Assembly (NCBI GenBank): GCA_049975265.1
Contig: JBNGDF010000001.1
Coordinates: 128,001 to 192,000, forward strand
Length of the DNA: 64,000 nucleotides
Reading direction: 5' to 3'
Origin: Fidelibacterota bacterium
Lineage (GTDB): Bacteria > Fidelibacterota > UBA2242
Notes under the pieces: model-generated
What the model was told of the DNA's origin: nothing
Database searches by the model: none
Seen by the model: only the letters and a program-made list of their open reading frames with translations
Part shown: piece by piece, positions 1-64,000 of the stretch
How the letters are laid out: each line of letters begins with the position of its first letter
Numbering within the stretch: the first letter of the stretch is position 1
Program-made: the position numbers and the translations under genes

Positions 1-1053
1 TTGAACTGGGGGTTGGGTCATGCAACACGCTCTATTCCGCTTATCAGAGCGTTGAAAAACAATAATGAGGTCATACTGGCAGCCACCGGGCGGTCTTTGC
101 AGCTGTTACGGCGGGAATTTCCGGATTGTACGGCAATTAACTTCCCCGATTACGGAGTCTGCTATTGCCGGAATCCTGTTTTTTTATTTCTCTACCTGTT
201 GTTACAGCTACCGCGGGTTCTGGTGCGCCTGATCCTGGAAAATCGGCAGACGCAGCGAATAGTTGAATTGTATAAAATTGATCTGATTTTCTCCGACAAC
301 CGCTATGGTGTCTTTGCCAGAGATATTCCGAGCTTCCTGATGACCCACCAGCTGCGTTTTCGCCTTCCGCAAATACTCCACTGCTTTGAGTTTATCAGCG
401 TTTTATTCAACCAGCTGATGTTCCGACGCTTTCGGCATGTTTTTATTCCTGATTTTGAAGGGGCTGAAAATCTGACTGGTCAATTGGGACACCCCTGGGC
501 TTTTCGAGGTACTAGGAGGCTGAGCTATATTGGGATTTTGTCGAGTATCGCGAAACAGACTGTTAGCGATCCGATTGATGGTCTGGTGATGATCTCGGGA
601 CCGGAACCGCAGCGGACGGTTTTGGAAAGGCTGGTTTTAGATCAAGCAAAGGCGCTGACGGGACACTGGGTCATTGTACTAGGTAAGCCGGATTCGACGA
701 TGCAGCAGAGTACCCGGGTTGGTCAACTGGACATCTACCCGCATCTGAACCGTTCGGCAATGGCGGATGTTATGAACAATGCTGAACTGATTGTAGCCCG
801 GGCGGGCTATTCGACGATTATGGAGTTGATTGCCTTGGGAAAACCGGCGCTACTGATACCGACACCCGGTCAAACGGAGCAGGAATATCTGGGACACCGG
901 CTTATGGCGGCGGGCTGGGTTCATTGTGTGCATCAGGCAGATTTGAATCTCCCGGAGGATATAAAAAGTGTGCCTCGCTCACTGCCAACGATGCTACTGA
1001 ACAAACCTGTTAATGACGTGACGGCGGTGCTCTCGGTTATAGGAGTGGATTGA
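1..1053 (+). CDS. GT-B glycosyltransferase (Glyco_tran_28_C / MJ1255-like), probably 5'-truncated by the window edge
   Basis: (L)NWGLGHATR N-terminal motif; ARAGYSTIMEL and LLIPTPGQTEQEY nucleotide-sugar-binding motifs. Confidence 0.85.
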   Translation: MNWGLGHATRSIPLIRALKNNNEVILAATGRSLQLLRREFPDCTAINFPDYGVCYCRNPVFLFLYLLLQLPRVLVRLILENRQTQRIVELYKIDLIFSDNRYGVFARDIPSFLMTHQLRFRLPQILHCFEFISVLFNQLMFRRFRHVFIPDFEGAENLTGQLGHPWAFRGTRRLSYIGILSSIAKQTVSDPIDGLVMISGPEPQRTVLERLVLDQAKALTGHWVIVLGKPDSTMQQSTRVGQLDIYPHLNRSAMADVMNNAELIVARAGYSTIMELIALGKPALLIPTPGQTEQEYLGHRLMAAGWVHCVHQADLNLPEDIKSVPRSLPTMLLNKPVNDVTAVLSVIGVD

Positions 1054-2216
1054 AGTTGATGTTAATTGTAAATATTATTCTTGGAATTTCAGCCGTTATC
1101 TATCTGTTATTTATCCTCTATTTTCTGACGGGTTTGCGGAAAGTTAAACCGAATAACAGGCTGTCTGATGAATATCCGCCTCTGGCGGTGATCGTCGCCG
1201 CCCGGAATGAAGAGAGGCATATCGGCAACACGGTTCATTCTCTGTCTAATCAGAATTATCCCGATGATCGCTATGAGATAGTTGTTGTCAACGATCGCTC
1301 GGAGGATAAAACCGGCGAGATTTTGGAGGAATTGAAAAAGACAGTTCCCAATCTGCGAGTCATTTCCATCGTCCAGTGTCCGACGGGGATTTCACCGAAG
1401 AAAAATGCCCTGATTGAGGCGGTCAAAACGCTGACTTGTCCCTTTATCCTGACCACCGATGCTGATTGCGTTCACCATCCCGACTGGTTGCGCAGTTATG
1501 CGGCTCTAATCGAGGAAAATTTGGGGGTTGCGACGGGGATTACCCGTTTTCAACAGAGAACCTATCGCAATGGCTTTGAGTGTCTTTGGCAGAACATGCA
1601 AGCCATCGAATATATGTCACACCAGATCGTCATGGCTGGTGCCATCGGGCACAATCGGGGTTTTACAGCCAATGGCAACAATATGATATTCAACCGGCAG
1701 CTGTATGTTGACTATGAGAACGACGCACTGCGCAGAGGGATTGTATCCGGTGACGATTTCTTTATTATTCAGACGGCGGAAAAAAGGAACTATCTGCTGA
1801 AATTCAATCTGAGTACCGCTGGAATCGTTCAGACTCCGCCTCAGCGGACACTGCGGGCTGTAATCAACCAGCGCGCCCGCTGGAGCTCGAAGATCGGCAG
1901 GGCAAAAGCGGAAGTGCTCTTCTTTTCTTTGAACACCTTTTTGTACTATCTGGGATTGACAATCTATCCCGGACTGCTGCTTTTTTTCCCGTCCTACGGA
2001 CCACTGTTATTGGGCCTGTTCGGAGTGAAAGTGTTCAGCGATACGCTTTATATGGTTTACGGATATCAGAAATTTGGTCAAAAATTGAATTCGTTGTATT
2101 ATATTCTCATGGAAATAGTGCATGCTCCGTTCATTGTAATTGTTGCCGTAATTGGATCTCTGTTTGGATTTACCTGGAAAGGAACACGCTATAAGGTAGA
2201 TGCGGGAAGTGGGTAG
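1050..2216 (+). CDS. Family 2 glycosyltransferase, membrane-bound
   Basis: VIVAARNEE, VNDRSED, TTDADC (DxD), SGDD and QRARW motifs; N- and C-terminal TM helices. Confidence 0.9.
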   Translation: MKLMLIVNIILGISAVIYLLFILYFLTGLRKVKPNNRLSDEYPPLAVIVAARNEERHIGNTVHSLSNQNYPDDRYEIVVVNDRSEDKTGEILEELKKTVPNLRVISIVQCPTGISPKKNALIEAVKTLTCPFILTTDADCVHHPDWLRSYAALIEENLGVATGITRFQQRTYRNGFECLWQNMQAIEYMSHQIVMAGAIGHNRGFTANGNNMIFNRQLYVDYENDALRRGIVSGDDFFIIQTAEKRNYLLKFNLSTAGIVQTPPQRTLRAVINQRARWSSKIGRAKAEVLFFSLNTFLYYLGLTIYPGLLLFFPSYGPLLLGLFGVKVFSDTLYMVYGYQKFGQKLNSLYYILMEIVHAPFIVIVAVIGSLFGFTWKGTRYKVDAGSG

Positions 2217-3918
2217 AAGAAAAGCCGTTAGACTACGGAACCATATTTATCTATGCGGATTGCTGCTGGTTTTTGTCGGCACGGTTTCGGCGAGCCAGAT
2301 CCATGTGAATATCGATGATCCGGTCTATCTTTTTCTGGATCGCTTAACAACCGCAGGGTTCCTGCCGGGGAACCTGAACGACACTCGCCCGTTTACCCGG
2401 GACAAAGTCGCCGGGTTGCTTTTAATGATTTATGAAAAGCGCGCAGAGCTGAATCGGATCGACCAGGCAATTCTCGATGAATATTTAGCCGACTACAGGA
2501 TGGAAATTTCCCCGTCTCAAAAGCATTTTCAGATTCCCGCTGGTGAAAACACCTTTTTCTTTTTCAGATCTTTTAAAAATATGAAAACGGGTTTTCGGAA
2601 TATAGCAAAATGGGAAGATAACCGGGAGAAGCAGCATCTGCTCGTGTACGAAAAGGAGGACGAAGTCGTCTGGGTGGACTGGAGCGAAGCGCTCCGTATA
2701 GAGTCGAAAAATGGCTCCTATCGCCCGCTGAACCGTGATGCGATTCACCTGTCCGCCCAGCTGGGTGAGCACTTTTCAGCCTATTTCGATGGTATCCGCT
2801 ATGTCCAGTATAACGTGAATAATTACACGGAGTTGACGGAGGACTATAAGGGCGGATTTTCCCAAAAGCCGAAAGAGGAGACGTTTGACTTGCAGGGATT
2901 TGATTATTCCAACGCTTACATTCAGGTGTCCGGCAAGTACGGTCTGTTCGGGATGGGCAGTGAGCCGTTGTATTGGGGTAACAGCCCAAACTCGCTGATA
3001 TTGTCGGACAATGTGACCCCCTTTCCTTTTTTCAGCTGGCAGAAGAGTTTCAAACAGGCGCAGTTTACCTTTTTTCACGGGTCGCTCTTGCCGAAGGAGT
3101 TTGAAAGAGATTCGACGGGTGAGAAGATTTTCAGTAAAAAATATCTGGTTGGTCATCGCTGGGAAATGGCGATCGGGAAAAAGTTTAATTTCAGTTTTTC
3201 CGAGCTCTATATTTACGGCAACCGCGATATGGAACTGGCTTATCTTATTCCTCCAATCATGCTCTGGCCGACTCAGCACAACTTGATGGACCGTGACAAT
3301 GCGACTATGGCAGTGGAGTTTGAATATCTGCCGGTGAGCAGATTTAAAATTTACGGAACACTGTTTTTAGATGAATTCACAACGACCCGGATTTTTGATG
3401 ATTACTGGGCGAATAAACAGGGCGTCCAGCTGGGAGTTCACTATGCTCCTTTTAAAATGCCCACCGATTTTCGATTTGAATTTACAGCTGTGCATCCCTG
3501 GACCTATACCCATAAGTACTTTTATAATTCCTACACACATAACGGCGTTGATCTGGGATTTTACGCCGGACCCAATTCGCAGCTCTGGTTTTTTGAGAAT
3601 CAGTGGTGGCTGAGCAAGCGGCTGTATGCCACCTTGCGGTATCGGTGTTTGAAACACGGTGTCGAGCCGTTGCCGGAGGATCATCCCGACTATTTTCCCA
3701 TCGGTAGCAGTTCCAACCAGAATTATAACAACCGCAATGAAGCTTTGGACGACAAGACAACCTGGTTAATGGGAGATATCGAGACAACCAATGAATATCA
3801 GATTTTGATTTCTTACCGTTTGAGAAAAGAATTCTTTCTGGACTGGGGCTTTAAAATAAGAGCTGTGGATGACACAACCAACCGCTATTTTTCCTTTCAG
3901 GTTCGCTTTGATTATTAA
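2200..3918 (+). CDS. Capsule assembly Wzi-family outer-membrane beta-barrel (start uncertain)
   Basis: Signal peptide; YLFLDRL...RPFTR N-terminal helices; WG..NSLILSDN and GHRWE motifs; aromatic C-terminus FDY. Confidence 0.7.
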   Translation: MREVGRRKAVRLRNHIYLCGLLLVFVGTVSASQIHVNIDDPVYLFLDRLTTAGFLPGNLNDTRPFTRDKVAGLLLMIYEKRAELNRIDQAILDEYLADYRMEISPSQKHFQIPAGENTFFFFRSFKNMKTGFRNIAKWEDNREKQHLLVYEKEDEVVWVDWSEALRIESKNGSYRPLNRDAIHLSAQLGEHFSAYFDGIRYVQYNVNNYTELTEDYKGGFSQKPKEETFDLQGFDYSNAYIQVSGKYGLFGMGSEPLYWGNSPNSLILSDNVTPFPFFSWQKSFKQAQFTFFHGSLLPKEFERDSTGEKIFSKKYLVGHRWEMAIGKKFNFSFSELYIYGNRDMELAYLIPPIMLWPTQHNLMDRDNATMAVEFEYLPVSRFKIYGTLFLDEFTTTRIFDDYWANKQGVQLGVHYAPFKMPTDFRFEFTAVHPWTYTHKYFYNSYTHNGVDLGFYAGPNSQLWFFENQWWLSKRLYATLRYRCLKHGVEPLPEDHPDYFPIGSSSNQNYNNRNEALDDKTTWLMGDIETTNEYQILISYRLRKEFFLDWGFKIRAVDDTTNRYFSFQVRFDY

Positions 3919-3920
3919 TC

Positions 3921-4814
3921 ATGGCTGACGGTTTAAGCAAAAGATGGCTCCGGTCGGTTGCCGGGCTTGCGCTGAAATTGTTCGTTTCGGCAGGGATTCT
4001 CTATCTGATATTTACCCGAACCGACATTCATCATATTGGAGACGCACTGTTAATGACCGGCTGGCGGACGGTTGGGTTGGTGCTGATAGCCGGTCTGGGC
4101 ATCTGGTGGGTTGAATATTGGCGATTTTATGCAACGGTTGAACCGCTTCTTGACGGGAATATTGAAACGCCTCTTTGGCGGGTTTTTTTTAGCGGATATG
4201 CCTTTCGGTTTGTCATCCCGGGCGGACACGGTGAGCTGGGCAGGATGCTATTTATCGGCGGACGCTATTCCCGGCGATTGCTGGCGTATATTATTGATAA
4301 GGGCAGCTTGGCAGTTGTGGTGCTATTGACCGGGTTTTTTGGTGTCTGGACGTTATATCGGCAATATAGTTCTTATTACTGCTTTTTACTGCTGGTGATC
4401 CCGATTTTGATTTTACTTTTATGGATCATCTTCAGGAAACGCCGTAAAGTTTTCACCGGTTTCGGAGCCTATCCTTACAGAGCAGTGCTGCCGAAAACTA
4501 TCCCGCTCTCTCTGCTGCATATACTTTTAATGGCGCTGCAATACTGGTTGGTTTTGCGCTGTTTTGATATATCTTTTTGGGCTGCCTGCGGGACTGTAGG
4601 TGTGGTCATGACCGCACTGATGCTACCGATCTCTCTGGCTGGTCTCGGTGTACGGGAGTGGGTCTCTCTGCAACTTCTGGCGCAGTTTGATATTACCCGA
4701 GAGGTGGCTTTACTGGCACCATTGCTGGTATTCCTATGTAATGTTTTGGTGCCAGCGCTAATCGGGGTCGCAACGCTGATATTATTCAAAATGAAACCGC
4801 GTTTGCGGAGCTGA
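3921..4814 (+). CDS. Lysylphosphatidylglycerol synthase TM-region / flippase-like membrane protein
   Basis: Multi-TM protein with IPGGHGELGR and LPISLAGLGVRE motifs. Confidence 0.8.
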   Translation: MADGLSKRWLRSVAGLALKLFVSAGILYLIFTRTDIHHIGDALLMTGWRTVGLVLIAGLGIWWVEYWRFYATVEPLLDGNIETPLWRVFFSGYAFRFVIPGGHGELGRMLFIGGRYSRRLLAYIIDKGSLAVVVLLTGFFGVWTLYRQYSSYYCFLLLVIPILILLLWIIFRKRRKVFTGFGAYPYRAVLPKTIPLSLLHILLMALQYWLVLRCFDISFWAACGTVGVVMTALMLPISLAGLGVREWVSLQLLAQFDITREVALLAPLLVFLCNVLVPALIGVATLILFKMKPRLRS

Positions 4815-4822
4815 TTGCGGTT

Positions 4823-6184
4823 TTACATTAATATTAGCGTCGCAATGGAAAAATAGACCAGCATACCGGTAATGTCAAGAGATGTCGTCACAATCGGGCT
4901 GGTGGCAACCGCCGGGTCAACATTAATGCGCTGTAACAGCATCGGTACCAGAGTCCCCAGCATCGCCGCAATAACCAGTTCGCAGCAGAGCGATACCCCG
5001 ATGACTGGCCCGATCAATAAAATATTTTCTGTTGCTCTGTAAAAGATATTGGAGAATAGGGTCAGCAACATGCCAAAGGCGATTCCCAGAAAGAAACCGA
5101 TAATAATCTGCCCGATTAAAACTTTAAATATTTGTTGAATGTTTATTCGTCCGGTCGCTAATCCGCGTACGATAATAGTGGACGACTGGGAACCGACGTT
5201 GCCGCCCATGCCGGCGATAATCGGCATAAAGGCTGCCAATATTACAAACCGGTTCAGCAATTGGTGGAAGCTGACCACAATGCCAGATACGATTAAGCCG
5301 CCGATGAAGGTGGCGAAGAGCCATGGAAAACGGATTTTGGCGGCTTCGACAGGCGTCTTTAAAAGAATTTCCCGGTCCTTTCCGACACCAGCCATCTGTA
5401 AAAAGTCTTCGGTGGCTTCTTCCCGAATCACGTCAATGATATCATCAACGGTGACAATCCCCAGGAGGTGGTTTTCCCGATCCACCACCGGTAGCGCCAG
5501 AAAATTATAGCGGCTGATAATGCGGGCAACTTCTTCCTGATCGGTATCCGGATGAACGGTAACCAGCTTTTTGATCATGATGTTTTGCAGGATGGTTTTC
5601 GGCGAGACCATCAGCAGTTGGCGCAGCGAGATGATGCCCGTCAGGCGGTCGTTATCATCGACAACATAGATGTAGAAAACCATCTCAGCATCTTTTTGTT
5701 CATGAATCGCATTGATGGCATCCTGAACCGTGTCCTGTTCATGCATTTTAAAAGGCAGCGGCACCATAATCCCGCCGGCTGTATCCGGATCGTACATCAT
5801 CAGTTCTTCCAGATCTTCAGAATCGGTGCTGCTCATCAGGTTTAGCACCTCTTTGCTCAGATCCTCCGGTATCTGCGCCAGTAAATCTGCCTGATCGTCA
5901 GGTGCCATCTCCTTCAGCAGTTCGGCAATGTCTTTGGGGGCGGAATCCCGCAGGATTTCCACCAGAATGGATTGATCGAGTTCCGTCAGAAACTCGGCTT
6001 TATACGTGCGGTCGGAAATCAGCTTGAAAACGGTCTGGCGTTCGGCGTCGGTAAAAGAGCGGAAAAGCGCCGCCAGATCCGCCGGGTGGGTTTTCATGAT
6101 CATCTTCTGAGTGTTGGTACGGGCATTGCGGCGAATCAGCCGCCGGAATGCATCCTGTAAAATAATAAACTCACGGTCCAGCAT
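4823..6184 (-). CDS. mgtE: Magnesium transporter MgtE
   Basis: HPADLA N-domain, CBS pair, MGGNVGSQ and VDPAVATSPIVTTSLD. Confidence 0.95.
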   Translation of the reverse strand: MLDREFIILQDAFRRLIRRNARTNTQKMIMKTHPADLAALFRSFTDAERQTVFKLISDRTYKAEFLTELDQSILVEILRDSAPKDIAELLKEMAPDDQADLLAQIPEDLSKEVLNLMSSTDSEDLEELMMYDPDTAGGIMVPLPFKMHEQDTVQDAINAIHEQKDAEMVFYIYVVDDNDRLTGIISLRQLLMVSPKTILQNIMIKKLVTVHPDTDQEEVARIISRYNFLALPVVDRENHLLGIVTVDDIIDVIREEATEDFLQMAGVGKDREILLKTPVEAAKIRFPWLFATFIGGLIVSGIVVSFHQLLNRFVILAAFMPIIAGMGGNVGSQSSTIIVRGLATGRINIQQIFKVLIGQIIIGFFLGIAFGMLLTLFSNIFYRATENILLIGPVIGVSLCCELVIAAMLGTLVPMLLQRINVDPAVATSPIVTTSLDITGMLVYFSIATLILM

Positions 6185-6204
6185 GAATCACCTCCTTCGA
6201 ATGA

Positions 6205-7062
6205 CTATCTGTCGCCCCTTTTTGGCGGATTGCCCGATTGATCATCGATGAATAAAAACTCGTCGCGCCGCTCGTCTGCCGGTGTCGCCCGCCGGAACCA
6301 GTACATGCCACAGAATAATAATACAATTCCGATCAACAAAATGACGGGTGAGACATGCCCCTTCCACTCATACCAAATCAGTTTACCATCATCAAGATGG
6401 GTGAACAGAATGGCGACGCCATTGTTGACGGCGTGAATAATAAAAGATATCCAGACGGAATTCGTGCGCCAGGCGACATATCCCATAAAGACCCCGATAA
6501 TATATATTTGTACAATCCACCAGGGATTGAAATGAATAAAGGCAAATATCAGCGCCGAATACAGCACGGCTCTGGTAATATCCCGGATACGGTATTCCAG
6601 GATACGCTGCAGAAATCCGCGGAAGACCAGCTCTTCAATCAGGGGCGCAATAATCACCACAACGCCGATGATAAAGATCGCCGAAAGCGGATCGGAAATG
6701 GTGACAATTTCCTGAATTTTTGAAAATTCCAAAGGCGTAGGCGCCAATGTCTGGGCGATTCGATCCAGTTCGTCGATAATGACAGTCAGACCGATAGCTA
6801 GTGGCAGCGCCGCCGCTACCGCCCCCAGTGGTACGGGATTGATTCGAAAAATCTTACGCAGGCTGGCACTGTTCTTTGTTGCCCAGAAATAGATCGGCAG
6901 GGGCAGAAAGAGTTCTCCGATCAGCAAGCCCATCTGCACCGAGGTAATCCCGATAATTGTCGGTGATAAAAACATGACAGCACCGGCGGTGATGGATGCC
7001 AGGACCAATCCGACGATCAGAAGAATAATAGCGGTTTTTATCGAAGGAATGCTATTGAACAT
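6205..7062 (-). CDS. CPBP (Abi/CAAX) intramembrane metalloprotease
   Basis: EELVFRG, FAFIH and HAVNN motifs. Confidence 0.9.
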   Translation of the reverse strand: MFNSIPSIKTAIILLIVGLVLASITAGAVMFLSPTIIGITSVQMGLLIGELFLPLPIYFWATKNSASLRKIFRINPVPLGAVAAALPLAIGLTVIIDELDRIAQTLAPTPLEFSKIQEIVTISDPLSAIFIIGVVVIIAPLIEELVFRGFLQRILEYRIRDITRAVLYSALIFAFIHFNPWWIVQIYIIGVFMGYVAWRTNSVWISFIIHAVNNGVAILFTHLDDGKLIWYEWKGHVSPVILLIGIVLLFCGMYWFRRATPADERRDEFLFIDDQSGNPPKRGDR

Positions 7063-7095
7063 TGGATTACACTGTTTTGTGTTAAAGGGCGTGTG

Positions 7096-7124
7096 AATTT
7101 AGACAGGCGGGCGGCTAAAGTCAA
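7096..7124 (-). promoter_or_regulatory. Housekeeping-sigma promoter for the CPBP-mgtE unit
   Basis: TTGACT-N17-TAAATT on the minus strand. Confidence 0.6.
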
Positions 7125-7161
7125 GAACTTGCCCCCTGTGGATATTACTTTTCACCGCCGT

Positions 7162-7689
7162 TCAATCCGGGGCGAGCTGGTTGAATAGTGTTCGGATTGC
7201 CGTAGTGTCCGGGGCGGAAAATCCCTGCTTGAAACAGACAATCTCACCGTCTACGTTGATTCCCACCAGTGTCGGCGTGGCCTGGGCGGTAAAGTTTTCC
7301 GCAATCTTTCCGTAGCGGTCCAGCAGGACCGGCAGGGTATAGTTCATCTTGCGAATGTAGGCTTGAACCGTATGTGGATCTTCGCCCACATTGACCAGAT
7401 AGATCCTGATTTCAGGATATTCTCTGCTCAGGGTATGCAGATAGGGAATCTCTTTTCGGCAGGCTACACAGTAACTGGTGAAGAAGGAAAACACGATTGG
7501 TCCTTTTAAGTCCGGGCGGGCGCGGGGTCCGACATAGCGGCTGAGGAAAAAATCTTTTCCGTCGAGAGTCCTGGCATAACAACCCGGTGCCGTTGTTCCC
7601 GTCGAGAGCTGTTTTGTTGGATTGACAGAGAGGCTGTCGGCTCCCGAAATTGTAGTGATCAGTAAAACAGGCAGGATAAACAGACGCAT
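7162..7689 (-). CDS. TlpA/ResA-like thiol-disulfide oxidoreductase, exported
   Basis: FFTSYCVACRKEIP (CxxC) and ATPT cis-Pro loop; signal peptide from the ATG at 7689, 1 nt after the upstream stop. Confidence 0.85.
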   Translation of the reverse strand: MRLFILPVLLITTISGADSLSVNPTKQLSTGTTAPGCYARTLDGKDFFLSRYVGPRARPDLKGPIVFSFFTSYCVACRKEIPYLHTLSREYPEIRIYLVNVGEDPHTVQAYIRKMNYTLPVLLDRYGKIAENFTAQATPTLVGINVDGEIVCFKQGFSAPDTTAIRTLFNQLAPD

Positions 7690-7690
7690 A

Positions 7691-8584
7691 TCAGGTCTCC
7701 TCCGGGCGCAGTAGTTCGTGCAGGAGAATTCCGGCAGAAACTGCCACATTCAGAGATTCTCCGCTGCCGTGCTTCGGAACCGCTATAATGTCATGGGCGG
7801 CATATTTAACCGCTTCTGGTAAACCGTGTGATTCACTGCCCAGAACCAAGCCCCAGTGTTTGTGTGGACAGGGTTGTACCGGTTTCCCGCCGGGATCGGC
7901 GCAGAATACCGCAATATTCTTTTGAATACAATAGTCTAAAAGATCATCAGGGGCGACATTTTGCCATATGGAAACGTGGAAAACGGCGCCCATCGATCCA
8001 CGTACAACTTTTGGAGAGTAGGGATCGACGCTGTTGGGGGAGATTATGATATGCCGGATACCAAACCAGCAGGCGGTTCTGAGGATGGTTCCCAAGTTGC
8101 CGGGATCGTTGATTTCCCAGAGAAATAGAAAGGGTGATTGTTCAGTATCTTCCGGCGGAAAAGAGTATTCCGGCAGGCTGGCAATGGCAAGAACACCCTC
8201 CGGATTTTTCTGTGAGCTAATGGATCGTATATCTGCATCCCTGACAATTTTAACCGTATCCCAGTCGACAGGAATCCCGCTGAAGATGTTTTTCTCATAA
8301 GCAGAGTGACCGAGATAGATCCGCCCGACCGGAAAGTGTGCCTCCAGCGCCTCCTTTAGGAGCTTGGCTCCCTCGAGCATGAACTGCTGCTGGCGGTAGC
8401 GGAATTTTTTCTGCTGAAGAGCAGTGACCTGCTGCCGTTCCGGGCGGGATAGCCGAAAAACCGGTTGATCTTCTCCTGACTTCTTGAATCTCTCTGGATT
8501 TCGACGGTTGCCATCATTATATTTGCGGGGGTGTTGTACAGTGTTCACAAAAGATAAGTTATTGATAGCAGGCAAATGAAACAA
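7691..8584 (-). CDS. TrmH/SpoU-family RNA 2'-O-methyltransferase (true start probably downstream)
   Basis: DPGNLGTILRTA, VLGSESHG and ESLNVAVSAGI SPOUT motifs. Confidence 0.9.
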   Translation of the reverse strand: MFHLPAINNLSFVNTVQHPRKYNDGNRRNPERFKKSGEDQPVFRLSRPERQQVTALQQKKFRYRQQQFMLEGAKLLKEALEAHFPVGRIYLGHSAYEKNIFSGIPVDWDTVKIVRDADIRSISSQKNPEGVLAIASLPEYSFPPEDTEQSPFLFLWEINDPGNLGTILRTACWFGIRHIIISPNSVDPYSPKVVRGSMGAVFHVSIWQNVAPDDLLDYCIQKNIAVFCADPGGKPVQPCPHKHWGLVLGSESHGLPEAVKYAAHDIIAVPKHGSGESLNVAVSAGILLHELLRPEET

Positions 8585-9736
8585 GCCCGCAACATCAGAG
8601 AAATGTTACACATGCTGGTTCTTTTTAGACGGGCGGCGCGGGTCGTATTGCTCTATTCCTGTCACGGATTGCTCAACTATTGGATTCGCCGACGCCCGGT
8701 TTTGAAAAAAAGTCAGATCGGACTGCCCGGAAGAGACAAGATTCATCCGGCTGTTCTTTATACAACAGCAATATCCGAAAAACGCCCGGTATTTGTCGTA
8801 GTTGCCGGAACGAGTGCCTTTGCCCGGAAGCGTCAGCGCCTGAACTGCTTTGCCAAAGCCCTGGCACTGGTTGGTTATCACGTAATCATTGTAAAAAATG
8901 AAAATGGGCAGCATATCCCGGGTACAATTGATCCGACAGAAATCGGTGAAATTATTGAGGCAGTTTCCCTGGATGAGCGGTTTGACAGCAGCCGGATTGT
9001 GCTGGTGGGTGCCGATTTCAGTTCAGCCTGTTTACTGGCGGCAATGAATAATGCAGAAGCCCTTTGGAAAATCCACAGCTTTCTTTTTCTATCACCGGTG
9101 ACGGATATAAGCAGTCTCATCAATTTTGCTTTTCGGGGTCGGGTCAAAATCCGGGGTCGCTGGTTTTACCGCTCCTCTTCCGTCAAAATCCGACTTCTTT
9201 ATCTGTTGTTCGTCCTGAAAACCGGTCTGTCTCCCGATCAATTTGAGCGGGTATCCGGCATTATATCTCTGCTGCTATCAGACCGTCCGACGACGGCATT
9301 TCAGAAAGTTCAGACCCTTGAGTCGGATATTCACCACCTGCTGCTGGCTGTTTATAGGGGGGATATGGATACTAATGCCGTCCGGAGTTTGACGGAAATA
9401 TACCGGCGTGATCTGGATGCGTCGTATAGCGAGGCGATTCCATCATGTGATCTCGAACGCCCGGTCTTTATTGTACACAGTATCCTTGATGAGGATGTTG
9501 ATTGCGGGCAGGGTCAGCTGCTCTGGGAGAAGCTGTCCAGCTCGGCAGGTGTTTACCTGCATTTGACGGATTTTGTGCTTGCCGACGGATGCCGGTCGCT
9601 TGTCACCAATCCGGCGAAATGGGTCTGGGGTGCTTTCGACATGACCCGTGCTCTTTACAGAGTACTGGCGTATCTTTACAGTGATAAAAATTTACCCTAT
9701 AATCCCACCCAAACAGCCCTTCGGATGCGTATTTAA
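8576..9736 (+). CDS. Hypothetical protein with a degenerate alpha/beta-hydrolase-like fold
   Basis: RIVLVGADFS at the elbow position, FLSPVTD and VFIVHSILDEDV spaced as in alpha/beta hydrolases; no GxSxG. Confidence 0.5.
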   Translation: MKQARNIREMLHMLVLFRRAARVVLLYSCHGLLNYWIRRRPVLKKSQIGLPGRDKIHPAVLYTTAISEKRPVFVVVAGTSAFARKRQRLNCFAKALALVGYHVIIVKNENGQHIPGTIDPTEIGEIIEAVSLDERFDSSRIVLVGADFSSACLLAAMNNAEALWKIHSFLFLSPVTDISSLINFAFRGRVKIRGRWFYRSSSVKIRLLYLLFVLKTGLSPDQFERVSGIISLLLSDRPTTAFQKVQTLESDIHHLLLAVYRGDMDTNAVRSLTEIYRRDLDASYSEAIPSCDLERPVFIVHSILDEDVDCGQGQLLWEKLSSSAGVYLHLTDFVLADGCRSLVTNPAKWVWGAFDMTRALYRVLAYLYSDKNLPYNPTQTALRMRI

Positions 9737-9746
9737 TATGACAATC

Positions 9747-9775
9747 AAAACGGATCGGAGTAACCGACCCGTTTC
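9747..9775. terminator. Probable intrinsic terminator between convergent genes
   Basis: AAACGG-ATCGG/CCGA-CCCGTTT imperfect hairpin flanked by A/T runs. Confidence 0.5.
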
Positions 9776-9804
9776 TGTTCCGCCAGTGTTCGTGAATTAA
9801 TCGT

Positions 9805-11463
9805 CTATTTTGATTTTTCGATCTTCTTGAGCTGCTTTTCAGCCTTTTTGGCGCTCTTGGAATCTGGGTAATTGGTGACGATCAGATTAAGCGTTTCGAC
9901 GGTTTTATCATGATCGTTCAGTTTACTGCTGTAAATGTCGGCAGCTTTATCCAGGGCATTAACGATATTTTCGGCAGCGGGGTATTTATCATATAGTTTC
10001 ATATATTCAGCGATTGCAGATTCGTACTGTTTGTGTCTTGCGTATAGGTCTCCGGCAGCCATAATAGCTTGGTGAGCGTCCGGTGAGCCCGGAAAGCGGT
10101 CATCAACCGACAGGTAGGTGGCAATGGCATCCTGAATCAGATTCATTTGATCCGCCAGAATTACCGCCTTGCGCATGAGCGCATCGGTACTGAGATGGTC
10201 CTTTCCGGCTTCCATGAACAGATCGCCGGCAATTTGGTATTCGGTGGTCGCCTGCTCCCAGTTCTGCTTTTTAATATCGGCGATTTGGGCGATGCGATGA
10301 TGCGCATAAACGGCGAGAGTATCGTCAGGAAAAAGGTTTATAAAGCGGTAAAGGGTCTCGATGGCTTGATCGTATTCCTCGAATTCTTTTTCCTGCAGCC
10401 GGGCGGATTGATAAAGAGCGACAGCCATTTCCGGACTATTAGGATAAAAGATCATCAGCCGGTGGTAAGTGATAAAGGCGCTCTGCGGGCGCAGATTTTC
10501 GGCATAATATTGTGCCAGCCAGAGACAGATTTGCGGTGCATATTCAGAAAAGGGGTAAAGTTGCAGATAGGTCTGGGCTTCGTTCGGAAACATCGCCTTG
10601 ACAGCCGGGTCCGGAAAATCCTTGAGCAGTTCCACGAACCTGAAGTAGCGGGTTTCCACGTCGGGGTAAGCCGGCGTGGAGGCGACCACGTTCATTAAAA
10701 AGTCGGTATAGCTTTTGTATGTTTTTTCAGTCTGGAAAATCCCGGCGCGGATGGTCTTGATCTCCTCGGCTAAAGGGGATTCGGGATATAGAAAGATGAA
10801 TTTGATTATTGATCGTTCAGCGTTAGCCCAGTCCTGCTTGCGAATATAGATTTGGGTCAGAAAATCCTGTATGGAGTCACAGCGCGCAGCCGGGAAATAG
10901 GTATCGAGATATTGTTCCAGCTGGTTGACCTGAAACGGATGAATATCCTCGATATCGGTGGTCAGAATTAAAAAGCCTGACCTGGTTTTTTTCTCCTGAC
11001 GTTTGACAAATTTTTCATATTCAAAATACTTTTGCTCGCTTTCGGGATCGAATTGCGGTTCTCCAGTGGCAACGATTGCCGATGTTGTCGTTTGCCGGGC
11101 TTTTAAACTATCTTGCAAGGCACGGATGGTCTTTCTGTATTTGGTGATTTCCATGGAGTTCTGATTGAGAATATCGGTGATCTGAGTATTGAGAAGCGTC
11201 ACCAGCGAGTCTTTCTGTTCCATTAACTTTTCGTCATAGACCAGCGTCATTGAATCGATAATAAACTGCCGTAGCGTCTGAATGTCACCGACAGCCTCCT
11301 CCTCAACGGCTTGTTGAAATTCATACTCCTGTCGCCCGGCGAGAGTATCAACGAGACTATCTAGAGAGTCGGTCTGAGCCCTCAGGCAGATGGAAGCAAT
11401 CATAACGATCAGGACCGGTAAAAGCAACCGGTCCGCAGGGGAACAAAGGAATGATTTATTCAT
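9805..11463 (-). CDS. Exported coiled-coil + TPR protein (CpoB/BamD-like repeats)
   Basis: Signal peptide, heptad-rich N-region, and many helix pairs ending YP.S/FP.S. Confidence 0.75.
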   Translation of the reverse strand: MNKSFLCSPADRLLLPVLIVMIASICLRAQTDSLDSLVDTLAGRQEYEFQQAVEEEAVGDIQTLRQFIIDSMTLVYDEKLMEQKDSLVTLLNTQITDILNQNSMEITKYRKTIRALQDSLKARQTTTSAIVATGEPQFDPESEQKYFEYEKFVKRQEKKTRSGFLILTTDIEDIHPFQVNQLEQYLDTYFPAARCDSIQDFLTQIYIRKQDWANAERSIIKFIFLYPESPLAEEIKTIRAGIFQTEKTYKSYTDFLMNVVASTPAYPDVETRYFRFVELLKDFPDPAVKAMFPNEAQTYLQLYPFSEYAPQICLWLAQYYAENLRPQSAFITYHRLMIFYPNSPEMAVALYQSARLQEKEFEEYDQAIETLYRFINLFPDDTLAVYAHHRIAQIADIKKQNWEQATTEYQIAGDLFMEAGKDHLSTDALMRKAVILADQMNLIQDAIATYLSVDDRFPGSPDAHQAIMAAGDLYARHKQYESAIAEYMKLYDKYPAAENIVNALDKAADIYSSKLNDHDKTVETLNLIVTNYPDSKSAKKAEKQLKKIEKSK

Positions 11464-11703
11464 ATGGTAACCTCATGTAGCTTGTTTTCCCTTTATAATA
11501 AGCAATTTAAAAGATATTTTATAAAAGTTTGTCGTTTTTCCAAAAAAAATCAATGCCTCTGGAAAAAATTCGGCTCGTTTTTGGTGTTTTCGGGCGATGA
11601 TTCGGTTCATTATTAATAAAATTAAGAAAAATTTGATAAAAAACTTTATCTTTAAAAATCTTATTTGCAACTTTAGGTATGGATCGTTTCAAGGAGGATT
11701 AGT

Positions 11704-12630
11704 ATGTACCGGTTTCCCAAGCCGCTGTCTAACGGGGCAACCATAGGGGTCATCGCGCCGGCCAGTGCGGCTAACCGGAGACAGACCCGTGAAGGTCTGG
11801 AATATTTGGAACGCCGGGGATTTACGGTAAAAACGGCGCCCAATCTGACACGCGGCCGGTTTTACCTGGCGGGAGCTGACACCGGACGGGTGAAATGGCT
11901 TGAAGAGTTTATCCGGGACCCGGAAATTGAGGCGATAATCTGTGTGCGGGGCGGCTATGGAATACTCAGGATTATCGACAGAATCGACTATCGGAAACTG
12001 GCGAAAGTGCCTCCCAAGATGATTATCGGCTATTCCGATGTTACCGCATTACAACTGGCATTCCTGCGGAAGCTCGGCTGGATTGGTTACAGCGGACCGA
12101 TGGTCGCTTCGGATATGAACGGTGAGTTTGACACCTATTCCGAAGAGTGGTTATGGAAGGTTGTTATGGCGCATCCCTATCCGCTGAAACTTGAAAATCC
12201 CATAGGCGAAGAGATTAAAATATACCGGCAGGGTTCGGCAGAGGGAACTCTGATTGGTGGCTGTCTATCGCTGATTACGCCGCTTTTGGGAACCGGGTAC
12301 ATGCCCGATCTGAAAGGTGCGGTGCTGGTGATTGAAGATATCGGTGAAAAGACCTATCATCTGGATAAACATCTGCATATGTTGCGGCTTCACGGGGTAT
12401 TTGATAAAATCGGCGGTCTGATTCTGGGGCATTTTGTCAACTGCTTTCCCAAAAATCCGCAGCGCTCCTTTACAATGGGAGAGTTGCTGGGTGATATTCT
12501 CAAAGATTACGATTTTCCGGTCCTGACCCATTTTGCCTATGGTCATATAAAAAAACGCCTGACTTTGCCCCTGGGCGCCCGGGTGCGGTTGAATACGAAT
12601 CCGGTGGAGATTGAAATTACTGGAAATTGA
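11704..12630 (+). CDS. ldcA: LD-carboxypeptidase (peptidase S66)
   Basis: RGGYG, IGYSDVT (Ser), IEDIGE (Glu) and YGH (His); SD AAGGAGG upstream. Confidence 0.92.
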   Translation: MYRFPKPLSNGATIGVIAPASAANRRQTREGLEYLERRGFTVKTAPNLTRGRFYLAGADTGRVKWLEEFIRDPEIEAIICVRGGYGILRIIDRIDYRKLAKVPPKMIIGYSDVTALQLAFLRKLGWIGYSGPMVASDMNGEFDTYSEEWLWKVVMAHPYPLKLENPIGEEIKIYRQGSAEGTLIGGCLSLITPLLGTGYMPDLKGAVLVIEDIGEKTYHLDKHLHMLRLHGVFDKIGGLILGHFVNCFPKNPQRSFTMGELLGDILKDYDFPVLTHFAYGHIKKRLTLPLGARVRLNTNPVEIEITGN

Positions 12631-12716
12631 TATAGCGATTGTCGCCTTTGTGAGTATAGCTGGCAAAGGTACGATAAACCAAGAGAGATTGATTATTTTA
12701 AAGATGGTGTAACAGT

Positions 12717-12932
12717 ATGAAGAAAAATGTGGATATCATTATAAATGAAGACTGGTGTAAAAGCTGTGAGATTTGCGTCACTTTTTGTCCGAAAAAGGTT
12801 TTTGACATGGGTCGTTTTTATCCCATAGTAGCCAGACCGGAAGACTGCATCAATTGCAAATTATGCGAAATGTTATGTCCGGATTTTGCGATTCAGGTGA
12901 TTGCGACCGATGATAAGGATAAGAATAAGTAA
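12717..12932 (+). CDS. korD: 2x[4Fe-4S] ferredoxin, delta subunit of 2-oxoacid:ferredoxin oxidoreductase
   Basis: CKSCEICVTFCP and CINCKLCEMLCP; first gene of the kor cluster. Confidence 0.9.
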   Translation: MKKNVDIIINEDWCKSCEICVTFCPKKVFDMGRFYPIVARPEDCINCKLCEMLCPDFAIQVIATDDKDKNK

Positions 12933-12946
12933 GCAACGGAGATTCT

Positions 12947-14095
12947 TTGGAAACACCAAATCCCAATATCAAGATGTGGCAGGGCAATGTCGCCTGTGCC
13001 GAGGGTGCTCTGGCGGCGGGATGTCGTTTTTTTGCAGGTTATCCCATTACTCCCTCGTCTGAGATTGCCGAGGTGCTGGCGCTGCGTCTGCCACAAATGG
13101 GTGGCAACTTTATTCAGATGGAAGATGAGATTGCTGCAATGGGGGCAACCATCGGCGCATCTCTGGGGGGCGTAAAAGCCATGACCGCCACCAGCGGTCC
13201 GGGATTTTCGCTGAAGCAGGAAAATATCGGTTTCGCGGCGATGGCTGAGATCCCCTGCGTGGTGGTGAATGTCCAGCGCGGTGGACCCAGCACCGGACTA
13301 CCGACGCACACCTCTCAGGGAGATGTCATGCAGGCTCGCTGGGGAACTCATGGTGATCACCCCATCATTGTGCTGGCACCCTGCTCTGTGCGGGAAACCT
13401 ACGATATGACGGTGAGAGCCTTCAATCTGGCGGAAAAGTACCGCACGCCGGTTATTCTCCTGTCGGATGAAATTGTCGGGCATTTGACAGAAAAGGTCGA
13501 GATTCCGCCTATTGAGTCGCTGGGACTGATAGATCGCAAAAAGCCCGTGGTACCACCCGATCAGTACAAACCCTATGAAATGGATGCGAGTGACATTCCG
13601 CCGATGGCAAATTTCGGCGAGGGGTACCGCTATCATGTAACCGGTCTGGCTCATGATGAGACCGGATTTCCGACCAACGATCCGGAAAAAATCCAGGCAC
13701 AGCTGGAGCGCCTGAACCGGAAAATCGACCGCTACCGGGACCAAATCGTTGAGGTGGAGACCCAGTTTACCGAGGACGCCGAAATATTGGTGATATCCTT
13801 TGGCTCTACCGCCCGATCGGCTCGTCGGGCGGTGATAAACGCCAGAGAACAGAATGTTAGAGCCGGCTTCCTGCGCCTGAAAACGATCTGGCCCTTTCCC
13901 GGCGCAGAGATCGAAGCCATCGGATGTTCGGAGCAGGTGCAACGGATTATTGTTCCTGAAATGAATCTCGGTCAGCTGGCGCATGAGGTCGAATGGGCTG
14001 TACGCCGCTCAAGACCGGTAGTGCGGATCAATAAGATCAACGGCGAGCCGATCGCGCCCAGTGAAATTTTGAATACCATAATGGAGCAAAAATAA
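12947..14095 (+). CDS. korA: 2-oxoacid (2-oxoglutarate-type):ferredoxin oxidoreductase alpha subunit
   Basis: GYPITPSSE, QMEDEIA, TATSGPG and QRGGPSTGLPT. Confidence 0.92.
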   Translation: METPNPNIKMWQGNVACAEGALAAGCRFFAGYPITPSSEIAEVLALRLPQMGGNFIQMEDEIAAMGATIGASLGGVKAMTATSGPGFSLKQENIGFAAMAEIPCVVVNVQRGGPSTGLPTHTSQGDVMQARWGTHGDHPIIVLAPCSVRETYDMTVRAFNLAEKYRTPVILLSDEIVGHLTEKVEIPPIESLGLIDRKKPVVPPDQYKPYEMDASDIPPMANFGEGYRYHVTGLAHDETGFPTNDPEKIQAQLERLNRKIDRYRDQIVEVETQFTEDAEILVISFGSTARSARRAVINAREQNVRAGFLRLKTIWPFPGAEIEAIGCSEQVQRIIVPEMNLGQLAHEVEWAVRRSRPVVRINKINGEPIAPSEILNTIMEQK

Positions 14096-14097
14096 CG

Positions 14098-14910
14098 ATG
14101 GATTATCTATACTATTTACGCCGGGATAAAATGCCCCATATCTGGTGTGATGGATGTGGGCACGGTATCATTTTGAAGTCCATTCTGAGGTGCATTGACA
14201 AAATGGGCTGGGACAAAAACGATATCGCTCTGGTTTCTGGGATCGGTTGTTCCAGCCGGACGCCGGGCTATGTGGATTTTAACACCCTGCATACAACCCA
14301 CGGTCGGGCGCTGGCGTTTGCCACGGGATTGAAAATTGCCAAACCGAACCTGCATGTAATTGTCGTCAGCGGCGACGGTGATGCAACAGCTATCGGTGGC
14401 AATCACTTCATTCATGCCGCCCGGCGGAATATTGATATCACTATGATCATCTATAACAACTATATCTACGGTATGACCGGCGGACAGGTATCCCCGACGA
14501 CACCTGCCCACAAGAAAGCCACAACGGCACCCTACGGCAATCCCGATGAGCCTTTTGATATCAGCCGGCTGGCGCAGTCGGCCGGCGCCATCTATGTCGC
14601 CCGCTCTACCGTTTTTCATGTAGCCAGGATGGACAAATACATTGAGAGCGCTTTGAATAGAACCGGTTTTTCTGTGGTGGAGATACTGACACCCTGCCCA
14701 ACGTCCTACGGACGGCGCAATAAGGAGGGGCGTGGCGTTGATATGCTGATGTATCAAAAAAGCAACAGCATCGGAATCGAGAGAGCAAAAAATATGTCTG
14801 CAGAAGAGCTGGTCGGGAAAATCGTTACGGGTGTATTTGCAGATAAAGGGCAGGAAAGTTATCTTAATCGATACAACGAGGTCATTGAAAAAGCCCGTAA
14901 GGGGACATAA
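14098..14910 (+). CDS. korB: 2-oxoacid:ferredoxin oxidoreductase beta subunit (TPP-binding)
   Basis: WCDGCG, GIGCS, GDGD...NN TPP motif and YGMTGGQ. Confidence 0.93.
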   Translation: MDYLYYLRRDKMPHIWCDGCGHGIILKSILRCIDKMGWDKNDIALVSGIGCSSRTPGYVDFNTLHTTHGRALAFATGLKIAKPNLHVIVVSGDGDATAIGGNHFIHAARRNIDITMIIYNNYIYGMTGGQVSPTTPAHKKATTAPYGNPDEPFDISRLAQSAGAIYVARSTVFHVARMDKYIESALNRTGFSVVEILTPCPTSYGRRNKEGRGVDMLMYQKSNSIGIERAKNMSAEELVGKIVTGVFADKGQESYLNRYNEVIEKARKGT

Positions 14911-14924
14911 TACAAGGAGACTGT

Positions 14925-15494
14925 ATGGCTTTTCGCTATGAAATACGATTGAGTGGTTCCGGCGGGCAGGGCCTGATTCTGGTGGGTAAGGTTCTGGCGG
15001 AAGCGGCGGCGATTTACGATGGACTGAATGCGACCCAGAGTCAGTCCTACGGACCGGAAGCCCGGGGGGGTGCCAGTCGCTCCGAGGTGATCATTTCCGA
15101 TGGCGATATCGATTATCCCAAAGCGGAGAACATCGATATTTTGCTGGCATTGACCCAGGAAGCCTGCGATAAGTATATTACGGATCTCAAAGGAAGTGGC
15201 ATCTTAATTGTCGATTCGCAAATGGTGACAAAGATTCCGGAAGGTGACTTTCGGGTGGTGGCGGTGCCGATTATTCAGTCGGCGGTGGAACGGCTTGGTA
15301 ATTTTCTGGTTTCCAATATTATCGCATTGGGGATTATCATCAAATTGTCCGGGATCGTTTCGGAGGATTCCGCCAAACATGCCATCCGCTCACGGGTTCC
15401 AAAGGGAACCGAGGAGGTTAATATCAAAGCCTTCTACGCCGGGGTTGAACTGGCGCAGAAATGGCTGGAACAGCACGGACCGCTGAAAGCGTAA
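14925..15494 (+). CDS. korC: 2-oxoacid:ferredoxin oxidoreductase gamma subunit
   Basis: GSGGQG and SYGPEARGGAS. Confidence 0.93.
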   Translation: MAFRYEIRLSGSGGQGLILVGKVLAEAAAIYDGLNATQSQSYGPEARGGASRSEVIISDGDIDYPKAENIDILLALTQEACDKYITDLKGSGILIVDSQMVTKIPEGDFRVVAVPIIQSAVERLGNFLVSNIIALGIIIKLSGIVSEDSAKHAIRSRVPKGTEEVNIKAFYAGVELAQKWLEQHGPLKA

Positions 15495-15504
15495 TCAGAC
15501 CGTT

Positions 15505-18486
15505 GTGATTCACACAGTCGACTTTTCCACGATTGATCTCTTTGGACGTGTCAGCGCCCTGGGAAATCACCATAATAAATATCTGTTAAATATTGAGAAA
15601 AATTTTGATGCCCTGGTCTCGCTGATTGATGCCAAGCATCTTTTTGACCAGTTCCGTCTGCTTCGATTTTCGTCGCAGCCGGCGCGGGAGATGCGCCTAA
15701 TTAAGGATTTTATCAAGGACCGTGAGACATTGCTGGAAATGCTGGGATGTTATTACTCGCTTCAATTTCTGCTGATGAATATCAAGGCGCTGGATGTACT
15801 TCAGATGAATCTCTCGAAGCCCACCGACCGGTACGAAAATTTTCAGTGGTTTTTGATGCGCACCGGCTCCGATTTCCGACTGCTCAGTGGAGCCTATATG
15901 GAAATTCTGCTGGATATTTTTCTGCCGGAAACGTCACGTCCCGACTTTGTGGTCTGCTGCGTGGGTACACGGGTTGATCAGGACGATATCGATTTGGGGG
16001 TGATTGACCGGGGCACCAGAGACCGGCGCATTATTACAAAAGCCTTTGGTCTGCTGAACCGGGAGATGTTGAAAAATGCCAGCGCGCTGCATTTTCATCT
16101 CTCCGAACATGTCGGTAAAAGCGGCTATTCGGCATCCATTGCAGAGTATCATGACCTGCTGGATCATGAGATACAGGATTTCGTCATATTGAGCGAGATG
16201 CTGAATGCTGTGCCGATTCTCGGTCAACGGGCGCTTTTTCACCAGTTCAAAACCGAGATTCTGGACCGTTATTACTATCACCCGGCGAATGATAATAAAT
16301 ACCACGAGGGTTGTCTGCGGGGTTTACTGGGGGAAATCCGGGACCTGATCATGAAGGAAGCTCCGGAAAACATCCTGATTCCCAAGCGGGATGCGCTGCG
16401 GATGCTGAAGGCGACCCTGTTTGCCATGAAGACCTGGAAAGGGATTGATCGCAATACTACTCTGGAGGTTCTGGACGTTCTGCTGAAAACCGATCTCTCC
16501 AACCGGGACGACTATCTGCGGATTCATCGCGCCCTGACCTTTTTTGAGACCTTCCGGTTTCTATATCATCTGATTGTTGTGCAGGAAGAGGAGATATATC
16601 TGGAAGATGCCAACATGTCCGACAATCTGCAGAAGGTGGCTTTGGCGATGGGCTACGAAGACAAAAGCTATGCGCCGGCATATACACAGATGCTGATTCA
16701 TTATCAGGATTTACAGGAGACCGCCCGGCGCGGTGCCGAACGTCTCATCGGGCAGATCAACAAACACTTACAAAATATCACGATATTTAATTCGATTACC
16801 GGTGTGGCGGATAAAACGGTGCATGCGGAATCGGGAGAGCGGATTAATATTGCCAAGGAATTTATCAGACAGTCCACCTTTTTCCGTGGAATCCGTTTCT
16901 GGGACGATGTGTTTACCCGGCTGGACAGCGAGGATGAAATTCTACTGAATATGTTTATCAGCGATTTTATCAATCTGCCGGGTGAACAGATGATTTCCCT
17001 GCTCAAAACCTATGTACGCTGGGGGCGGACGTCGCCTTACTCGCTGATTTCGCTGATAACAATTCTGGCAAAACACCGACCGGCATTGGCGGAGTCAAAT
17101 TTTATCCGCTGTTTTTTGGATGAATTCATTAACGATCTTCAGGGTACCTATGAAAATATCAGCCGCTTGTGTCACATTCTGAATTTTGCTCCCCGGATGA
17201 TGAACAATTTTCTGGCATTGCTGAACGAAGATCATCTGACGCGTCTGATCGGAATTGTTGACCAGCCTTTGTGGCGTCCCGATATTCAGATGTTACAGGA
17301 TAATCTGCTGATCATGTGCCGCCTTTACAGAGACAGCAGTTACTATTTTCAGCGTTTTGTACAGCGGGTGTTTAATTCCTATGCGGACTATATTTCCACT
17401 TTGAGAAATGAGCCAAAATTTGCCCAGATTGCGGACGGTCTGCTGCGCAATCTGGATAATTTTGATACAATTTCGGAGCGAATCGAAAAGCTGGGCGACT
17501 ACTATGATTTTGAGTTTTTACGGCTCGGCATCAAGATGATTTCCGGCGGATCCTTTGAGACGGTAAACCAGCAGTTCACAATTTTTTCGGACAATTTTAT
17601 CCAGATTCTGTTTGATCTGTGCCGGGAAGAGATTGCCAGGGAGATGGATGATGAAATTTTGGAGACCCGCGACCTGCTGGCGGTTTTTGCCGCGGGCGGA
17701 CATGCCCGCAGTCAGTCATTTGACGACGATTATGATTTGATCATATTATTGAATTCCGACGATGAGAAGATGCTGCAATACGCCAACCGGATTATTCTGA
17801 AAATGAATAAGCATATTATTCGCCGTTCCATTATGACGCACTACCGCTTTGCCGACCGGTTTAAGAATTACGTTACCACGTTTCAGAATCTTAAGGACTT
17901 CTTCCGTCATCCCGATGAAAGTGCCTTTATTGATATGTCGCAGTTGCTCGGCTCCCGAATGATCGTGGGCAGCGCTCATTTCAAGGATGCCTTTGAGAAG
18001 GAGATTGTCATTCCCTTCATTTTTAACCGGAAAGCGGAGTTCACAAAATCGCTAAAAGCCGAAATCGATTCACGGCAAACATACCGCCTGACATCCGAAG
18101 AGATCGATATCAAAGAGTGTCCCGGGGGTCTGCGGGATATGGAAAATTTTCTGTTTATTCTCAAAGCCCATTTCTCCATCGTCAGACCGATATCGGAGAA
18201 GCTGTTCAAACAGCTGTTCCAGTTATTACCCAACCATGAGATTGAAATAGATACTCTTCGTCAGAATTATTTCCTGCTGAAACATATTCGCGACCTCTAT
18301 CACCTGATGGTCTCTGATAACGATGAGCTGCAGACCGACTATCTTGCAAACATAATTCCGCCGCTGAATCAATCGCGGAAACTGAATCTGGCGAGTGTTG
18401 ATCAGCTGCGGAAAATGATCGAATCACTGCTGCAGGAGAACGTGGAGCTGATCGCTCAATTATTGGAGCTGGTGGAATCCAACTGA
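15505..18486 (+). CDS. Divergent GlnE-like protein with two nucleotidyltransferase + helical modules
   Basis: Two Pol-beta-type sites (VGTRVDQDDIDL; AGGHARSQSFDDDYDL), each followed by a helical region (PKRDALR; DIKECPGGLRDMEN). Confidence 0.65.
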   Translation: MIHTVDFSTIDLFGRVSALGNHHNKYLLNIEKNFDALVSLIDAKHLFDQFRLLRFSSQPAREMRLIKDFIKDRETLLEMLGCYYSLQFLLMNIKALDVLQMNLSKPTDRYENFQWFLMRTGSDFRLLSGAYMEILLDIFLPETSRPDFVVCCVGTRVDQDDIDLGVIDRGTRDRRIITKAFGLLNREMLKNASALHFHLSEHVGKSGYSASIAEYHDLLDHEIQDFVILSEMLNAVPILGQRALFHQFKTEILDRYYYHPANDNKYHEGCLRGLLGEIRDLIMKEAPENILIPKRDALRMLKATLFAMKTWKGIDRNTTLEVLDVLLKTDLSNRDDYLRIHRALTFFETFRFLYHLIVVQEEEIYLEDANMSDNLQKVALAMGYEDKSYAPAYTQMLIHYQDLQETARRGAERLIGQINKHLQNITIFNSITGVADKTVHAESGERINIAKEFIRQSTFFRGIRFWDDVFTRLDSEDEILLNMFISDFINLPGEQMISLLKTYVRWGRTSPYSLISLITILAKHRPALAESNFIRCFLDEFINDLQGTYENISRLCHILNFAPRMMNNFLALLNEDHLTRLIGIVDQPLWRPDIQMLQDNLLIMCRLYRDSSYYFQRFVQRVFNSYADYISTLRNEPKFAQIADGLLRNLDNFDTISERIEKLGDYYDFEFLRLGIKMISGGSFETVNQQFTIFSDNFIQILFDLCREEIAREMDDEILETRDLLAVFAAGGHARSQSFDDDYDLIILLNSDDEKMLQYANRIILKMNKHIIRRSIMTHYRFADRFKNYVTTFQNLKDFFRHPDESAFIDMSQLLGSRMIVGSAHFKDAFEKEIVIPFIFNRKAEFTKSLKAEIDSRQTYRLTSEEIDIKECPGGLRDMENFLFILKAHFSIVRPISEKLFKQLFQLLPNHEIEIDTLRQNYFLLKHIRDLYHLMVSDNDELQTDYLANIIPPLNQSRKLNLASVDQLRKMIESLLQENVELIAQLLELVESN

Positions 18487-18491
18487 TCGAA

Positions 18492-19640
18492 TCAATCTCC
18501 GAGTTTGGAGAGCGCTTTGCGGGCGGATTTTAGGGCGATGGAGATCATTCTGTCCTGAAATTCTGCCACCTCTGCCGGTTTCGGCTGGATCTTTTCCCAT
18601 CGTCTGAGTTGCCGTGCGGTGACACGGAATATCCGGTTTTGTGCCCGGTCCAGAATTCGGCGGAGGCTCTGATATTTGCCCATGTCAATACGGGTCTCGT
18701 CAACATAGATGGTGTTTTTAATGTCTCTGAAGACCGAATTTAAGAGCGCGCTGTCCATTCCGCTCAGTGCATCGGGTATCCGCTCTGCCCGGACCCACAG
18801 TGGAACGGCAATGGCAGCAGCCGGTTCGCCCAAGGTACACCAGAAGGTCGTCATTTCCGGACTATTATCGGCAGTGCCGTCAAAGATAGCCGCGGATACG
18901 GTTCGATGGCGGTTGATGGTATTACGGGTCTCCCGCAGCCGGGGCTGATGGGGGTCCAGTAAGGAATCGGGCAGAGTCATGTCCCGGGAGACGGTCGTGA
19001 TCAGGTAGCGGTGGTCGAGCTGCCCTTTTTGAATGGCATCGGCAATAAGCGATTTTGCCTGGTTATAGCGGATTCTGCCATAGCCTTCGGAGGAACGGGC
19101 ATTGTGGGCGAAATTGGCACGTACCAGATAACCCGGTGGATCGGCATCAAACCGAAAGTATTCGTGATTGCCTGTTTCGAAGAAAGCGGCGCTTCCCAGT
19201 GCATCAATGACACCAAAATTGCTGGTGACCTTGCGTCCCGATGAATTACTTCTGCGGAGCATCTCCTCGAAATCATCGATAGTCCGGCAGTGCCGGAGGG
19301 CGGCTTTCATCCAGATGCCCTCATCGTCGTAGCCGGTGTTTTCGTCGGGGCGTGCCAGATCGCGGGATTCGGCATTCATGATGGCAAAGCCGAAATTGTT
19401 CACTCCCGCCCAGACCTGGCTTGTATCGCCGGCATTGATCAGTCCCAGATAGTGCATGGAATTATCATTGAAAAAGACAATCGCATTTTGTTCAAAACCG
19501 GAATCCCGGTTTTTCCAGAGTAAAACGTGGTTGCTTTTGGTGGCATTTGGTCCGGCAAGTCCGGTGGTACAAGCGAAGGTAGCCGGTATGGAGCCGGAAA
19601 TGCTTATCGAGATGGCGAGAATGATGAGCCTTGTTTTCAT
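18492..19640 (-). CDS. Exported Ntn-hydrolase (C45/C69-like)
   Basis: Signal peptide ending TFA, followed by nucleophile CT and LLWKNRD. Confidence 0.75.
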   Translation of the reverse strand: MKTRLIILAISISISGSIPATFACTTGLAGPNATKSNHVLLWKNRDSGFEQNAIVFFNDNSMHYLGLINAGDTSQVWAGVNNFGFAIMNAESRDLARPDENTGYDDEGIWMKAALRHCRTIDDFEEMLRRSNSSGRKVTSNFGVIDALGSAAFFETGNHEYFRFDADPPGYLVRANFAHNARSSEGYGRIRYNQAKSLIADAIQKGQLDHRYLITTVSRDMTLPDSLLDPHQPRLRETRNTINRHRTVSAAIFDGTADNSPEMTTFWCTLGEPAAAIAVPLWVRAERIPDALSGMDSALLNSVFRDIKNTIYVDETRIDMGKYQSLRRILDRAQNRIFRVTARQLRRWEKIQPKPAEVAEFQDRMISIALKSARKALSKLGD

Positions 19641-19665
19641 TACTGGTTACCTTTTAAATGTGGAA

Positions 19666-20595
19666 TCAGGACAGCCTGTCGATATATTCGGAGGCGGTCA
19701 GTGCACCGATGGTACCATCTCCCACCGCTTCGGCGATCTGCCGGAATTTCTTGGAGCGTACATCGCCAACGGCAAAAACACCCCTGATATTGGTGTGCAT
19801 ATAACGATCGGTGATAATGTGTCCGTCGTCGTCCAGCTCCACCAGGTCTTTGACAAAATCCGTATTTGGTGTCCAGCCGATGAATATGAAAACCCCTTCG
19901 GTCTTTTTGGTGTCGATTTTGCCGGTTTTAACATTTTTAATTGTCACGGCTTCCACTAGATTTTCACCCGTGATTGCGGTAACAACGGAGTCCCAGATAA
20001 AGTCGATCTGTTTGTGGTCGTAGGCACGCTGTTGCAGGATCGGACTGGCGCGCAGCTGATCACGGCGGTGAATAACGGTTACCTTACTGGCGAATTTTGT
20101 CAGAAAAAGAGCCTCCTGAATGGCGGCATCGCCTCCGCCGACCACGACGATTTCGGCGTCTTTGTAAAAGGGACCGTCGCAGGTGGCGCAATAGGAAACA
20201 CCCCGACCGGTCAATTCCTTTTCACCGGGGACATTTAGCAGGCGGGGCAGACCGCCGGTGGCAATGATAACCGTTTTGCTGTGGTACTCTTTTTTTTCTG
20301 TTTTTACTATATGGAACTTTTCACCGGGAGTAATGGCGCTGGCTTCATCATACTCCCTGATGACGACATTGAACCGCTCGGCTTGGCGCCGAAATTTCTG
20401 CATCAGTTCCGGTCCCGGGATCCCTTCGGGAAATCCGGGGTAATTCTCAATCAGGTCGGTGACATTTGGGATACCGCCGGTCATTGATTTTTCCAGCAGC
20501 AGCGTGTCCAGTTTTTCCCGGGCGGTATAGATTGATGAGGTGAATCCGGCAGGACCGCCACCGATAATCACGACGTCGTAAACTTTATCCATCAC
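19666..20595 (-). CDS. trxB: Thioredoxin-disulfide reductase
   Basis: GGGPAG, CATCDG, GGGDAA, HRRD and GVFAVGD. Confidence 0.95.
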   Translation of the reverse strand: MMDKVYDVVIIGGGPAGFTSSIYTAREKLDTLLLEKSMTGGIPNVTDLIENYPGFPEGIPGPELMQKFRRQAERFNVVIREYDEASAITPGEKFHIVKTEKKEYHSKTVIIATGGLPRLLNVPGEKELTGRGVSYCATCDGPFYKDAEIVVVGGGDAAIQEALFLTKFASKVTVIHRRDQLRASPILQQRAYDHKQIDFIWDSVVTAITGENLVEAVTIKNVKTGKIDTKKTEGVFIFIGWTPNTDFVKDLVELDDDGHIITDRYMHTNIRGVFAVGDVRSKKFRQIAEAVGDGTIGALTASEYIDRLS

Positions 20596-20763
20596 TTTTT
20601 ACCTCCGTGGTTTATTCTTTAAAAAGCGCCCAATTAAATTGATTCCACAATTACAAAAGCGTTACGCCGGAATAGTTTACATGTTTTTTAAAAAAGTTCC
20701 TAATGGGAAAAGAATAAACCAATTCCCTGTTTCCGATCCGCTAAATTTTTCCTAAATTTAAAC

Positions 20764-21135
20764 ATGTTAAAAGGTGACAAAGAGATCATTTTAGTGGGTG
20801 ACCGGGTGCTGATTGATCCGGACACCGATCAGTCCAAAACCCCGTCCGGTCTTTATCTGCCACCGGGTGTCAAGGAGAAGGAGATCGTCCAGGGTGGTTA
20901 TATTGTCAAGGTCGGTCCCGGATTTCCGATCCCAGTTATGGATGAGTCCTCCGATGAACCCTGGGCGCAGGAATACCGCGAGCCCCAGTACATGCCGCTC
21001 CAGGCGGAAGAGGGCGATTATGCCATCTTTCTGCGCAAACATGCCATTGAAATTGAGCTGGAGGGCAAGAAATATATCATTGTGCCGCACTCCTACATAC
21101 TGGTTCTGATCCGGGAAGATTTTCTGGATGAATAG
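20764..21135 (+). CDS. Stand-alone GroES/Cpn10-family co-chaperonin
   Basis: GDRVLI, TPSGLYLP mobile loop and VGPG; no groEL adjacent. Confidence 0.85.
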   Translation: MLKGDKEIILVGDRVLIDPDTDQSKTPSGLYLPPGVKEKEIVQGGYIVKVGPGFPIPVMDESSDEPWAQEYREPQYMPLQAEEGDYAIFLRKHAIEIELEGKKYIIVPHSYILVLIREDFLDE

Positions 21136-21169
21136 AAAAAAACGGCTGACTTTCTGTCAACCGCTTTTT
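21136..21169. terminator. Probable bidirectional intrinsic terminator
   Basis: A-run, CGG-TGAC/GTCA-CCG hairpin, T-run, between convergent genes. Confidence 0.5.
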
Positions 21170-21194
21170 ATAATTAAAAACCGTTGAATTTATC

Positions 21195-22061
21195 TTAATC
21201 TATCCAGCGAACATCGACACTGCCAAGACCGATTTCGATCACCAGATAAATACGCCGCCCGGCATTTTTCCAGTTTTTGCTGCGATAGATATTCTTTTCG
21301 ATCTCTCTGAATCCATTGAAATTGAGGGAAGACAGAAATGAGCTTTCAGCTTCGATCTGGACGGCGTATTCTTCCGGTATTTCAATGGTCAGGGAGCCGA
21401 GCCCGACAGTCAGCCGCCCCTTGATATCGCGTCTCAGATCGCCGTCAAACCGTAATTTTGTTGATCCTAGACCAGATTCCACGCTGAACCGGTCCATATT
21501 GCTATTGCACAGTCCGGTCACCTCCACGTTGCCCAGACCTGTTTGAATGACCAAGTTGCGGATACGCTCGGGATTATTTTTAGCAAATTCGATCAGCACA
21601 TCGCTGAGCCCGCATTCCAGATTAAGATCGCTGACCCTGATTTTTGTAAAATCGAGAACACCCTTGCCCAACCCAAATTCAATATCATAGGCAGTGGGTA
21701 CCTGATCCGTCATGGCGATGCGCCAGTGATTATTTTTAATGTCGGAATCGCTTTTTTTTGAGCGCCCCCAGACAGATTTGTCTTTATTCTGATGGGAGAC
21801 CATCTTCAGCTTGCCCCGGTCGCCTACGGTTTTATAGCTGATTTCCGGACGGTAAATATCTTTTGAGTAGGTTACTTCCGCCTGCATAAGGTATTTGGAA
21901 TTGTCAATACTGCGCAGCTCCAGCTGTCCCAACCCGAATTCAATGCCCACATCCAGCTCCTTTTCGCCTTTGTAGGGCACGCTGTGTCGCTCGGCGACGA
22001 TATTATTGGATTGGGCGCTTATGGACAGGAAAATCAAAATCGGGAGGATGATCTTTTTCAT
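21195..22061 (-). CDS. Exported 'toast-rack'/LiaF-like beta-solenoid protein
   Basis: Signal peptide from the ATG at 22061; repeated (F/T/S/V/I)GLG turns. Confidence 0.65.
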   Translation of the reverse strand: MKKIILPILIFLSISAQSNNIVAERHSVPYKGEKELDVGIEFGLGQLELRSIDNSKYLMQAEVTYSKDIYRPEISYKTVGDRGKLKMVSHQNKDKSVWGRSKKSDSDIKNNHWRIAMTDQVPTAYDIEFGLGKGVLDFTKIRVSDLNLECGLSDVLIEFAKNNPERIRNLVIQTGLGNVEVTGLCNSNMDRFSVESGLGSTKLRFDGDLRRDIKGRLTVGLGSLTIEIPEEYAVQIEAESSFLSSLNFNGFREIEKNIYRSKNWKNAGRRIYLVIEIGLGSVDVRWID

Positions 22062-22093
22062 GAAGTAAACCTCTTTAGATGTCAAAGCCAATT

Positions 22094-23326
22094 CTACTGG
22101 CGACGGATGTCGATATTTCCGCCGCTGGTTTTTAGAGTAATATCATCACCGCCGCCATTGATGCGTCCTTCACCAGTGATTATCAGTTTGGAGCCACGGC
22201 TCTCTTTTTGGATGTCGAGCGGGAAATCAGAGCGGATCTCGCAACGATCCCATTTGTCATAAACCGTAATTTGGGCGAAAATGTCGGCTTTCATATAATC
22301 GGGTATTGTAAGGGAAATATCCCCACCGGAAGATGCCAGATCAATTTTATGGTTGGGGAGCGATTTTCTAAGCAGCTTATTTACCTCAATATCTCCACCG
22401 GAGGTCCGACCGTAGACGGCTCCGTAAACCTCAGATATGTAGATATCACCGCCTGATGTAGTAGCCTGAATTTTTTCTTCAGCCATGCGGACTTCAATAT
22501 CCCCACCGGATGTGTTCAGCGTACATTCGCCGCTGACCCTGCCGATGTCAATATCGCCGCCCGAGGTATTTAGCGTTAATTCCGCATCAATATCATCGGC
22601 ACCAATATCACCACCCGAGGTGCTGCCCTTGAAAAATTTACCTCTGACGCCAGCAATGTAAATGTCACCACCCGAGGTCTTGATTTCGCCGTCACCGATC
22701 AACTTTTTAACGGTAATGTCGCCGCCCGAGGTTTTGGCGTAAGTATTGCCGGATATTTGATTTAAAACGACATCACCGCCCGAGGTTATCGCCCGGATTT
22801 CGGCTCTGCAATCACGGATGCTTATATCTCCGCCGGAAGTATTGACCGTTAATTTTCCGGCTGTCTCCAGAATATCAATGTCTCCGCCCGAAGTACGGAT
22901 TTCGATAATGCCATTTACGGTTTCGGTCACAATATCACCACCAATTACGTCAATATTGAGATTGAAGTTGTTCGGAACCTGTATGGTAAAGTCGTTTTGA
23001 TAGCGCCGGAAATTGTCACCCCCTTCGATCGTCAGGACATCGCCCTTTTGAATATATTTGGCGCGGTAAGCCCGGAGTATTTTTTCAGCCTCTTTTTCGG
23101 AATAGGTATTAATCCGGAAACGCTCGGTAACCGTGACATTATTACGGGCTGCGCCGACAATTTTGATATCACCGCGAATCTTCTTCATCACCAGGGAGCC
23201 CTTTTCGGAAATATTGTATTCCTTGACCGATTCGCCATGATAACGCATGCCGTCGTATTCCAATTTCTGAGCCGGCAGCTGGCAGTAGAGAAGGATTAAA
23301 ATTAAAATTAGACGATTTATTTTCAT
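22094..23326 (-). CDS. DUF4097 beta-strand repeat (adhesin-like) protein
   Basis: Signal peptide; ten TSGGD[IV] repeats with ~18-19 aa period. Confidence 0.85.
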   Translation of the reverse strand: MKINRLILILILLYCQLPAQKLEYDGMRYHGESVKEYNISEKGSLVMKKIRGDIKIVGAARNNVTVTERFRINTYSEKEAEKILRAYRAKYIQKGDVLTIEGGDNFRRYQNDFTIQVPNNFNLNIDVIGGDIVTETVNGIIEIRTSGGDIDILETAGKLTVNTSGGDISIRDCRAEIRAITSGGDVVLNQISGNTYAKTSGGDITVKKLIGDGEIKTSGGDIYIAGVRGKFFKGSTSGGDIGADDIDAELTLNTSGGDIDIGRVSGECTLNTSGGDIEVRMAEEKIQATTSGGDIYISEVYGAVYGRTSGGDIEVNKLLRKSLPNHKIDLASSGGDISLTIPDYMKADIFAQITVYDKWDRCEIRSDFPLDIQKESRGSKLIITGEGRINGGGDDITLKTSGGNIDIRRQ

Positions 23327-24366
23327 TGCAACACCTGTTGGTTACTTTTTTCCAGAATAATGTCCAGGTAATTCTGAGCGGTTTTACGCAGTGTCGAATC
23401 GGGGTCATTGGTGGCAATTAATGCCAGAATCGGCACAGTTGTTTCATCGGCGCTCTGATAGAGCTCTTTGACGGCTCGGCGTCGAATTTCGAAGCTGCTG
23501 TCCCGCAGAGCGATGGTTTTGAAAGCGTCCATGATCCGGGGTGTCAGGTCATAGGATTCCAGTGCATCCATCGCCTGTTCGCGGACTTCCGGGTCACTGT
23601 CGTTAAGCAGTACCGATATCATGGTAGACTCGTTGCGGCTGTTCTGGGGCGATTTAGCCAATAATTTGATTGCTCGCAGGCGCCGGGAGGGGTCTTGATC
23701 GTGGATTGCCGAATACTGGAGCATGTTCAATATCGTGGGATCATCGAGACCGCCTTTAATGGCAATATCGCGGTCCACTTTCAGGTTGACTTCCACCATG
23801 CCATCATCATCCGTGGAGCTCTGGATTAGATCTGCCACCTCTACCCCACCGGACTGAATGAGATAGTTTGCCATTACCTTTTGCAGCTGTTCCTTTTCTG
23901 TATCGGTGAGAGCAACCTGATAATTGACAAAATTTGCCAGCATGCCCGGATCGTGCCGCAAACCGCTGCTCAACCAGAGTTTGCCGACGAAAACACCGAT
24001 CACGAAGGTAGCCCCAATGGCGATCAACTGATACCGGGGGTGAGCAAAGAATCCGGTAAAGGCTTCCTGTATTTCATCGAGAATACCGGTGAGGGACCAT
24101 TTGAATTTGCGCTTTTTCGTCTGCCGGATGGCGCTCATGACCCTGGCATTGGCACGCTCTATCAGAGCCGGAGCGGGAACCGCCCGGGTAGTGTGTTCCA
24201 GTACCGCTTGCATGTCGTTCAGCCGCTGTAATGCAGCGGAGCACTCCGGACATTCCGCCAGATGTTTTTCAAACTGCGCCGCATCCCTGGCGCTTAGTTC
24301 GTTATGAAAATAGAGCATCAGCATGGGTTCAAATTGCTTGTGTGTTTTCATAGTAGATTCCTTCAT
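23323..24366 (-). CDS. Zinc-finger (ZAS) anti-sigma factor with a TM helix and extracytoplasmic HEAT repeats
   Basis: HLAECPEC (HxxxCxxC), one TM helix, DxDPxVR-type HEAT repeats. Confidence 0.85.
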   Translation of the reverse strand: MKESTMKTHKQFEPMLMLYFHNELSARDAAQFEKHLAECPECSAALQRLNDMQAVLEHTTRAVPAPALIERANARVMSAIRQTKKRKFKWSLTGILDEIQEAFTGFFAHPRYQLIAIGATFVIGVFVGKLWLSSGLRHDPGMLANFVNYQVALTDTEKEQLQKVMANYLIQSGGVEVADLIQSSTDDDGMVEVNLKVDRDIAIKGGLDDPTILNMLQYSAIHDQDPSRRLRAIKLLAKSPQNSRNESTMISVLLNDSDPEVREQAMDALESYDLTPRIMDAFKTIALRDSSFEIRRRAVKELYQSADETTVPILALIATNDPDSTLRKTAQNYLDIILEKSNQQVLQ

Positions 24367-24917
24367 GCCTTGACAAGTAAGCTTTGTAGTTTGCGGGTCG
24401 CCCGAAACAGATACCGCTTTACAGTTCCTTCGGTGCAGTCCAGGATTGCGGCGATATCTTTGATCTTTTTTCCTTCGTAATGTTTCAAAATGAAGACCAC
24501 CCGCTGTTGCGAAGAGAGCTGCCGTAGCGCCCGGTCAATTTCCTCCCGCAGGGATGCATTGAGCGTCGCCTGATCGGCTTCACTGGCTTCGTCGTCCGGA
24601 ATAGTCTCCCAGAGGTAATCATCTTCGCCGGGGTCTACGGTCATCATCCGCTTTGATTTGCGATAGAAATTGAAAGCCTGATTAGCCAGAATCCGATAAA
24701 CCCAGGTGAAAAACTCGCTTTCAAACCGAAAAGAGCCGATATTGCGGTATACTTTAATAAAGGTTTCCTGATACAGGTCTTCGGCGTCCTGGTAGTTTTT
24801 GGTGAAATGAAAAGCCAGCCCCATCACTCGCTCTCCGTACTTGCTCATCATCGTCTGGAAGGCCATTTCATCACCATTTTTTATTCTTTCAATCAGATCT
24901 ATTTCCTGCTGATCCAT
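24363..24917 (-). CDS. ECF RNA polymerase sigma factor
   Basis: DAEDLYQETF, FFTWVYRI and GTVKRYLFRA. Confidence 0.93.
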   Translation of the reverse strand: MDQQEIDLIERIKNGDEMAFQTMMSKYGERVMGLAFHFTKNYQDAEDLYQETFIKVYRNIGSFRFESEFFTWVYRILANQAFNFYRKSKRMMTVDPGEDDYLWETIPDDEASEADQATLNASLREEIDRALRQLSSQQRVVFILKHYEGKKIKDIAAILDCTEGTVKRYLFRATRKLQSLLVKA

Positions 24918-24933
24918 TCAAATTTCTCCCTAT

Positions 24934-24961
24934 TTAGACATCCGCCGCTTTGTAAGGTTGT
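24934..24961 (-). promoter_or_regulatory. Putative ECF autoregulatory promoter
   Basis: ACAACC-N16-GTCTAA directly upstream of the sigma gene, matching the AAC/GTC ECF pattern. Confidence 0.55.
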
Positions 24962-24987
24962 CAGCCGTTGATAAACTCTCTGAAAAG

Positions 24988-26748
24988 TTAATGCAGAACC
25001 AGACAATTACCACGAATTATAGTGTCCCGATCGTAAATAGTCACGATATAGATGCCGGAGGATACCTTTTGTCCCTGTAAATTTTTCAGATTCCATTGAA
25101 TTGATTCCGGCGTTCCGGCAATTTGGGGTGCAAGTTCGGTGCGCCAGACCAGTTCACCAAGAAGGTTATGGATGGTAAGCGGTACCCTCTTTTCAGAGGG
25201 AATCACATGAGGCCAGAGAAACCGGAGGGTCACACCGGAGATGGCTGGATTCGGCAGGGCGTAGACTCGTTTTCGCTCCAGCTGGCGACCCGGAATAAAA
25301 AGCGAATCCTGAGCGAACATGGCTCGATATATATCGGGAACGCCCCATCCGTAACGATGGTCGGGATTGTGGCTGTGTGAGGCATTGTTTCTGAGCATTT
25401 GAATAATTTGGATCGGCGACAGTGTGGAATATTTTTCGATTAACAGGGCGGCAGACCCGGCGATTAATGGCGTGGCATAGGAGGTTCCGTCACCGGTATT
25501 GTAGGATGTCGGAGAACCGGAGGAAGCCACGTAGATGCTGACACCGGGTGCGCAGAGATCCGGCTTGATTCGCCCGTCGGGTGTTGGACCGTGAGAGCTG
25601 AAGCCGGCGATCTGACCGTCCAGATTTACCGCCCCGACGGTCAGTGCTCCCAGGGCATCGGAAGGTGACATCAGCCCGCCGTCAGAGAAGAGCCGGGCGG
25701 CATTGCCGGCACAGATGACCGGTAATATTCCGCGTTCGAAAGCCCAGTTGACGACACGTGCCACCGCAGTGGTCCGACCGTCCAGGTCTTCGTAGGGATG
25801 ATCCTCGGCGGGATCGTCGAAGTCGTAGCGATAAGAAACCGAGGAACTGATGATATCCGCGCCATTTTCATCAGCCCACTCAACTGCCGCTACGAAGTAA
25901 TCCTCCTCCACGGCGGTTTCCGATGGAATGATTTCGGTTTTTGCCAACAGGAATTCGGCACCATAGGCGGCTCCGATGTAGCTGTCTTCTACGAACCCAC
26001 CAATCAGACTCCAGACGGAGGTACCGTGCCGGCACTGGATATTGCTGGTACCGCTGCCAGCCTGATCATCCTGAACATCGTTATCCTTGTAAATAAAATC
26101 CCGCTCAGCGATCAGCCGATCGCTAGTAATGATTTGTTGAAAGACCTCATGATCTTTAAAGAAACCGGCATCAATGAGAGCAATCCGCACACCTGCGCCG
26201 GTATACCCTGCCTCATGGACAGGTGGAATATTCAGTCGCTGAAGCTGCTCATAAGAGTTGCCATAGTAGGGATTGTCCGAATGAGATTTTTCAAGTGATC
26301 GGGCTGGTTCGGGAGGTGACATACGCCGGTAGCGGCGCACCATCGTAACCTCTTTGACAAACGGAAGGTCTTTGAGAGAAGATGTTTTTGAGGGATTTAT
26401 CATTGCCGAATAGGCTTGCAGGGCTCGTGAATAGAACAGAATCCTTCGGCAATCCTTTTCGATGGCGGTGCGAATATGCTGACCCGGAACGGCATTGGAA
26501 AAATTCGTCTCATCAGGCGCACCTTTCTGATAAAGCCGGGCTGCACAGCGCGGGGTGATTTTCAGCGGAGTAAAATCTGCCGTGGTCAATTGGGTTGTAT
26601 CCAGATAAATCCAGACCTTTTGACAGTCGTTGATGGCTGTCTGGGCGGACAGTGCCGGGGAGAGACAAAGCCAGGCGATCCAGCCGGAGATGAAAACCGC
26701 AAATGCGGCTGTGCCAGGATAAAAAATCAGATAGCTGCTGCGTCTCAC
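24988..26748 (-). CDS. S8 (subtilisin-like) serine peptidase with a C-terminal FlgD/T9SS-like domain
   Basis: Triad IDAGF / HGTSV / GTSYATP; C-terminal PNP...SSGIY. Confidence 0.9.
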   Translation of the reverse strand: MRRSSYLIFYPGTAAFAVFISGWIAWLCLSPALSAQTAINDCQKVWIYLDTTQLTTADFTPLKITPRCAARLYQKGAPDETNFSNAVPGQHIRTAIEKDCRRILFYSRALQAYSAMINPSKTSSLKDLPFVKEVTMVRRYRRMSPPEPARSLEKSHSDNPYYGNSYEQLQRLNIPPVHEAGYTGAGVRIALIDAGFFKDHEVFQQIITSDRLIAERDFIYKDNDVQDDQAGSGTSNIQCRHGTSVWSLIGGFVEDSYIGAAYGAEFLLAKTEIIPSETAVEEDYFVAAVEWADENGADIISSSVSYRYDFDDPAEDHPYEDLDGRTTAVARVVNWAFERGILPVICAGNAARLFSDGGLMSPSDALGALTVGAVNLDGQIAGFSSHGPTPDGRIKPDLCAPGVSIYVASSGSPTSYNTGDGTSYATPLIAGSAALLIEKYSTLSPIQIIQMLRNNASHSHNPDHRYGWGVPDIYRAMFAQDSLFIPGRQLERKRVYALPNPAISGVTLRFLWPHVIPSEKRVPLTIHNLLGELVWRTELAPQIAGTPESIQWNLKNLQGQKVSSGIYIVTIYDRDTIIRGNCLVLH

Positions 26749-27695
26749 CGTTCGGTATCTTTGCCGTTATAGGCTTTGATAATATCTTTGACCAATCTGT
26801 GGCGAACCACGTCGCCCGGATTGAAGTAGACAAAGTCGATTCCTTCGATATTCTGCAGGATATTTTTTGCTTCAATCAGTCCGGAGCTCTTTTTATCGGG
26901 AATATCGATCTGGGTAATATCGCCGGTAATGATGGCTTTGGAATTGGCACCGAGGCGGGTTAGAAACATTTTCATCTGCATGCTGCTGGTATTTTGAGCT
27001 TCGTCCAGAATGACGAAAGCGTTGTTCAGGGTGCGACCACGCATATAGGCAAGGGGCAGAATTTCGATAGTGTGCTGATCGGTGAAGGTTTTCAGTTTTT
27101 CAGCAGGGATCATATCGTGCAGGGCGTCATAAAGCGGCGCCAGGTAGGGCTCTATTTTTTCTTTCAGATCGCCGGGAAGAAAACCGAGGCTTTCACCGGC
27201 TTCGACGGCAGGGCGGGTCAGGATAATCCGTTTGACTTCATGGTTGCGCAGCGCGGCAACCGCGATTGCCACCGCCAGATAGGTTTTGCCGGTTCCGGCG
27301 GGACCGATTCCGAATACGATATCGTTTTTCAGTGTTGCCCGATAGTATTTTTCCTGATTGACAGAGCGTGGTTTGATTGTACCGGACTTTTTAAAAAGAA
27401 TGACAGTCTCCGCCGTGATCTCCTGGTCCAGGGGATGATCGCTCAGTTCCAGGCTGATCAGCGTTTCTACGTCGGCAGCTTCAACGAAACCTTTCTGGGA
27501 TGCGGTTAGCATCATTTCACCCAGAATCCGGTTTACCTGTTCAATGTGATCCGGCGTGCCCTCCAGGTGAATCTGCGTTCCCCGGGCGAAAATCTTCAGC
27601 GGAAATTTATCGGTCAGCATTTTCAGGAAGAGGTCATTGCTTCCCATAATCTGGAGCGGATCGATGCCTTTGATGTCTATGGTTTTACGTGTCAT
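26745..27695 (-). CDS. phoH: PhoH-family ATPase
   Basis: GPAGTGKT, RPAVEAGE, YMRGRTL and DEAQN. Confidence 0.93.
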   Translation of the reverse strand: MTRKTIDIKGIDPLQIMGSNDLFLKMLTDKFPLKIFARGTQIHLEGTPDHIEQVNRILGEMMLTASQKGFVEAADVETLISLELSDHPLDQEITAETVILFKKSGTIKPRSVNQEKYYRATLKNDIVFGIGPAGTGKTYLAVAIAVAALRNHEVKRIILTRPAVEAGESLGFLPGDLKEKIEPYLAPLYDALHDMIPAEKLKTFTDQHTIEILPLAYMRGRTLNNAFVILDEAQNTSSMQMKMFLTRLGANSKAIITGDITQIDIPDKKSSGLIEAKNILQNIEGIDFVYFNPGDVVRHRLVKDIIKAYNGKDTER

Positions 27696-29467
27696 TCTGC
27701 GGTAATTTGCTCGGTTTTCAGCTGAATTCCCAGTTCGTCCAGCTGTTTTTTATCCACCGGTGATGGACAGCCGTCCATCAACGATGCGGCACTGGTGGTT
27801 TTCGGAAAGGCAATGACATCGCGGATATTGTCGGTGCCGGCGAGGAGCATAACCAGCCGGTCAAATCCCAGGGCGATGCCTCCGTGCGGCGGGGCGCCGA
27901 AGGTAAGTGCGTCGAGTAAAAATCCAAATTTTTCCTGCGCTTCTCTCCGGCTGATTCCCAGCACATCGAACATTTCCTGCTGCATCTCGAGGGTGTGGTT
28001 GCGGATGCTGCCGCCGCCGATCTCGTGACCATTAATAACGATGTCATAAGCCCGGGCGCGTACCGTTTCGGGCTGCCGGATCAGTTTTTCCCGGTCTTCC
28101 GGCAGCGCTGCAGTAAAGGGATGGTGCATAGCCAGGTAACGTTGCAGGTCATCATCCCATTCCAGCAGCGGAAAGCGGGTCACCCAGAGAGGCTGAAAAA
28201 CGTTGTCGGGTATCAGATTCATCAGTTTTGCGGAAGCGATGCGTAAGCGTCCCAGGACCGGATACACAATTTCTGGTTGATCGGCGATGAACAGCAGCAG
28301 ATCGCCGGGTACCGCGCTGAACGTTTTTATCAAATCTCTCTCATAGCCTGTCAGGAATTTTGCGATTCCGCTCGCCAGTGTATCTTCGGTGATTTTTACA
28401 AATGACAGTCCCTGGGCGCCCCAGTGCCGGACTTTGGCAGTCAGGTCATCGATATTTTTACGGCTGAACCGGGCTCCGCCGGGGACATTAATAGCGGCTA
28501 CGGTTCCGTTGTTTTCAAGAACAGATCGAAAGACCTGAAAATCGCACCCTGCCAGCGGCTGATTCAGCGTATGAATTTTCATGTCGAACCGCAAATCCGG
28601 TTTGTCGGATCCGTACCGTTGCATGGCTTCGTGGTATTCCAATTTCGGGAAGGATACGGGAAGTTCGACTCGCAGTACGTCTTGGAAAACCTGTCGGAGC
28701 ATCTCTGTGGTGCTCTGCATGACATCTTCCTCTTCGACAAAGGACATTTCCACATCGATCTGGGTAAATTCCGGCTGGCGATCGGCGCGAAGGTCTTCGT
28801 CGCGAAAACATTTAACGATCTGGAAATAGCGATCGAAACCGCCGATCATCAGCAGCTGTTTGTAGGTTTGTGGAGATTGCGGCAGAGCATAAAAGCGCCC
28901 CTTGTGAATTCGACTGGGGACCAGATAATCCCGGGCGCCTTCGGGTGTACTTTTCATCAACAGCGGCGTTTCGATTTCCAGGAATTGATGTTCATTATAG
29001 TATTTCCGAACACTCTGAGCGGCAGAATGGCGGATTGCCAGGTTGTGCTGGAGTTCCGCGGTGCGCAGTTCCAGATAGCGATATTTCAAGCGTAAATCCT
29101 CGAGCCCGGTGGTGCGGTCGGTAACCAGAAACGGAAGCGTGGCTGCCCGATTAGAAACCTCGATTTCATGTGCCAGAATGTCGATCTCTCCGGTAGGCAT
29201 ATCGGGATTCAGAGCCTCTTTGGGGCGCCTGCGTACCGTACCTTTGACTGCGATGACGTCTTCCATTCTAAGACTGTGAGCGATGGTCATCAGACCCGGA
29301 TCGCTTGCCGGATCGCATACGATCTGGGTGAGACCGTAACGATCCCGCAGGTCAATAAAAATCAGCCCGCCAAGGTCGCGACGCCGGTTGATCCAGCCGT
29401 TCAGAATCACCATCTGTCCCACATGTTCTTTCCGTAATTGACCACAGGTTACGCTTCTTTTGAGCAT
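27692..29467 (-). CDS. aspS: Aspartate--tRNA ligase
   Basis: FIDLRDRYG, FRDEDLRADRQPEFTQID and PPHGGIALGFDR. Confidence 0.97.
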   Translation of the reverse strand: MLKRSVTCGQLRKEHVGQMVILNGWINRRRDLGGLIFIDLRDRYGLTQIVCDPASDPGLMTIAHSLRMEDVIAVKGTVRRRPKEALNPDMPTGEIDILAHEIEVSNRAATLPFLVTDRTTGLEDLRLKYRYLELRTAELQHNLAIRHSAAQSVRKYYNEHQFLEIETPLLMKSTPEGARDYLVPSRIHKGRFYALPQSPQTYKQLLMIGGFDRYFQIVKCFRDEDLRADRQPEFTQIDVEMSFVEEEDVMQSTTEMLRQVFQDVLRVELPVSFPKLEYHEAMQRYGSDKPDLRFDMKIHTLNQPLAGCDFQVFRSVLENNGTVAAINVPGGARFSRKNIDDLTAKVRHWGAQGLSFVKITEDTLASGIAKFLTGYERDLIKTFSAVPGDLLLFIADQPEIVYPVLGRLRIASAKLMNLIPDNVFQPLWVTRFPLLEWDDDLQRYLAMHHPFTAALPEDREKLIRQPETVRARAYDIVINGHEIGGGSIRNHTLEMQQEMFDVLGISRREAQEKFGFLLDALTFGAPPHGGIALGFDRLVMLLAGTDNIRDVIAFPKTTSAASLMDGCPSPVDKKQLDELGIQLKTEQITAE

Positions 29468-29476
29468 ACAAATCCT

Positions 29477-31687
29477 TTATTTCTTTTTGGGCAATATCTT
29501 ATGTTTTCCCGACGAAGATTTGCTCAGAACCTGATACATCTGCCTGGCTGTTTTGCACGCCAGCAGTTTTTTACGACCCTCTTCGTCAAAAGCCTGACTG
29601 ATCATAGACATAAAGTGCATATGCGGTGCCGAGGCACTCTCCGGCGAAAGTGTCAGCACGATGATATTAGCCGGCTTTCCGTCAACGGAATGAAACTCAA
29701 CTCCCTCCCGCTTGATTCCAATTGCGCAGACCAGCCGATCAACGGCGTCACAGCGTCCATGGGGAATGGCGATGCCGTACTGAATGCCGGTTGACATGCT
29801 TGCCTCCCGCTCGAGGACAGTTTTCCGCGCTAACTCACAATCCTTTATCAATCCCTGGCTGTTCAGAATGTGCAGCAGTTCGTCAATGATCTCTTCTTTG
29901 GTGTCACCCTTAAGTGAGGGGCATAATACACCGGGTGTCAGGTACTGAGCCAGATCGCTTCGGATCGGCATTTTGGTCGGGGATTGCTCCTGAATGCGCC
30001 GGACAACGGCGGCGCTGTCGATTGGTTTGCGAAGCGCCTTGACCGTCGTCTCAAATTCGGCGAATACCTCATACATTGCCGTATTGATGTAGGGCACAAT
30101 ACTTTTATCGCAATCAATATTGATGGTATGAAGGTCAACCTCTACACCGATGATCATGTCGTCCTTGCGCAGCTGATAAATCTGGCGGGGCTGGTTCAGG
30201 GTGTGGATGTAGAATCCTTCCAATTCAAACAGGTTGAACAGTTTGCTGGTCATCAGGCTGGCGGTCTGAACATTGGGAAACTGGAAGGAGAGCCGGGTCT
30301 CCTCGGTTTTGCGGATCTGCCGCCGGACGCCGCTCTGGTCGTGCCGGAAAATGGTTACTAGCACAGGCGGTGAAATCAGCGTCGTTATCAGGGTCATCAT
30401 TACGGCGATTCCAAAAAATTCCGGTGGTAACAGACCCGCCGCCAGACCGATGCCGGCGATAATCAACGCCACCTCGCCTCTTGGCAGCATGCCCACCCCG
30501 ATCCGCAGGGCGCCCCGCAGGTTGAAATTGGCAAAAAGGGTCGGTATACCACAGCCGAAAACCTTTGATACAATTGCGCCAAAGGTGTATAAGAGTCCAA
30601 ACAGCAAAACCGTTTTGGAAGCCAGCAGACGGACATCAACCAGCATGCCCATAACGGTGAAAAAGACCGGCACGAGAAAAGAGTAAATCGGTCCCATTTT
30701 TTCCATAATCACATGGTTAATATCGGTTTTTGAGAGGGATAATCCCATAATGTAGGCGCCGATAATCATCGCCAGTCCCGCCTCTTCGAAAAGTCCTGCC
30801 AGGACCAGCGCGAATCCCAATGCCATCATGGCGATGGAGGTGCGGTCATGAAACCATTTCAGCAGGAGACTGATTTTGCGGGAAGCCAGCAGACCGATAA
30901 TTGTAGCCGCCGCCCAGATACCAAAAGCCTTGACTGAAATAATGCCGATATGAGCCCAATCGACATAACCTGATTTTGCCGAAGCGGCGACGATTCCGAG
31001 ACCGATGGCCAGCAGAATGATACCGAGTACGTCATCGATTACCGCGCCCGCCAGGATGGTCACCCCTTCCGGCGAATCGAGTTGGCGTTGCTCTGATAAA
31101 ATCCGGGCGGTGATTCCCACCGATGTGGCGGTGGCTATGATCCCCAGAAACAGGCAGGGAGGCGAAAAAAAGCCCAGCTGGGTTCCGAAGAACCATTTGG
31201 ATAACCAGATCGTGAGCAGGTCACCGATTATAAAGGAGAAAAGGACGCCTCCGATGCCCACAATACCGCCGATGACGGAGTAGCGTAAAAACAGGCGGAA
31301 ATCGGTCTCCAGTCCGATCATGAACAGCAGCACAATGGATGCCACTGTGCTGATTCCGTACAATTCGGGTGATATGGGAAAATTGTTCGAGCTGATTGGA
31401 AATATACCCGCCGGAAAGCCGGGCAGCGGAACCGCGCCGAGTAAAAAGGGTCCGATTAGAATGCCGGCAAACAGTTCACCCAGGACACCGGGCATTTTGA
31501 ATTTTTCGAAAGATATATTGCCCAGGCGCGCTGCAAACAGAATGAGCCCCAGTTGTATGACCAGCATCATCATGCGGTGAGTCATAGTGCCCGGGAGGGC
31601 GGTTTGAGTGGCAGAGAAGAGATAATCCGAAGCCAGGAGTCCGACCATTAATTGCAGGCAACGTTTGGTGAAACGATTTATTTTCAT
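29477..31687 (-). CDS. CPA2 cation:proton antiporter fused to a C-terminal PTS EIIA (Fru/Ntr-type) domain
   Basis: ATSVGIT, AVIDD and PRGEV antiporter motifs; C-terminal ERE..MSTG...IAIPHGR. Confidence 0.88.
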   Translation of the reverse strand: MKINRFTKRCLQLMVGLLASDYLFSATQTALPGTMTHRMMMLVIQLGLILFAARLGNISFEKFKMPGVLGELFAGILIGPFLLGAVPLPGFPAGIFPISSNNFPISPELYGISTVASIVLLFMIGLETDFRLFLRYSVIGGIVGIGGVLFSFIIGDLLTIWLSKWFFGTQLGFFSPPCLFLGIIATATSVGITARILSEQRQLDSPEGVTILAGAVIDDVLGIILLAIGLGIVAASAKSGYVDWAHIGIISVKAFGIWAAATIIGLLASRKISLLLKWFHDRTSIAMMALGFALVLAGLFEEAGLAMIIGAYIMGLSLSKTDINHVIMEKMGPIYSFLVPVFFTVMGMLVDVRLLASKTVLLFGLLYTFGAIVSKVFGCGIPTLFANFNLRGALRIGVGMLPRGEVALIIAGIGLAAGLLPPEFFGIAVMMTLITTLISPPVLVTIFRHDQSGVRRQIRKTEETRLSFQFPNVQTASLMTSKLFNLFELEGFYIHTLNQPRQIYQLRKDDMIIGVEVDLHTINIDCDKSIVPYINTAMYEVFAEFETTVKALRKPIDSAAVVRRIQEQSPTKMPIRSDLAQYLTPGVLCPSLKGDTKEEIIDELLHILNSQGLIKDCELARKTVLEREASMSTGIQYGIAIPHGRCDAVDRLVCAIGIKREGVEFHSVDGKPANIIVLTLSPESASAPHMHFMSMISQAFDEEGRKKLLACKTARQMYQVLSKSSSGKHKILPKKK

Positions 31688-31759
31688 TGATTTGTTACAT
31701 GGTAGCAGCCGCTCGTGCTGTGCGGGATTCGGAACGTGCTACCTGTATGGAGGTGAAAT

Positions 31760-32125
31760 TTACTCATTTTTTAAATTCATATAGCAGGAGCCTTCGAATT
31801 TTGCTCCGTCTTCGATGACTAGTTGTGCCGCTTTGATGTCACCTTTGAGAACGGCTTTTTCGCCCAAAACAACTTTTCCCGCGGCGTTCACATTACCCTG
31901 GATATTGCCGCCGATACTGATGTCCTCGCCGTGCAGATTGCCGCGGATTCGCGCGGTTGGCGATAGCGTGATGGAATTTTTAGTGCTGATGTCCCCTTCC
32001 ACCTGTCCGTAAATAATGATATTGCCATCCAGCTGAATATTGCCGGTGATGCCGGTGTCTTCACCGATAATAGTGTTGATCGTCGAATCTTTTTTCTTAT
32101 TCATGGTCGGCTCCTTATTCTCCAT
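31760..32125 (-). CDS. Bactofilin (CcmA-like polymer-forming cytoskeletal protein)
   Basis: TIIGEDT.ITGNI beta-helix repeats and IEDGAKFEG. Confidence 0.9.
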   Translation of the reverse strand: MENKEPTMNKKKDSTINTIIGEDTGITGNIQLDGNIIIYGQVEGDISTKNSITLSPTARIRGNLHGEDISIGGNIQGNVNAAGKVVLGEKAVLKGDIKAAQLVIEDGAKFEGSCYMNLKNE

Positions 32126-32930
32126 AGTTATTGACAGAAATATCGGCGCGGCGGTAGGAATAGATCATACTCTGGGGATCAATCGGTTTGCCCTCACGCC
32201 AGATTTCGAAGTGCAGATGCGGTCCCTGGCTGATGCCGGTATTTCCCAGAAAGCCGATAATATCGCCCCGCTTGAGATATTGGTGCTCTTCGACGATATT
32301 GCGCTGGTTGTGTCCATAGATTGTAAAATAGCCGTTGGGGTGGTACAGAATGATCGTGTAGCCCAAATCGTAGGTCCAGTTGGAAAATACCACTACTCCT
32401 GAAGCAGAGGCATGAATCGGAACACCCTCCGGAGCGGCAATGTCGACCCCGTAATGATTGTCCTGCAACAGAATATGGTCATCAACAAATCCCTGGGTAA
32501 TATAACCCTCCACCGGCGGATAAATCGGGACATTGTCCAAGTAGCTGATTTCCACCGATTTTTCCTGGGAATGATTGGTGATTTCCAAAGGCAGGAACAT
32601 AGAATCGAGGTAGGCGGAATCCAGCGAGGCGATGTTCAGGTCGGTTCCCAGCACCGAGCGAATATACTGGTCCATCTGACGGATTTTATTGTAATCGCTT
32701 AAAATCTTGGTGACCTTCAGGCGGTCCACAATCAGGCGTTCATTCTCCGCTACCAGATCGTTGTACTGTCTGGCGCGGGGAATCAGATAGACAGCGCCGG
32801 TGATAATGAGGATGATAAAGAGTGTCAATAATACCAGCACCGTTTTGGCGAAAATGGAGCTGAACGTGAGTCGTAGTGGTGTTTCCCGGGCATCGCTGAT
32901 CAGATGCAGGGTATAGTGTCTTTTTTTCAT
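32115..32930 (-). CDS. M23 peptidoglycan endopeptidase with a TM helix and coiled coil
   Basis: HYGVD and GPHLHFE. Confidence 0.9.
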   Translation of the reverse strand: MKKRHYTLHLISDARETPLRLTFSSIFAKTVLVLLTLFIILIITGAVYLIPRARQYNDLVAENERLIVDRLKVTKILSDYNKIRQMDQYIRSVLGTDLNIASLDSAYLDSMFLPLEITNHSQEKSVEISYLDNVPIYPPVEGYITQGFVDDHILLQDNHYGVDIAAPEGVPIHASASGVVVFSNWTYDLGYTIILYHPNGYFTIYGHNQRNIVEEHQYLKRGDIIGFLGNTGISQGPHLHFEIWREGKPIDPQSMIYSYRRADISVNNYGE

Positions 32931-33796
32931 TGATTGCGATCCTCGATTAATTCGAACAGCTCGACCAGGCGCCCCAGGTCCTCTTTTGAATAGTATTCGA
33001 TCTCGATAACACCGCGCTCCTTTCCTCTGATTTTTACCCGTGAACCGACAATATGCATTAAGCGGTCTTCCAACGGTTTGTACCGTTTGTCGGGCGCCGG
33101 TTTTCCGGCGGGCGGCTTTTTCTCCGGAGCGGTGGACATTTTCTTTACCAGCAGCTCTGTGGCGCGAACGCTCAGGGCGTCGCGCTTGATTTTTCGCCAG
33201 AGATTCAGCTGCTGTTCGCGGTTGGGAATGGTGATAATGGGGCGGGCATGACCAGCGCTGAGTTTCTGGTCTTTCAGGTCCCGCAGAATCTCATCGGGGA
33301 GAGACAGCAGACGGAGAGAGTTGGTGATTGTTGAGCGCTCTTTGCCGACCTTTTGGGCGATATCCTCATGAGACAGGTTAAAGGTATTGATCAGCAGCTG
33401 GTAGGCTTGTGCCTCTTCCACAGGATTCAGATTTTCCCGTTGGATGTTTTCGATCAGTGCCATCTCCATCATCTCCACATCGCTGGCGACGGGCAGAACG
33501 TAGGCGGGGATGCTGTTGTGTTCCAGTTCGATACAGGCGCGCAGGCGCCGTTCACCGGCAATCAGTTCAAAGCCATTCTCCTTTTGCCGGACAGTAATGG
33601 GTTGAATAATGCCCTTTTCACGGATGGACTGCTTTAATTCCTCCATTGCCTGGGGATTGAATTCTTTGCGGGGCTGGTTGGGATTCACCTGCACCTTTTC
33701 CACTTCGATTTCGGCAATCTGATTGCTGAGATCGATTCCCTGCGGAAATTCGGGAATAATGGCTCCGAGACCTTTACCGAGTCGTTTGACCGTCAT
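32927..33796 (-). CDS. parB: Chromosome partitioning protein ParB
   Basis: LGKGLGA, NPNQPR, AGERRLRA, ENIQRENL and an HTH. Confidence 0.95.
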   Translation of the reverse strand: MTVKRLGKGLGAIIPEFPQGIDLSNQIAEIEVEKVQVNPNQPRKEFNPQAMEELKQSIREKGIIQPITVRQKENGFELIAGERRLRACIELEHNSIPAYVLPVASDVEMMEMALIENIQRENLNPVEEAQAYQLLINTFNLSHEDIAQKVGKERSTITNSLRLLSLPDEILRDLKDQKLSAGHARPIITIPNREQQLNLWRKIKRDALSVRATELLVKKMSTAPEKKPPAGKPAPDKRYKPLEDRLMHIVGSRVKIRGKERGVIEIEYYSKEDLGRLVELFELIEDRNQ

Positions 33797-34550
33797 TTTG
33801 CAGTATCTCTCCCACCAGATTCATGTAATCCTGAGCCCCGGCTGCCGAGGCATCGTAAAGGATGATCGGTTTGCCGAAGCTGGGCGATTCGCCCAGGCGG
33901 ACATTCCTCCGGATGATAGTGTTATACACTTTTTCTTTGAAATGGCTGCGAACCTGCTCGGTGACCTCCTGAGAGAGCCGCAGACGGGAATCGTACATCG
34001 TAATCAGCACTCCCTCGATCTGCAGGTCGCGGTTTAGATTGCGCTGAACAAGCCGGATGGTGTTTAACAGCTGTCCTAGCCCTTCCATGGCATAATACTC
34101 ACACTGGATCGGAATCAGGACCGATTGGGCGGCGGTCAGACTGTTAATCGTCAATAAACCCAGAGAAGGCGGGCAGTCGATAATGATATATTTATATTCC
34201 TTTTTCAGATGACTGATCGCTTTTTTCAAAACAATTTCGCGACTGATCATGGAGACCATCTCAATTTCGGCGCCTACCAGTTGTGGCGAAGAGGGTACCA
34301 CCTCGAGAAAGGGAATTTCCGTGGAATGAATATGCTCGTTGATATCTAAACCGTCTACCAGAACATTGTAGATATTTTGGTCGGTGGATTGGTAGTCAAT
34401 GCCACAGCCGATGGTGGCATTTGCCTGGGGGTCCATGTCGATTAGCAGGGTATGGACCTCGGACACCGCCAGACCCGCGGCTAGATTGACGGAGGTTGTC
34501 GTCTTGCCAACGCCGCCCTTCTGATTGGCGACGGTTATGATTTTTGTCAC
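33774..34550 (-). CDS. parA: Chromosome partitioning ATPase ParA/Soj
   Basis: NQKGGVGKTT, DPQANAT and DCPPSLG. Confidence 0.95.
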   Translation of the reverse strand: MTKIITVANQKGGVGKTTTSVNLAAGLAVSEVHTLLIDMDPQANATIGCGIDYQSTDQNIYNVLVDGLDINEHIHSTEIPFLEVVPSSPQLVGAEIEMVSMISREIVLKKAISHLKKEYKYIIIDCPPSLGLLTINSLTAAQSVLIPIQCEYYAMEGLGQLLNTIRLVQRNLNRDLQIEGVLITMYDSRLRLSQEVTEQVRSHFKEKVYNTIIRRNVRLGESPSFGKPIILYDASAAGAQDYMNLVGEILQNDGQTTR

Positions 34551-34618
34551 CCGACTTCTCTAAACATAATAATTACAAATAGTTCCAACTTTTTCGACCC
34601 ACTCTGTAAAGCAAAGCA

Positions 34619-34647
34619 AATTTAATTCTGACCCGTCCTAAAATCAA
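34619..34647 (-). promoter_or_regulatory. Promoter of the parA operon
   Basis: TTGATT-N17-TAAATT on the minus strand. Confidence 0.6.
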
Positions 34648-34659
34648 GGCAAAAGGCGG

Positions 34660-36105
34660 CTACGCTTTTCGCCAGAATTTTGGAACAAAGATTAAAAAAA
34701 CCGAATAGAATTCCAGCCGTCCGAAAAGCATGCAGGCGATCAAAATCCATTTTGTAAATGCCGGCAGACCCAGATAGCTGCCCAGAGGACCGGTTTGCCC
34801 GAGTCCCGGACCGACGCCGCCCAGGGTGGTTGCCACGGAAAAAAATGCCGTATTCAGGTCTGCGCCGGCAGCCGTCATGAGCATTGAGGCAAGAAAGAAG
34901 AACAGCAGATAGATGCCGATGAATACCAGCACGGTCCGGATGGTCTTATCATCGATAGTGCGGGAATTCAGCCGGACAGGTCGAACGACACGGGGATGAA
35001 TCATCTGGATCAGTTCGCGGTAGATGCTTTTCATCAGGATGATGATGCGGGAATTTTTTATCGCGCCGGTTGTCGAGCCGGGGCAGGCTCCGACGAACAT
35101 CAGGATGAGCAGGACAATCTGGCTGAGTGGTCGCCATTCTCCGTAGTCGGCGGTTATAAAACCGGTGGTGGTGTTGATAGATACGGTTTGAAACACACCG
35201 TAGCGGAAAGCCTCGGTCAGCCTGTCGTAATGATTCAGGCGCAGATCCACAACGATAATGGTTGCACAGCAGAGCATAAAGAGAAAGTAAAATTTCAGAA
35301 CGCTGCCGAACTGCCGGTGGCTCCGATTGCGTTTAAAAAATACCAGATAGAGAGAAAAATTGATTCCGGCTAGGAACATAAAGATTGTCACGATTGTCTC
35401 GACGTAGGGGCTGTTGTAATGGGCGATGCTGGCGTTACGGGGGGAGAATCCACCGGTTGGAATCGTCCCCATAGCCGTCAGGGCGGCGTCATACAGCGAG
35501 AGTCCGCCCAGCAGCAGGAGCCCCGTCTCAATGACGGTGAGTGCCAGATAAACGATCCAAAGCAGCCGGGCGGTGTCCTTGATTTTCGGGGTGATCCGCT
35601 CCTGAGCGATGGACGACGATTCGAAATTGTAAAGATTGCGGGCACTTACATTAATTACAGGCAAAATGACCAGCGCCAGAATGACGATGCCCATGCCGCC
35701 GATCCAATGGGTCATGCTGCGCCAGATTAGCAGACTGGCGGGCAGGGCTTCGATATCCTCCAGCACCGATGCGCCGGTAGTCGTAAACCCGGAGACGCTT
35801 TCAAAGAAGGCGTCCAGAAAACCGTGAAAGTAACCAGAAAGTTGGAAGGGGAGTGCGCCAATTAGTGAGGCGATGAGCCAGCCGAATACAACCATCGCCA
35901 CGGCTTCGCGTCTTTCGATAATGAGCTCGGCGGGTTTGTTCCAGCCCAACAACAGTCCGGCTGAGATAGCGATGATAATGGGAAGCAGAAAGATGCGCAT
36001 CGGAGCATCACCGTTGAGAAGGCTGAATACCAGTGGAATCATCAAAAAGATACCCAGCACCACCAGCAGTGTACCCAGTAGGGCAAAGAGATGACGAATT
36101 CTCAT
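34660..36105 (-). CDS. trkH: TrkH-family potassium uptake protein
   Basis: ESVSGFTTTG, PTGGF, TTTGF and GACPGSTTGAIK pore loops. Confidence 0.93.
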   Translation of the reverse strand: MRIRHLFALLGTLLVVLGIFLMIPLVFSLLNGDAPMRIFLLPIIIAISAGLLLGWNKPAELIIERREAVAMVVFGWLIASLIGALPFQLSGYFHGFLDAFFESVSGFTTTGASVLEDIEALPASLLIWRSMTHWIGGMGIVILALVILPVINVSARNLYNFESSSIAQERITPKIKDTARLLWIVYLALTVIETGLLLLGGLSLYDAALTAMGTIPTGGFSPRNASIAHYNSPYVETIVTIFMFLAGINFSLYLVFFKRNRSHRQFGSVLKFYFLFMLCCATIIVVDLRLNHYDRLTEAFRYGVFQTVSINTTTGFITADYGEWRPLSQIVLLILMFVGACPGSTTGAIKNSRIIILMKSIYRELIQMIHPRVVRPVRLNSRTIDDKTIRTVLVFIGIYLLFFFLASMLMTAAGADLNTAFFSVATTLGGVGPGLGQTGPLGSYLGLPAFTKWILIACMLFGRLEFYSVFLIFVPKFWRKA

Positions 36106-36271
36106 AGAATCAACAACAATAAGAAAAGGACAGGTATCATATCATTTAAGTTTACTGGATATTTTCCTTCAAAGCAAATCCGGGAATTGGGAAAAAGCCC
36201 TTGGAGCTCCGGGTGGATTGTGTATATTTATACGGTTTTATTACAGCTACCTGTTGCCGGTTATTTTTTGG

Positions 36272-36979
36272 ATGAAACGAATTGTCTACATCTATCGCTG
36301 GTGCGTGGCGGTTACGGTTTTTGCACTGATTGCGGCGCTCGTATTTCTCGGACTGATTCTGTATCGCCCGCAGCAAATTTATGTGCTGGTTCAGCCCCTC
36401 TGCCGTCTCCTGTTACGCGCCATTTCGGTGCGGGTGAAAGTCACCGGACTTGGCAATTTCGACCACACGCGTCCCTATTTAATCATCTGCAATCACGAGT
36501 CTCTTTTGGATGCCTTTATCTGTCCGGGCTACATCCCGCTCTTTTTTGCTGTCCTTGAATTGACGGACCATTTCGACTGGCCGGTCTGGGGTAGAATGAT
36601 CAGGGAGTGGGGCAACATTCCAGTGCGGAAGGGTAATCTACGAGCCGCCATGAGCAGTCTGGACCGCGCCCGCGATGTACTGAAGAAGGGGACCTCTATT
36701 CTCATTTTCCCTGAGGGGGAACGCACTACCACCGGCAAAATGAAGCCCTTTCGTAAAGGGGCGTTTCATCTGGCACATATTGCACAGGTCGACATCTTAC
36801 CGATCGGAATGCACGGTCTGTATCGGGCAAAAACCAAAGGTGACTGGCACGTACGCTCGGCGAATGTCTGTTTTAATTTTGGGCGACCGCTGAAGTACGG
36901 GGACTATCGGCATATGAGCATCGACCAGCTCAAAGACTGGGCTGAACACGAGATTCGGCGCCTGAAATACGAACGGTGA
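36272..36979 (+). CDS. plsC: 1-acyl-sn-glycerol-3-phosphate acyltransferase
   Basis: NHESLLD (HxxxxD) and FPEGER; ATG at 36272 preferred. Confidence 0.88.
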   Translation: MKRIVYIYRWCVAVTVFALIAALVFLGLILYRPQQIYVLVQPLCRLLLRAISVRVKVTGLGNFDHTRPYLIICNHESLLDAFICPGYIPLFFAVLELTDHFDWPVWGRMIREWGNIPVRKGNLRAAMSSLDRARDVLKKGTSILIFPEGERTTTGKMKPFRKGAFHLAHIAQVDILPIGMHGLYRAKTKGDWHVRSANVCFNFGRPLKYGDYRHMSIDQLKDWAEHEIRRLKYER

Positions 36980-37043
36980 AGATTTCGCCACGTATTTAAT
37001 TATTCTACATTGAGAATATTTAATTTTTTATTAAATTTAGAGC

Positions 37044-37823
37044 ATGAAAAAGACCGATTTTTCTTATCTTCCGGAAAAAAAACGCCTGCTCTATGAGCAG
37101 ATTGCGCGCTCCTACCGAATTCGTGAGCGTCAGAAAAATCTTGCCTGGACCCCTTTCGAGGCAAAGCTGATCGATAGTAAAATTGCCTTTATCTCCCTGT
37201 GCGGTGCCTATCTGAAAAGCGGTAAACCTTTTACCCGAGAATCCCAGGAGAGCAACTATACTTACCGCTCGATCGATATCAATTTTGATCGCGCCGAACT
37301 GGCGTTTTGTGCGCTGGATTGGGAGACTTCGGAGCTGCAGCAGGATATCAATGTGGTCTTGCCGATTGACCGACTGGTTTTACTGCAGAAAGAGGGACTG
37401 ATTGGAAAGGTGAATGAGAATTTCTACAGCTTTTTAGGTATCAACGATGAGCACGAGCTTCTGGATAAGGCGATTAAAAAATTGGTGAAACAGCTGAAGA
37501 GCGATGATTGTGTGGGGGTGCTGATTATTCCCTGTTCAGCCCGCACCGCCGAGACCGCCTGTCTGATTGCCAATCAACTGGAGGCGTCAAGGCTGTCCAC
37601 CGTCATGCTGACACCCTTTTACGAGCAGGCGCTGGTGATGTCACCGCCGCGTTGTGCGTTTATCAATTTTCCTTTCGGTCGGATTTTGGGAAAGGCGAAT
37701 CATGTTACCCTGCATACGGCTATTCTGCGCGACACTTTACGGTTGTTCGAGAAAGCCAAGGTGCCGGGTGAAATCTTGAACCTTAACTTTATCTGGTCTT
37801 ATGGTCAGATTCCGGACTGGTAA
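37044..37823 (+). CDS. Glycine/betaine/proline reductase selenoprotein-B-like (PrdB/GrdB-like) protein without Sec
   Basis: WTPF, KIAFIS..G, DINVVLPIDRL..L..EG.IG, LE..RLSTV, PPR....FPFG. Confidence 0.7.
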   Translation: MKKTDFSYLPEKKRLLYEQIARSYRIRERQKNLAWTPFEAKLIDSKIAFISLCGAYLKSGKPFTRESQESNYTYRSIDINFDRAELAFCALDWETSELQQDINVVLPIDRLVLLQKEGLIGKVNENFYSFLGINDEHELLDKAIKKLVKQLKSDDCVGVLIIPCSARTAETACLIANQLEASRLSTVMLTPFYEQALVMSPPRCAFINFPFGRILGKANHVTLHTAILRDTLRLFEKAKVPGEILNLNFIWSYGQIPDW

Positions 37824-37843
37824 ACCGGATGTTTTGTTCAATT

Positions 37844-37879
37844 AAAAAAGCCGTCCCGGATCCGGAGACGGCTTTTTTT
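37844..37879. terminator. Bidirectional intrinsic terminator
   Basis: AAAAAAGCCGTC...GACGGCTTTTTT hairpin between convergent genes. Confidence 0.85.
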
Positions 37880-37898
37880 ACAAATGGGGCGGTTGGGT

Positions 37899-39359
37899 CT
37901 AACCGGTGGCAATTCGTTTAAGTGTTTCCACCAGCAATCCCCAGAATCTTTCTACGGTTTCGATTTCCACAACTTCGTCGGGAGAGTGAGGATTTTTTAT
38001 CGTCGGACCGAAGGAAATCATGTCAATACCCGGAACGGTTTCACCGATGATGCCGCATTCGAGTCCGGCGTGGATCGCCTTCACTTCCGGTGTTTTGCCG
38101 TAAAGGTCCTTGTAAGCGGATTTCATCATTTCCAAAATTTTCGATTCCATGTTCGGTTTCCAGCCGGGATACCCGCCACCCTGATGGACCTCTCCGCCAG
38201 CCAGTAATCCGGTCGCCTTGACCTGATCGGCGATGTCGATCTTGGCGGTCTCCACCGAGCTGCGCTGACTGGTCAGAACGGTGACATTTTTTTCATCGGT
38301 CTGAACAATCGCCAGACTGGTGGAGGTCTCGACCAGGTCGGGAATTGCATGGCTCATGGCGACGACGCCGTGCGGTAATGCGTAGAGCATATTGAGCAGA
38401 CGGGTTTGAAAATCTTTGGAAAATACTTTCTGTGGTTGGTCGACCTCTATTATGGCGATGTTAATGCCGCTTTCGATGCCCCGGTATTCTTCTTTGAAAA
38501 TCCGCTCAAAATCACCAACCAGGGATTTCAGATTTTCTAGGTCGTCGGAATTGACCACCAGCAGAGCATCGGCTTCCCGGGGAATGGCGTTGTGTTTGCT
38601 GCCGCCGCTCAGGGATGCCAGATAAAAGTCGTGCCTGTCATTGGCATTCCAGAGCAGGCGATTGAGCAATTTGTTGGCATTGGCGCGCCCCAAGGCAATG
38701 TCAAGCCCCGAATGACCGCCCTTCAGACCGGTGAGTTTGATCTGCAGAGGCTGGTAATCGGCGGGGATATTGATCCACTCAATGGATAGTTCGATTTTGG
38801 TGTCTTTACCGCCGGCACACCCGATGTACAGGGCACCATCCTCTTCAGAATCACAGTTCATCAAAATATCGGCGGTAACAAAGCCGGGTTTCAGGGCGTT
38901 GGCGCCGGTCAGACCGGTCTCTTCATCAATGGTAAACAGGAATTCCATGGGCGGATGCACCAGGTCCGTGGCGGTCATGACCGTGAGTGCTGCAGCGACA
39001 CCGATACCGTTATCGGCGCCCAGAGTAGTACCGTCGGCGCGAACATAATCTCCATCAATCATCATTTTGATCGGGTCTTTTCTGAAATCGTGCTCTGTAC
39101 CGCTGTTCTTTTCACAGACCATGTCGAGATGACCCTGCAGACAGACTTTCGGTTTGTTTTCTGAACCGGCGCTGGCAGGTTTGGTCACAAGAATATTGCC
39201 GACACTATCCTGTTTGAAGGGCAACCCGTGATCTTTGGCGACGCTGATAATATATTGACCCGCCCGGGCTTCGTGTTTGGATTCTCTGGGGATCTGATTC
39301 AGTTCATAAAAATAGCGCCAGAGTTTTTCGGGTTTCAACCCTTGAAATACATAACTCAT
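37899..39359 (-). CDS. pepD: Aminoacyl-histidine dipeptidase (M20C)
   Basis: GHLDMV, LGADNG, DEETG, GGHSG and HAGLECG; ATG 39359 follows GGAGG. Confidence 0.93.
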   Translation of the reverse strand: MSYVFQGLKPEKLWRYFYELNQIPRESKHEARAGQYIISVAKDHGLPFKQDSVGNILVTKPASAGSENKPKVCLQGHLDMVCEKNSGTEHDFRKDPIKMMIDGDYVRADGTTLGADNGIGVAAALTVMTATDLVHPPMEFLFTIDEETGLTGANALKPGFVTADILMNCDSEEDGALYIGCAGGKDTKIELSIEWINIPADYQPLQIKLTGLKGGHSGLDIALGRANANKLLNRLLWNANDRHDFYLASLSGGSKHNAIPREADALLVVNSDDLENLKSLVGDFERIFKEEYRGIESGINIAIIEVDQPQKVFSKDFQTRLLNMLYALPHGVVAMSHAIPDLVETSTSLAIVQTDEKNVTVLTSQRSSVETAKIDIADQVKATGLLAGGEVHQGGGYPGWKPNMESKILEMMKSAYKDLYGKTPEVKAIHAGLECGIIGETVPGIDMISFGPTIKNPHSPDEVVEIETVERFWGLLVETLKRIATG

Positions 39360-39383
39360 GATTAAACCTCCGTTCATTGGGTA

Positions 39384-40592
39384 TTAAAATTGTTTTGTGA
39401 GAACGTTTCTAATGGATACCAGAGCCTGATCGATTTCGGCTTTGGTAATGATCAGTGGTGGTGCAATGCGGATGACATTTTCGTGGGTCTCCTTCGCCAA
39501 AATGCCTTCCCGTTGCAGCGCCTCGCAGAATTGGCGGGCACCGCCGGCGGTGGATTTTAGGACGATACCGATCCAGAGCCCCTTTCCACGATAGAAATCT
39601 ACGTAGGGGCTCTCAATTTTCCGCAGTTCACCCATTAGATAATCGCCCATTTCTGCAGACCGGTCAATCAGATGTTCATCGATAATAATCTTAAGTGCCT
39701 CCCGGGCGACGGCGCAAGCCAGAGGGTTGCCGCCATAGGTTGAGCCGTGATCACCCGGTTTAAAAACGCTCAGTATCTCGCGGGAGGCAACCACGGCAGA
39801 GACCGGGTACATCCCGCCGGATAGTGCTTTTCCGATAACGACCATATCCGGTTTCACTTGTTCATGTTCGTAAGCAAAGAGCCTTCCGGTGCGTCCCAGA
39901 CCGCTCTGGATCTCGTCGGCGATGAGCAGAACGTTGTTCCGGCGGCAGATCTCCGCCGCTTCCCGAAGAAAGCCTTCCCGGGGAACGACTACACCGCTTT
40001 CACCCTGAATCGGCTCCACCAGAAAACCGACGGTATTTTCATTGATCGCTGCTTTCAACGCTTCGGTATCACCATAGGGAATGATTCTGAAACCGGGTGT
40101 CAATGGACCGTATCCCTCTTTGTACTGTTCTTCCGTGGAAAAGGAAACAATGGTCACCGTCCGACCATGAAAATTCCCTTCGCAGGCGATTATTTCCGCC
40201 CGGTCCCGGGCGACGCCCTGGATGGTGTAGCCCCACTTGCGGGCGGCTTTGATAGCGGTTTCCACCGCTTCGGCGCCGGAATTCATGGGGAGCATCATCT
40301 CAAATCCGGTCAATTCGCACAGCTCTTTCGCCAAGAGCGGCAGCTGATCGTTCCGAAATGCCCGGGACGTCAATGCTAAGCGGGCTGCCTGCTCCTGCAG
40401 GATTTTAACGAGACGCGGGTGACAGTGCCCTTGATTGACTGCCGAGTAGGCGGCTAAAAAATCCATATATTTTTTACCTTCGACGTCCTCGACCCAGATG
40501 CCTGAACCGCGGGTGAGAACCACATCCAGGGGCTTATAGTTGTGAGCCCCGTATTGATTTTCGAGTTCGATACACTCTCTGGTTGTTATCAT
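39384..40592 (-). CDS. rocD: Ornithine--oxo-acid aminotransferase
   Basis: AYSAVNQGH, EPIQGE, DEIQSG, GKALSGG and HGSTYGGNP. Confidence 0.93.
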   Translation of the reverse strand: MITTRECIELENQYGAHNYKPLDVVLTRGSGIWVEDVEGKKYMDFLAAYSAVNQGHCHPRLVKILQEQAARLALTSRAFRNDQLPLLAKELCELTGFEMMLPMNSGAEAVETAIKAARKWGYTIQGVARDRAEIIACEGNFHGRTVTIVSFSTEEQYKEGYGPLTPGFRIIPYGDTEALKAAINENTVGFLVEPIQGESGVVVPREGFLREAAEICRRNNVLLIADEIQSGLGRTGRLFAYEHEQVKPDMVVIGKALSGGMYPVSAVVASREILSVFKPGDHGSTYGGNPLACAVAREALKIIIDEHLIDRSAEMGDYLMGELRKIESPYVDFYRGKGLWIGIVLKSTAGGARQFCEALQREGILAKETHENVIRIAPPLIITKAEIDQALVSIRNVLTKQF

Positions 40593-40787
40593 ATAAAAAC
40601 CTCACTTGTGTGCATTTCCGAATTCCACTGTTGCCTGAATTTAGATAATGATTGTGGAAAAAGCAGGCGTTTTCTTAAATTAATTAAGAACTTTATAAGT
40701 TCCCAATCCCGTCGGAATCCCGGGGTAGTCGCAACATTCTTACGAGAAAAATGTATTATATCCCCCTGCGTGCGGTATAAATGAACC

Positions 40788-42248
40788 TTAAAAATACCGG
40801 CTAAGAGACAATTGGTGGCTGGTTCCGCCCCGCTCCACTGTTTTCTTGCCGGGAACCGGCTCGGTGAAGTGCACCGGGCTCTCATCGAGGCGTCTGATGA
40901 CCGGGAGCAGCTGGCTCAGCCGGTACTCCAGGGCATAATCGCCGAAATTGTACTGTAAAGCGCTCTGGATATCGAAGATATTGGCATCAAGGCGAAGGGG
41001 ATAGTCCAGCGGTGTCGCCACCAATCCAAATTCCAGCTCGGCTTCCCCCACCATTTGCAGAAAAATCCTTGAATGCAGATAATGTCCCAGCAAAGTGAAC
41101 CGGATTTTTGATTTTGAAAGGCGATAAAAATAGAGAACATCCTGACTGAAAATCCGCCCCTTCCGGAGTTCGCCCCCGGCTTTGTGGGAGATTGGCAGAA
41201 TACCGTAAAGAACCCCCAATACCGGCGTCCGGAGGGAGAAATCACCGCCGAATGCAGACAGTGAGACTCCGGCACGGAAGTGATGATCTGCTCCGGTATG
41301 GTGGCAAAGCAGTGCTCCGCTGTTGAGGCTGAAATCCCCCGATCCAAGTTCGTCAAAATCGGTGAAGGAGGGCGGATGATTGTCGGTGTGGTAATGGAGT
41401 CCGGCATGCGAATAACGAATTTCAGCTGCCAGGCAGGCGGGCTCTGACTGTCCCAGCTTCAGAGAGAGCTGGGTCGAATGAAATCGGGTTGGGATATCCA
41501 GGATCCGCCTGCCGTTCAGAACCGGTTTGTTGGTGGTATTGTTGTAGCGAAAAGTAACGGCATTGTCCCATTGAAAGTGATTCAGAGCGATACACAGACG
41601 GTTTTGGTCATTGCGGAGAGGAATACTGATCCAGGGAGTCAATTCGAACTGTTGCGTGCGGATTTTGGATTGAATGGGATTCCCGAATGTCCGGGGCAAC
41701 CAGTCAAGGAAATAACGGTTCAGGCGTGAATCTTCCGAGTGGGGATAGGTTTTGATAACGGCTGTCGCGGAATGACTCCGGGATGTCGAGCGGAATTGCA
41801 GTCCCAGACTTTTGTTATTGGCGGCTCTGACCCAAAGGATGGCATAGGTCTGCCCCTTTCCGTTGCCTTCACCCCGCACGGCGGTCCGGTCGCGCTGGTT
41901 TTCGGCGGCAAGCCGATCAAGTCCAATGTGAACCCTGAAGATATGGTCCGCCGCCGCGGTTCTGACAGGTAATACGAATCGAAAACAGCCCGATTGCTGG
42001 TCTGTTGTCAAGACCCGTTGGTCGAAAATTCTTTTCCGGTAGATATCGTCATACCGATAGGTGATGTTGAACTCTTTTGTGATGCTTGCAATTTGCCGGT
42101 GCAGAATACCGTTGAAATCATCAAGAAGCGCCAACCGGGTAAAGCTGTCCTGCCACCGGGCGGTGGTGATTTGTATAAATAAAGCAGTAAAGCAGAAGGG
42201 GAAAAGCAGTCTACCTTTCCCCTTTTGAATTGCATAAACAGGTTTCAA
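40788..42248 (-). CDS. Hypothetical protein, probable outer-membrane beta-barrel
   Basis: Signal-like N-terminus, alternating amphipathic strands, C-terminal LSLSRYF. Confidence 0.5.
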   Translation of the reverse strand: MKPVYAIQKGKGRLLFPFCFTALFIQITTARWQDSFTRLALLDDFNGILHRQIASITKEFNITYRYDDIYRKRIFDQRVLTTDQQSGCFRFVLPVRTAAADHIFRVHIGLDRLAAENQRDRTAVRGEGNGKGQTYAILWVRAANNKSLGLQFRSTSRSHSATAVIKTYPHSEDSRLNRYFLDWLPRTFGNPIQSKIRTQQFELTPWISIPLRNDQNRLCIALNHFQWDNAVTFRYNNTTNKPVLNGRRILDIPTRFHSTQLSLKLGQSEPACLAAEIRYSHAGLHYHTDNHPPSFTDFDELGSGDFSLNSGALLCHHTGADHHFRAGVSLSAFGGDFSLRTPVLGVLYGILPISHKAGGELRKGRIFSQDVLYFYRLSKSKIRFTLLGHYLHSRIFLQMVGEAELEFGLVATPLDYPLRLDANIFDIQSALQYNFGDYALEYRLSQLLPVIRRLDESPVHFTEPVPGKKTVERGGTSHQLSLSRYF

Positions 42249-42256
42249 TCGGTGCC

Positions 42257-44635
42257 CTATTTCATGAGCGTCATTTTGCGGGTCATCATTTTGTCATTTA
42301 CCAGCAATTTCAGGAAGTAGATACCGGAGGGATAGCCCGCGGCGTTCCATTGTAATCTGATTTTCCCGGCGTTCAGTGGTCCATTGTGCAGATTACCGAC
42401 GATTTCGCCCCTTAGATTGACGATGCTGACGGAGATGTCGGCGGCTTCGGGCAGGTCGAAAGCGATCGTCGCTACCGGGTTAAACGGATTCGGATAAACG
42501 GGGTGCAGAGCGAATGAAACCGGCAGTTTCGGCGCTTCCTCTACCCCCACCTCTTTGTAGCGATCGGGAAACATTCCGCCCATGGTACTGTCAACGCCCA
42601 GTGCAAAATTTTTCCACATGGTTAAAAAACTGGTCGGCGGATTATCAAACCAGGCGGAGAGATTGACCCGCTCCCCGTCGATCCACATCATGGAATCCGG
42701 ATAGGCAAAATCCTCGTACATTTCCCAGGCGTTGAAGGACATCATATCCATAATAAATTCCATCTCGGTGGCGTCCATACCAAAATCATCTTCATAAGGT
42801 TTCATGGCGGTCGCCAGATTGACCATATTGTCAAAGAATGTGCCGAGATTCAGAAAGGCGTCCTCGAGCCAGGCACCGGCTTCATGAAATTTTTCAATAC
42901 CGTAAGGCGTTACGGTGAGAAAATCCGGGTTGGACTGTTCCAGAATCAGGATAATGTCCAACTCTGATTCCACGTTGGAGAAGTCCAGTACCGCGGGGTC
43001 CAGGTCCAGGATGAAAATATTGCTCAGTTCTGCATAGATATTCGATAAGCCGTCGGCGATCATGGACATCCCGTCAATCGCCAGCTCCATTGCAGCGGTC
43101 ATCAGGGCAACATGCGATACGGTCAGAGGGGTAATGGAAAATTCCGAGTTTTCATCCAGAGAATAGAGACCACCGATCTCGTCTTCATTTTCCAAAATAA
43201 GAATAACATAGTTCACCGCCTCTTCGCTTTCGATATATTGATCGATGTGGTAGCGGATTTCGCTGATCTGATCCTGGAGATCGAAGCTGCTCCAATCATA
43301 ATAGAAGGTCAGGCTGTCAATATATCCCTCGGAGATAAAATAGAGCGACCGGTCGATATCACCGAAAAACTCCTCGTCATTCAGCATGTCATACAGCAGG
43401 GTCAGAGCCAGCCCGAAGTGCTCGTCGGGAGTAACCAGAGAAGGCGTCAGGGTTTCTTTGGTCAGGAGCGCCTGTTGATATAAGTGCAGTTTGTTTTCAA
43501 ATTGCTCTACACTATCATTAGCGTTCAGAATAATGTCCGATTCTATCATGGCATACATATCAGAAGTGATGCCCTGCGGGAAGGTATTGCTGAATGTAAA
43601 GGATTCGGGTTCACCATTGCGGTAAAAGTCCTGGAATACACCCCAGAGACCGTCGTGATGGGCGAGACTTTCGATGATACCGCGCGGACGGATTGTTTTG
43701 TTTTCTGCTTCAGGTTCGATGGGATACTCTTTGCCAGCCATGAGAGTGTCAAACTCCACGACCAGTTCCTGCAGGGAATCGATAAACGCCAGATCCAACT
43801 CCAACGGAGCAAAGGGCTGATTCAATAAGAGGACCTGAATCGAGTCGAGCAGCGCATAGAGCGAATCCAGTCCCATATGTACGACGGTGACACCGGGTTC
43901 AATGTCATCGCTGTTTGCATTTAGTGAATCCACGACCTGCGTCCAGCCGCTGTCCAGAGCGGTGCCCATATTTTCGCCCAGAAGACCGATCCTGTCAACA
44001 CGGTCGAAGAGTGCCCTTGAAAATACGAACAGCGTATCTTCATATTCGGTTCCGGTTAATTGAACATAGTACTCAAAATCGGCGGTTCCATTAGCGACGG
44101 CGTCCCAGTTATCCCCGAATGTTCCGGCGATGGGATCGGTCTTTTCGAAAAAGAGCTCCAGAGCGACTTCCATATCGTATACATCGGAATTGATGTTGTC
44201 CAGCCAGAGCTGAACGGAATCCCGGTAAGCCGGATAGGTCCCGGAATCAAAAAATTCAGTCAATTGCAGCACGAAGTCGTTGGGATTTTCCGCCAGAAAG
44301 AGGGGCAGAATATCCACCAGAGACTGGATGGCGATATTAATGGAATTTCTTTGCAGATCATTGAGAAGATATTCCATGTCGCTGATCAGTGTGTCGCCGT
44401 TGATATGTGTCCGGGCAGCCTGGATAATGGCGAGTCCCATATGAGCTTTCATAGTCTGTTCATCATCGGCGCCCGGCAATAACGCAAGATATTCGGTTTC
44501 CATACTGTCCAGATAATCAATATATGCGGGCGAAATATCCGCTTGCAGTACGATATCGGGCGTCTGGGCACTCAGGGGGAAACAAAATAAAATAACAAGA
44601 AATAGGAACGTAAGATTTTTTGTAGCTTTTTTCAT
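42257..44635 (-). CDS. Highly acidic secreted helical protein with a C-terminal T9SS/FlgD-type sorting domain
   Basis: Signal peptide; D/E-rich and K/R-poor body; YPNPFNP...SGIYF C-terminus. Confidence 0.75.
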   Translation of the reverse strand: MKKATKNLTFLFLVILFCFPLSAQTPDIVLQADISPAYIDYLDSMETEYLALLPGADDEQTMKAHMGLAIIQAARTHINGDTLISDMEYLLNDLQRNSINIAIQSLVDILPLFLAENPNDFVLQLTEFFDSGTYPAYRDSVQLWLDNINSDVYDMEVALELFFEKTDPIAGTFGDNWDAVANGTADFEYYVQLTGTEYEDTLFVFSRALFDRVDRIGLLGENMGTALDSGWTQVVDSLNANSDDIEPGVTVVHMGLDSLYALLDSIQVLLLNQPFAPLELDLAFIDSLQELVVEFDTLMAGKEYPIEPEAENKTIRPRGIIESLAHHDGLWGVFQDFYRNGEPESFTFSNTFPQGITSDMYAMIESDIILNANDSVEQFENKLHLYQQALLTKETLTPSLVTPDEHFGLALTLLYDMLNDEEFFGDIDRSLYFISEGYIDSLTFYYDWSSFDLQDQISEIRYHIDQYIESEEAVNYVILILENEDEIGGLYSLDENSEFSITPLTVSHVALMTAAMELAIDGMSMIADGLSNIYAELSNIFILDLDPAVLDFSNVESELDIILILEQSNPDFLTVTPYGIEKFHEAGAWLEDAFLNLGTFFDNMVNLATAMKPYEDDFGMDATEMEFIMDMMSFNAWEMYEDFAYPDSMMWIDGERVNLSAWFDNPPTSFLTMWKNFALGVDSTMGGMFPDRYKEVGVEEAPKLPVSFALHPVYPNPFNPVATIAFDLPEAADISVSIVNLRGEIVGNLHNGPLNAGKIRLQWNAAGYPSGIYFLKLLVNDKMMTRKMTLMK

Positions 44636-44714
44636 GATAGTCTCCTTGGAATTTTACGTTTTTAATTTAACAATGGAAGGTTAAACAGTATGTATCACAA
44701 CTCACAATTGGAGA

Positions 44715-45890
44715 TTAGACCAGAAATATCTCCTTTTGCGGATGAGAGAGCCATTCGCAGCCGTCTTCGGTGACGACAATCATCTCCTCAACGGTGGCGA
44801 CGCCGTATCCCTCGATAGGCAGGCGCGGCTCAATGGTATAAACCTGTCCCTCCTCAATTGGCAGATAGGGAACATCACCATACCGTTCCCAGCGCGGTCC
44901 CAACATACCGGCGCCGTCGTGGGTCGAACGACCAACCTGGTGACCAAGTCCGTGAGGAAACTCGGGATAACCTCTGGAGATAATATAGTCCCGGGCGATT
45001 TTATCGATCTCCCAGCCCATCAAACCGGGGCGGATGGCATCCTTTGCCATCTGAACAGATTCGATGATGGTATTAAAACCACGTAGTACTTCGGCGGGCG
45101 CCTCCTTTTCGCTATCTCTTAAAAAATACCAGGTCCGCTGTATATCGGAACAGTATTCATCTTTTTTCACACCGAAATCAATGTTCAGCACATGCCCCTT
45201 CTGAATGATTCGCTCCGTTGGATCGGCGTGTGCACCGGCGGAATCGGGTCCGGTGAATACCGCCGGACAGGAGCTTTGCTCCCAAGCCGTCGTGACGCCG
45301 TGTTCCGCCACTTTATCCAAGATGAAACGAGCGACATCAAGCTCCCTCATTCCGGGCTGCATATATTCGGAGACCTGGGCGTAAATATTTTCTGTCAGCT
45401 GAATCGCCGCCTTGATGCGCTCAATCTCCGTTTTGGTTTTACGACCACGCAATGTGGCGACGATTTCTTCCGAGCTGACAAAACGGTCGCTGAATTTGGT
45501 TGAAGCCGTCATATCCATCAGTAATTCATACATTCCGTGAGTCAGCCCATCAGCCATATAGTCGTTTTTCGAGGTGTTAATGGCGATTGTCTGCGGATTC
45601 AGGTCATTCAATACAGTCAGAAGTTCATCCTTTAAACCACCGACATATTTGCGGATATCCCGATAAAGTCCGGTCAGGCGGACCCGTTCGTGATCCAGGC
45701 TGCCAACAATGGCGATTGTTTTGCCACTCCGGGTGATGATAAACGCCGATTGCCAGGTAACGTTTGTTCCCAGAGTCAGATCAAGACAGGGATCGGCAAT
45801 GGCTTCGGTCTCCCGTACGAAGGTCAGCCACATATCAATCTGTTTTTCCTCCAGGATGTCCACCGCCTGCTGAATTTTTTCCTGTAACAT
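44715..45890 (-). CDS. M24 Xaa-Pro peptidase
   Basis: DFG, SDIQRT, HGLGH, TIEP and EE metal ligands. Confidence 0.9.
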   Translation of the reverse strand: MLQEKIQQAVDILEEKQIDMWLTFVRETEAIADPCLDLTLGTNVTWQSAFIITRSGKTIAIVGSLDHERVRLTGLYRDIRKYVGGLKDELLTVLNDLNPQTIAINTSKNDYMADGLTHGMYELLMDMTASTKFSDRFVSSEEIVATLRGRKTKTEIERIKAAIQLTENIYAQVSEYMQPGMRELDVARFILDKVAEHGVTTAWEQSSCPAVFTGPDSAGAHADPTERIIQKGHVLNIDFGVKKDEYCSDIQRTWYFLRDSEKEAPAEVLRGFNTIIESVQMAKDAIRPGLMGWEIDKIARDYIISRGYPEFPHGLGHQVGRSTHDGAGMLGPRWERYGDVPYLPIEEGQVYTIEPRLPIEGYGVATVEEMIVVTEDGCEWLSHPQKEIFLV

Positions 45891-45946
45891 CGATTCACTC
45901 TCCCTTTAATTTACCGGAGCTGAATTTACACGAAAGTATCCTTAAT

Positions 45947-45988
45947 AAAAAATGTCGGAGGAAGTACCGGGCGGTAAATTCCTCCGAC
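45947..45988 (-). terminator. Strong intrinsic terminator on the minus strand
   Basis: GTCGGAGGAA/TTCCTCCGAC 10-bp stem with an inner TACCG/CGGTA stem, followed by ATTTTTT. Confidence 0.8.
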
Positions 45989-46046
45989 GCGTGGGGTCTA
46001 TGGCTCTATTATGAGAGCGGTGGGTTATTGTTACTCAAATAACGCC
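45947..46046 (-). ncRNA. Candidate sigma54-dependent small RNA (~100 nt)
   Basis: Bounded by a sigma54 promoter and a terminator; no translatable ORF; hairpins GTTATT/AATAAC and GCTCT/AGAGC, then an unpaired GACCCCAC. Confidence 0.6.
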
Positions 46047-46054
46047 CTACCTAT

Positions 46055-46070
46055 TGCAACGCTTATGCCA
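46055..46070 (-). promoter_or_regulatory. sigma54 -24/-12 promoter
   Basis: TGGCAT-AAGCG-TTGCA with exact consensus spacing. Confidence 0.75.
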
Positions 46071-46088
46071 AGGATATATGTTCAATGA

Positions 46089-46164
46089 TAACAATATCTT
46101 ATTATTTATGGTGTTGGTAATTTTATTACCCAATCACCACAAAAATTGTGGTGTTTTTACCACA
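46089..46164. promoter_or_regulatory. IHF-like site plus palindromic upstream activator sequences
   Basis: TAACAATATCTTA (one mismatch to WATCAANNNNTTR) at 46089; GGTAAT-N3-ATTACC at 46116; TGTGGT-N6-ACCACA at 46147-46164. Confidence 0.55.
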
Positions 46165-46181
46165 GTTTCGGAGCGGAAAAA

Positions 46182-49001
46182 TTATTTCAGTAGTTTTTTA
46201 AGGAATTGACCGGTGTAGGAATGATCGATCGCGGCGATATTTTCGGGTGTGCCGGTGGCAACAATGGTTCCTCCCTGGTCACCACCTTCGGGTCCCAGAT
46301 CGATGATATGGTCGGCGGTTTTAATAACATCGAGGTTATGCTCGATCACGATGATTGTATTACCCTGATCCACCAGGCGATTCAGGACATCGAGCAATAT
46401 TTTGATATCCTCGAAATGCAGACCGGTGGTCGGTTCATCCAGAATATAGAGCGTTTTTCCGGTTCCGACTTTGCTGAGTTCCGTCGCCAATTTGACTCGC
46501 TGGGCTTCACCGCCGGAGAGGGTTGTTGCCTGTTGTCCGAGCTTGAGATAGCCGAGCCCGACGCTATGCAGGGTCTCCAGTTTTTTGCGGAGGCGCGGAA
46601 TTTTTTCAAAGAATGTCAGGGCTTCATTGACCGACATATCCAGAACGTCGGCAATGCTTTTACCGCGATATTTAATCTCGAGGGTTTCCCGGTTGTAGCG
46701 CTTGCCTTTGCACACCTCACAGGGCACGTAGACATCGGGCAGAAAGTGCATTTCGATTTTTCGAATGCCATCACCGTTGCAGGCTTCGCAGCGACCGCCA
46801 CGGACATTAAAAGAGAAGCGCCCGGCACGGTAGCCGCGAATTTTGGACTCTTTCAGTGAGCTGAACAGCTCCCGGATGATGCCGAAGGTTCCGGTGTAAG
46901 TTGCCGGATTGGAGCGGGGAGTACGTCCGATGGGATTCTGGTTGATATCAATGACCTTGTCAATGTATTCAATTCCGCGAATGGATTCGTATTTCAGCGG
47001 GATTTGTGATGATTTGTAAAAATGCCGGTGCAGGATCGGGTAGAGGGTTTCATTGATTAAGCTACTTTTACCGGACCCGGACACGCCGGTGATGCAGATG
47101 AATTTGCCGAGAGGAAAATAGACGGTAATGTTTTTCAGATTGTTGCCCTGGGCGCCGCAGAGGCAGAGCTGTTTACCGTTGCCGGACCGCCGGTTTGGAG
47201 AATAGTGGATGTACCTTTTCCCGGATAGGTATTGCCCGGTCAGGGATTGGTCGTTTTGCCGGATGTCATCGGGTGTGCCCTGGGCGACCACATAGCCGCC
47301 CGTTTCGCCGGCGCCGGGCCCCAGGTCGAGAATAAAATCACCCTGTTCGATGGTTTCCCGGTCGTGCTCCACCACCATTACGGTATTCCCGATGTCTCGA
47401 AGACGGGTGAGAGTATTCAGCAGGCGACCGTTGTCGCGCTGGTGCAGACCGATGCTTGGCTCGTCCAGAATATAGAGCACTCCGACAAGTTGGGAGCCAA
47501 TCTGGGTGGCAAGCCGGATGCGCTGGGCTTCGCCTCCGGAAAGGGTCTGGGCGGAGCGGTCGAGGGTCAGATATTCCACACCCACATTGATCAGAAAATC
47601 GACCCGTTCGCGGATTTCTTTCAGAATCTGGTGAGCAATCAATTGTTCACTGGAGCTCAGCTCCAACTCTCTGAAGAATGTTTTTAATCCAGAGACCGGA
47701 TAGGCGGTCAGTTGGCTGATCGACAGTCCGCCGACTTTGACTGCCAGACTCTCTTTTTTCAGGCGGGCACCGTTGCAGGTGTGGCAGGGACGTACACTCA
47801 TAAACTGATTGATCCAGGTTCGGATTCCGATGGAATTGGTCTGGGTGTACCGGCGTTTTAAATTGTTGATAACACCCTCAAACGGTGCATTATATTGCCC
47901 CTGCATACGTTGGGAATTATAGTTCACCGTGACAGCATCCCCGGATGTTCCATAGAGAAGCACCTGCTTTGCCTGCTCCGGAAGCCGGTAAAAAGGGGTG
48001 ATAAAATCGAAATTGTATCGTTTTGCAAGCCCTTTTAGAATGGCGGAATACCAGTTGCCCCGGGGCTGCTCACCGAGGGGAATGATGGCTCCTTCCGAGA
48101 GACTCTTGCGGTCATCGGGCACTAGCAGGTCCGGATCGATTTCCATTTGATATCCCAGCCCGTCACAGTCCGGGCAGGCGCCGTACGGGCTGTTGAAAGA
48201 GAACATCCGGGGCGAGAGCTCTTCGTAGCTGATGCCGCAGTCGGGACAGGCAAAGTGTTCGCTGAAGATGTGTTCCGCCTCGCCGTTAACCCAGACGATG
48301 ATCAGACCTGAGCCGAGATTCAGAGCCAGTTCGACGGACTCAGTGAGGCGCTCCTGGATGGAGGAGTTCACAATCAGGCGATCGACGACGACTTCGATAT
48401 GGTGTTGTTTGTTTTTATCAAGCCGGATCGGCTGGTCGATATCAAATATTTTACCGTCGATTCGTACCCGGACAAAGCCCTCCCGGCGAACCTCTTTGAA
48501 AATCTCGCGATATTCACCCTTGCGACCCCGCACCAGCGGCGCCATGATCATAATCCGGGTATCTTCCGGAAAATTCAGAATAGCATCCACGATCTGCTGC
48601 GGTGTCTGTTTCTGGATGCGTTTGCCGCAATTGTAGCAGTAGGGAACCCCGATCCGGGCATACAGCAGGCGTAGATGATCGTATATTTCGGTTAATGTCC
48701 CGACGGTGCTGCGGGGATTGCGGGAGGCTGCCTTTTGCTCAATGGAGATGGTGGGGCTGAGACCCTCGATAAAATCCACATCCGGTTTTTCCATGACACC
48801 GAGAAACTGGCGGGCATAGGCGGAAAGCGATTCCACGTAGCGCCGCTGTCCCTCGGCGTAGATGGTGTCAAAAGCCAGCGAGGATTTTCCCGAACCCGAT
48901 AAACCGGTAATGATCACCAGTTTATCCCGGGGAATCCTGACATCGATGTTTTTCAGATTGTGCTCACGGGCACCTTTTATAATGATATCGTGACGGCTCA
49001 T
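46182..49001 (-). CDS. uvrA: Excinuclease ABC subunit A
   Basis: GLSGSGKSS, two LSGGEAQR signatures and Zn-finger cysteines. Confidence 0.98.
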
Positions 49002-49200
49002 TTATTCATCCTGACAATCATGAAAATTACAACTAACACGGCACAACGGAAAGATTTTTTCTCAGGTTCAATATATCATTTCTAAAGAGTTGTGGTTAAA
49101 TTAGGTGAGTGGATATCAGACATTTTCAGATGTATCCAAAAATGGTCTAAGAGGATCAAACAAAATAAACCCAGGATAACATTTAGGAAGGAAATAGGAG

Positions 49201-50754
49201 ATGAGACCGGTTGCATTAATTATTCGGGATGGCTGGGGCTATAGTGAAAATCCCAAAGGGAATGCCGTAATGGCAGCCAAAACACCCAATATCGATTCCT
49301 ATAAAAATAAATACCCCTGGACATTGCTGGAATGTTCCGGAGAAGCGGTCGGTTTGCCGGCGGGCTATCAGGGGTCCAGTGAGGTTGGACACCTGAACAT
49401 CGGCGCCGGGCGAATCGTTATCCAGGAGTTAAAGCGCATCGATGATGGATTGACCAACGGAACACTTTTTCAATCACCGAAGTGGCACAACCTGATTGAA
49501 AATTGGAAATCCAATAAATCCCGCCTGCATCTTCTGGGCTTGCTTCAGGACGAGGGCGTTCATGCGCACCAGGAGCATCTTTTTAAAATTATGAGGCAGG
49601 CGCGGGAAGAGTACCCCGAAGGCGAGATTATTATTCATCCCTTTCTGGACGGGCGGGACACGCCTCCCCGCAGTACACTGGAATATATTGCCAAATTGAA
49701 TCGGGTGATGCAGGATGTCGGGAATTGCCGGATCGGTACGCTGATGGGGCGCTACTATGGGATGGACCGCTCCCGCAACTGGAAATTAACCGATATCGCT
49801 TATCACTGCATTGTCAATGCCGATGGGCGCCGGGCGGAAAGTGCCGAAGAAGCCGTCAAGGAATCCTATGAAAAGGATCAGACACCCGACCATGTGGATA
49901 TGTTTGATGAGTATATTCCACCCTACGTCATCGGCTCCTACGACGGGGTCCATGACGGCGATTCCGTTATGCATACCAATTATCGCCAGGACCGCGCGAT
50001 TCAGCTAAGCATGGCATTTGTCGATCCAAAATACCCCGGACAGCTCCAGCGCCGACCGCAGATCGTCTATGTCGGCTTCACCCAGTACTACGATGAATTT
50101 GATAATTATCTGCTGGGTTCTATGAGCTCCGGCGGTGGTATGAAGAATCTTCTCGGTGAGGTGATTTCAAAAGCCGGTCTGAGGCAGCTGCGTATCGCGG
50201 AAACCCAGAAATTTCGACACGTCACCAGTTTTTTCAACGGCAAATCCACCACCCCCTTTCCCAACGAGGATCAGGTGGATATTCCCAGCCGTTTTGATCC
50301 GGCGAGCTTTGCCAGCCAACCGGAGATGGATGCCTACAACGTCACGGCGGAGGTGTTGAAACGGCTCGAACACAATCCGTATCATTTTATTGTTATTAAC
50401 TATGCCAATGGTGATATGGTAGGACATACGGGTAATTTTGACGCCGCCCGCAAGGCGATTGAAATTGTCGATGAAAACGTCGGCAGAGTCGTTCAACGGC
50501 TGCTGGAGCTCGATGCCCATGTCCTGATCACCGCCGATCATGGCAATTCTGAGCAGATGGTGGATTACGAAACCGGTATGGTAAAAACAAGCCACACCCT
50601 GAATCCGGTGGAGCTGATCTATATGGCGAAAGATTCTCCGGGAACGAAACTAATCGAGAGAGGCAAACTCTCCGATATTGCCCCGACTGTTCTGCGGCTC
50701 ATGGGTTTACAGATTCCCCCGGAAATGACGGCGGATGTTTTATTGAAAAAATAG
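49201..50754 (+). CDS. gpmI: 2,3-bisphosphoglycerate-independent phosphoglycerate mutase
   Basis: DGWG, GSSEVGH, DGRD, GRYYGMDR, DMVGH and ADHGN. Confidence 0.95.
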   Translation: MRPVALIIRDGWGYSENPKGNAVMAAKTPNIDSYKNKYPWTLLECSGEAVGLPAGYQGSSEVGHLNIGAGRIVIQELKRIDDGLTNGTLFQSPKWHNLIENWKSNKSRLHLLGLLQDEGVHAHQEHLFKIMRQAREEYPEGEIIIHPFLDGRDTPPRSTLEYIAKLNRVMQDVGNCRIGTLMGRYYGMDRSRNWKLTDIAYHCIVNADGRRAESAEEAVKESYEKDQTPDHVDMFDEYIPPYVIGSYDGVHDGDSVMHTNYRQDRAIQLSMAFVDPKYPGQLQRRPQIVYVGFTQYYDEFDNYLLGSMSSGGGMKNLLGEVISKAGLRQLRIAETQKFRHVTSFFNGKSTTPFPNEDQVDIPSRFDPASFASQPEMDAYNVTAEVLKRLEHNPYHFIVINYANGDMVGHTGNFDAARKAIEIVDENVGRVVQRLLELDAHVLITADHGNSEQMVDYETGMVKTSHTLNPVELIYMAKDSPGTKLIERGKLSDIAPTVLRLMGLQIPPEMTADVLLKK

Positions 50755-50786
50755 TCCGTTTCTGAAAGAATGGCGGAGTAACGGAT

Positions 50787-51500
50787 TTAATGGTCCTTCA
50801 ACGGGCTCCAGACCTTCCAGACATTACCGACTAGATCGGGTCCCGGTTTCAAAACCTTTTTACCCGGCGTCCAGCCAGCAGGACAAACCTCTTTGCCCTT
50901 GGAAGCGCGGACATGCTGAAATGCCTGAATCTGGCGAATCGTCTCACCCAGTTGACGACCGACGGGAGGAGTCATGACCTCCATCACCTGAATGATACCA
51001 TCCGGATCAATAATAAACCGACCCCGTAGTTCGACGCCGGCATTCTCATCGTAGACGCCATATATTTTACCAACGTTGCCGGCTCCGTCGGATACCATGT
51101 GAAAAGGGACATCCTTTTCAGCCATTTTGGACAGTTCCTGCTCGTTCCAGACTTTGTGAACAAATTGGCTGTCAACGCTAACCGAGATAACCTCGACACC
51201 CAATTCCTGTAATGTTTGATAATTGGCAGCGACCGCTGACACTTCGGTCGCTCAGACAAAGGTGAAGTCGCCGGGATAAAAACAGAGCATTACCCATTGA
51301 CCTAGAAAATCGGATAATTTGATGCTGGTAAAAGAACCCCGATAATAGGCGGGCGCCTGAAAATCGGGAGCCTTGGTACCAACTTTGATTGAAGACATTT
51401 TCGGCTCCTCGTGTGAAATATGTTCGGGTTTACTTTCAGTGGGCGGTTCACCAACAGTGGCACCTGTCGGACGAGCACAGCCCACAGCTTCTTCTGACAT
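50787..51500 (-). CDS. prxU: Selenocysteine-containing peroxiredoxin (AhpC/Prx1 type, PrxU-like), 237 aa with Sec83
   Basis: ORFs 51252-51500 and 50787-51242 are in one frame, joined by TGA at the peroxidatic site: FYPGDFTFV-U-ATE; resolving VCPAGW. Confidence 0.9.
51228..51252 (-). promoter_or_regulatory. SECIS-like hairpin
   Basis: AGCGACCG-aagtgtcag-CGGTCGCT perfect 8-bp stem beginning at the last base of the UGA. Confidence 0.7.
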
Positions 51501-51604
51501 GATTGGATTCCTTCCGTTTGTTACGTTTTACTCCTGCCATTCTTCCAGAATTCTTCGGGCTGTCATTATTATACAAAGTAAATCGTTGAATTCCAAGTCC
51601 TATT

Positions 51605-52423
51605 CTACCGGTTGCCGGTATTGCGGTATTTTGTGAAGTACAGCAGATGATATTCCAGGGCATTTGTCCAGTAATCCCAGTTGTGCTTTCCGGGGCGCTC
51701 AATATAGTCATGGGGAATGCCCAGTTCGATCAATTTTGTGTGTACGGTGCGATTGATTGCGATGGTGAAATCATTAATTCCGCAATCCAGCAGAATCCCC
51801 TTGTTCAATCCGACGAGGTTTTCAAGTAGGGAAATACATGAATTTTGTTGCCAAAACTTGGGATTGGATTCCGGGTCTCCGAGCAGCCGGATGAGACCGT
51901 ATTTTTTACTGGAATGAGAGAGCGCCAGGGCACCACTCATGCTGCCGGCGGCTGCATACAGGTCGGGATGTTTTGCCAGCAGACTGAGGGCACCATATCC
52001 GCCCATGCTCAGACCGCAGATGAAGCGCCCCTCCGGTCCGGCGATTGTCCGGTAGTGTTTGTCAATATAGCCAATAACCTCTTGAGAGATATAAGTCTCG
52101 TACTGTGAGTTTTTATCCAGAGGGCTGTCGAGATACCAGCCGTCATAGCCACCATCGGGGCAGACGATGATGAGCTGATACCGTTCCACCAGCGGGCGCA
52201 GGTCCATGTGCAGCGACCAGTCCCGGAATGAGCCACTCCACCCGTGTAGCAGATAGAGAACCGGTAGAGCCGTTTTGTTTTGATGATAGGAATCGGGAAT
52301 GACAATCACCGCCCTGGGCGCCTTCTCCATGGATTCGCTTTTGATAACGACAGTATCCAGCGATGCAGCCAGCAGCTGCCGGACGAGAAACAGAGCTAAA
52401 AGGAGATATTTTATCATTTTCAT
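51605..52423 (-). CDS. Exported esterase (alpha/beta hydrolase)
   Basis: YLLHG, GLSMGG, DCG..D and HNWDYW; signal peptide. Confidence 0.88.
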   Translation of the reverse strand: MKMIKYLLLALFLVRQLLAASLDTVVIKSESMEKAPRAVIVIPDSYHQNKTALPVLYLLHGWSGSFRDWSLHMDLRPLVERYQLIIVCPDGGYDGWYLDSPLDKNSQYETYISQEVIGYIDKHYRTIAGPEGRFICGLSMGGYGALSLLAKHPDLYAAAGSMSGALALSHSSKKYGLIRLLGDPESNPKFWQQNSCISLLENLVGLNKGILLDCGINDFTIAINRTVHTKLIELGIPHDYIERPGKHNWDYWTNALEYHLLYFTKYRNTGNR

Positions 52424-52453
52424 GGGGCGACCTTTCGAATATGCAGACAATTT

Positions 52454-52481
52454 TTTATGCTGATACCCTGATCAGCATAAA
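52454..52481. repeat. Perfect 11-bp inverted repeat in a divergent intergenic region
   Basis: TTTATGCTGAT-accctg-ATCAGCATAAA. Confidence 0.7.
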
Positions 52482-52582
52482 TCAGTGGTAAAGTTAAAAA
52501 ATTTTTACCATTTTGCGATAAATCATGTGCAAATTGGATTAATAATTTTAACTTACTAACTGAAAAGAAGGAGATCATCATA

Positions 52583-53518
52583 ATGAAACGAGACATTTTA
52601 TTTGGACTTTTATTCCTGCTGCCGGTGTTTGGGCTGCAGGCTCAGAGGATCGACGTCACCGGGACGGTTATCATCCCCACGGAAGAGAGCCGGTATATGG
52701 CACCGCAATTCAGTCCCGACGGTGACAAAATCCTTTTTACGGAATTCGGCTATAAGGGTTTATGGCTTTATGATTTGAAACACAAAGCGCTGACCCAGAT
52801 CAACGCCTATGCCGGTGCGGGCTATGAACCGGCATTCACGGAGGACGGAAAGAAGGTCGTCTTTCGGGTGGATGAATACCGAAAGATGCGACGATATACC
52901 GCTCTGGCAGTTCAGACCCTTGGCGATCAGCAGGTAAAATATCTGAGTGAAAAGACCCGCCACCTGTCGCCGGTGCTTCACCTTGAGCCAAACCGGGTAT
53001 TGGCGGTAGCGGAAAAGCGTATCCAGGCATACAGTCTTGAGCTAGCAAAACCGGTTCAGTCGGTTAAAAGTCATGCACCGCTTGTATACATTGAGGATCA
53101 GAATATAGCCCTGTTTCAGAATGGCGAGTTAAGGCTTCTGGCGCCTCTTGGCAAGGGCAATTATATTTGGCCTTCATTGTCGCCGGATCACAACCGGATT
53201 CTGTTCACGATTGCTGGTCGGGGAAGTTATATATCCGATCTGGATGGAAAGATAATAGCGGAATTGGGAGTCGCCCGTGCTCCCCGCTGGTCGCCCGATG
53301 GGAAATGGGTGGTCTGCATGGTGGATGAGGATGACGGACATGTAATCACGGCATCAGACCTCTGGGTTGTCGGTGCCGCTGGCGCGCCACGAATCCGGTT
53401 GACCCACACCACTAACCGTATCGAGATGCACCCCAACTGGTCGCCGGATATGAGCAAAATTGCCTTCGATACAGAAGATGGTCAAATCGGCTATCTGACA
53501 ATTGAAATTATCAATTAA
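52583..53518 (+). CDS. TolB-like/PD40 beta-propeller, exported
   Basis: P.FSPDG, PSLSPD, PRWSPDG and PNWSPD repeats; signal peptide. Confidence 0.85.
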   Translation: MKRDILFGLLFLLPVFGLQAQRIDVTGTVIIPTEESRYMAPQFSPDGDKILFTEFGYKGLWLYDLKHKALTQINAYAGAGYEPAFTEDGKKVVFRVDEYRKMRRYTALAVQTLGDQQVKYLSEKTRHLSPVLHLEPNRVLAVAEKRIQAYSLELAKPVQSVKSHAPLVYIEDQNIALFQNGELRLLAPLGKGNYIWPSLSPDHNRILFTIAGRGSYISDLDGKIIAELGVARAPRWSPDGKWVVCMVDEDDGHVITASDLWVVGAAGAPRIRLTHTTNRIEMHPNWSPDMSKIAFDTEDGQIGYLTIEIIN

Positions 53519-53528
53519 CGGGGTGGTG

Positions 53529-56069
53529 ATGAAGAAAAAGATATATTTTTTGTCGATAGTGGCTTTTTTCGTGACCTCTGGATTGGGGCAGGATTTAAGC
53601 GGTCTAAAATTTTGTTTTGATCCGGGTCATGGTGGTCATGAGTCCGATGATCGCCATATGGTATTTGCCGATTTCTGGGAATCGGAATCCAATCTCAGCA
53701 AGGCATTTCAGGTAAAGGAGATTTTTGAAAATCTGGGGGCGACGGTTATTTTAACCCGTTATGCCAACAATGATGATGTGGCAGATGACCCCAGTCTCTC
53801 CGAGCGGGCGGCGATTGCCAATGCGAATAACGTGGATTTTTTTCACTCCATTCACAGCAATGGCTGGAACGGTGAGCGAAACAGCACTTTGATATTGTAT
53901 CCGGGACCGAGAAACGATCCCCGGATCAACGGACTGTCCGGCTATCCCTCCTGTCCCATCGAATTGATCTGTGCCAATGAAATGGCAGAGCAGGTTTACT
54001 CTTCGAACCGAACCACCGGCTGGACCACTGATGGGGACTGGACGTTTTATGGAACCGGACAGCCCTATCTGGGAGTTTTTAGAACGCTAAAACTACCGGG
54101 GGTCTTATCAGAGGGTTCTTTTCATGATTATCCGCCGGAGACCTGGCGATTGAAAAACAGTTCTTACCACCGCAACGAAGCCTATGCCTTTGCCAGAACA
54201 TATCTGCAGCTGTTTGACAGTACCGATTTTCAGTATGCGACTCTGGCTGGAATCGTCCGGGATGCCTTTGAAAAGGTGAGTTATTTTTCTTTGAACAGTA
54301 CAAGTGATAAATACCTGCCGATCAACCATATCACGGTGACCCTCAGTCCGGGAGGGAAAGTTTATCATGGTGACGACCAGAACAACGGCTATTTTTTATT
54401 TGACAGCCTGTCCGCCGGTGACTATGAGATAATTGTTACAGCGCCTGATTATTTACCCGACACCGCCAATGTCAACATAGGCAGTAAATTTTTTAATTTT
54501 AAGGATTTTAAATTATTGAAGGACAAACCATCCTGGATCATTTCAACGGTGCCGGCGGACGGTGATACGAACATACCGGCAGCAGACCCGGTCAGAATCC
54601 GATTCAGTTACCCGATGGATACCGCATCGGTGAGAGCAGCGATTTCTATGGTACCTGCCGTTCCGTTTGAGATTCAGTGGGGTAATGAAAACTCCCAAAT
54701 GACGATTTCATCCGATAGTCTTGATTATCTGGCAGAATATACGATCACCATTGCTGAAACCGCCTTGAATATAGTCGGTTACCAACTGGACGGAGATGGT
54801 GATGGAATTGCCGGGGGCGGCTACACATTTTCCTTTAAAACGGGCCCGGAGGATATGACAGGTCCTGTGTTGGTAACGTCGCTTCCCCGTGACAATACAA
54901 TGGGGATAGAATTGTTTCCGGTTATCAATATTATGTACGATGAAATGATAGATACAGCCTATTTTGATGAAGATATGTTTGTTCTGGTGAAAGTTGCCGA
55001 CGGTGACACGATTCCTGCAACCGTTGTACATTATTACGTTAGTGAGCGCAGTACGATCACTCTTTTTCCCCTTGAAGCGCTGGAACCAGAGACGATCTAC
55101 CGGGTCAAAATTAGCGCCGGACTGAGAGATATACCGGGCAATATCAGCAACGAGGATAAATCTATCCGCTTTAAAACGGGAACTGAATCGTGGATCGTCC
55201 GCAATATTGATAATTTTGAAACCGGTTTAACGAGTAACTGGAGGGATGCAAAATTTAGTGGCAGTAATGCCGGTTTGATTGACACGGTTGTGGAGCGCAG
55301 TGAAAATTCCGAATATGTCAATTGTTTGACAAACAGCCGGAAATCCATGCGCCTGCGCTATGGCTGGGATCGCTCGGCAAATTCCTGGTTATTTCGGGAA
55401 TATCTGGGGGGTGGTGTGCCGCGTAGTGTGACTTTTAATGATTCATATCTGCTACAGGCGTATGTGTTTGGTGATGGCAGCCGGACGCTTTTCCGCTTTG
55501 CACTGGATGACAATTATCCCTCAACAGCAGCTGTCGACCATGAGGTCAGCCCCTGGTACGTAATCGACTGGATCGGCTGGAAGCTGGTCAGCTGGGATAT
55601 GTCCAGTGATGGGACCGGTGTTTGGCTGGGTGATGGAAATCTTGATGGTACCCTCCGATTTGACAGTATTCAATTAAGCTACGACCCGAACGATCCCGAG
55701 GCGGGTATGATAGGGGAAATATATGTCGATGATTTGCGGCTGGTTACCGTATCAACCTCTGAAACTACCCCGGACAACCGACGTATTGCCGAAGAGTTTA
55801 CACTGCACCAGAATTATCCTAATCCCTTTAATCCAGCGACCAATATCGCCTTCACATTGGCAACCGCCACCGCTGTTCGGTTGGATATATATAATATCCG
55901 TGGAGAAAAGGTTCGTTCTCTGATTCAGGGCAACTATAAAAACGGATACCATACCGTTGTCTGGAATGGTCTGAATGATGCCGGCAATATGCTTCCCAGT
56001 GGTGTTTATCTGTATCGTTTAATCACCGATAGAGGGGTTCAAGTACGGACGATGTTGATGGTAAAATAG
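53529..56069 (+). CDS. Secreted N-acetylmuramoyl-L-alanine amidase (Amidase_3) with Ig-like (Big_5) domains and a T9SS/FlgD CTD
   Basis: DPGHGG, ESESN, SIHSN and LSEG catalytic residues; two ST.P.D...I.F Ig repeats; NYPNPFNP. Confidence 0.88.
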   Translation: MKKKIYFLSIVAFFVTSGLGQDLSGLKFCFDPGHGGHESDDRHMVFADFWESESNLSKAFQVKEIFENLGATVILTRYANNDDVADDPSLSERAAIANANNVDFFHSIHSNGWNGERNSTLILYPGPRNDPRINGLSGYPSCPIELICANEMAEQVYSSNRTTGWTTDGDWTFYGTGQPYLGVFRTLKLPGVLSEGSFHDYPPETWRLKNSSYHRNEAYAFARTYLQLFDSTDFQYATLAGIVRDAFEKVSYFSLNSTSDKYLPINHITVTLSPGGKVYHGDDQNNGYFLFDSLSAGDYEIIVTAPDYLPDTANVNIGSKFFNFKDFKLLKDKPSWIISTVPADGDTNIPAADPVRIRFSYPMDTASVRAAISMVPAVPFEIQWGNENSQMTISSDSLDYLAEYTITIAETALNIVGYQLDGDGDGIAGGGYTFSFKTGPEDMTGPVLVTSLPRDNTMGIELFPVINIMYDEMIDTAYFDEDMFVLVKVADGDTIPATVVHYYVSERSTITLFPLEALEPETIYRVKISAGLRDIPGNISNEDKSIRFKTGTESWIVRNIDNFETGLTSNWRDAKFSGSNAGLIDTVVERSENSEYVNCLTNSRKSMRLRYGWDRSANSWLFREYLGGGVPRSVTFNDSYLLQAYVFGDGSRTLFRFALDDNYPSTAAVDHEVSPWYVIDWIGWKLVSWDMSSDGTGVWLGDGNLDGTLRFDSIQLSYDPNDPEAGMIGEIYVDDLRLVTVSTSETTPDNRRIAEEFTLHQNYPNPFNPATNIAFTLATATAVRLDIYNIRGEKVRSLIQGNYKNGYHTVVWNGLNDAGNMLPSGVYLYRLITDRGVQVRTMLMVK

Positions 56070-56107
56070 ATGAGAAAGATGAACCCACCGTTTTAGCCGC
56101 AGTATTG

Positions 56108-56176
56108 ACCGTATCGGGATGCACTCCAACTGGTCACCGGACATGAGCAAAATTGCCTTTGATACAGATGATGGTC
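56108..56176 (+). pseudogene. Degenerate copy of the TolB-like gene 3' end (direct repeat of 53415-53483)
   Basis: 63/69 nt identical by manual alignment; encodes RIGMHSNWSPDMSKIAFDTDDG vs RIEMHPNWSPDMSKIAFDTEDG. Confidence 0.85.
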
Positions 56177-56219
56177 GGGTCTCTTTGTAGAAATTGATAT
56201 GAGTAAATAGGACGACGCA

Positions 56220-58490
56220 ATGAATAAATTTTACCTGTTTGTAATAATAGCCTTTTTTACATCGGCGACTCTCTGCGCCCAGGATTTGGCTGGTATTAAA
56301 ATTTGTATCGATCCCGGACATGGTGGGCACGAGTCGGATGATCGCTACATTGCCGCCACCGGTTTCTGGGAATCGGAATCCAACTTAAGCAAGGCATTCT
56401 ATGTGGAAGAGCTACTGACTGCAGCGGGCGCCACGGTGATTTTGACCCGTCACGGGAATGGCGATAGCGGCATTGATAACGATCCCTCATTGTCTGAGCG
56501 GGAAGCCATTGCCAATTCCAACAATGTGGATTTCTTTCACTCTATTCACAGCAACGGTTTTCAGGGAACTGCTAATTATACCCTTATGCTCTATGAAGGG
56601 ACAAATTCTGCACCCGATAACCCACTTGCCGGTACCATGGCTAATATTATGGCGCCCCATATATATCATGTCAATTACACAACGGCGCAATATGTCCGTG
56701 GGGATGAAGATTTTTTAGGGTATAATTTAGGCGTCTTGAACGATCTAAACATGCCGGGAACTCTTTCGGAGGGGTCCTTTCACGATTACCTCCCCGAATC
56801 CTGGCGTCTGCAGAGCGAATTCTATCGTAAACATGAAGCGTGGGCGATTGCCCGTGCATTCTTTGATTACTTCGAAGTGGATGGATTCGGCGTCGGTAAC
56901 ATTGCCGGAATCGTCCGTGATTCTAAACATACGGTGGACTATTTCTATCTGACGACCGCCGATTCAAAATTACCGGTCAACAATCTGATTGTAACGCTGT
57001 TGCCGGACCAGCGGGTTTTTCATGGTGACGCTATGAATAATGGCTATTATCTGTTTGATAGTCTTGCACCGGGTGATTATGAGCTTATCATCGAGGCACC
57101 CATGTATGAGAGCGATACAGTTGCCGTGACGGTCTCCGCTAATCAGAGTGCCTTCCGGGATGTCTATCTGAAGCCGGATGCCAATTTTAATTTTCCGCCG
57201 ACGGCTCCCGAGCATATTCAGGTGATTGCGGTGGACGATTCAACAGTCATGGTGAAATGTGACGAGGTTTCGAATGCGCTTGGATATATCGTTTATTATG
57301 GCACGGATGCGGTCTCCTATCCCGACTCGGTTGTCTCGGCAGCGAATAGAATTACTCTCACGGGATTGGAAGATTTGACCGCTAGTTTTTTCCAGATAAA
57401 GAGTTTCAATGACGTTGGCAGCTCGTCCGTCAATACGAAATGCTATGCCGCGGTGCCCTCTTCAAATCCGCAGAAAGTATTGATTGTCAACGGCTTTGAT
57501 CGATCCACCAATACCCGTCATGATTATGTGAAGGAGTACATCCAACCGTTGATTTCCGCCGGTTACGGTTTTTCCTATGTACTGAACGAGTCGGTATATG
57601 ACGGAAAAATTGCTCTGAGTGATTATGAGGTCGTGATCTGGATTCTGGGAGACGAGAGTACCGCCGATGATACTTTTAATCCCGTTGAACAGGACAGTGT
57701 TGAGAGTTTTCTGAAAAACGGCGGGAAACTGTTCGTATCCGGTTCTGAAATCGGCTGGGACCTGGAAGGTAAAACGGATCATCCGACTCAGGCGGATAAG
57801 GATTTTTACCATAATTACCTGAAAGCCGATTACCTTTATGATGCACCGGGAAACACGCAAAGTTCAACCTATTCTGCGGCGGCTATTTCCGGAGAAATAT
57901 TTGATGGCATTGCCGATTTTAATTTTGACAATGGTAGTCACGGGAGTTATAACGTTGACTGGCCCGATGCAATCAACGGGATCAATGGTGGTATCAATGT
58001 CCTGCAGTACAAAAATGTCAGTACCGGTACGATTGCCGCCGTGCGCTACGATGGACTCTTTCCCGGTGGAACGACGGATGGCAAATTGATTTATCTGGCA
58101 ATTCCCTTCGAGGCGATTTATTCAGAGCCGTCTCGCATAGAGATTATGGGAAAAGCCTTTGATTATTTTGACAGACCGTCAGAAGTGAATGCTCAAAATT
58201 CCTCTATTATACATGATTATGAGTTGTGCCAGAACTATCCCAATCCCTTTAATCCGACCACCAGTATATCTTTTACGCTACCGGTGGAATCGGGTGTCCG
58301 GTTGGAGATTTATAATCTGCGCGGTGAAAAGGTGCGCTCACTGGTCAGCGGTTATCTCAACAGCGGGCATTATACGGAAATCTGGAACGGTCGTGATGAA
58401 AACGGGCGCCCCGTTCCCAGCGGAGTCTATATTTACCGGTTGTCCAGTGACTTTCGCACGCTCTCCAGGAACATGTTATTATTAAAGTAA
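56220..58490 (+). CDS. Second secreted Amidase_3 with an FN3-like domain, an alpha/beta domain and a T9SS/FlgD CTD
   Basis: DPGHGG, ESESN, SIHSN, LSEG; PTAP...YIVYY FN3 pattern; VIWILGDES..GGKLFVSGSEIGWDL; NYPNPFNP. Confidence 0.88.
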   Translation: MNKFYLFVIIAFFTSATLCAQDLAGIKICIDPGHGGHESDDRYIAATGFWESESNLSKAFYVEELLTAAGATVILTRHGNGDSGIDNDPSLSEREAIANSNNVDFFHSIHSNGFQGTANYTLMLYEGTNSAPDNPLAGTMANIMAPHIYHVNYTTAQYVRGDEDFLGYNLGVLNDLNMPGTLSEGSFHDYLPESWRLQSEFYRKHEAWAIARAFFDYFEVDGFGVGNIAGIVRDSKHTVDYFYLTTADSKLPVNNLIVTLLPDQRVFHGDAMNNGYYLFDSLAPGDYELIIEAPMYESDTVAVTVSANQSAFRDVYLKPDANFNFPPTAPEHIQVIAVDDSTVMVKCDEVSNALGYIVYYGTDAVSYPDSVVSAANRITLTGLEDLTASFFQIKSFNDVGSSSVNTKCYAAVPSSNPQKVLIVNGFDRSTNTRHDYVKEYIQPLISAGYGFSYVLNESVYDGKIALSDYEVVIWILGDESTADDTFNPVEQDSVESFLKNGGKLFVSGSEIGWDLEGKTDHPTQADKDFYHNYLKADYLYDAPGNTQSSTYSAAAISGEIFDGIADFNFDNGSHGSYNVDWPDAINGINGGINVLQYKNVSTGTIAAVRYDGLFPGGTTDGKLIYLAIPFEAIYSEPSRIEIMGKAFDYFDRPSEVNAQNSSIIHDYELCQNYPNPFNPTTSISFTLPVESGVRLEIYNLRGEKVRSLVSGYLNSGHYTEIWNGRDENGRPVPSGVYIYRLSSDFRTLSRNMLLLK

Positions 58491-58562
58491 GGTCCTGTTT
58501 TATAATAGGCGGCTGCGGGGATATTGTTACAAGTCGCGGTTTTGCTGATTTGCGGTATTTTT

Positions 58563-58682
58563 CTAATCCTGTGGCTGTTCTTCCTTTGTCAGCAGGGCGA
58601 TGATTCCTGCAACAAACAGAAATATCAGCGCGATTCCCAGAAAAAATTTGAGGATTTTATACAGTCCGCTAATGATTTTCAT
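58563..58682 (-). CDS. 39-aa single-TM membrane peptide (not in the ORF track)
   Basis: MKIISGLYKILKFFLGIALIFLFVAGIIALLTKEEQPQD; AAGGTG SD; starts 10 nt after the upstream stop. Confidence 0.65.
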   Translation of the reverse strand: MKIISGLYKILKFFLGIALIFLFVAGIIALLTKEEQPQD

Positions 58683-58692
58683 TGGGCACCTT

Positions 58693-59466
58693 TTATAATT
58701 CTGTCAGCAATTCTTGCGCCTCGACCTGCATGTTTTTATCGGCGTCGGAGTTGGCGGGCAGTGCCAGGGCTTTTTGCAGGGCGTCCCGGGCGTTATTATC
58801 CTGACCGAGTTTTTCGTAGCTTTTGCCCAGCCAGAGCAGGTGGCGAATATCGTCGGGTTTGATTTCGTGGGCTTTGCTGAAAAACTCCACCGCTTTCTCG
58901 AAGGATGCTGCCGGTGGGGTGGCGTAGATGACGCTGGCGATTTTGCGCTCCACCCAGCTGAGGTCTGCCAGGGCAAAGTGCCAGCGCCCCATAACGTGAT
59001 AGTTGGAATCGTTTTTAGGGTCAAGCTCGATGGCTTTCAGCGTGTGCTCACGGACGGCATAGGAGTTTTCGATTTTCTGCTTGGTTCCTTCGATTTCTCC
59101 GATTCGCCCGATTAAAATGGAATAGTACTGGTGCCCTTCGGCGACGTTCGGGGCAATCCCGACACACTTTTTGGCGTACTCGAAACCGGGATAGATGTTT
59201 GCCTTTTGCAGTTCGATGTTGGTTTCGTCCTGATCGGCAATATCGAAGTAAGCCCGGGCGAGTTTCCAGAGAATCTCGGGATTATCGGGGTCTAGTTGTT
59301 CAGCTTCCTTGAATTTTGCCAGCGCAGCGGTGTAATTATCTGCGTCGCGCAGCGTCTCCGCCTCTGCTACCAGGCTGTGAAAATCTGCTGCATAGGTTGT
59401 CACCAGCAGTACCATCAGAAAGAGCAGTCCGCATACCCCTATTAATCGAAAATGTCGCTTTTTCAT
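58693..59466 (-). CDS. Exported TPR protein resembling eukaryotic RMDN1/RMDN3 (PTPIP51)
   Basis: LWKLARA, KIENSYAVREHTLKAIELDP and LSWVERKIASVIYATPP.ASFEKA; signal peptide. Confidence 0.7.
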   Translation of the reverse strand: MKKRHFRLIGVCGLLFLMVLLVTTYAADFHSLVAEAETLRDADNYTAALAKFKEAEQLDPDNPEILWKLARAYFDIADQDETNIELQKANIYPGFEYAKKCVGIAPNVAEGHQYYSILIGRIGEIEGTKQKIENSYAVREHTLKAIELDPKNDSNYHVMGRWHFALADLSWVERKIASVIYATPPAASFEKAVEFFSKAHEIKPDDIRHLLWLGKSYEKLGQDNNARDALQKALALPANSDADKNMQVEAQELLTEL

Positions 59467-59517
59467 TTTTCCCTCGCATATAGTTTGGTTATGTAATGTT
59501 GCCTCGATGATGGAATT

Positions 59518-60288
59518 TTAGAAAAATTCCACGAAGGTGAATTTGAGTTCCCGGTTGAAGTGTTCAACTTTATTCCGGTTCAGCAGGATATTGTTAAAGT
59601 CCACCTCCAGATGAAACTTTTGAACCATGGTCCAGCGGATTCCGGCATTCAGGTATCCCAGCCCCTCCCCGAGACCGATGATATTGGTGCTGTTGTCATT
59701 CAGGGCGGCATCGTATTCCAGGACAAAGGAAATTTCCGGGTTAATGTCCTTATCGAAACCGATGAAGAACGACGGGTCGCCGTCACCATCATCATCTTCC
59801 AAAGGATTGTAATTAAGCCCGGCATGAAAACCCATATTGCCCAGCAGCCGGTAGTTTTTACTGGCAACCAGGTAGAAGCCCTTCGCCTTGGTGTCGTAAC
59901 GTTTGAGGGAATCGATATAGGCACCCTGACCCTGGGAGTTGAAGCCCAGTAGTAATGCCGGCAGCTTGCCGGATTCCTCGATAAAGCGGTATTTCACTTC
60001 TACTCCGGGTTGATTATGCCACTGGATTTCCTGGTCGCCGATGATGCGGGCGCCGCCGTAGCTGATGCCGAACATAAAATGCTGTGAGATTCCGGCGAAG
60101 ATTCCGGCGAGAGCACCGCCATTGCTGAACAGACGGAATTCTGCCAGATAGGCACCCCGGGGAATAATGCCGGCAGTAGGCGCAGTTACCAGGGTAACGG
60201 GTTGAGGGTAGACAGAATTTTCCTGGGGCACCAGTGCGATTGGCAGCAGCAGGATTGCCAGCATCGGGATTATGAATAAATGTTTCAT
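59518..60288 (-). CDS. YjbH-like outer-membrane beta-barrel
   Basis: Signal peptide from ATG 60288; LVTAPTAG, VKYRF..E...PA, YLVASK, EYD, LNAGIRW; C-terminal FF. Confidence 0.65.
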   Translation of the reverse strand: MKHLFIIPMLAILLLPIALVPQENSVYPQPVTLVTAPTAGIIPRGAYLAEFRLFSNGGALAGIFAGISQHFMFGISYGGARIIGDQEIQWHNQPGVEVKYRFIEESGKLPALLLGFNSQGQGAYIDSLKRYDTKAKGFYLVASKNYRLLGNMGFHAGLNYNPLEDDDGDGDPSFFIGFDKDINPEISFVLEYDAALNDNSTNIIGLGEGLGYLNAGIRWTMVQKFHLEVDFNNILLNRNKVEHFNRELKFTFVEFF

Positions 60289-60381
60289 GAATCTCTCATA
60301 ATTTTTTCTGAATATACATTGAACATGACATAAAAGCAACCAAGATTCGTGTGAGATATACCACAGTCCCAAACCAAACAA

Positions 60382-60410
60382 TTGACTGTTATGCAAAGGA
60401 GTTCTATATT
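60382..60410 (+). promoter_or_regulatory. Housekeeping-sigma promoter
   Basis: TTGACT-N17-TATATT. Confidence 0.65.
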
Positions 60411-60439
60411 TAGGAAAATTTTTAACAGGAGGTTTTACA

Positions 60440-60640
60440 ATCACCCGGAAAAGACGTAAGAATACCCGCTCGAAGAAAAAGCCGCGTAAACTGACGATCC
60501 CCTTTGATGTCGCCCTGCTGGTGTTTTTCGGGATACTGATTTTTATTCTGTTCACATTGACCAATCGGGTTTGCCGTGATGATGATAAAGAGTTGGATAT
60601 TCCCGAAATTTCTATTAAAATAAAGTACCATTATGAATAA
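60440..60640 (+). CDS. 66-aa bitopic membrane protein with an apparent ATC start (not in the ORF track)
   Basis: AGGAGG SD 7 nt upstream; (M)TRKRRKNTRSKKKPRKLTIPFDVALLVFFGILIFILFTLTNRVCRDDDKELDIPEISIKIKYHYE. Confidence 0.55.
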   Translation: MTRKRRKNTRSKKKPRKLTIPFDVALLVFFGILIFILFTLTNRVCRDDDKELDIPEISIKIKYHYE

Positions 60641-60663
60641 AATTGTGCAGAGGGACTAACGTT

Positions 60664-60843
60664 ATGAGAAATCTTGGGATTTTTGTATTTGTGATTGGTT
60701 TGTTGCTGTTGGTTCTGGACCCGACGATTATTCGGATCATCGGGATTCTGGGCGCGGCTTTCGGGCTGTTTGCCCTGCTGGTTCCGGATAAGGCGGCAGA
60801 AATTATTGGTAAGTTCAAATCCAAAAAGGGCAACACTGAATAA
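60664..60843 (+). CDS. 59-aa two-TM membrane protein
   Basis: Two hydrophobic segments and a basic tail; GAGG SD-like sequence upstream. Confidence 0.6.
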   Translation: MRNLGIFVFVIGLLLLVLDPTIIRIIGILGAAFGLFALLVPDKAAEIIGKFKSKKGNTE

Positions 60844-60948
60844 TCGGCAGGTAATGACCGGAAGTGTGCAGGATAGCCTGCCCGTAGACCGACTGCCCTG
60901 CGGAAGAAACCGCGCCGAAGGGCGTGTATTTATTCAGACAGTTAACTA

Positions 60949-60977
60949 TTGAATATCTGCTTTCTCTGGTCTATATT
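60949..60977 (+). promoter_or_regulatory. Housekeeping-sigma promoter
   Basis: TTGAAT-N17-TATATT. Confidence 0.55.
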
Positions 60978-61045
60978 TTGCCCTGAGTGAGACCTGTTAT
61001 TTGTTGTTACCGTAATTGTGGTTTTTGTAGCGGGAAAATGTACTG

Positions 61046-61318
61046 TTGAGCATGTTTGAAGAACCGATTAAGGCACATTTATTGACGCGTCACGAAAAAG
61101 AGATGGGAATACAGATCGCTGAGATGGAAAAGTACAAATATCTCTGCAGCGAGCAAGCCGGCTGTGACATTGGCAAGCGGGCTTATTTTGAATGGACGCA
61201 GAAATATGGGAAAAAGGTCCGTGAGTGGCTTGAAACCCTCAGTGACGACGAGATTAATCGTCTGTTTGATACAATTTCAGGACGTATCAAGCAGTATATT
61301 TTTGAAAAAGCACATTGA
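61046..61318 (+). CDS. Small helical hypothetical protein (resembles DUF4032-type K[WY]..SE.AG.DIG module)
   Basis: EMEKYKYLCSEQAGCDIG...FEW motif, recognised from memory only. Confidence 0.5.
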   Translation: MSMFEEPIKAHLLTRHEKEMGIQIAEMEKYKYLCSEQAGCDIGKRAYFEWTQKYGKKVREWLETLSDDEINRLFDTISGRIKQYIFEKAH

Positions 61319-61435
61319 TGCTTTTTTTTTATTATAGAATAATATGGTAAAGGACACCGGAAGAAATGCATGGGTCGGTATGGGTCTGTGTTTAAGTCAG
61401 ACAACCGGTACCCGATCTGAGAAGGAGGATGACAG

Positions 61436-63454
61436 ATGATGGCGAAATCGAACCAGATTAAACTCCCGGAAAATGCCTATCGGAAGCTGGAGGATGGCGA
61501 AGAGTATATTCCTGTTGTCCCAGCCGGGAAGGTTGTTCCCGAAGTAACTCCCTATTCCCTCTTGTGGGGTCTTTTTTATTCGGTTCTATTCTCCATGGCG
61601 GCAGCGTATCTGGGGTTGAAAATCGGGCAGGTGTTTGAAGCCGCGATTCCGATTGCGATTCTGGCGGTGGGAACCTCGGTGATGTTGAAGCGGAAAAACG
61701 CGCTTCAGGAGAACGTCATCATTCAATCCATCGGCTCTTCCTCGGGTGTAATTGTTGCCGGGGCTATTTTTACGATACCCGGGCTCTATATTTTGGGACT
61801 GGATGTAAGTTTTTTTCAGATTTTTCTGGCATCCCTCTTTGGCGGTGTTCTGGGTATTCTGTTTCTGATTCCTTTCCGCAAATACTTTGTGCAGGATATG
61901 CATGGTGAATTTCCCTTTCCGGAGGCGACCGCCACCACGGAGGTGATCGTAGCCGGTGAATCGGGTGGTGAACAGGCGAAGGTCCTGATTTCGGCGGCGA
62001 TCGTCGGGGGGATATACGATTTTTGTGTTGCCGGTCTGGGCTTATGGAAAGAGGTAGTCTCGACCCAGGTGTTCCGCTGGGGGACTTTTCTGGCGGATAA
62101 ATGGAAGCTGGTGTTGAAAATAAATATCGGCGCTGCGGTCACCGGACTGGGATATATTATCGGGCTGAAGTATGCCCTGATCATCGCCTGTGGTTCTTTT
62201 CTGGCGTGGTGGGTGCTGATCCCGGCGTTTTTTTATGTAGGTCAGCACTTGACGGTACCGCTAGCGCCGGCGCTGGAACTGATCCGGGATATGGACCCTC
62301 AGGATATTTTTACCAATTACGTCCGGCATATTGGTATCGGCGGCATTGCCGCGGCGGGTATAATCGGGATTATCAAGTCATCCAAAATTATCGCGGGTGC
62401 CTTTAGGCTGGCGGCGCAGGAGTTAAGCGGCGGTATTCAGCTGGGCGGGGAGGATGCCGTCCCGAGAACCCAGAAGGATATCAAGATGAAGTGGCTCGCC
62501 ATTTTGCTGTTGATTATATTTGTGGCGCTGTTTGTTTTCTTTCTGTTCGGGGTAGTGGAGCTGAATTTTTGGCATGCCGTTGTGGGAATATTAATTGTAT
62601 TTATCATATCCTTTCTGTTTACCACCGTAGCAGCCCGGGCGATCGCGCTGGTGGGGACCAATCCGGTCTCCGGTATGACGTTGATGACGTTGATTATATC
62701 CTCTGTGATACTGCTCAAAGTCGGTTTGACCGGAGAGAAGGGGATGTTGGCGGCGCTGATTATCGGGGGTGTGGTGTGTACAGCACTTTCCATGTCGGGC
62801 GCCTTTATATCCGATCTGAAAATCGGTTACTGGCTGGGCACGACGCCACGGACACAACAGCGTTATAAGTTCGCCGGAACCCTGCTGGCGGCTGCATCGG
62901 TAGGATTTGTTATCCTGGTGCTGAACAAGACCTTCGGGTTCGGGGCGGAAGCGGGACCCAATGCCCTGGAGGCACCGCAGGCATCGGCAATGGCGGCGGT
63001 GATTGAACCGCTGATGACCGGTGCGCCGGCACCCTGGACGCTCTATATTGCCGGAGTTTTCATGGCGATTATTCTGGAGCTGATCGGAGTTCCGCCGCTG
63101 GCATTTGCACTGGGCATGTATCTGCCGATTTATCTGAACACGCCGATTCTGGCGGGTGGGTTGATTGCTCATTTTATCGGCAAGTCCAGTGATAATCAGG
63201 AATTGGTGAAAAAGCGTCGTGAAAAGGGAACCCTGATTGCTTCCGGTTTCATCGCCGGTGGTGCCATTATGGGCGTGGTTGCGGCTTTTATCATCTTCTT
63301 CGGGCAGAAAATTTTTGGTGAGGGCTGGACCCTGATGCGGGCGCTGGGTACCGGATACTGGGCGGAATCCACCGGTGCGGAGATTGTCGGGTTTGTTATG
63401 TTTGTTCTTTTGCTGGGATACCTCTATTGGGATTCAAAGCGGGTTAAAGAATAG
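61436..63454 (+). CDS. OPT-family oligopeptide transporter
   Basis: YLGLKIG, ENVIIQ, FPEATA, NPVSGM, DLKIG and APQA. Confidence 0.93.
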   Translation: MMAKSNQIKLPENAYRKLEDGEEYIPVVPAGKVVPEVTPYSLLWGLFYSVLFSMAAAYLGLKIGQVFEAAIPIAILAVGTSVMLKRKNALQENVIIQSIGSSSGVIVAGAIFTIPGLYILGLDVSFFQIFLASLFGGVLGILFLIPFRKYFVQDMHGEFPFPEATATTEVIVAGESGGEQAKVLISAAIVGGIYDFCVAGLGLWKEVVSTQVFRWGTFLADKWKLVLKINIGAAVTGLGYIIGLKYALIIACGSFLAWWVLIPAFFYVGQHLTVPLAPALELIRDMDPQDIFTNYVRHIGIGGIAAAGIIGIIKSSKIIAGAFRLAAQELSGGIQLGGEDAVPRTQKDIKMKWLAILLLIIFVALFVFFLFGVVELNFWHAVVGILIVFIISFLFTTVAARAIALVGTNPVSGMTLMTLIISSVILLKVGLTGEKGMLAALIIGGVVCTALSMSGAFISDLKIGYWLGTTPRTQQRYKFAGTLLAAASVGFVILVLNKTFGFGAEAGPNALEAPQASAMAAVIEPLMTGAPAPWTLYIAGVFMAIILELIGVPPLAFALGMYLPIYLNTPILAGGLIAHFIGKSSDNQELVKKRREKGTLIASGFIAGGAIMGVVAAFIIFFGQKIFGEGWTLMRALGTGYWAESTGAEIVGFVMFVLLLGYLYWDSKRVKE

Positions 63455-63525
63455 CTTGTACTCCAGCGCACATTTTTATTGAAATTAAATCCGTATGATA
63501 CAAATAAATTGGGAGGATTGTGGCG

Positions 63526-64000
63526 ATGAAAAAATTTATAATGTTGTTGAGTCTCGCGGGAATGATCCTGGTTGCCTCGGCTTGCCTGGAGGACCTTTTT
63601 TCCAGTGACGATGATGAGGAGTTGAATCAGGCGCTGGCGGGGGTTTGGTATCGCTTCTCAGTGACGGAAGACGGGATCAGCTCTGGATTGCCGGCACTTG
63701 TCGAGTTGCGGAATGATGGTACCGGGACAATCCAAAGTATCGATGAACCGGAGCAGGATGAACCCGCAAGCGATACGTTCAAGTGGCTGACCGAAGGAGA
63801 GATGATCACCATTAACGATGAAAATGACAGCCTGATCTGGTCCGGGACTTTTACCCTTTCGGATGATAACCAGGTGCTTCATTTTTCCTATACTTCGGAA
63901 GGGCGTCCGGTGGAACAGAAATATGTTAAATATACCGGAGAAAAGAATCCCCAGTTGATCGGCACCTGGATCATGGTTGATTTGGTGACCGGTGGTGAGG
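63526..64000 (+). CDS. Lipoprotein with lipocalin-like repeats, truncated by the window end (not in the ORF track)
   Basis: GGAGG SD; MKKFIMLLSLAGMILVASA-C lipobox; LAGVW and LIGTW motifs; frame open to the end. Confidence 0.75.
   Translation, partial: MKKFIMLLSLAGMILVASACLEDLFSSDDDEELNQALAGVWYRFSVTEDGISSGLPALVELRNDGTGTIQSIDEPEQDEPASDTFKWLTEGEMITINDENDSLIWSGTFTLSDDNQVLHFSYTSEGRPVEQKYVKYTGEKNPQLIGTWIMVDLVTGGE

Follow-up and report, generated by a model that had tools for sequence, protein, structure and literature searches.

A candidate sigma54-driven small RNA family in an order of Fidelibacterota and its predicted membrane-protein target

We analysed a 64,000-nucleotide stretch of a Fidelibacterota genome (the window) and found on its minus strand what is probably a stand-alone gene for a small RNA (sRNA) of ~100 nt, likely transcribed by sigma54 under an enhancer-binding protein, with a seed that is predicted to pair with the leader of an HMA-fold gene and likely blocks its translation. 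The cassette, defined as tandem TGT-N12-ACA sites, a sigma54 -24/-12 promoter, a C-rich, G-poor body and a ~16-bp terminator with a GCCN loop, was found in 37 of the 42 genomes of the order, which inhabits marine sediment, including that of the window (G000), and in all four families (f1-f4). We take it to be a genuine RNA family, one that matches nothing in Rfam. A sequence-only reading of the window had proposed a trans-acting sRNA at this place; the sequence comparisons support that proposal, and the tests that could be run did not refute it.

Promoter, RNA body and terminator at the locus

The features of the locus, with its two flanking genes, are as follows.

46182-49001, minus strand: uvrA (NCBIfam equivalog above cut-off), upstream context only
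46164-46147, minus strand: upstream activator site 1, TGTGGT-N6-ACCACA (TGTGG-N8-CCACA), a predicted enhancer-binding-protein site
46141-46124, minus strand: predicted activator site 2, a degenerate repeat 23 bp downstream of site 1
46130-46116, minus strand: GGTAAT-N3-ATTACC palindrome, present in the window sequence
46101-46089, minus strand: IHF-like 13-mer, one mismatch to WATCARXXXXTTR
46070-46055, minus strand: sigma54 -24/-12 promoter, TGGCAT-N5-TTGCA, from a motif search
near 46044, minus strand: predicted +1 of the sRNA, placed by the standard 12-nt rule for sigma54 starts
46044-45947, minus strand: predicted sRNA of ~98 nt, with inferred ends
46043-46035, minus strand: conserved G-N-T-rich-TTGA word, about +2 to +10
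46009-45989, minus strand: single-stranded C-rich seed (core UGCCCC throughout the order) for predicted pairing with the target leader
45998-45991, minus strand: C-rich stretch GACCCCAC, from a motif search
45988-45954, minus strand: terminal stem-loop with a GCCN tetraloop (loop and closing pair 45973-45968)
45952-45947, minus strand: U-tract of the intrinsic terminator
45928-45923, minus strand: TAWATT, likely a separate -10 box for the M24 gene, found in 21/26 M24 upstream regions
44715-45890, minus strand: M24-family peptidase (family matches below curated cut-offs), downstream context only

Every motif named in the sequence-only reading was found on the minus strand where that reading had placed it, and the promoter, activator sites and terminator of the complete sigma54 layout that it described are conserved among relatives. 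TGGCA-N6-TTGCA occurs four times in the 2.86-Mb genome G000. The pattern TGGHAY-N5-TTG was present in all 34 parsed copies of the sRNA gene, a count that reflects its use in the parsing rule; a sigma54 promoter also lay 66-83 nt upstream of 5/5 held-out matches in family f3, which were obtained with a covariance model carrying no promoter information and stood in different gene contexts away from uvrA and M24. Across copies, the GG and TTG of the promoter were kept and the C of the -12 box varied, often being T in this lineage. The best tandem pair of TGT-N12-ACA type began 92-95 nt 5' of the promoter in 25 of the 34 parsed copies, with a period of 21-23 bp. Among the 23 sigma54-like promoters of G000, the tandem-site score of the sRNA promoter was unique (3 mismatches vs at least 7); its top rank in the sigma54 scan itself is circular, as the scan matrix was partly trained on the sRNA family. 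The GGTAAT-N3-ATTACC palindrome, the second one named in that reading, was not conserved, and the degenerate repeat at 46141-46124 is the predicted second activator site. The consensus used for the IHF-like 13-mer is given in the available text of PMC3045617; a similar 13-mer lay 30-34 nt 5' of the promoter in 14/34 copies.

The activator site varied by genus (L033, L036 and L038), reading TGTTAC-N6-GTAACA in genus g8 and TGTCA-N8-TGACA in genus g11, and one genome (G021, L026) carried a palindromic repeat insertion of ~170 nt between activator sites and promoter. G000, which is 95.3% complete, has rpoN, 11 enhancer-binding proteins and two IHF/HU-family genes in which IHF and HU were not told apart. 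Two activator orthologue groups were near-universal, with invariant recognition helices; the genus-specific site variants came without a matching change in these helices. One of these two groups (C4:141152) occurs throughout the phylum, yet a search of G009, G007 and G021, all of which carry the sRNA, did not find it. A search for covariation between recognition helix and site assigned no activator.

The RNA-sized stretch 46044-45947 had a fold z score of -5.2, better than 200/200 shuffles, and the predicted sRNA would span 98-281 nt across copies. Its body was weakly structured, rich in C (790 of 2911 nt) and poor in G (387 of 2911 nt), and it tolerated insertions of up to ~180 nt; palindromic repeat insertions of 20-100 nt were seen inside it in genus g3 (L032 and L034). 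The commonest words of the body were TTTGA near +5 and TGCCC(C) directly 5' of the terminator. The G-N-T-rich-TTGA start was also found downstream of groES and, at about +2 to +10, after many unrelated sigma54 promoters of the order; since it is shared in this way, we think that it probably belongs to the promoter and does not act as a seed.

The terminal helix spans ~16 bp (14-16 bp), and two-sided changes were found in 13/16 of its pairs. Using a MAFFT alignment and a structure that we specified, we counted 66 cells with a two-sided change vs 29.5 +/- 5.0 in shuffled alignments, with a covariation of 0.404 vs at most 0.223 when the helix was slid; unguided RNAalifold retained just 7 of the 16 pairs. 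The G-C-C of the loop was invariant in 28/28 sequences, and a GCCN-type loop occurred in 1 of 149 terminator-like hairpins of G000. A conserved partner for this loop was sought and none was found, and a simple terminator scan of the genome failed to list the sRNA terminator. The predicted terminator with its U-tract was borne out, though not as the plain 10-bp stem first described. Two short 5' hairpins from the same description fold in the window only and were absent in 5/5 congeners. The interval had also been described as free of ORFs; the window copy does hold a 9-codon TTG ORF, and no ORF was conserved among the 34 copies.

We searched the locus against Rfam 15 and found that no family (Qrr, GlmY/Z, CrcZ, RsaE, SdsR or any other) reached its gathering threshold, the best match in place and strand being SdsR (18.9 bits vs 38, E 1.4); the loci of seven relatives gave no match at E <= 1. 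The candidate was therefore assigned to no Rfam family, in keeping with the first description of it as an undescribed sRNA. No paralogue was found within G000 by BLAST or by either covariance model, apart from one weak match inside a gene.

Distribution in the order and further sigma54 elements

BLAST reached the cassette in 5/6 congeners, and a search anchored on M24 found it in all 11 genera of the window's family. A covariance model of the 3' core (R2), built from 28 sequences of f1 and f4, matched 27/29 other f1 genomes, 2/2 of f4, 5/8 of f3 and 0/1 of f2. Scanning the promoter pattern over five missed genomes recovered the copies of G030 (f2; model E 2.8e-4) and G038, the latter with a model E of 0.19 and called by its likeness to the G040 copy. 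The five genomes of the 42 without a copy were 57-91% complete, and the 57% one was outside the model search. Beyond the order, weak model matches occurred in 12/110 genomes (11/25 of f7 and 1/31 of f8); five of these loci were inspected (four in f7, one in f8) and had no promoter, and outside matches were dropped from the count. The strict search had overlooked the copies of G030 and G038, so that a lack of matches beyond the order is weak evidence of absence. DNA patterns searched against metagenome and genome collections matched close relatives only, apart from a single chance match within coding sequence.

Several rearrangements were observed around the cassette. It has been duplicated by insertions at the uvrA 3' end, so that G015 (L062) and G025 (L064 and L029) have two full copies each. 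In G023 (L063, C5:27700-35200), a 7-kb block of other genes now stands behind the first promoter with its sites, and between this block and M24 there is a complete cassette.

In five genomes, the sigma54 promoter pattern was more frequent than its reversed control by 23 to 1, and the -12 box of the order's sigma54 promoters often read TTGT rather than TTGC. One such promoter would drive a second C-rich RNA candidate (G000:C2:156626-156790 on the plus strand; L268:327-491; L350-L379), which contains AUCCCCUC several times over and has a terminator of its own. It had a strong match in ~30 genomes from all four families, mostly at 80-93% identity over the core, with a sigma54 promoter 66-97 nt upstream in 28/28 parsed copies and no Rfam match at threshold; this second RNA is probably as interesting as the main finding. 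In G038, yet another sigma54 promoter (L338, C44:16729-16765, minus strand) has tandem-like sites and is combined with a terminator and a body rich in C, possibly a paralogue beside the orthologue in L342. Sigma54-type promoters were also seen before groES and before dnaK-like, grpE-like, htpG and small heat-shock-like genes, named by sequence appearance (L331 and L341 in G017; G000 C10:33475, C2:83238, C3:42360 and C22:8426), which suggests a sigma54 heat-shock regulon. Elsewhere in the window, two consecutive minus-strand ORFs (51252-51500 and 50787-51242) look like a single peroxiredoxin broken in two by a stop close to its active-site position, which may be a case of selenocysteine read-through.

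Predicted target, matched changes and mechanism

The predicted target is a gene for a 128-aa membrane-anchored HMA-fold protein (G000:C9:4357-4743), with the pairing site at C9:4342-4352. This gene was the best match of the window's 3' seed among 2249 start regions of G000, a ranking that is not significant in G000 alone, as 1/20 shuffled seeds did better. A convergent tRNA-Leu separates it from smpB, which lies downstream, so that it probably has its own transcript. Orthologues were found in 33/42 genomes of the order and, as weak matches, in 2/110 outside. Against a background of 500 leaders from G000 only, the target leader paired with the seed of its own genome at p < 0.05 in 11 of the 15 genera outside the discovery genus. 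We compared 21 orthologue groups, namely those present in at least five genera of the fetched loci, and the target group reached p 1.8e-8 outside the discovery genus vs 0.10-1 for the 20 others. In G000, the joint fold gains ~18 kcal/mol over the two separate folds. The RNA of G030, found later, pairs over the target start codon (-21.1 kcal/mol, p 0.005). The 3' seed paired poorly in G027 (p 1), G026 (0.34), G009 (0.18) and G019 (0.11). In G009 (L259, C17:24382-24759), the target gene has one in-frame TAA, and it is the 5' part of the RNA, not the 3' seed, that pairs best. Other candidate targets were rejected: C1:123817 failed in relatives (p 0.14-0.99; group p 0.78), as did tatC (p 0.53). 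Four further top candidates of G000 were a TonB receptor, an M49 peptidase, GWxTD and YhhN.

To compare each RNA with the leader of its own genome, we removed RNA and leader main effects and set own-genome pairs against swapped pairs. Own-genome pairs were better (P <= 0.0004) with or without the discovery genus (16-17 genera), and the control leaders of smpB, tyrS and M24 gave P of 0.13, 0.18 and 0.89. The 16 held-out genomes, those whose leaders were not seen at first, were borderline when taken alone (P 0.05-0.08 by permutation, 0.03-0.04 against any RNA), and 13 of them had earlier given P 0.11-0.14, or 0.43 when the window was lengthened to 60 nt. Since the genera are related to one another, such P values make the result look more certain than it is. 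As seed controls, a fixed non-cognate seed used for all genomes gave 1.6e-9 and 3e-5, compared with 3e-13 for own seeds; four shuffled seeds ranged from 1e-4 to 0.38, and the second C-rich RNA used as seed gave 0.02 and 0.085. Shared G-richness accounts for much of the pairing signal. Matched changes of seed and leader were seen within one genus, with CTGCCCCAATT/AATTGGGGCAG in G033 and G035 vs CTGCCCCATT/AATGGGGCAG in G036, and also as CTGCCCCTAC/GTAGGGGTAG in G010 and CCCTTAGA/TCTAAGGG in G012. The RNA thus appears to have a conserved, single-stranded seed whose changes match those of an unlinked mRNA, the held-out subset being borderline. We regard the target as well supported by these comparisons, with the pairing predicted. 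The suggestion that a C-rich seed would pair with G-rich ribosome-binding regions appears to hold for this one conserved target.

The target protein has an N-terminal hydrophobic helix followed by an HMA fold; its model (pLDDT 69) resembled ATP7B, MerP and Menkes domains in Foldseek (target TM 0.82-0.89), and the Pfam HMA match fell just below cut-off. No CxxC metal-binding motif was found in 12 aligned rows, and the protein is unlikely to be a standard metal chaperone. Its named homologues are hypothetical proteins of the same phylum, and beyond ~20 full-length representatives the matches cover mostly the HMA part only.

We propose the following mechanism, the first steps of which follow known sigma54 biology. 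An enhancer-binding protein on the tandem sites, aided by DNA bending (IHF/HU looping), would open the sigma54 promoter, and a short RNA starting at ~46044 would end at the U-tract. Its unpaired C-rich seed would base-pair with the G-rich leader of the HMA-fold gene and silence translation, and it would do so without Hfq, perhaps assisted by an RRM or KH protein. An Hfq-dependent sRNA was rejected, as hfq (PF17209) was not found in G000, the one genome searched. RNase E/G and an RRM protein are present in G000, and matches to patterns that we take to mark KH-like and Rho motifs were found there as well. By analogy with Bacteroides, the RRM protein is a candidate sRNA helper (PMC11697453 and PMC13370968, in their available text).

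The same RNA and target could also work with the opposite sign, pairing at the 5' end to protect the mRNA, or opening a leader hairpin, and so raising expression. The position of the site, as placed by inferred start codons and transcription starts of the target genes, bears on both possibilities. In genera g3, g8, g10 and g13 it is found ~30-50 nt 5' of the start, where the mRNA is predicted to begin, and so would suit stabilisation as well. In many genomes the first paired nucleotide is no more than a few nt from the predicted transcription start, ~7 nt past a TAWATT box, and the G030 leader has its own hairpin, the 3' arm of which resembles part of the RNA. A precedent is FasX of Streptococcus pyogenes, a two-component-controlled RNA of 205 nt that raises ska expression, pairs at mRNA 5' ends or ribosome-binding sites and, by 5'-end protection, acts against an exoribonuclease (PMC12675982, available text). 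FasX differs from the window RNA in its length and in not being driven by sigma54. Against activation, a site falls on the ribosome-binding region or start codon, as inferred, in at least seven genomes (the ribosome-binding region in G000, G033, G035, G036, G034, G014 and G030), and no RNase J was found above cut-off in G000. For these two reasons we favour repression and consider activation unlikely.

Alternatively, the RNA may chiefly titrate a protein through its C-rich body and GCCN-capped helix, as CrcZ and GlmY do, with leader complementarity secondary. An unstructured body tolerant of long insertions, a conserved loop for which no partner was found, and the RRM, KH-like and Rho candidates of G000 would all suit such a decoy. 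So would the promoter layout, which is the same as that of glmY (PMC3045617, available text). A decoy would not be expected to show an own-genome advantage and matched changes with one leader, and neither Hfq nor CsrA was found in G000, CsrA being present in 19/42 genomes of the order. A decoy of CsrB/RsmY type was rejected on CsrA and on the RNA itself, in which GGA motifs lie mainly within the terminator stem and the body is G-poor. We therefore find titration as the chief role quite improbable, and retain translational block of the HMA-fold gene as the preferred reading.

Gene context and relation to known small RNAs

The element stands directly before M24 in most f1 genomes, ~55-60 nt from its start in the window's genus, and could be taken for a sigma54-driven leader or attenuator of the peptidase. 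In G008, however, the gap from terminator to M24 is ~460 nt; other genes follow the sRNA in f4 and f3, where in f3 it lies elsewhere than next to uvrA; and convergent genes follow it in G040 and in one of the two G015 copies. M24 itself has the -10-like box listed above, and TAWATT was found in 602 leaders 140 times in sense, 87 times in antisense and 79 times after shuffling. Since the sRNA precedes several different genes, two of them convergent, we read it as a stand-alone RNA gene rather than an M24 leader. At the level of gene context, then, it is uncoupled from M24, and a leader role is unlikely, indeed already largely refuted. That no unit is transcribed, the hairpin being a terminator of uvrA or a convergent gene beside a vestigial promoter, is just as improbable: a same-loop terminator without a promoter does occur in genus g25 (4 of 12 such matches were inspected), but in four families the promoter stays with its activator sites, the seed and the terminator when the locus changes. 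The g25 terminator (L106-L109), with the same CCGCCCGG loop and no sigma54 promoter, lies between a fliG-like and a convergent upp-like gene, both named by sequence appearance. As judged from sequence, the element appears to have its own promoter and intrinsic terminator, to be independent of its flanking genes and to contain no conserved ORF.

We compared the element with known systems. GlmY is a decoy for RapZ and GlmZ needs Hfq, and these RNAs of Enterobacteriaceae resemble the window RNA in having a sigma54 promoter, an IHF site and repeated TGT-N12-ACA-type sites that drive a small RNA. Here, by comparison, the RNA is mostly unstructured and C-rich, has no Rfam match, and Hfq was not found; a search with a RapZ-like motif only gave no convincing match. 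The GlrR site of the GlmY/GlmZ system, TGTC-N10-GACA (PMC3045617, available text), matches the activator-site variant in genus g11. CrcZ of Pseudomonadaceae shares sigma54 and an enhancer-binding activator with the window RNA. CrcZ is a longer, A-rich decoy for Hfq/Crc, whereas the window RNA is C-rich with a predicted mRNA partner; the CbrB site, TGTTAC-N6-GTAACA, matches the activator-site variant of G013. The Qrr RNAs of Vibrionaceae need Hfq. Like the window RNA, they are base-pairing RNAs of ~100 nt whose synthesis is under sigma54 and an enhancer-binding protein, with TTGCAWWWTGCAA as the LuxO site (PMC10162802, available text); the activator site, seed and target differ, and there is no Rfam match. 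RoxS/RsaE of Firmicutes is described in the available text of PMC4409812 as having several C-rich stretches, Shine-Dalgarno pairing and no major Hfq effect, and as induced by a two-component system with ResD as activator. The likeness lies in the C-rich pairing; RoxS is under ResD rather than sigma54, the core here is UGCCCC, and Rfam gave no match. In the literature covered, which took in few subscription papers, we found no description of such an RNA; motif tables in supplements could hold one.

A wider picture can be offered only tentatively, and on balance we doubt it in full: the order may have an Hfq-free sigma54 sRNA layer, with at least two order-wide C-rich RNAs under enhancer-binding proteins of their own, one-to-one coevolution with the HMA target since the order arose, and a GCCN helix that docks a non-Hfq chaperone (RRM/KH).

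Small-RNA regulation is known from few cultured phyla. The cultured Fidelibacter multiformis belongs to class AB16 (PMC11652737, available text), and the order studied here is known to us from assembled genomes only; in it we describe an RNA family that no Rfam entry matches, and we give the logic of its promoter and name a target. Support for a named target from matched sequence changes is unusual from genomes alone. Anchoring on sigma54 promoters uncovers further RNAs, a second family having appeared at once. The preferred reading would join traits of separate groups, namely sigma54/enhancer control as in Qrr and GlmY and Hfq-independent C-rich pairing as in RoxS, and it suggests that a signalling circuit acts, in the end, on a membrane protein that is still uncharacterised.
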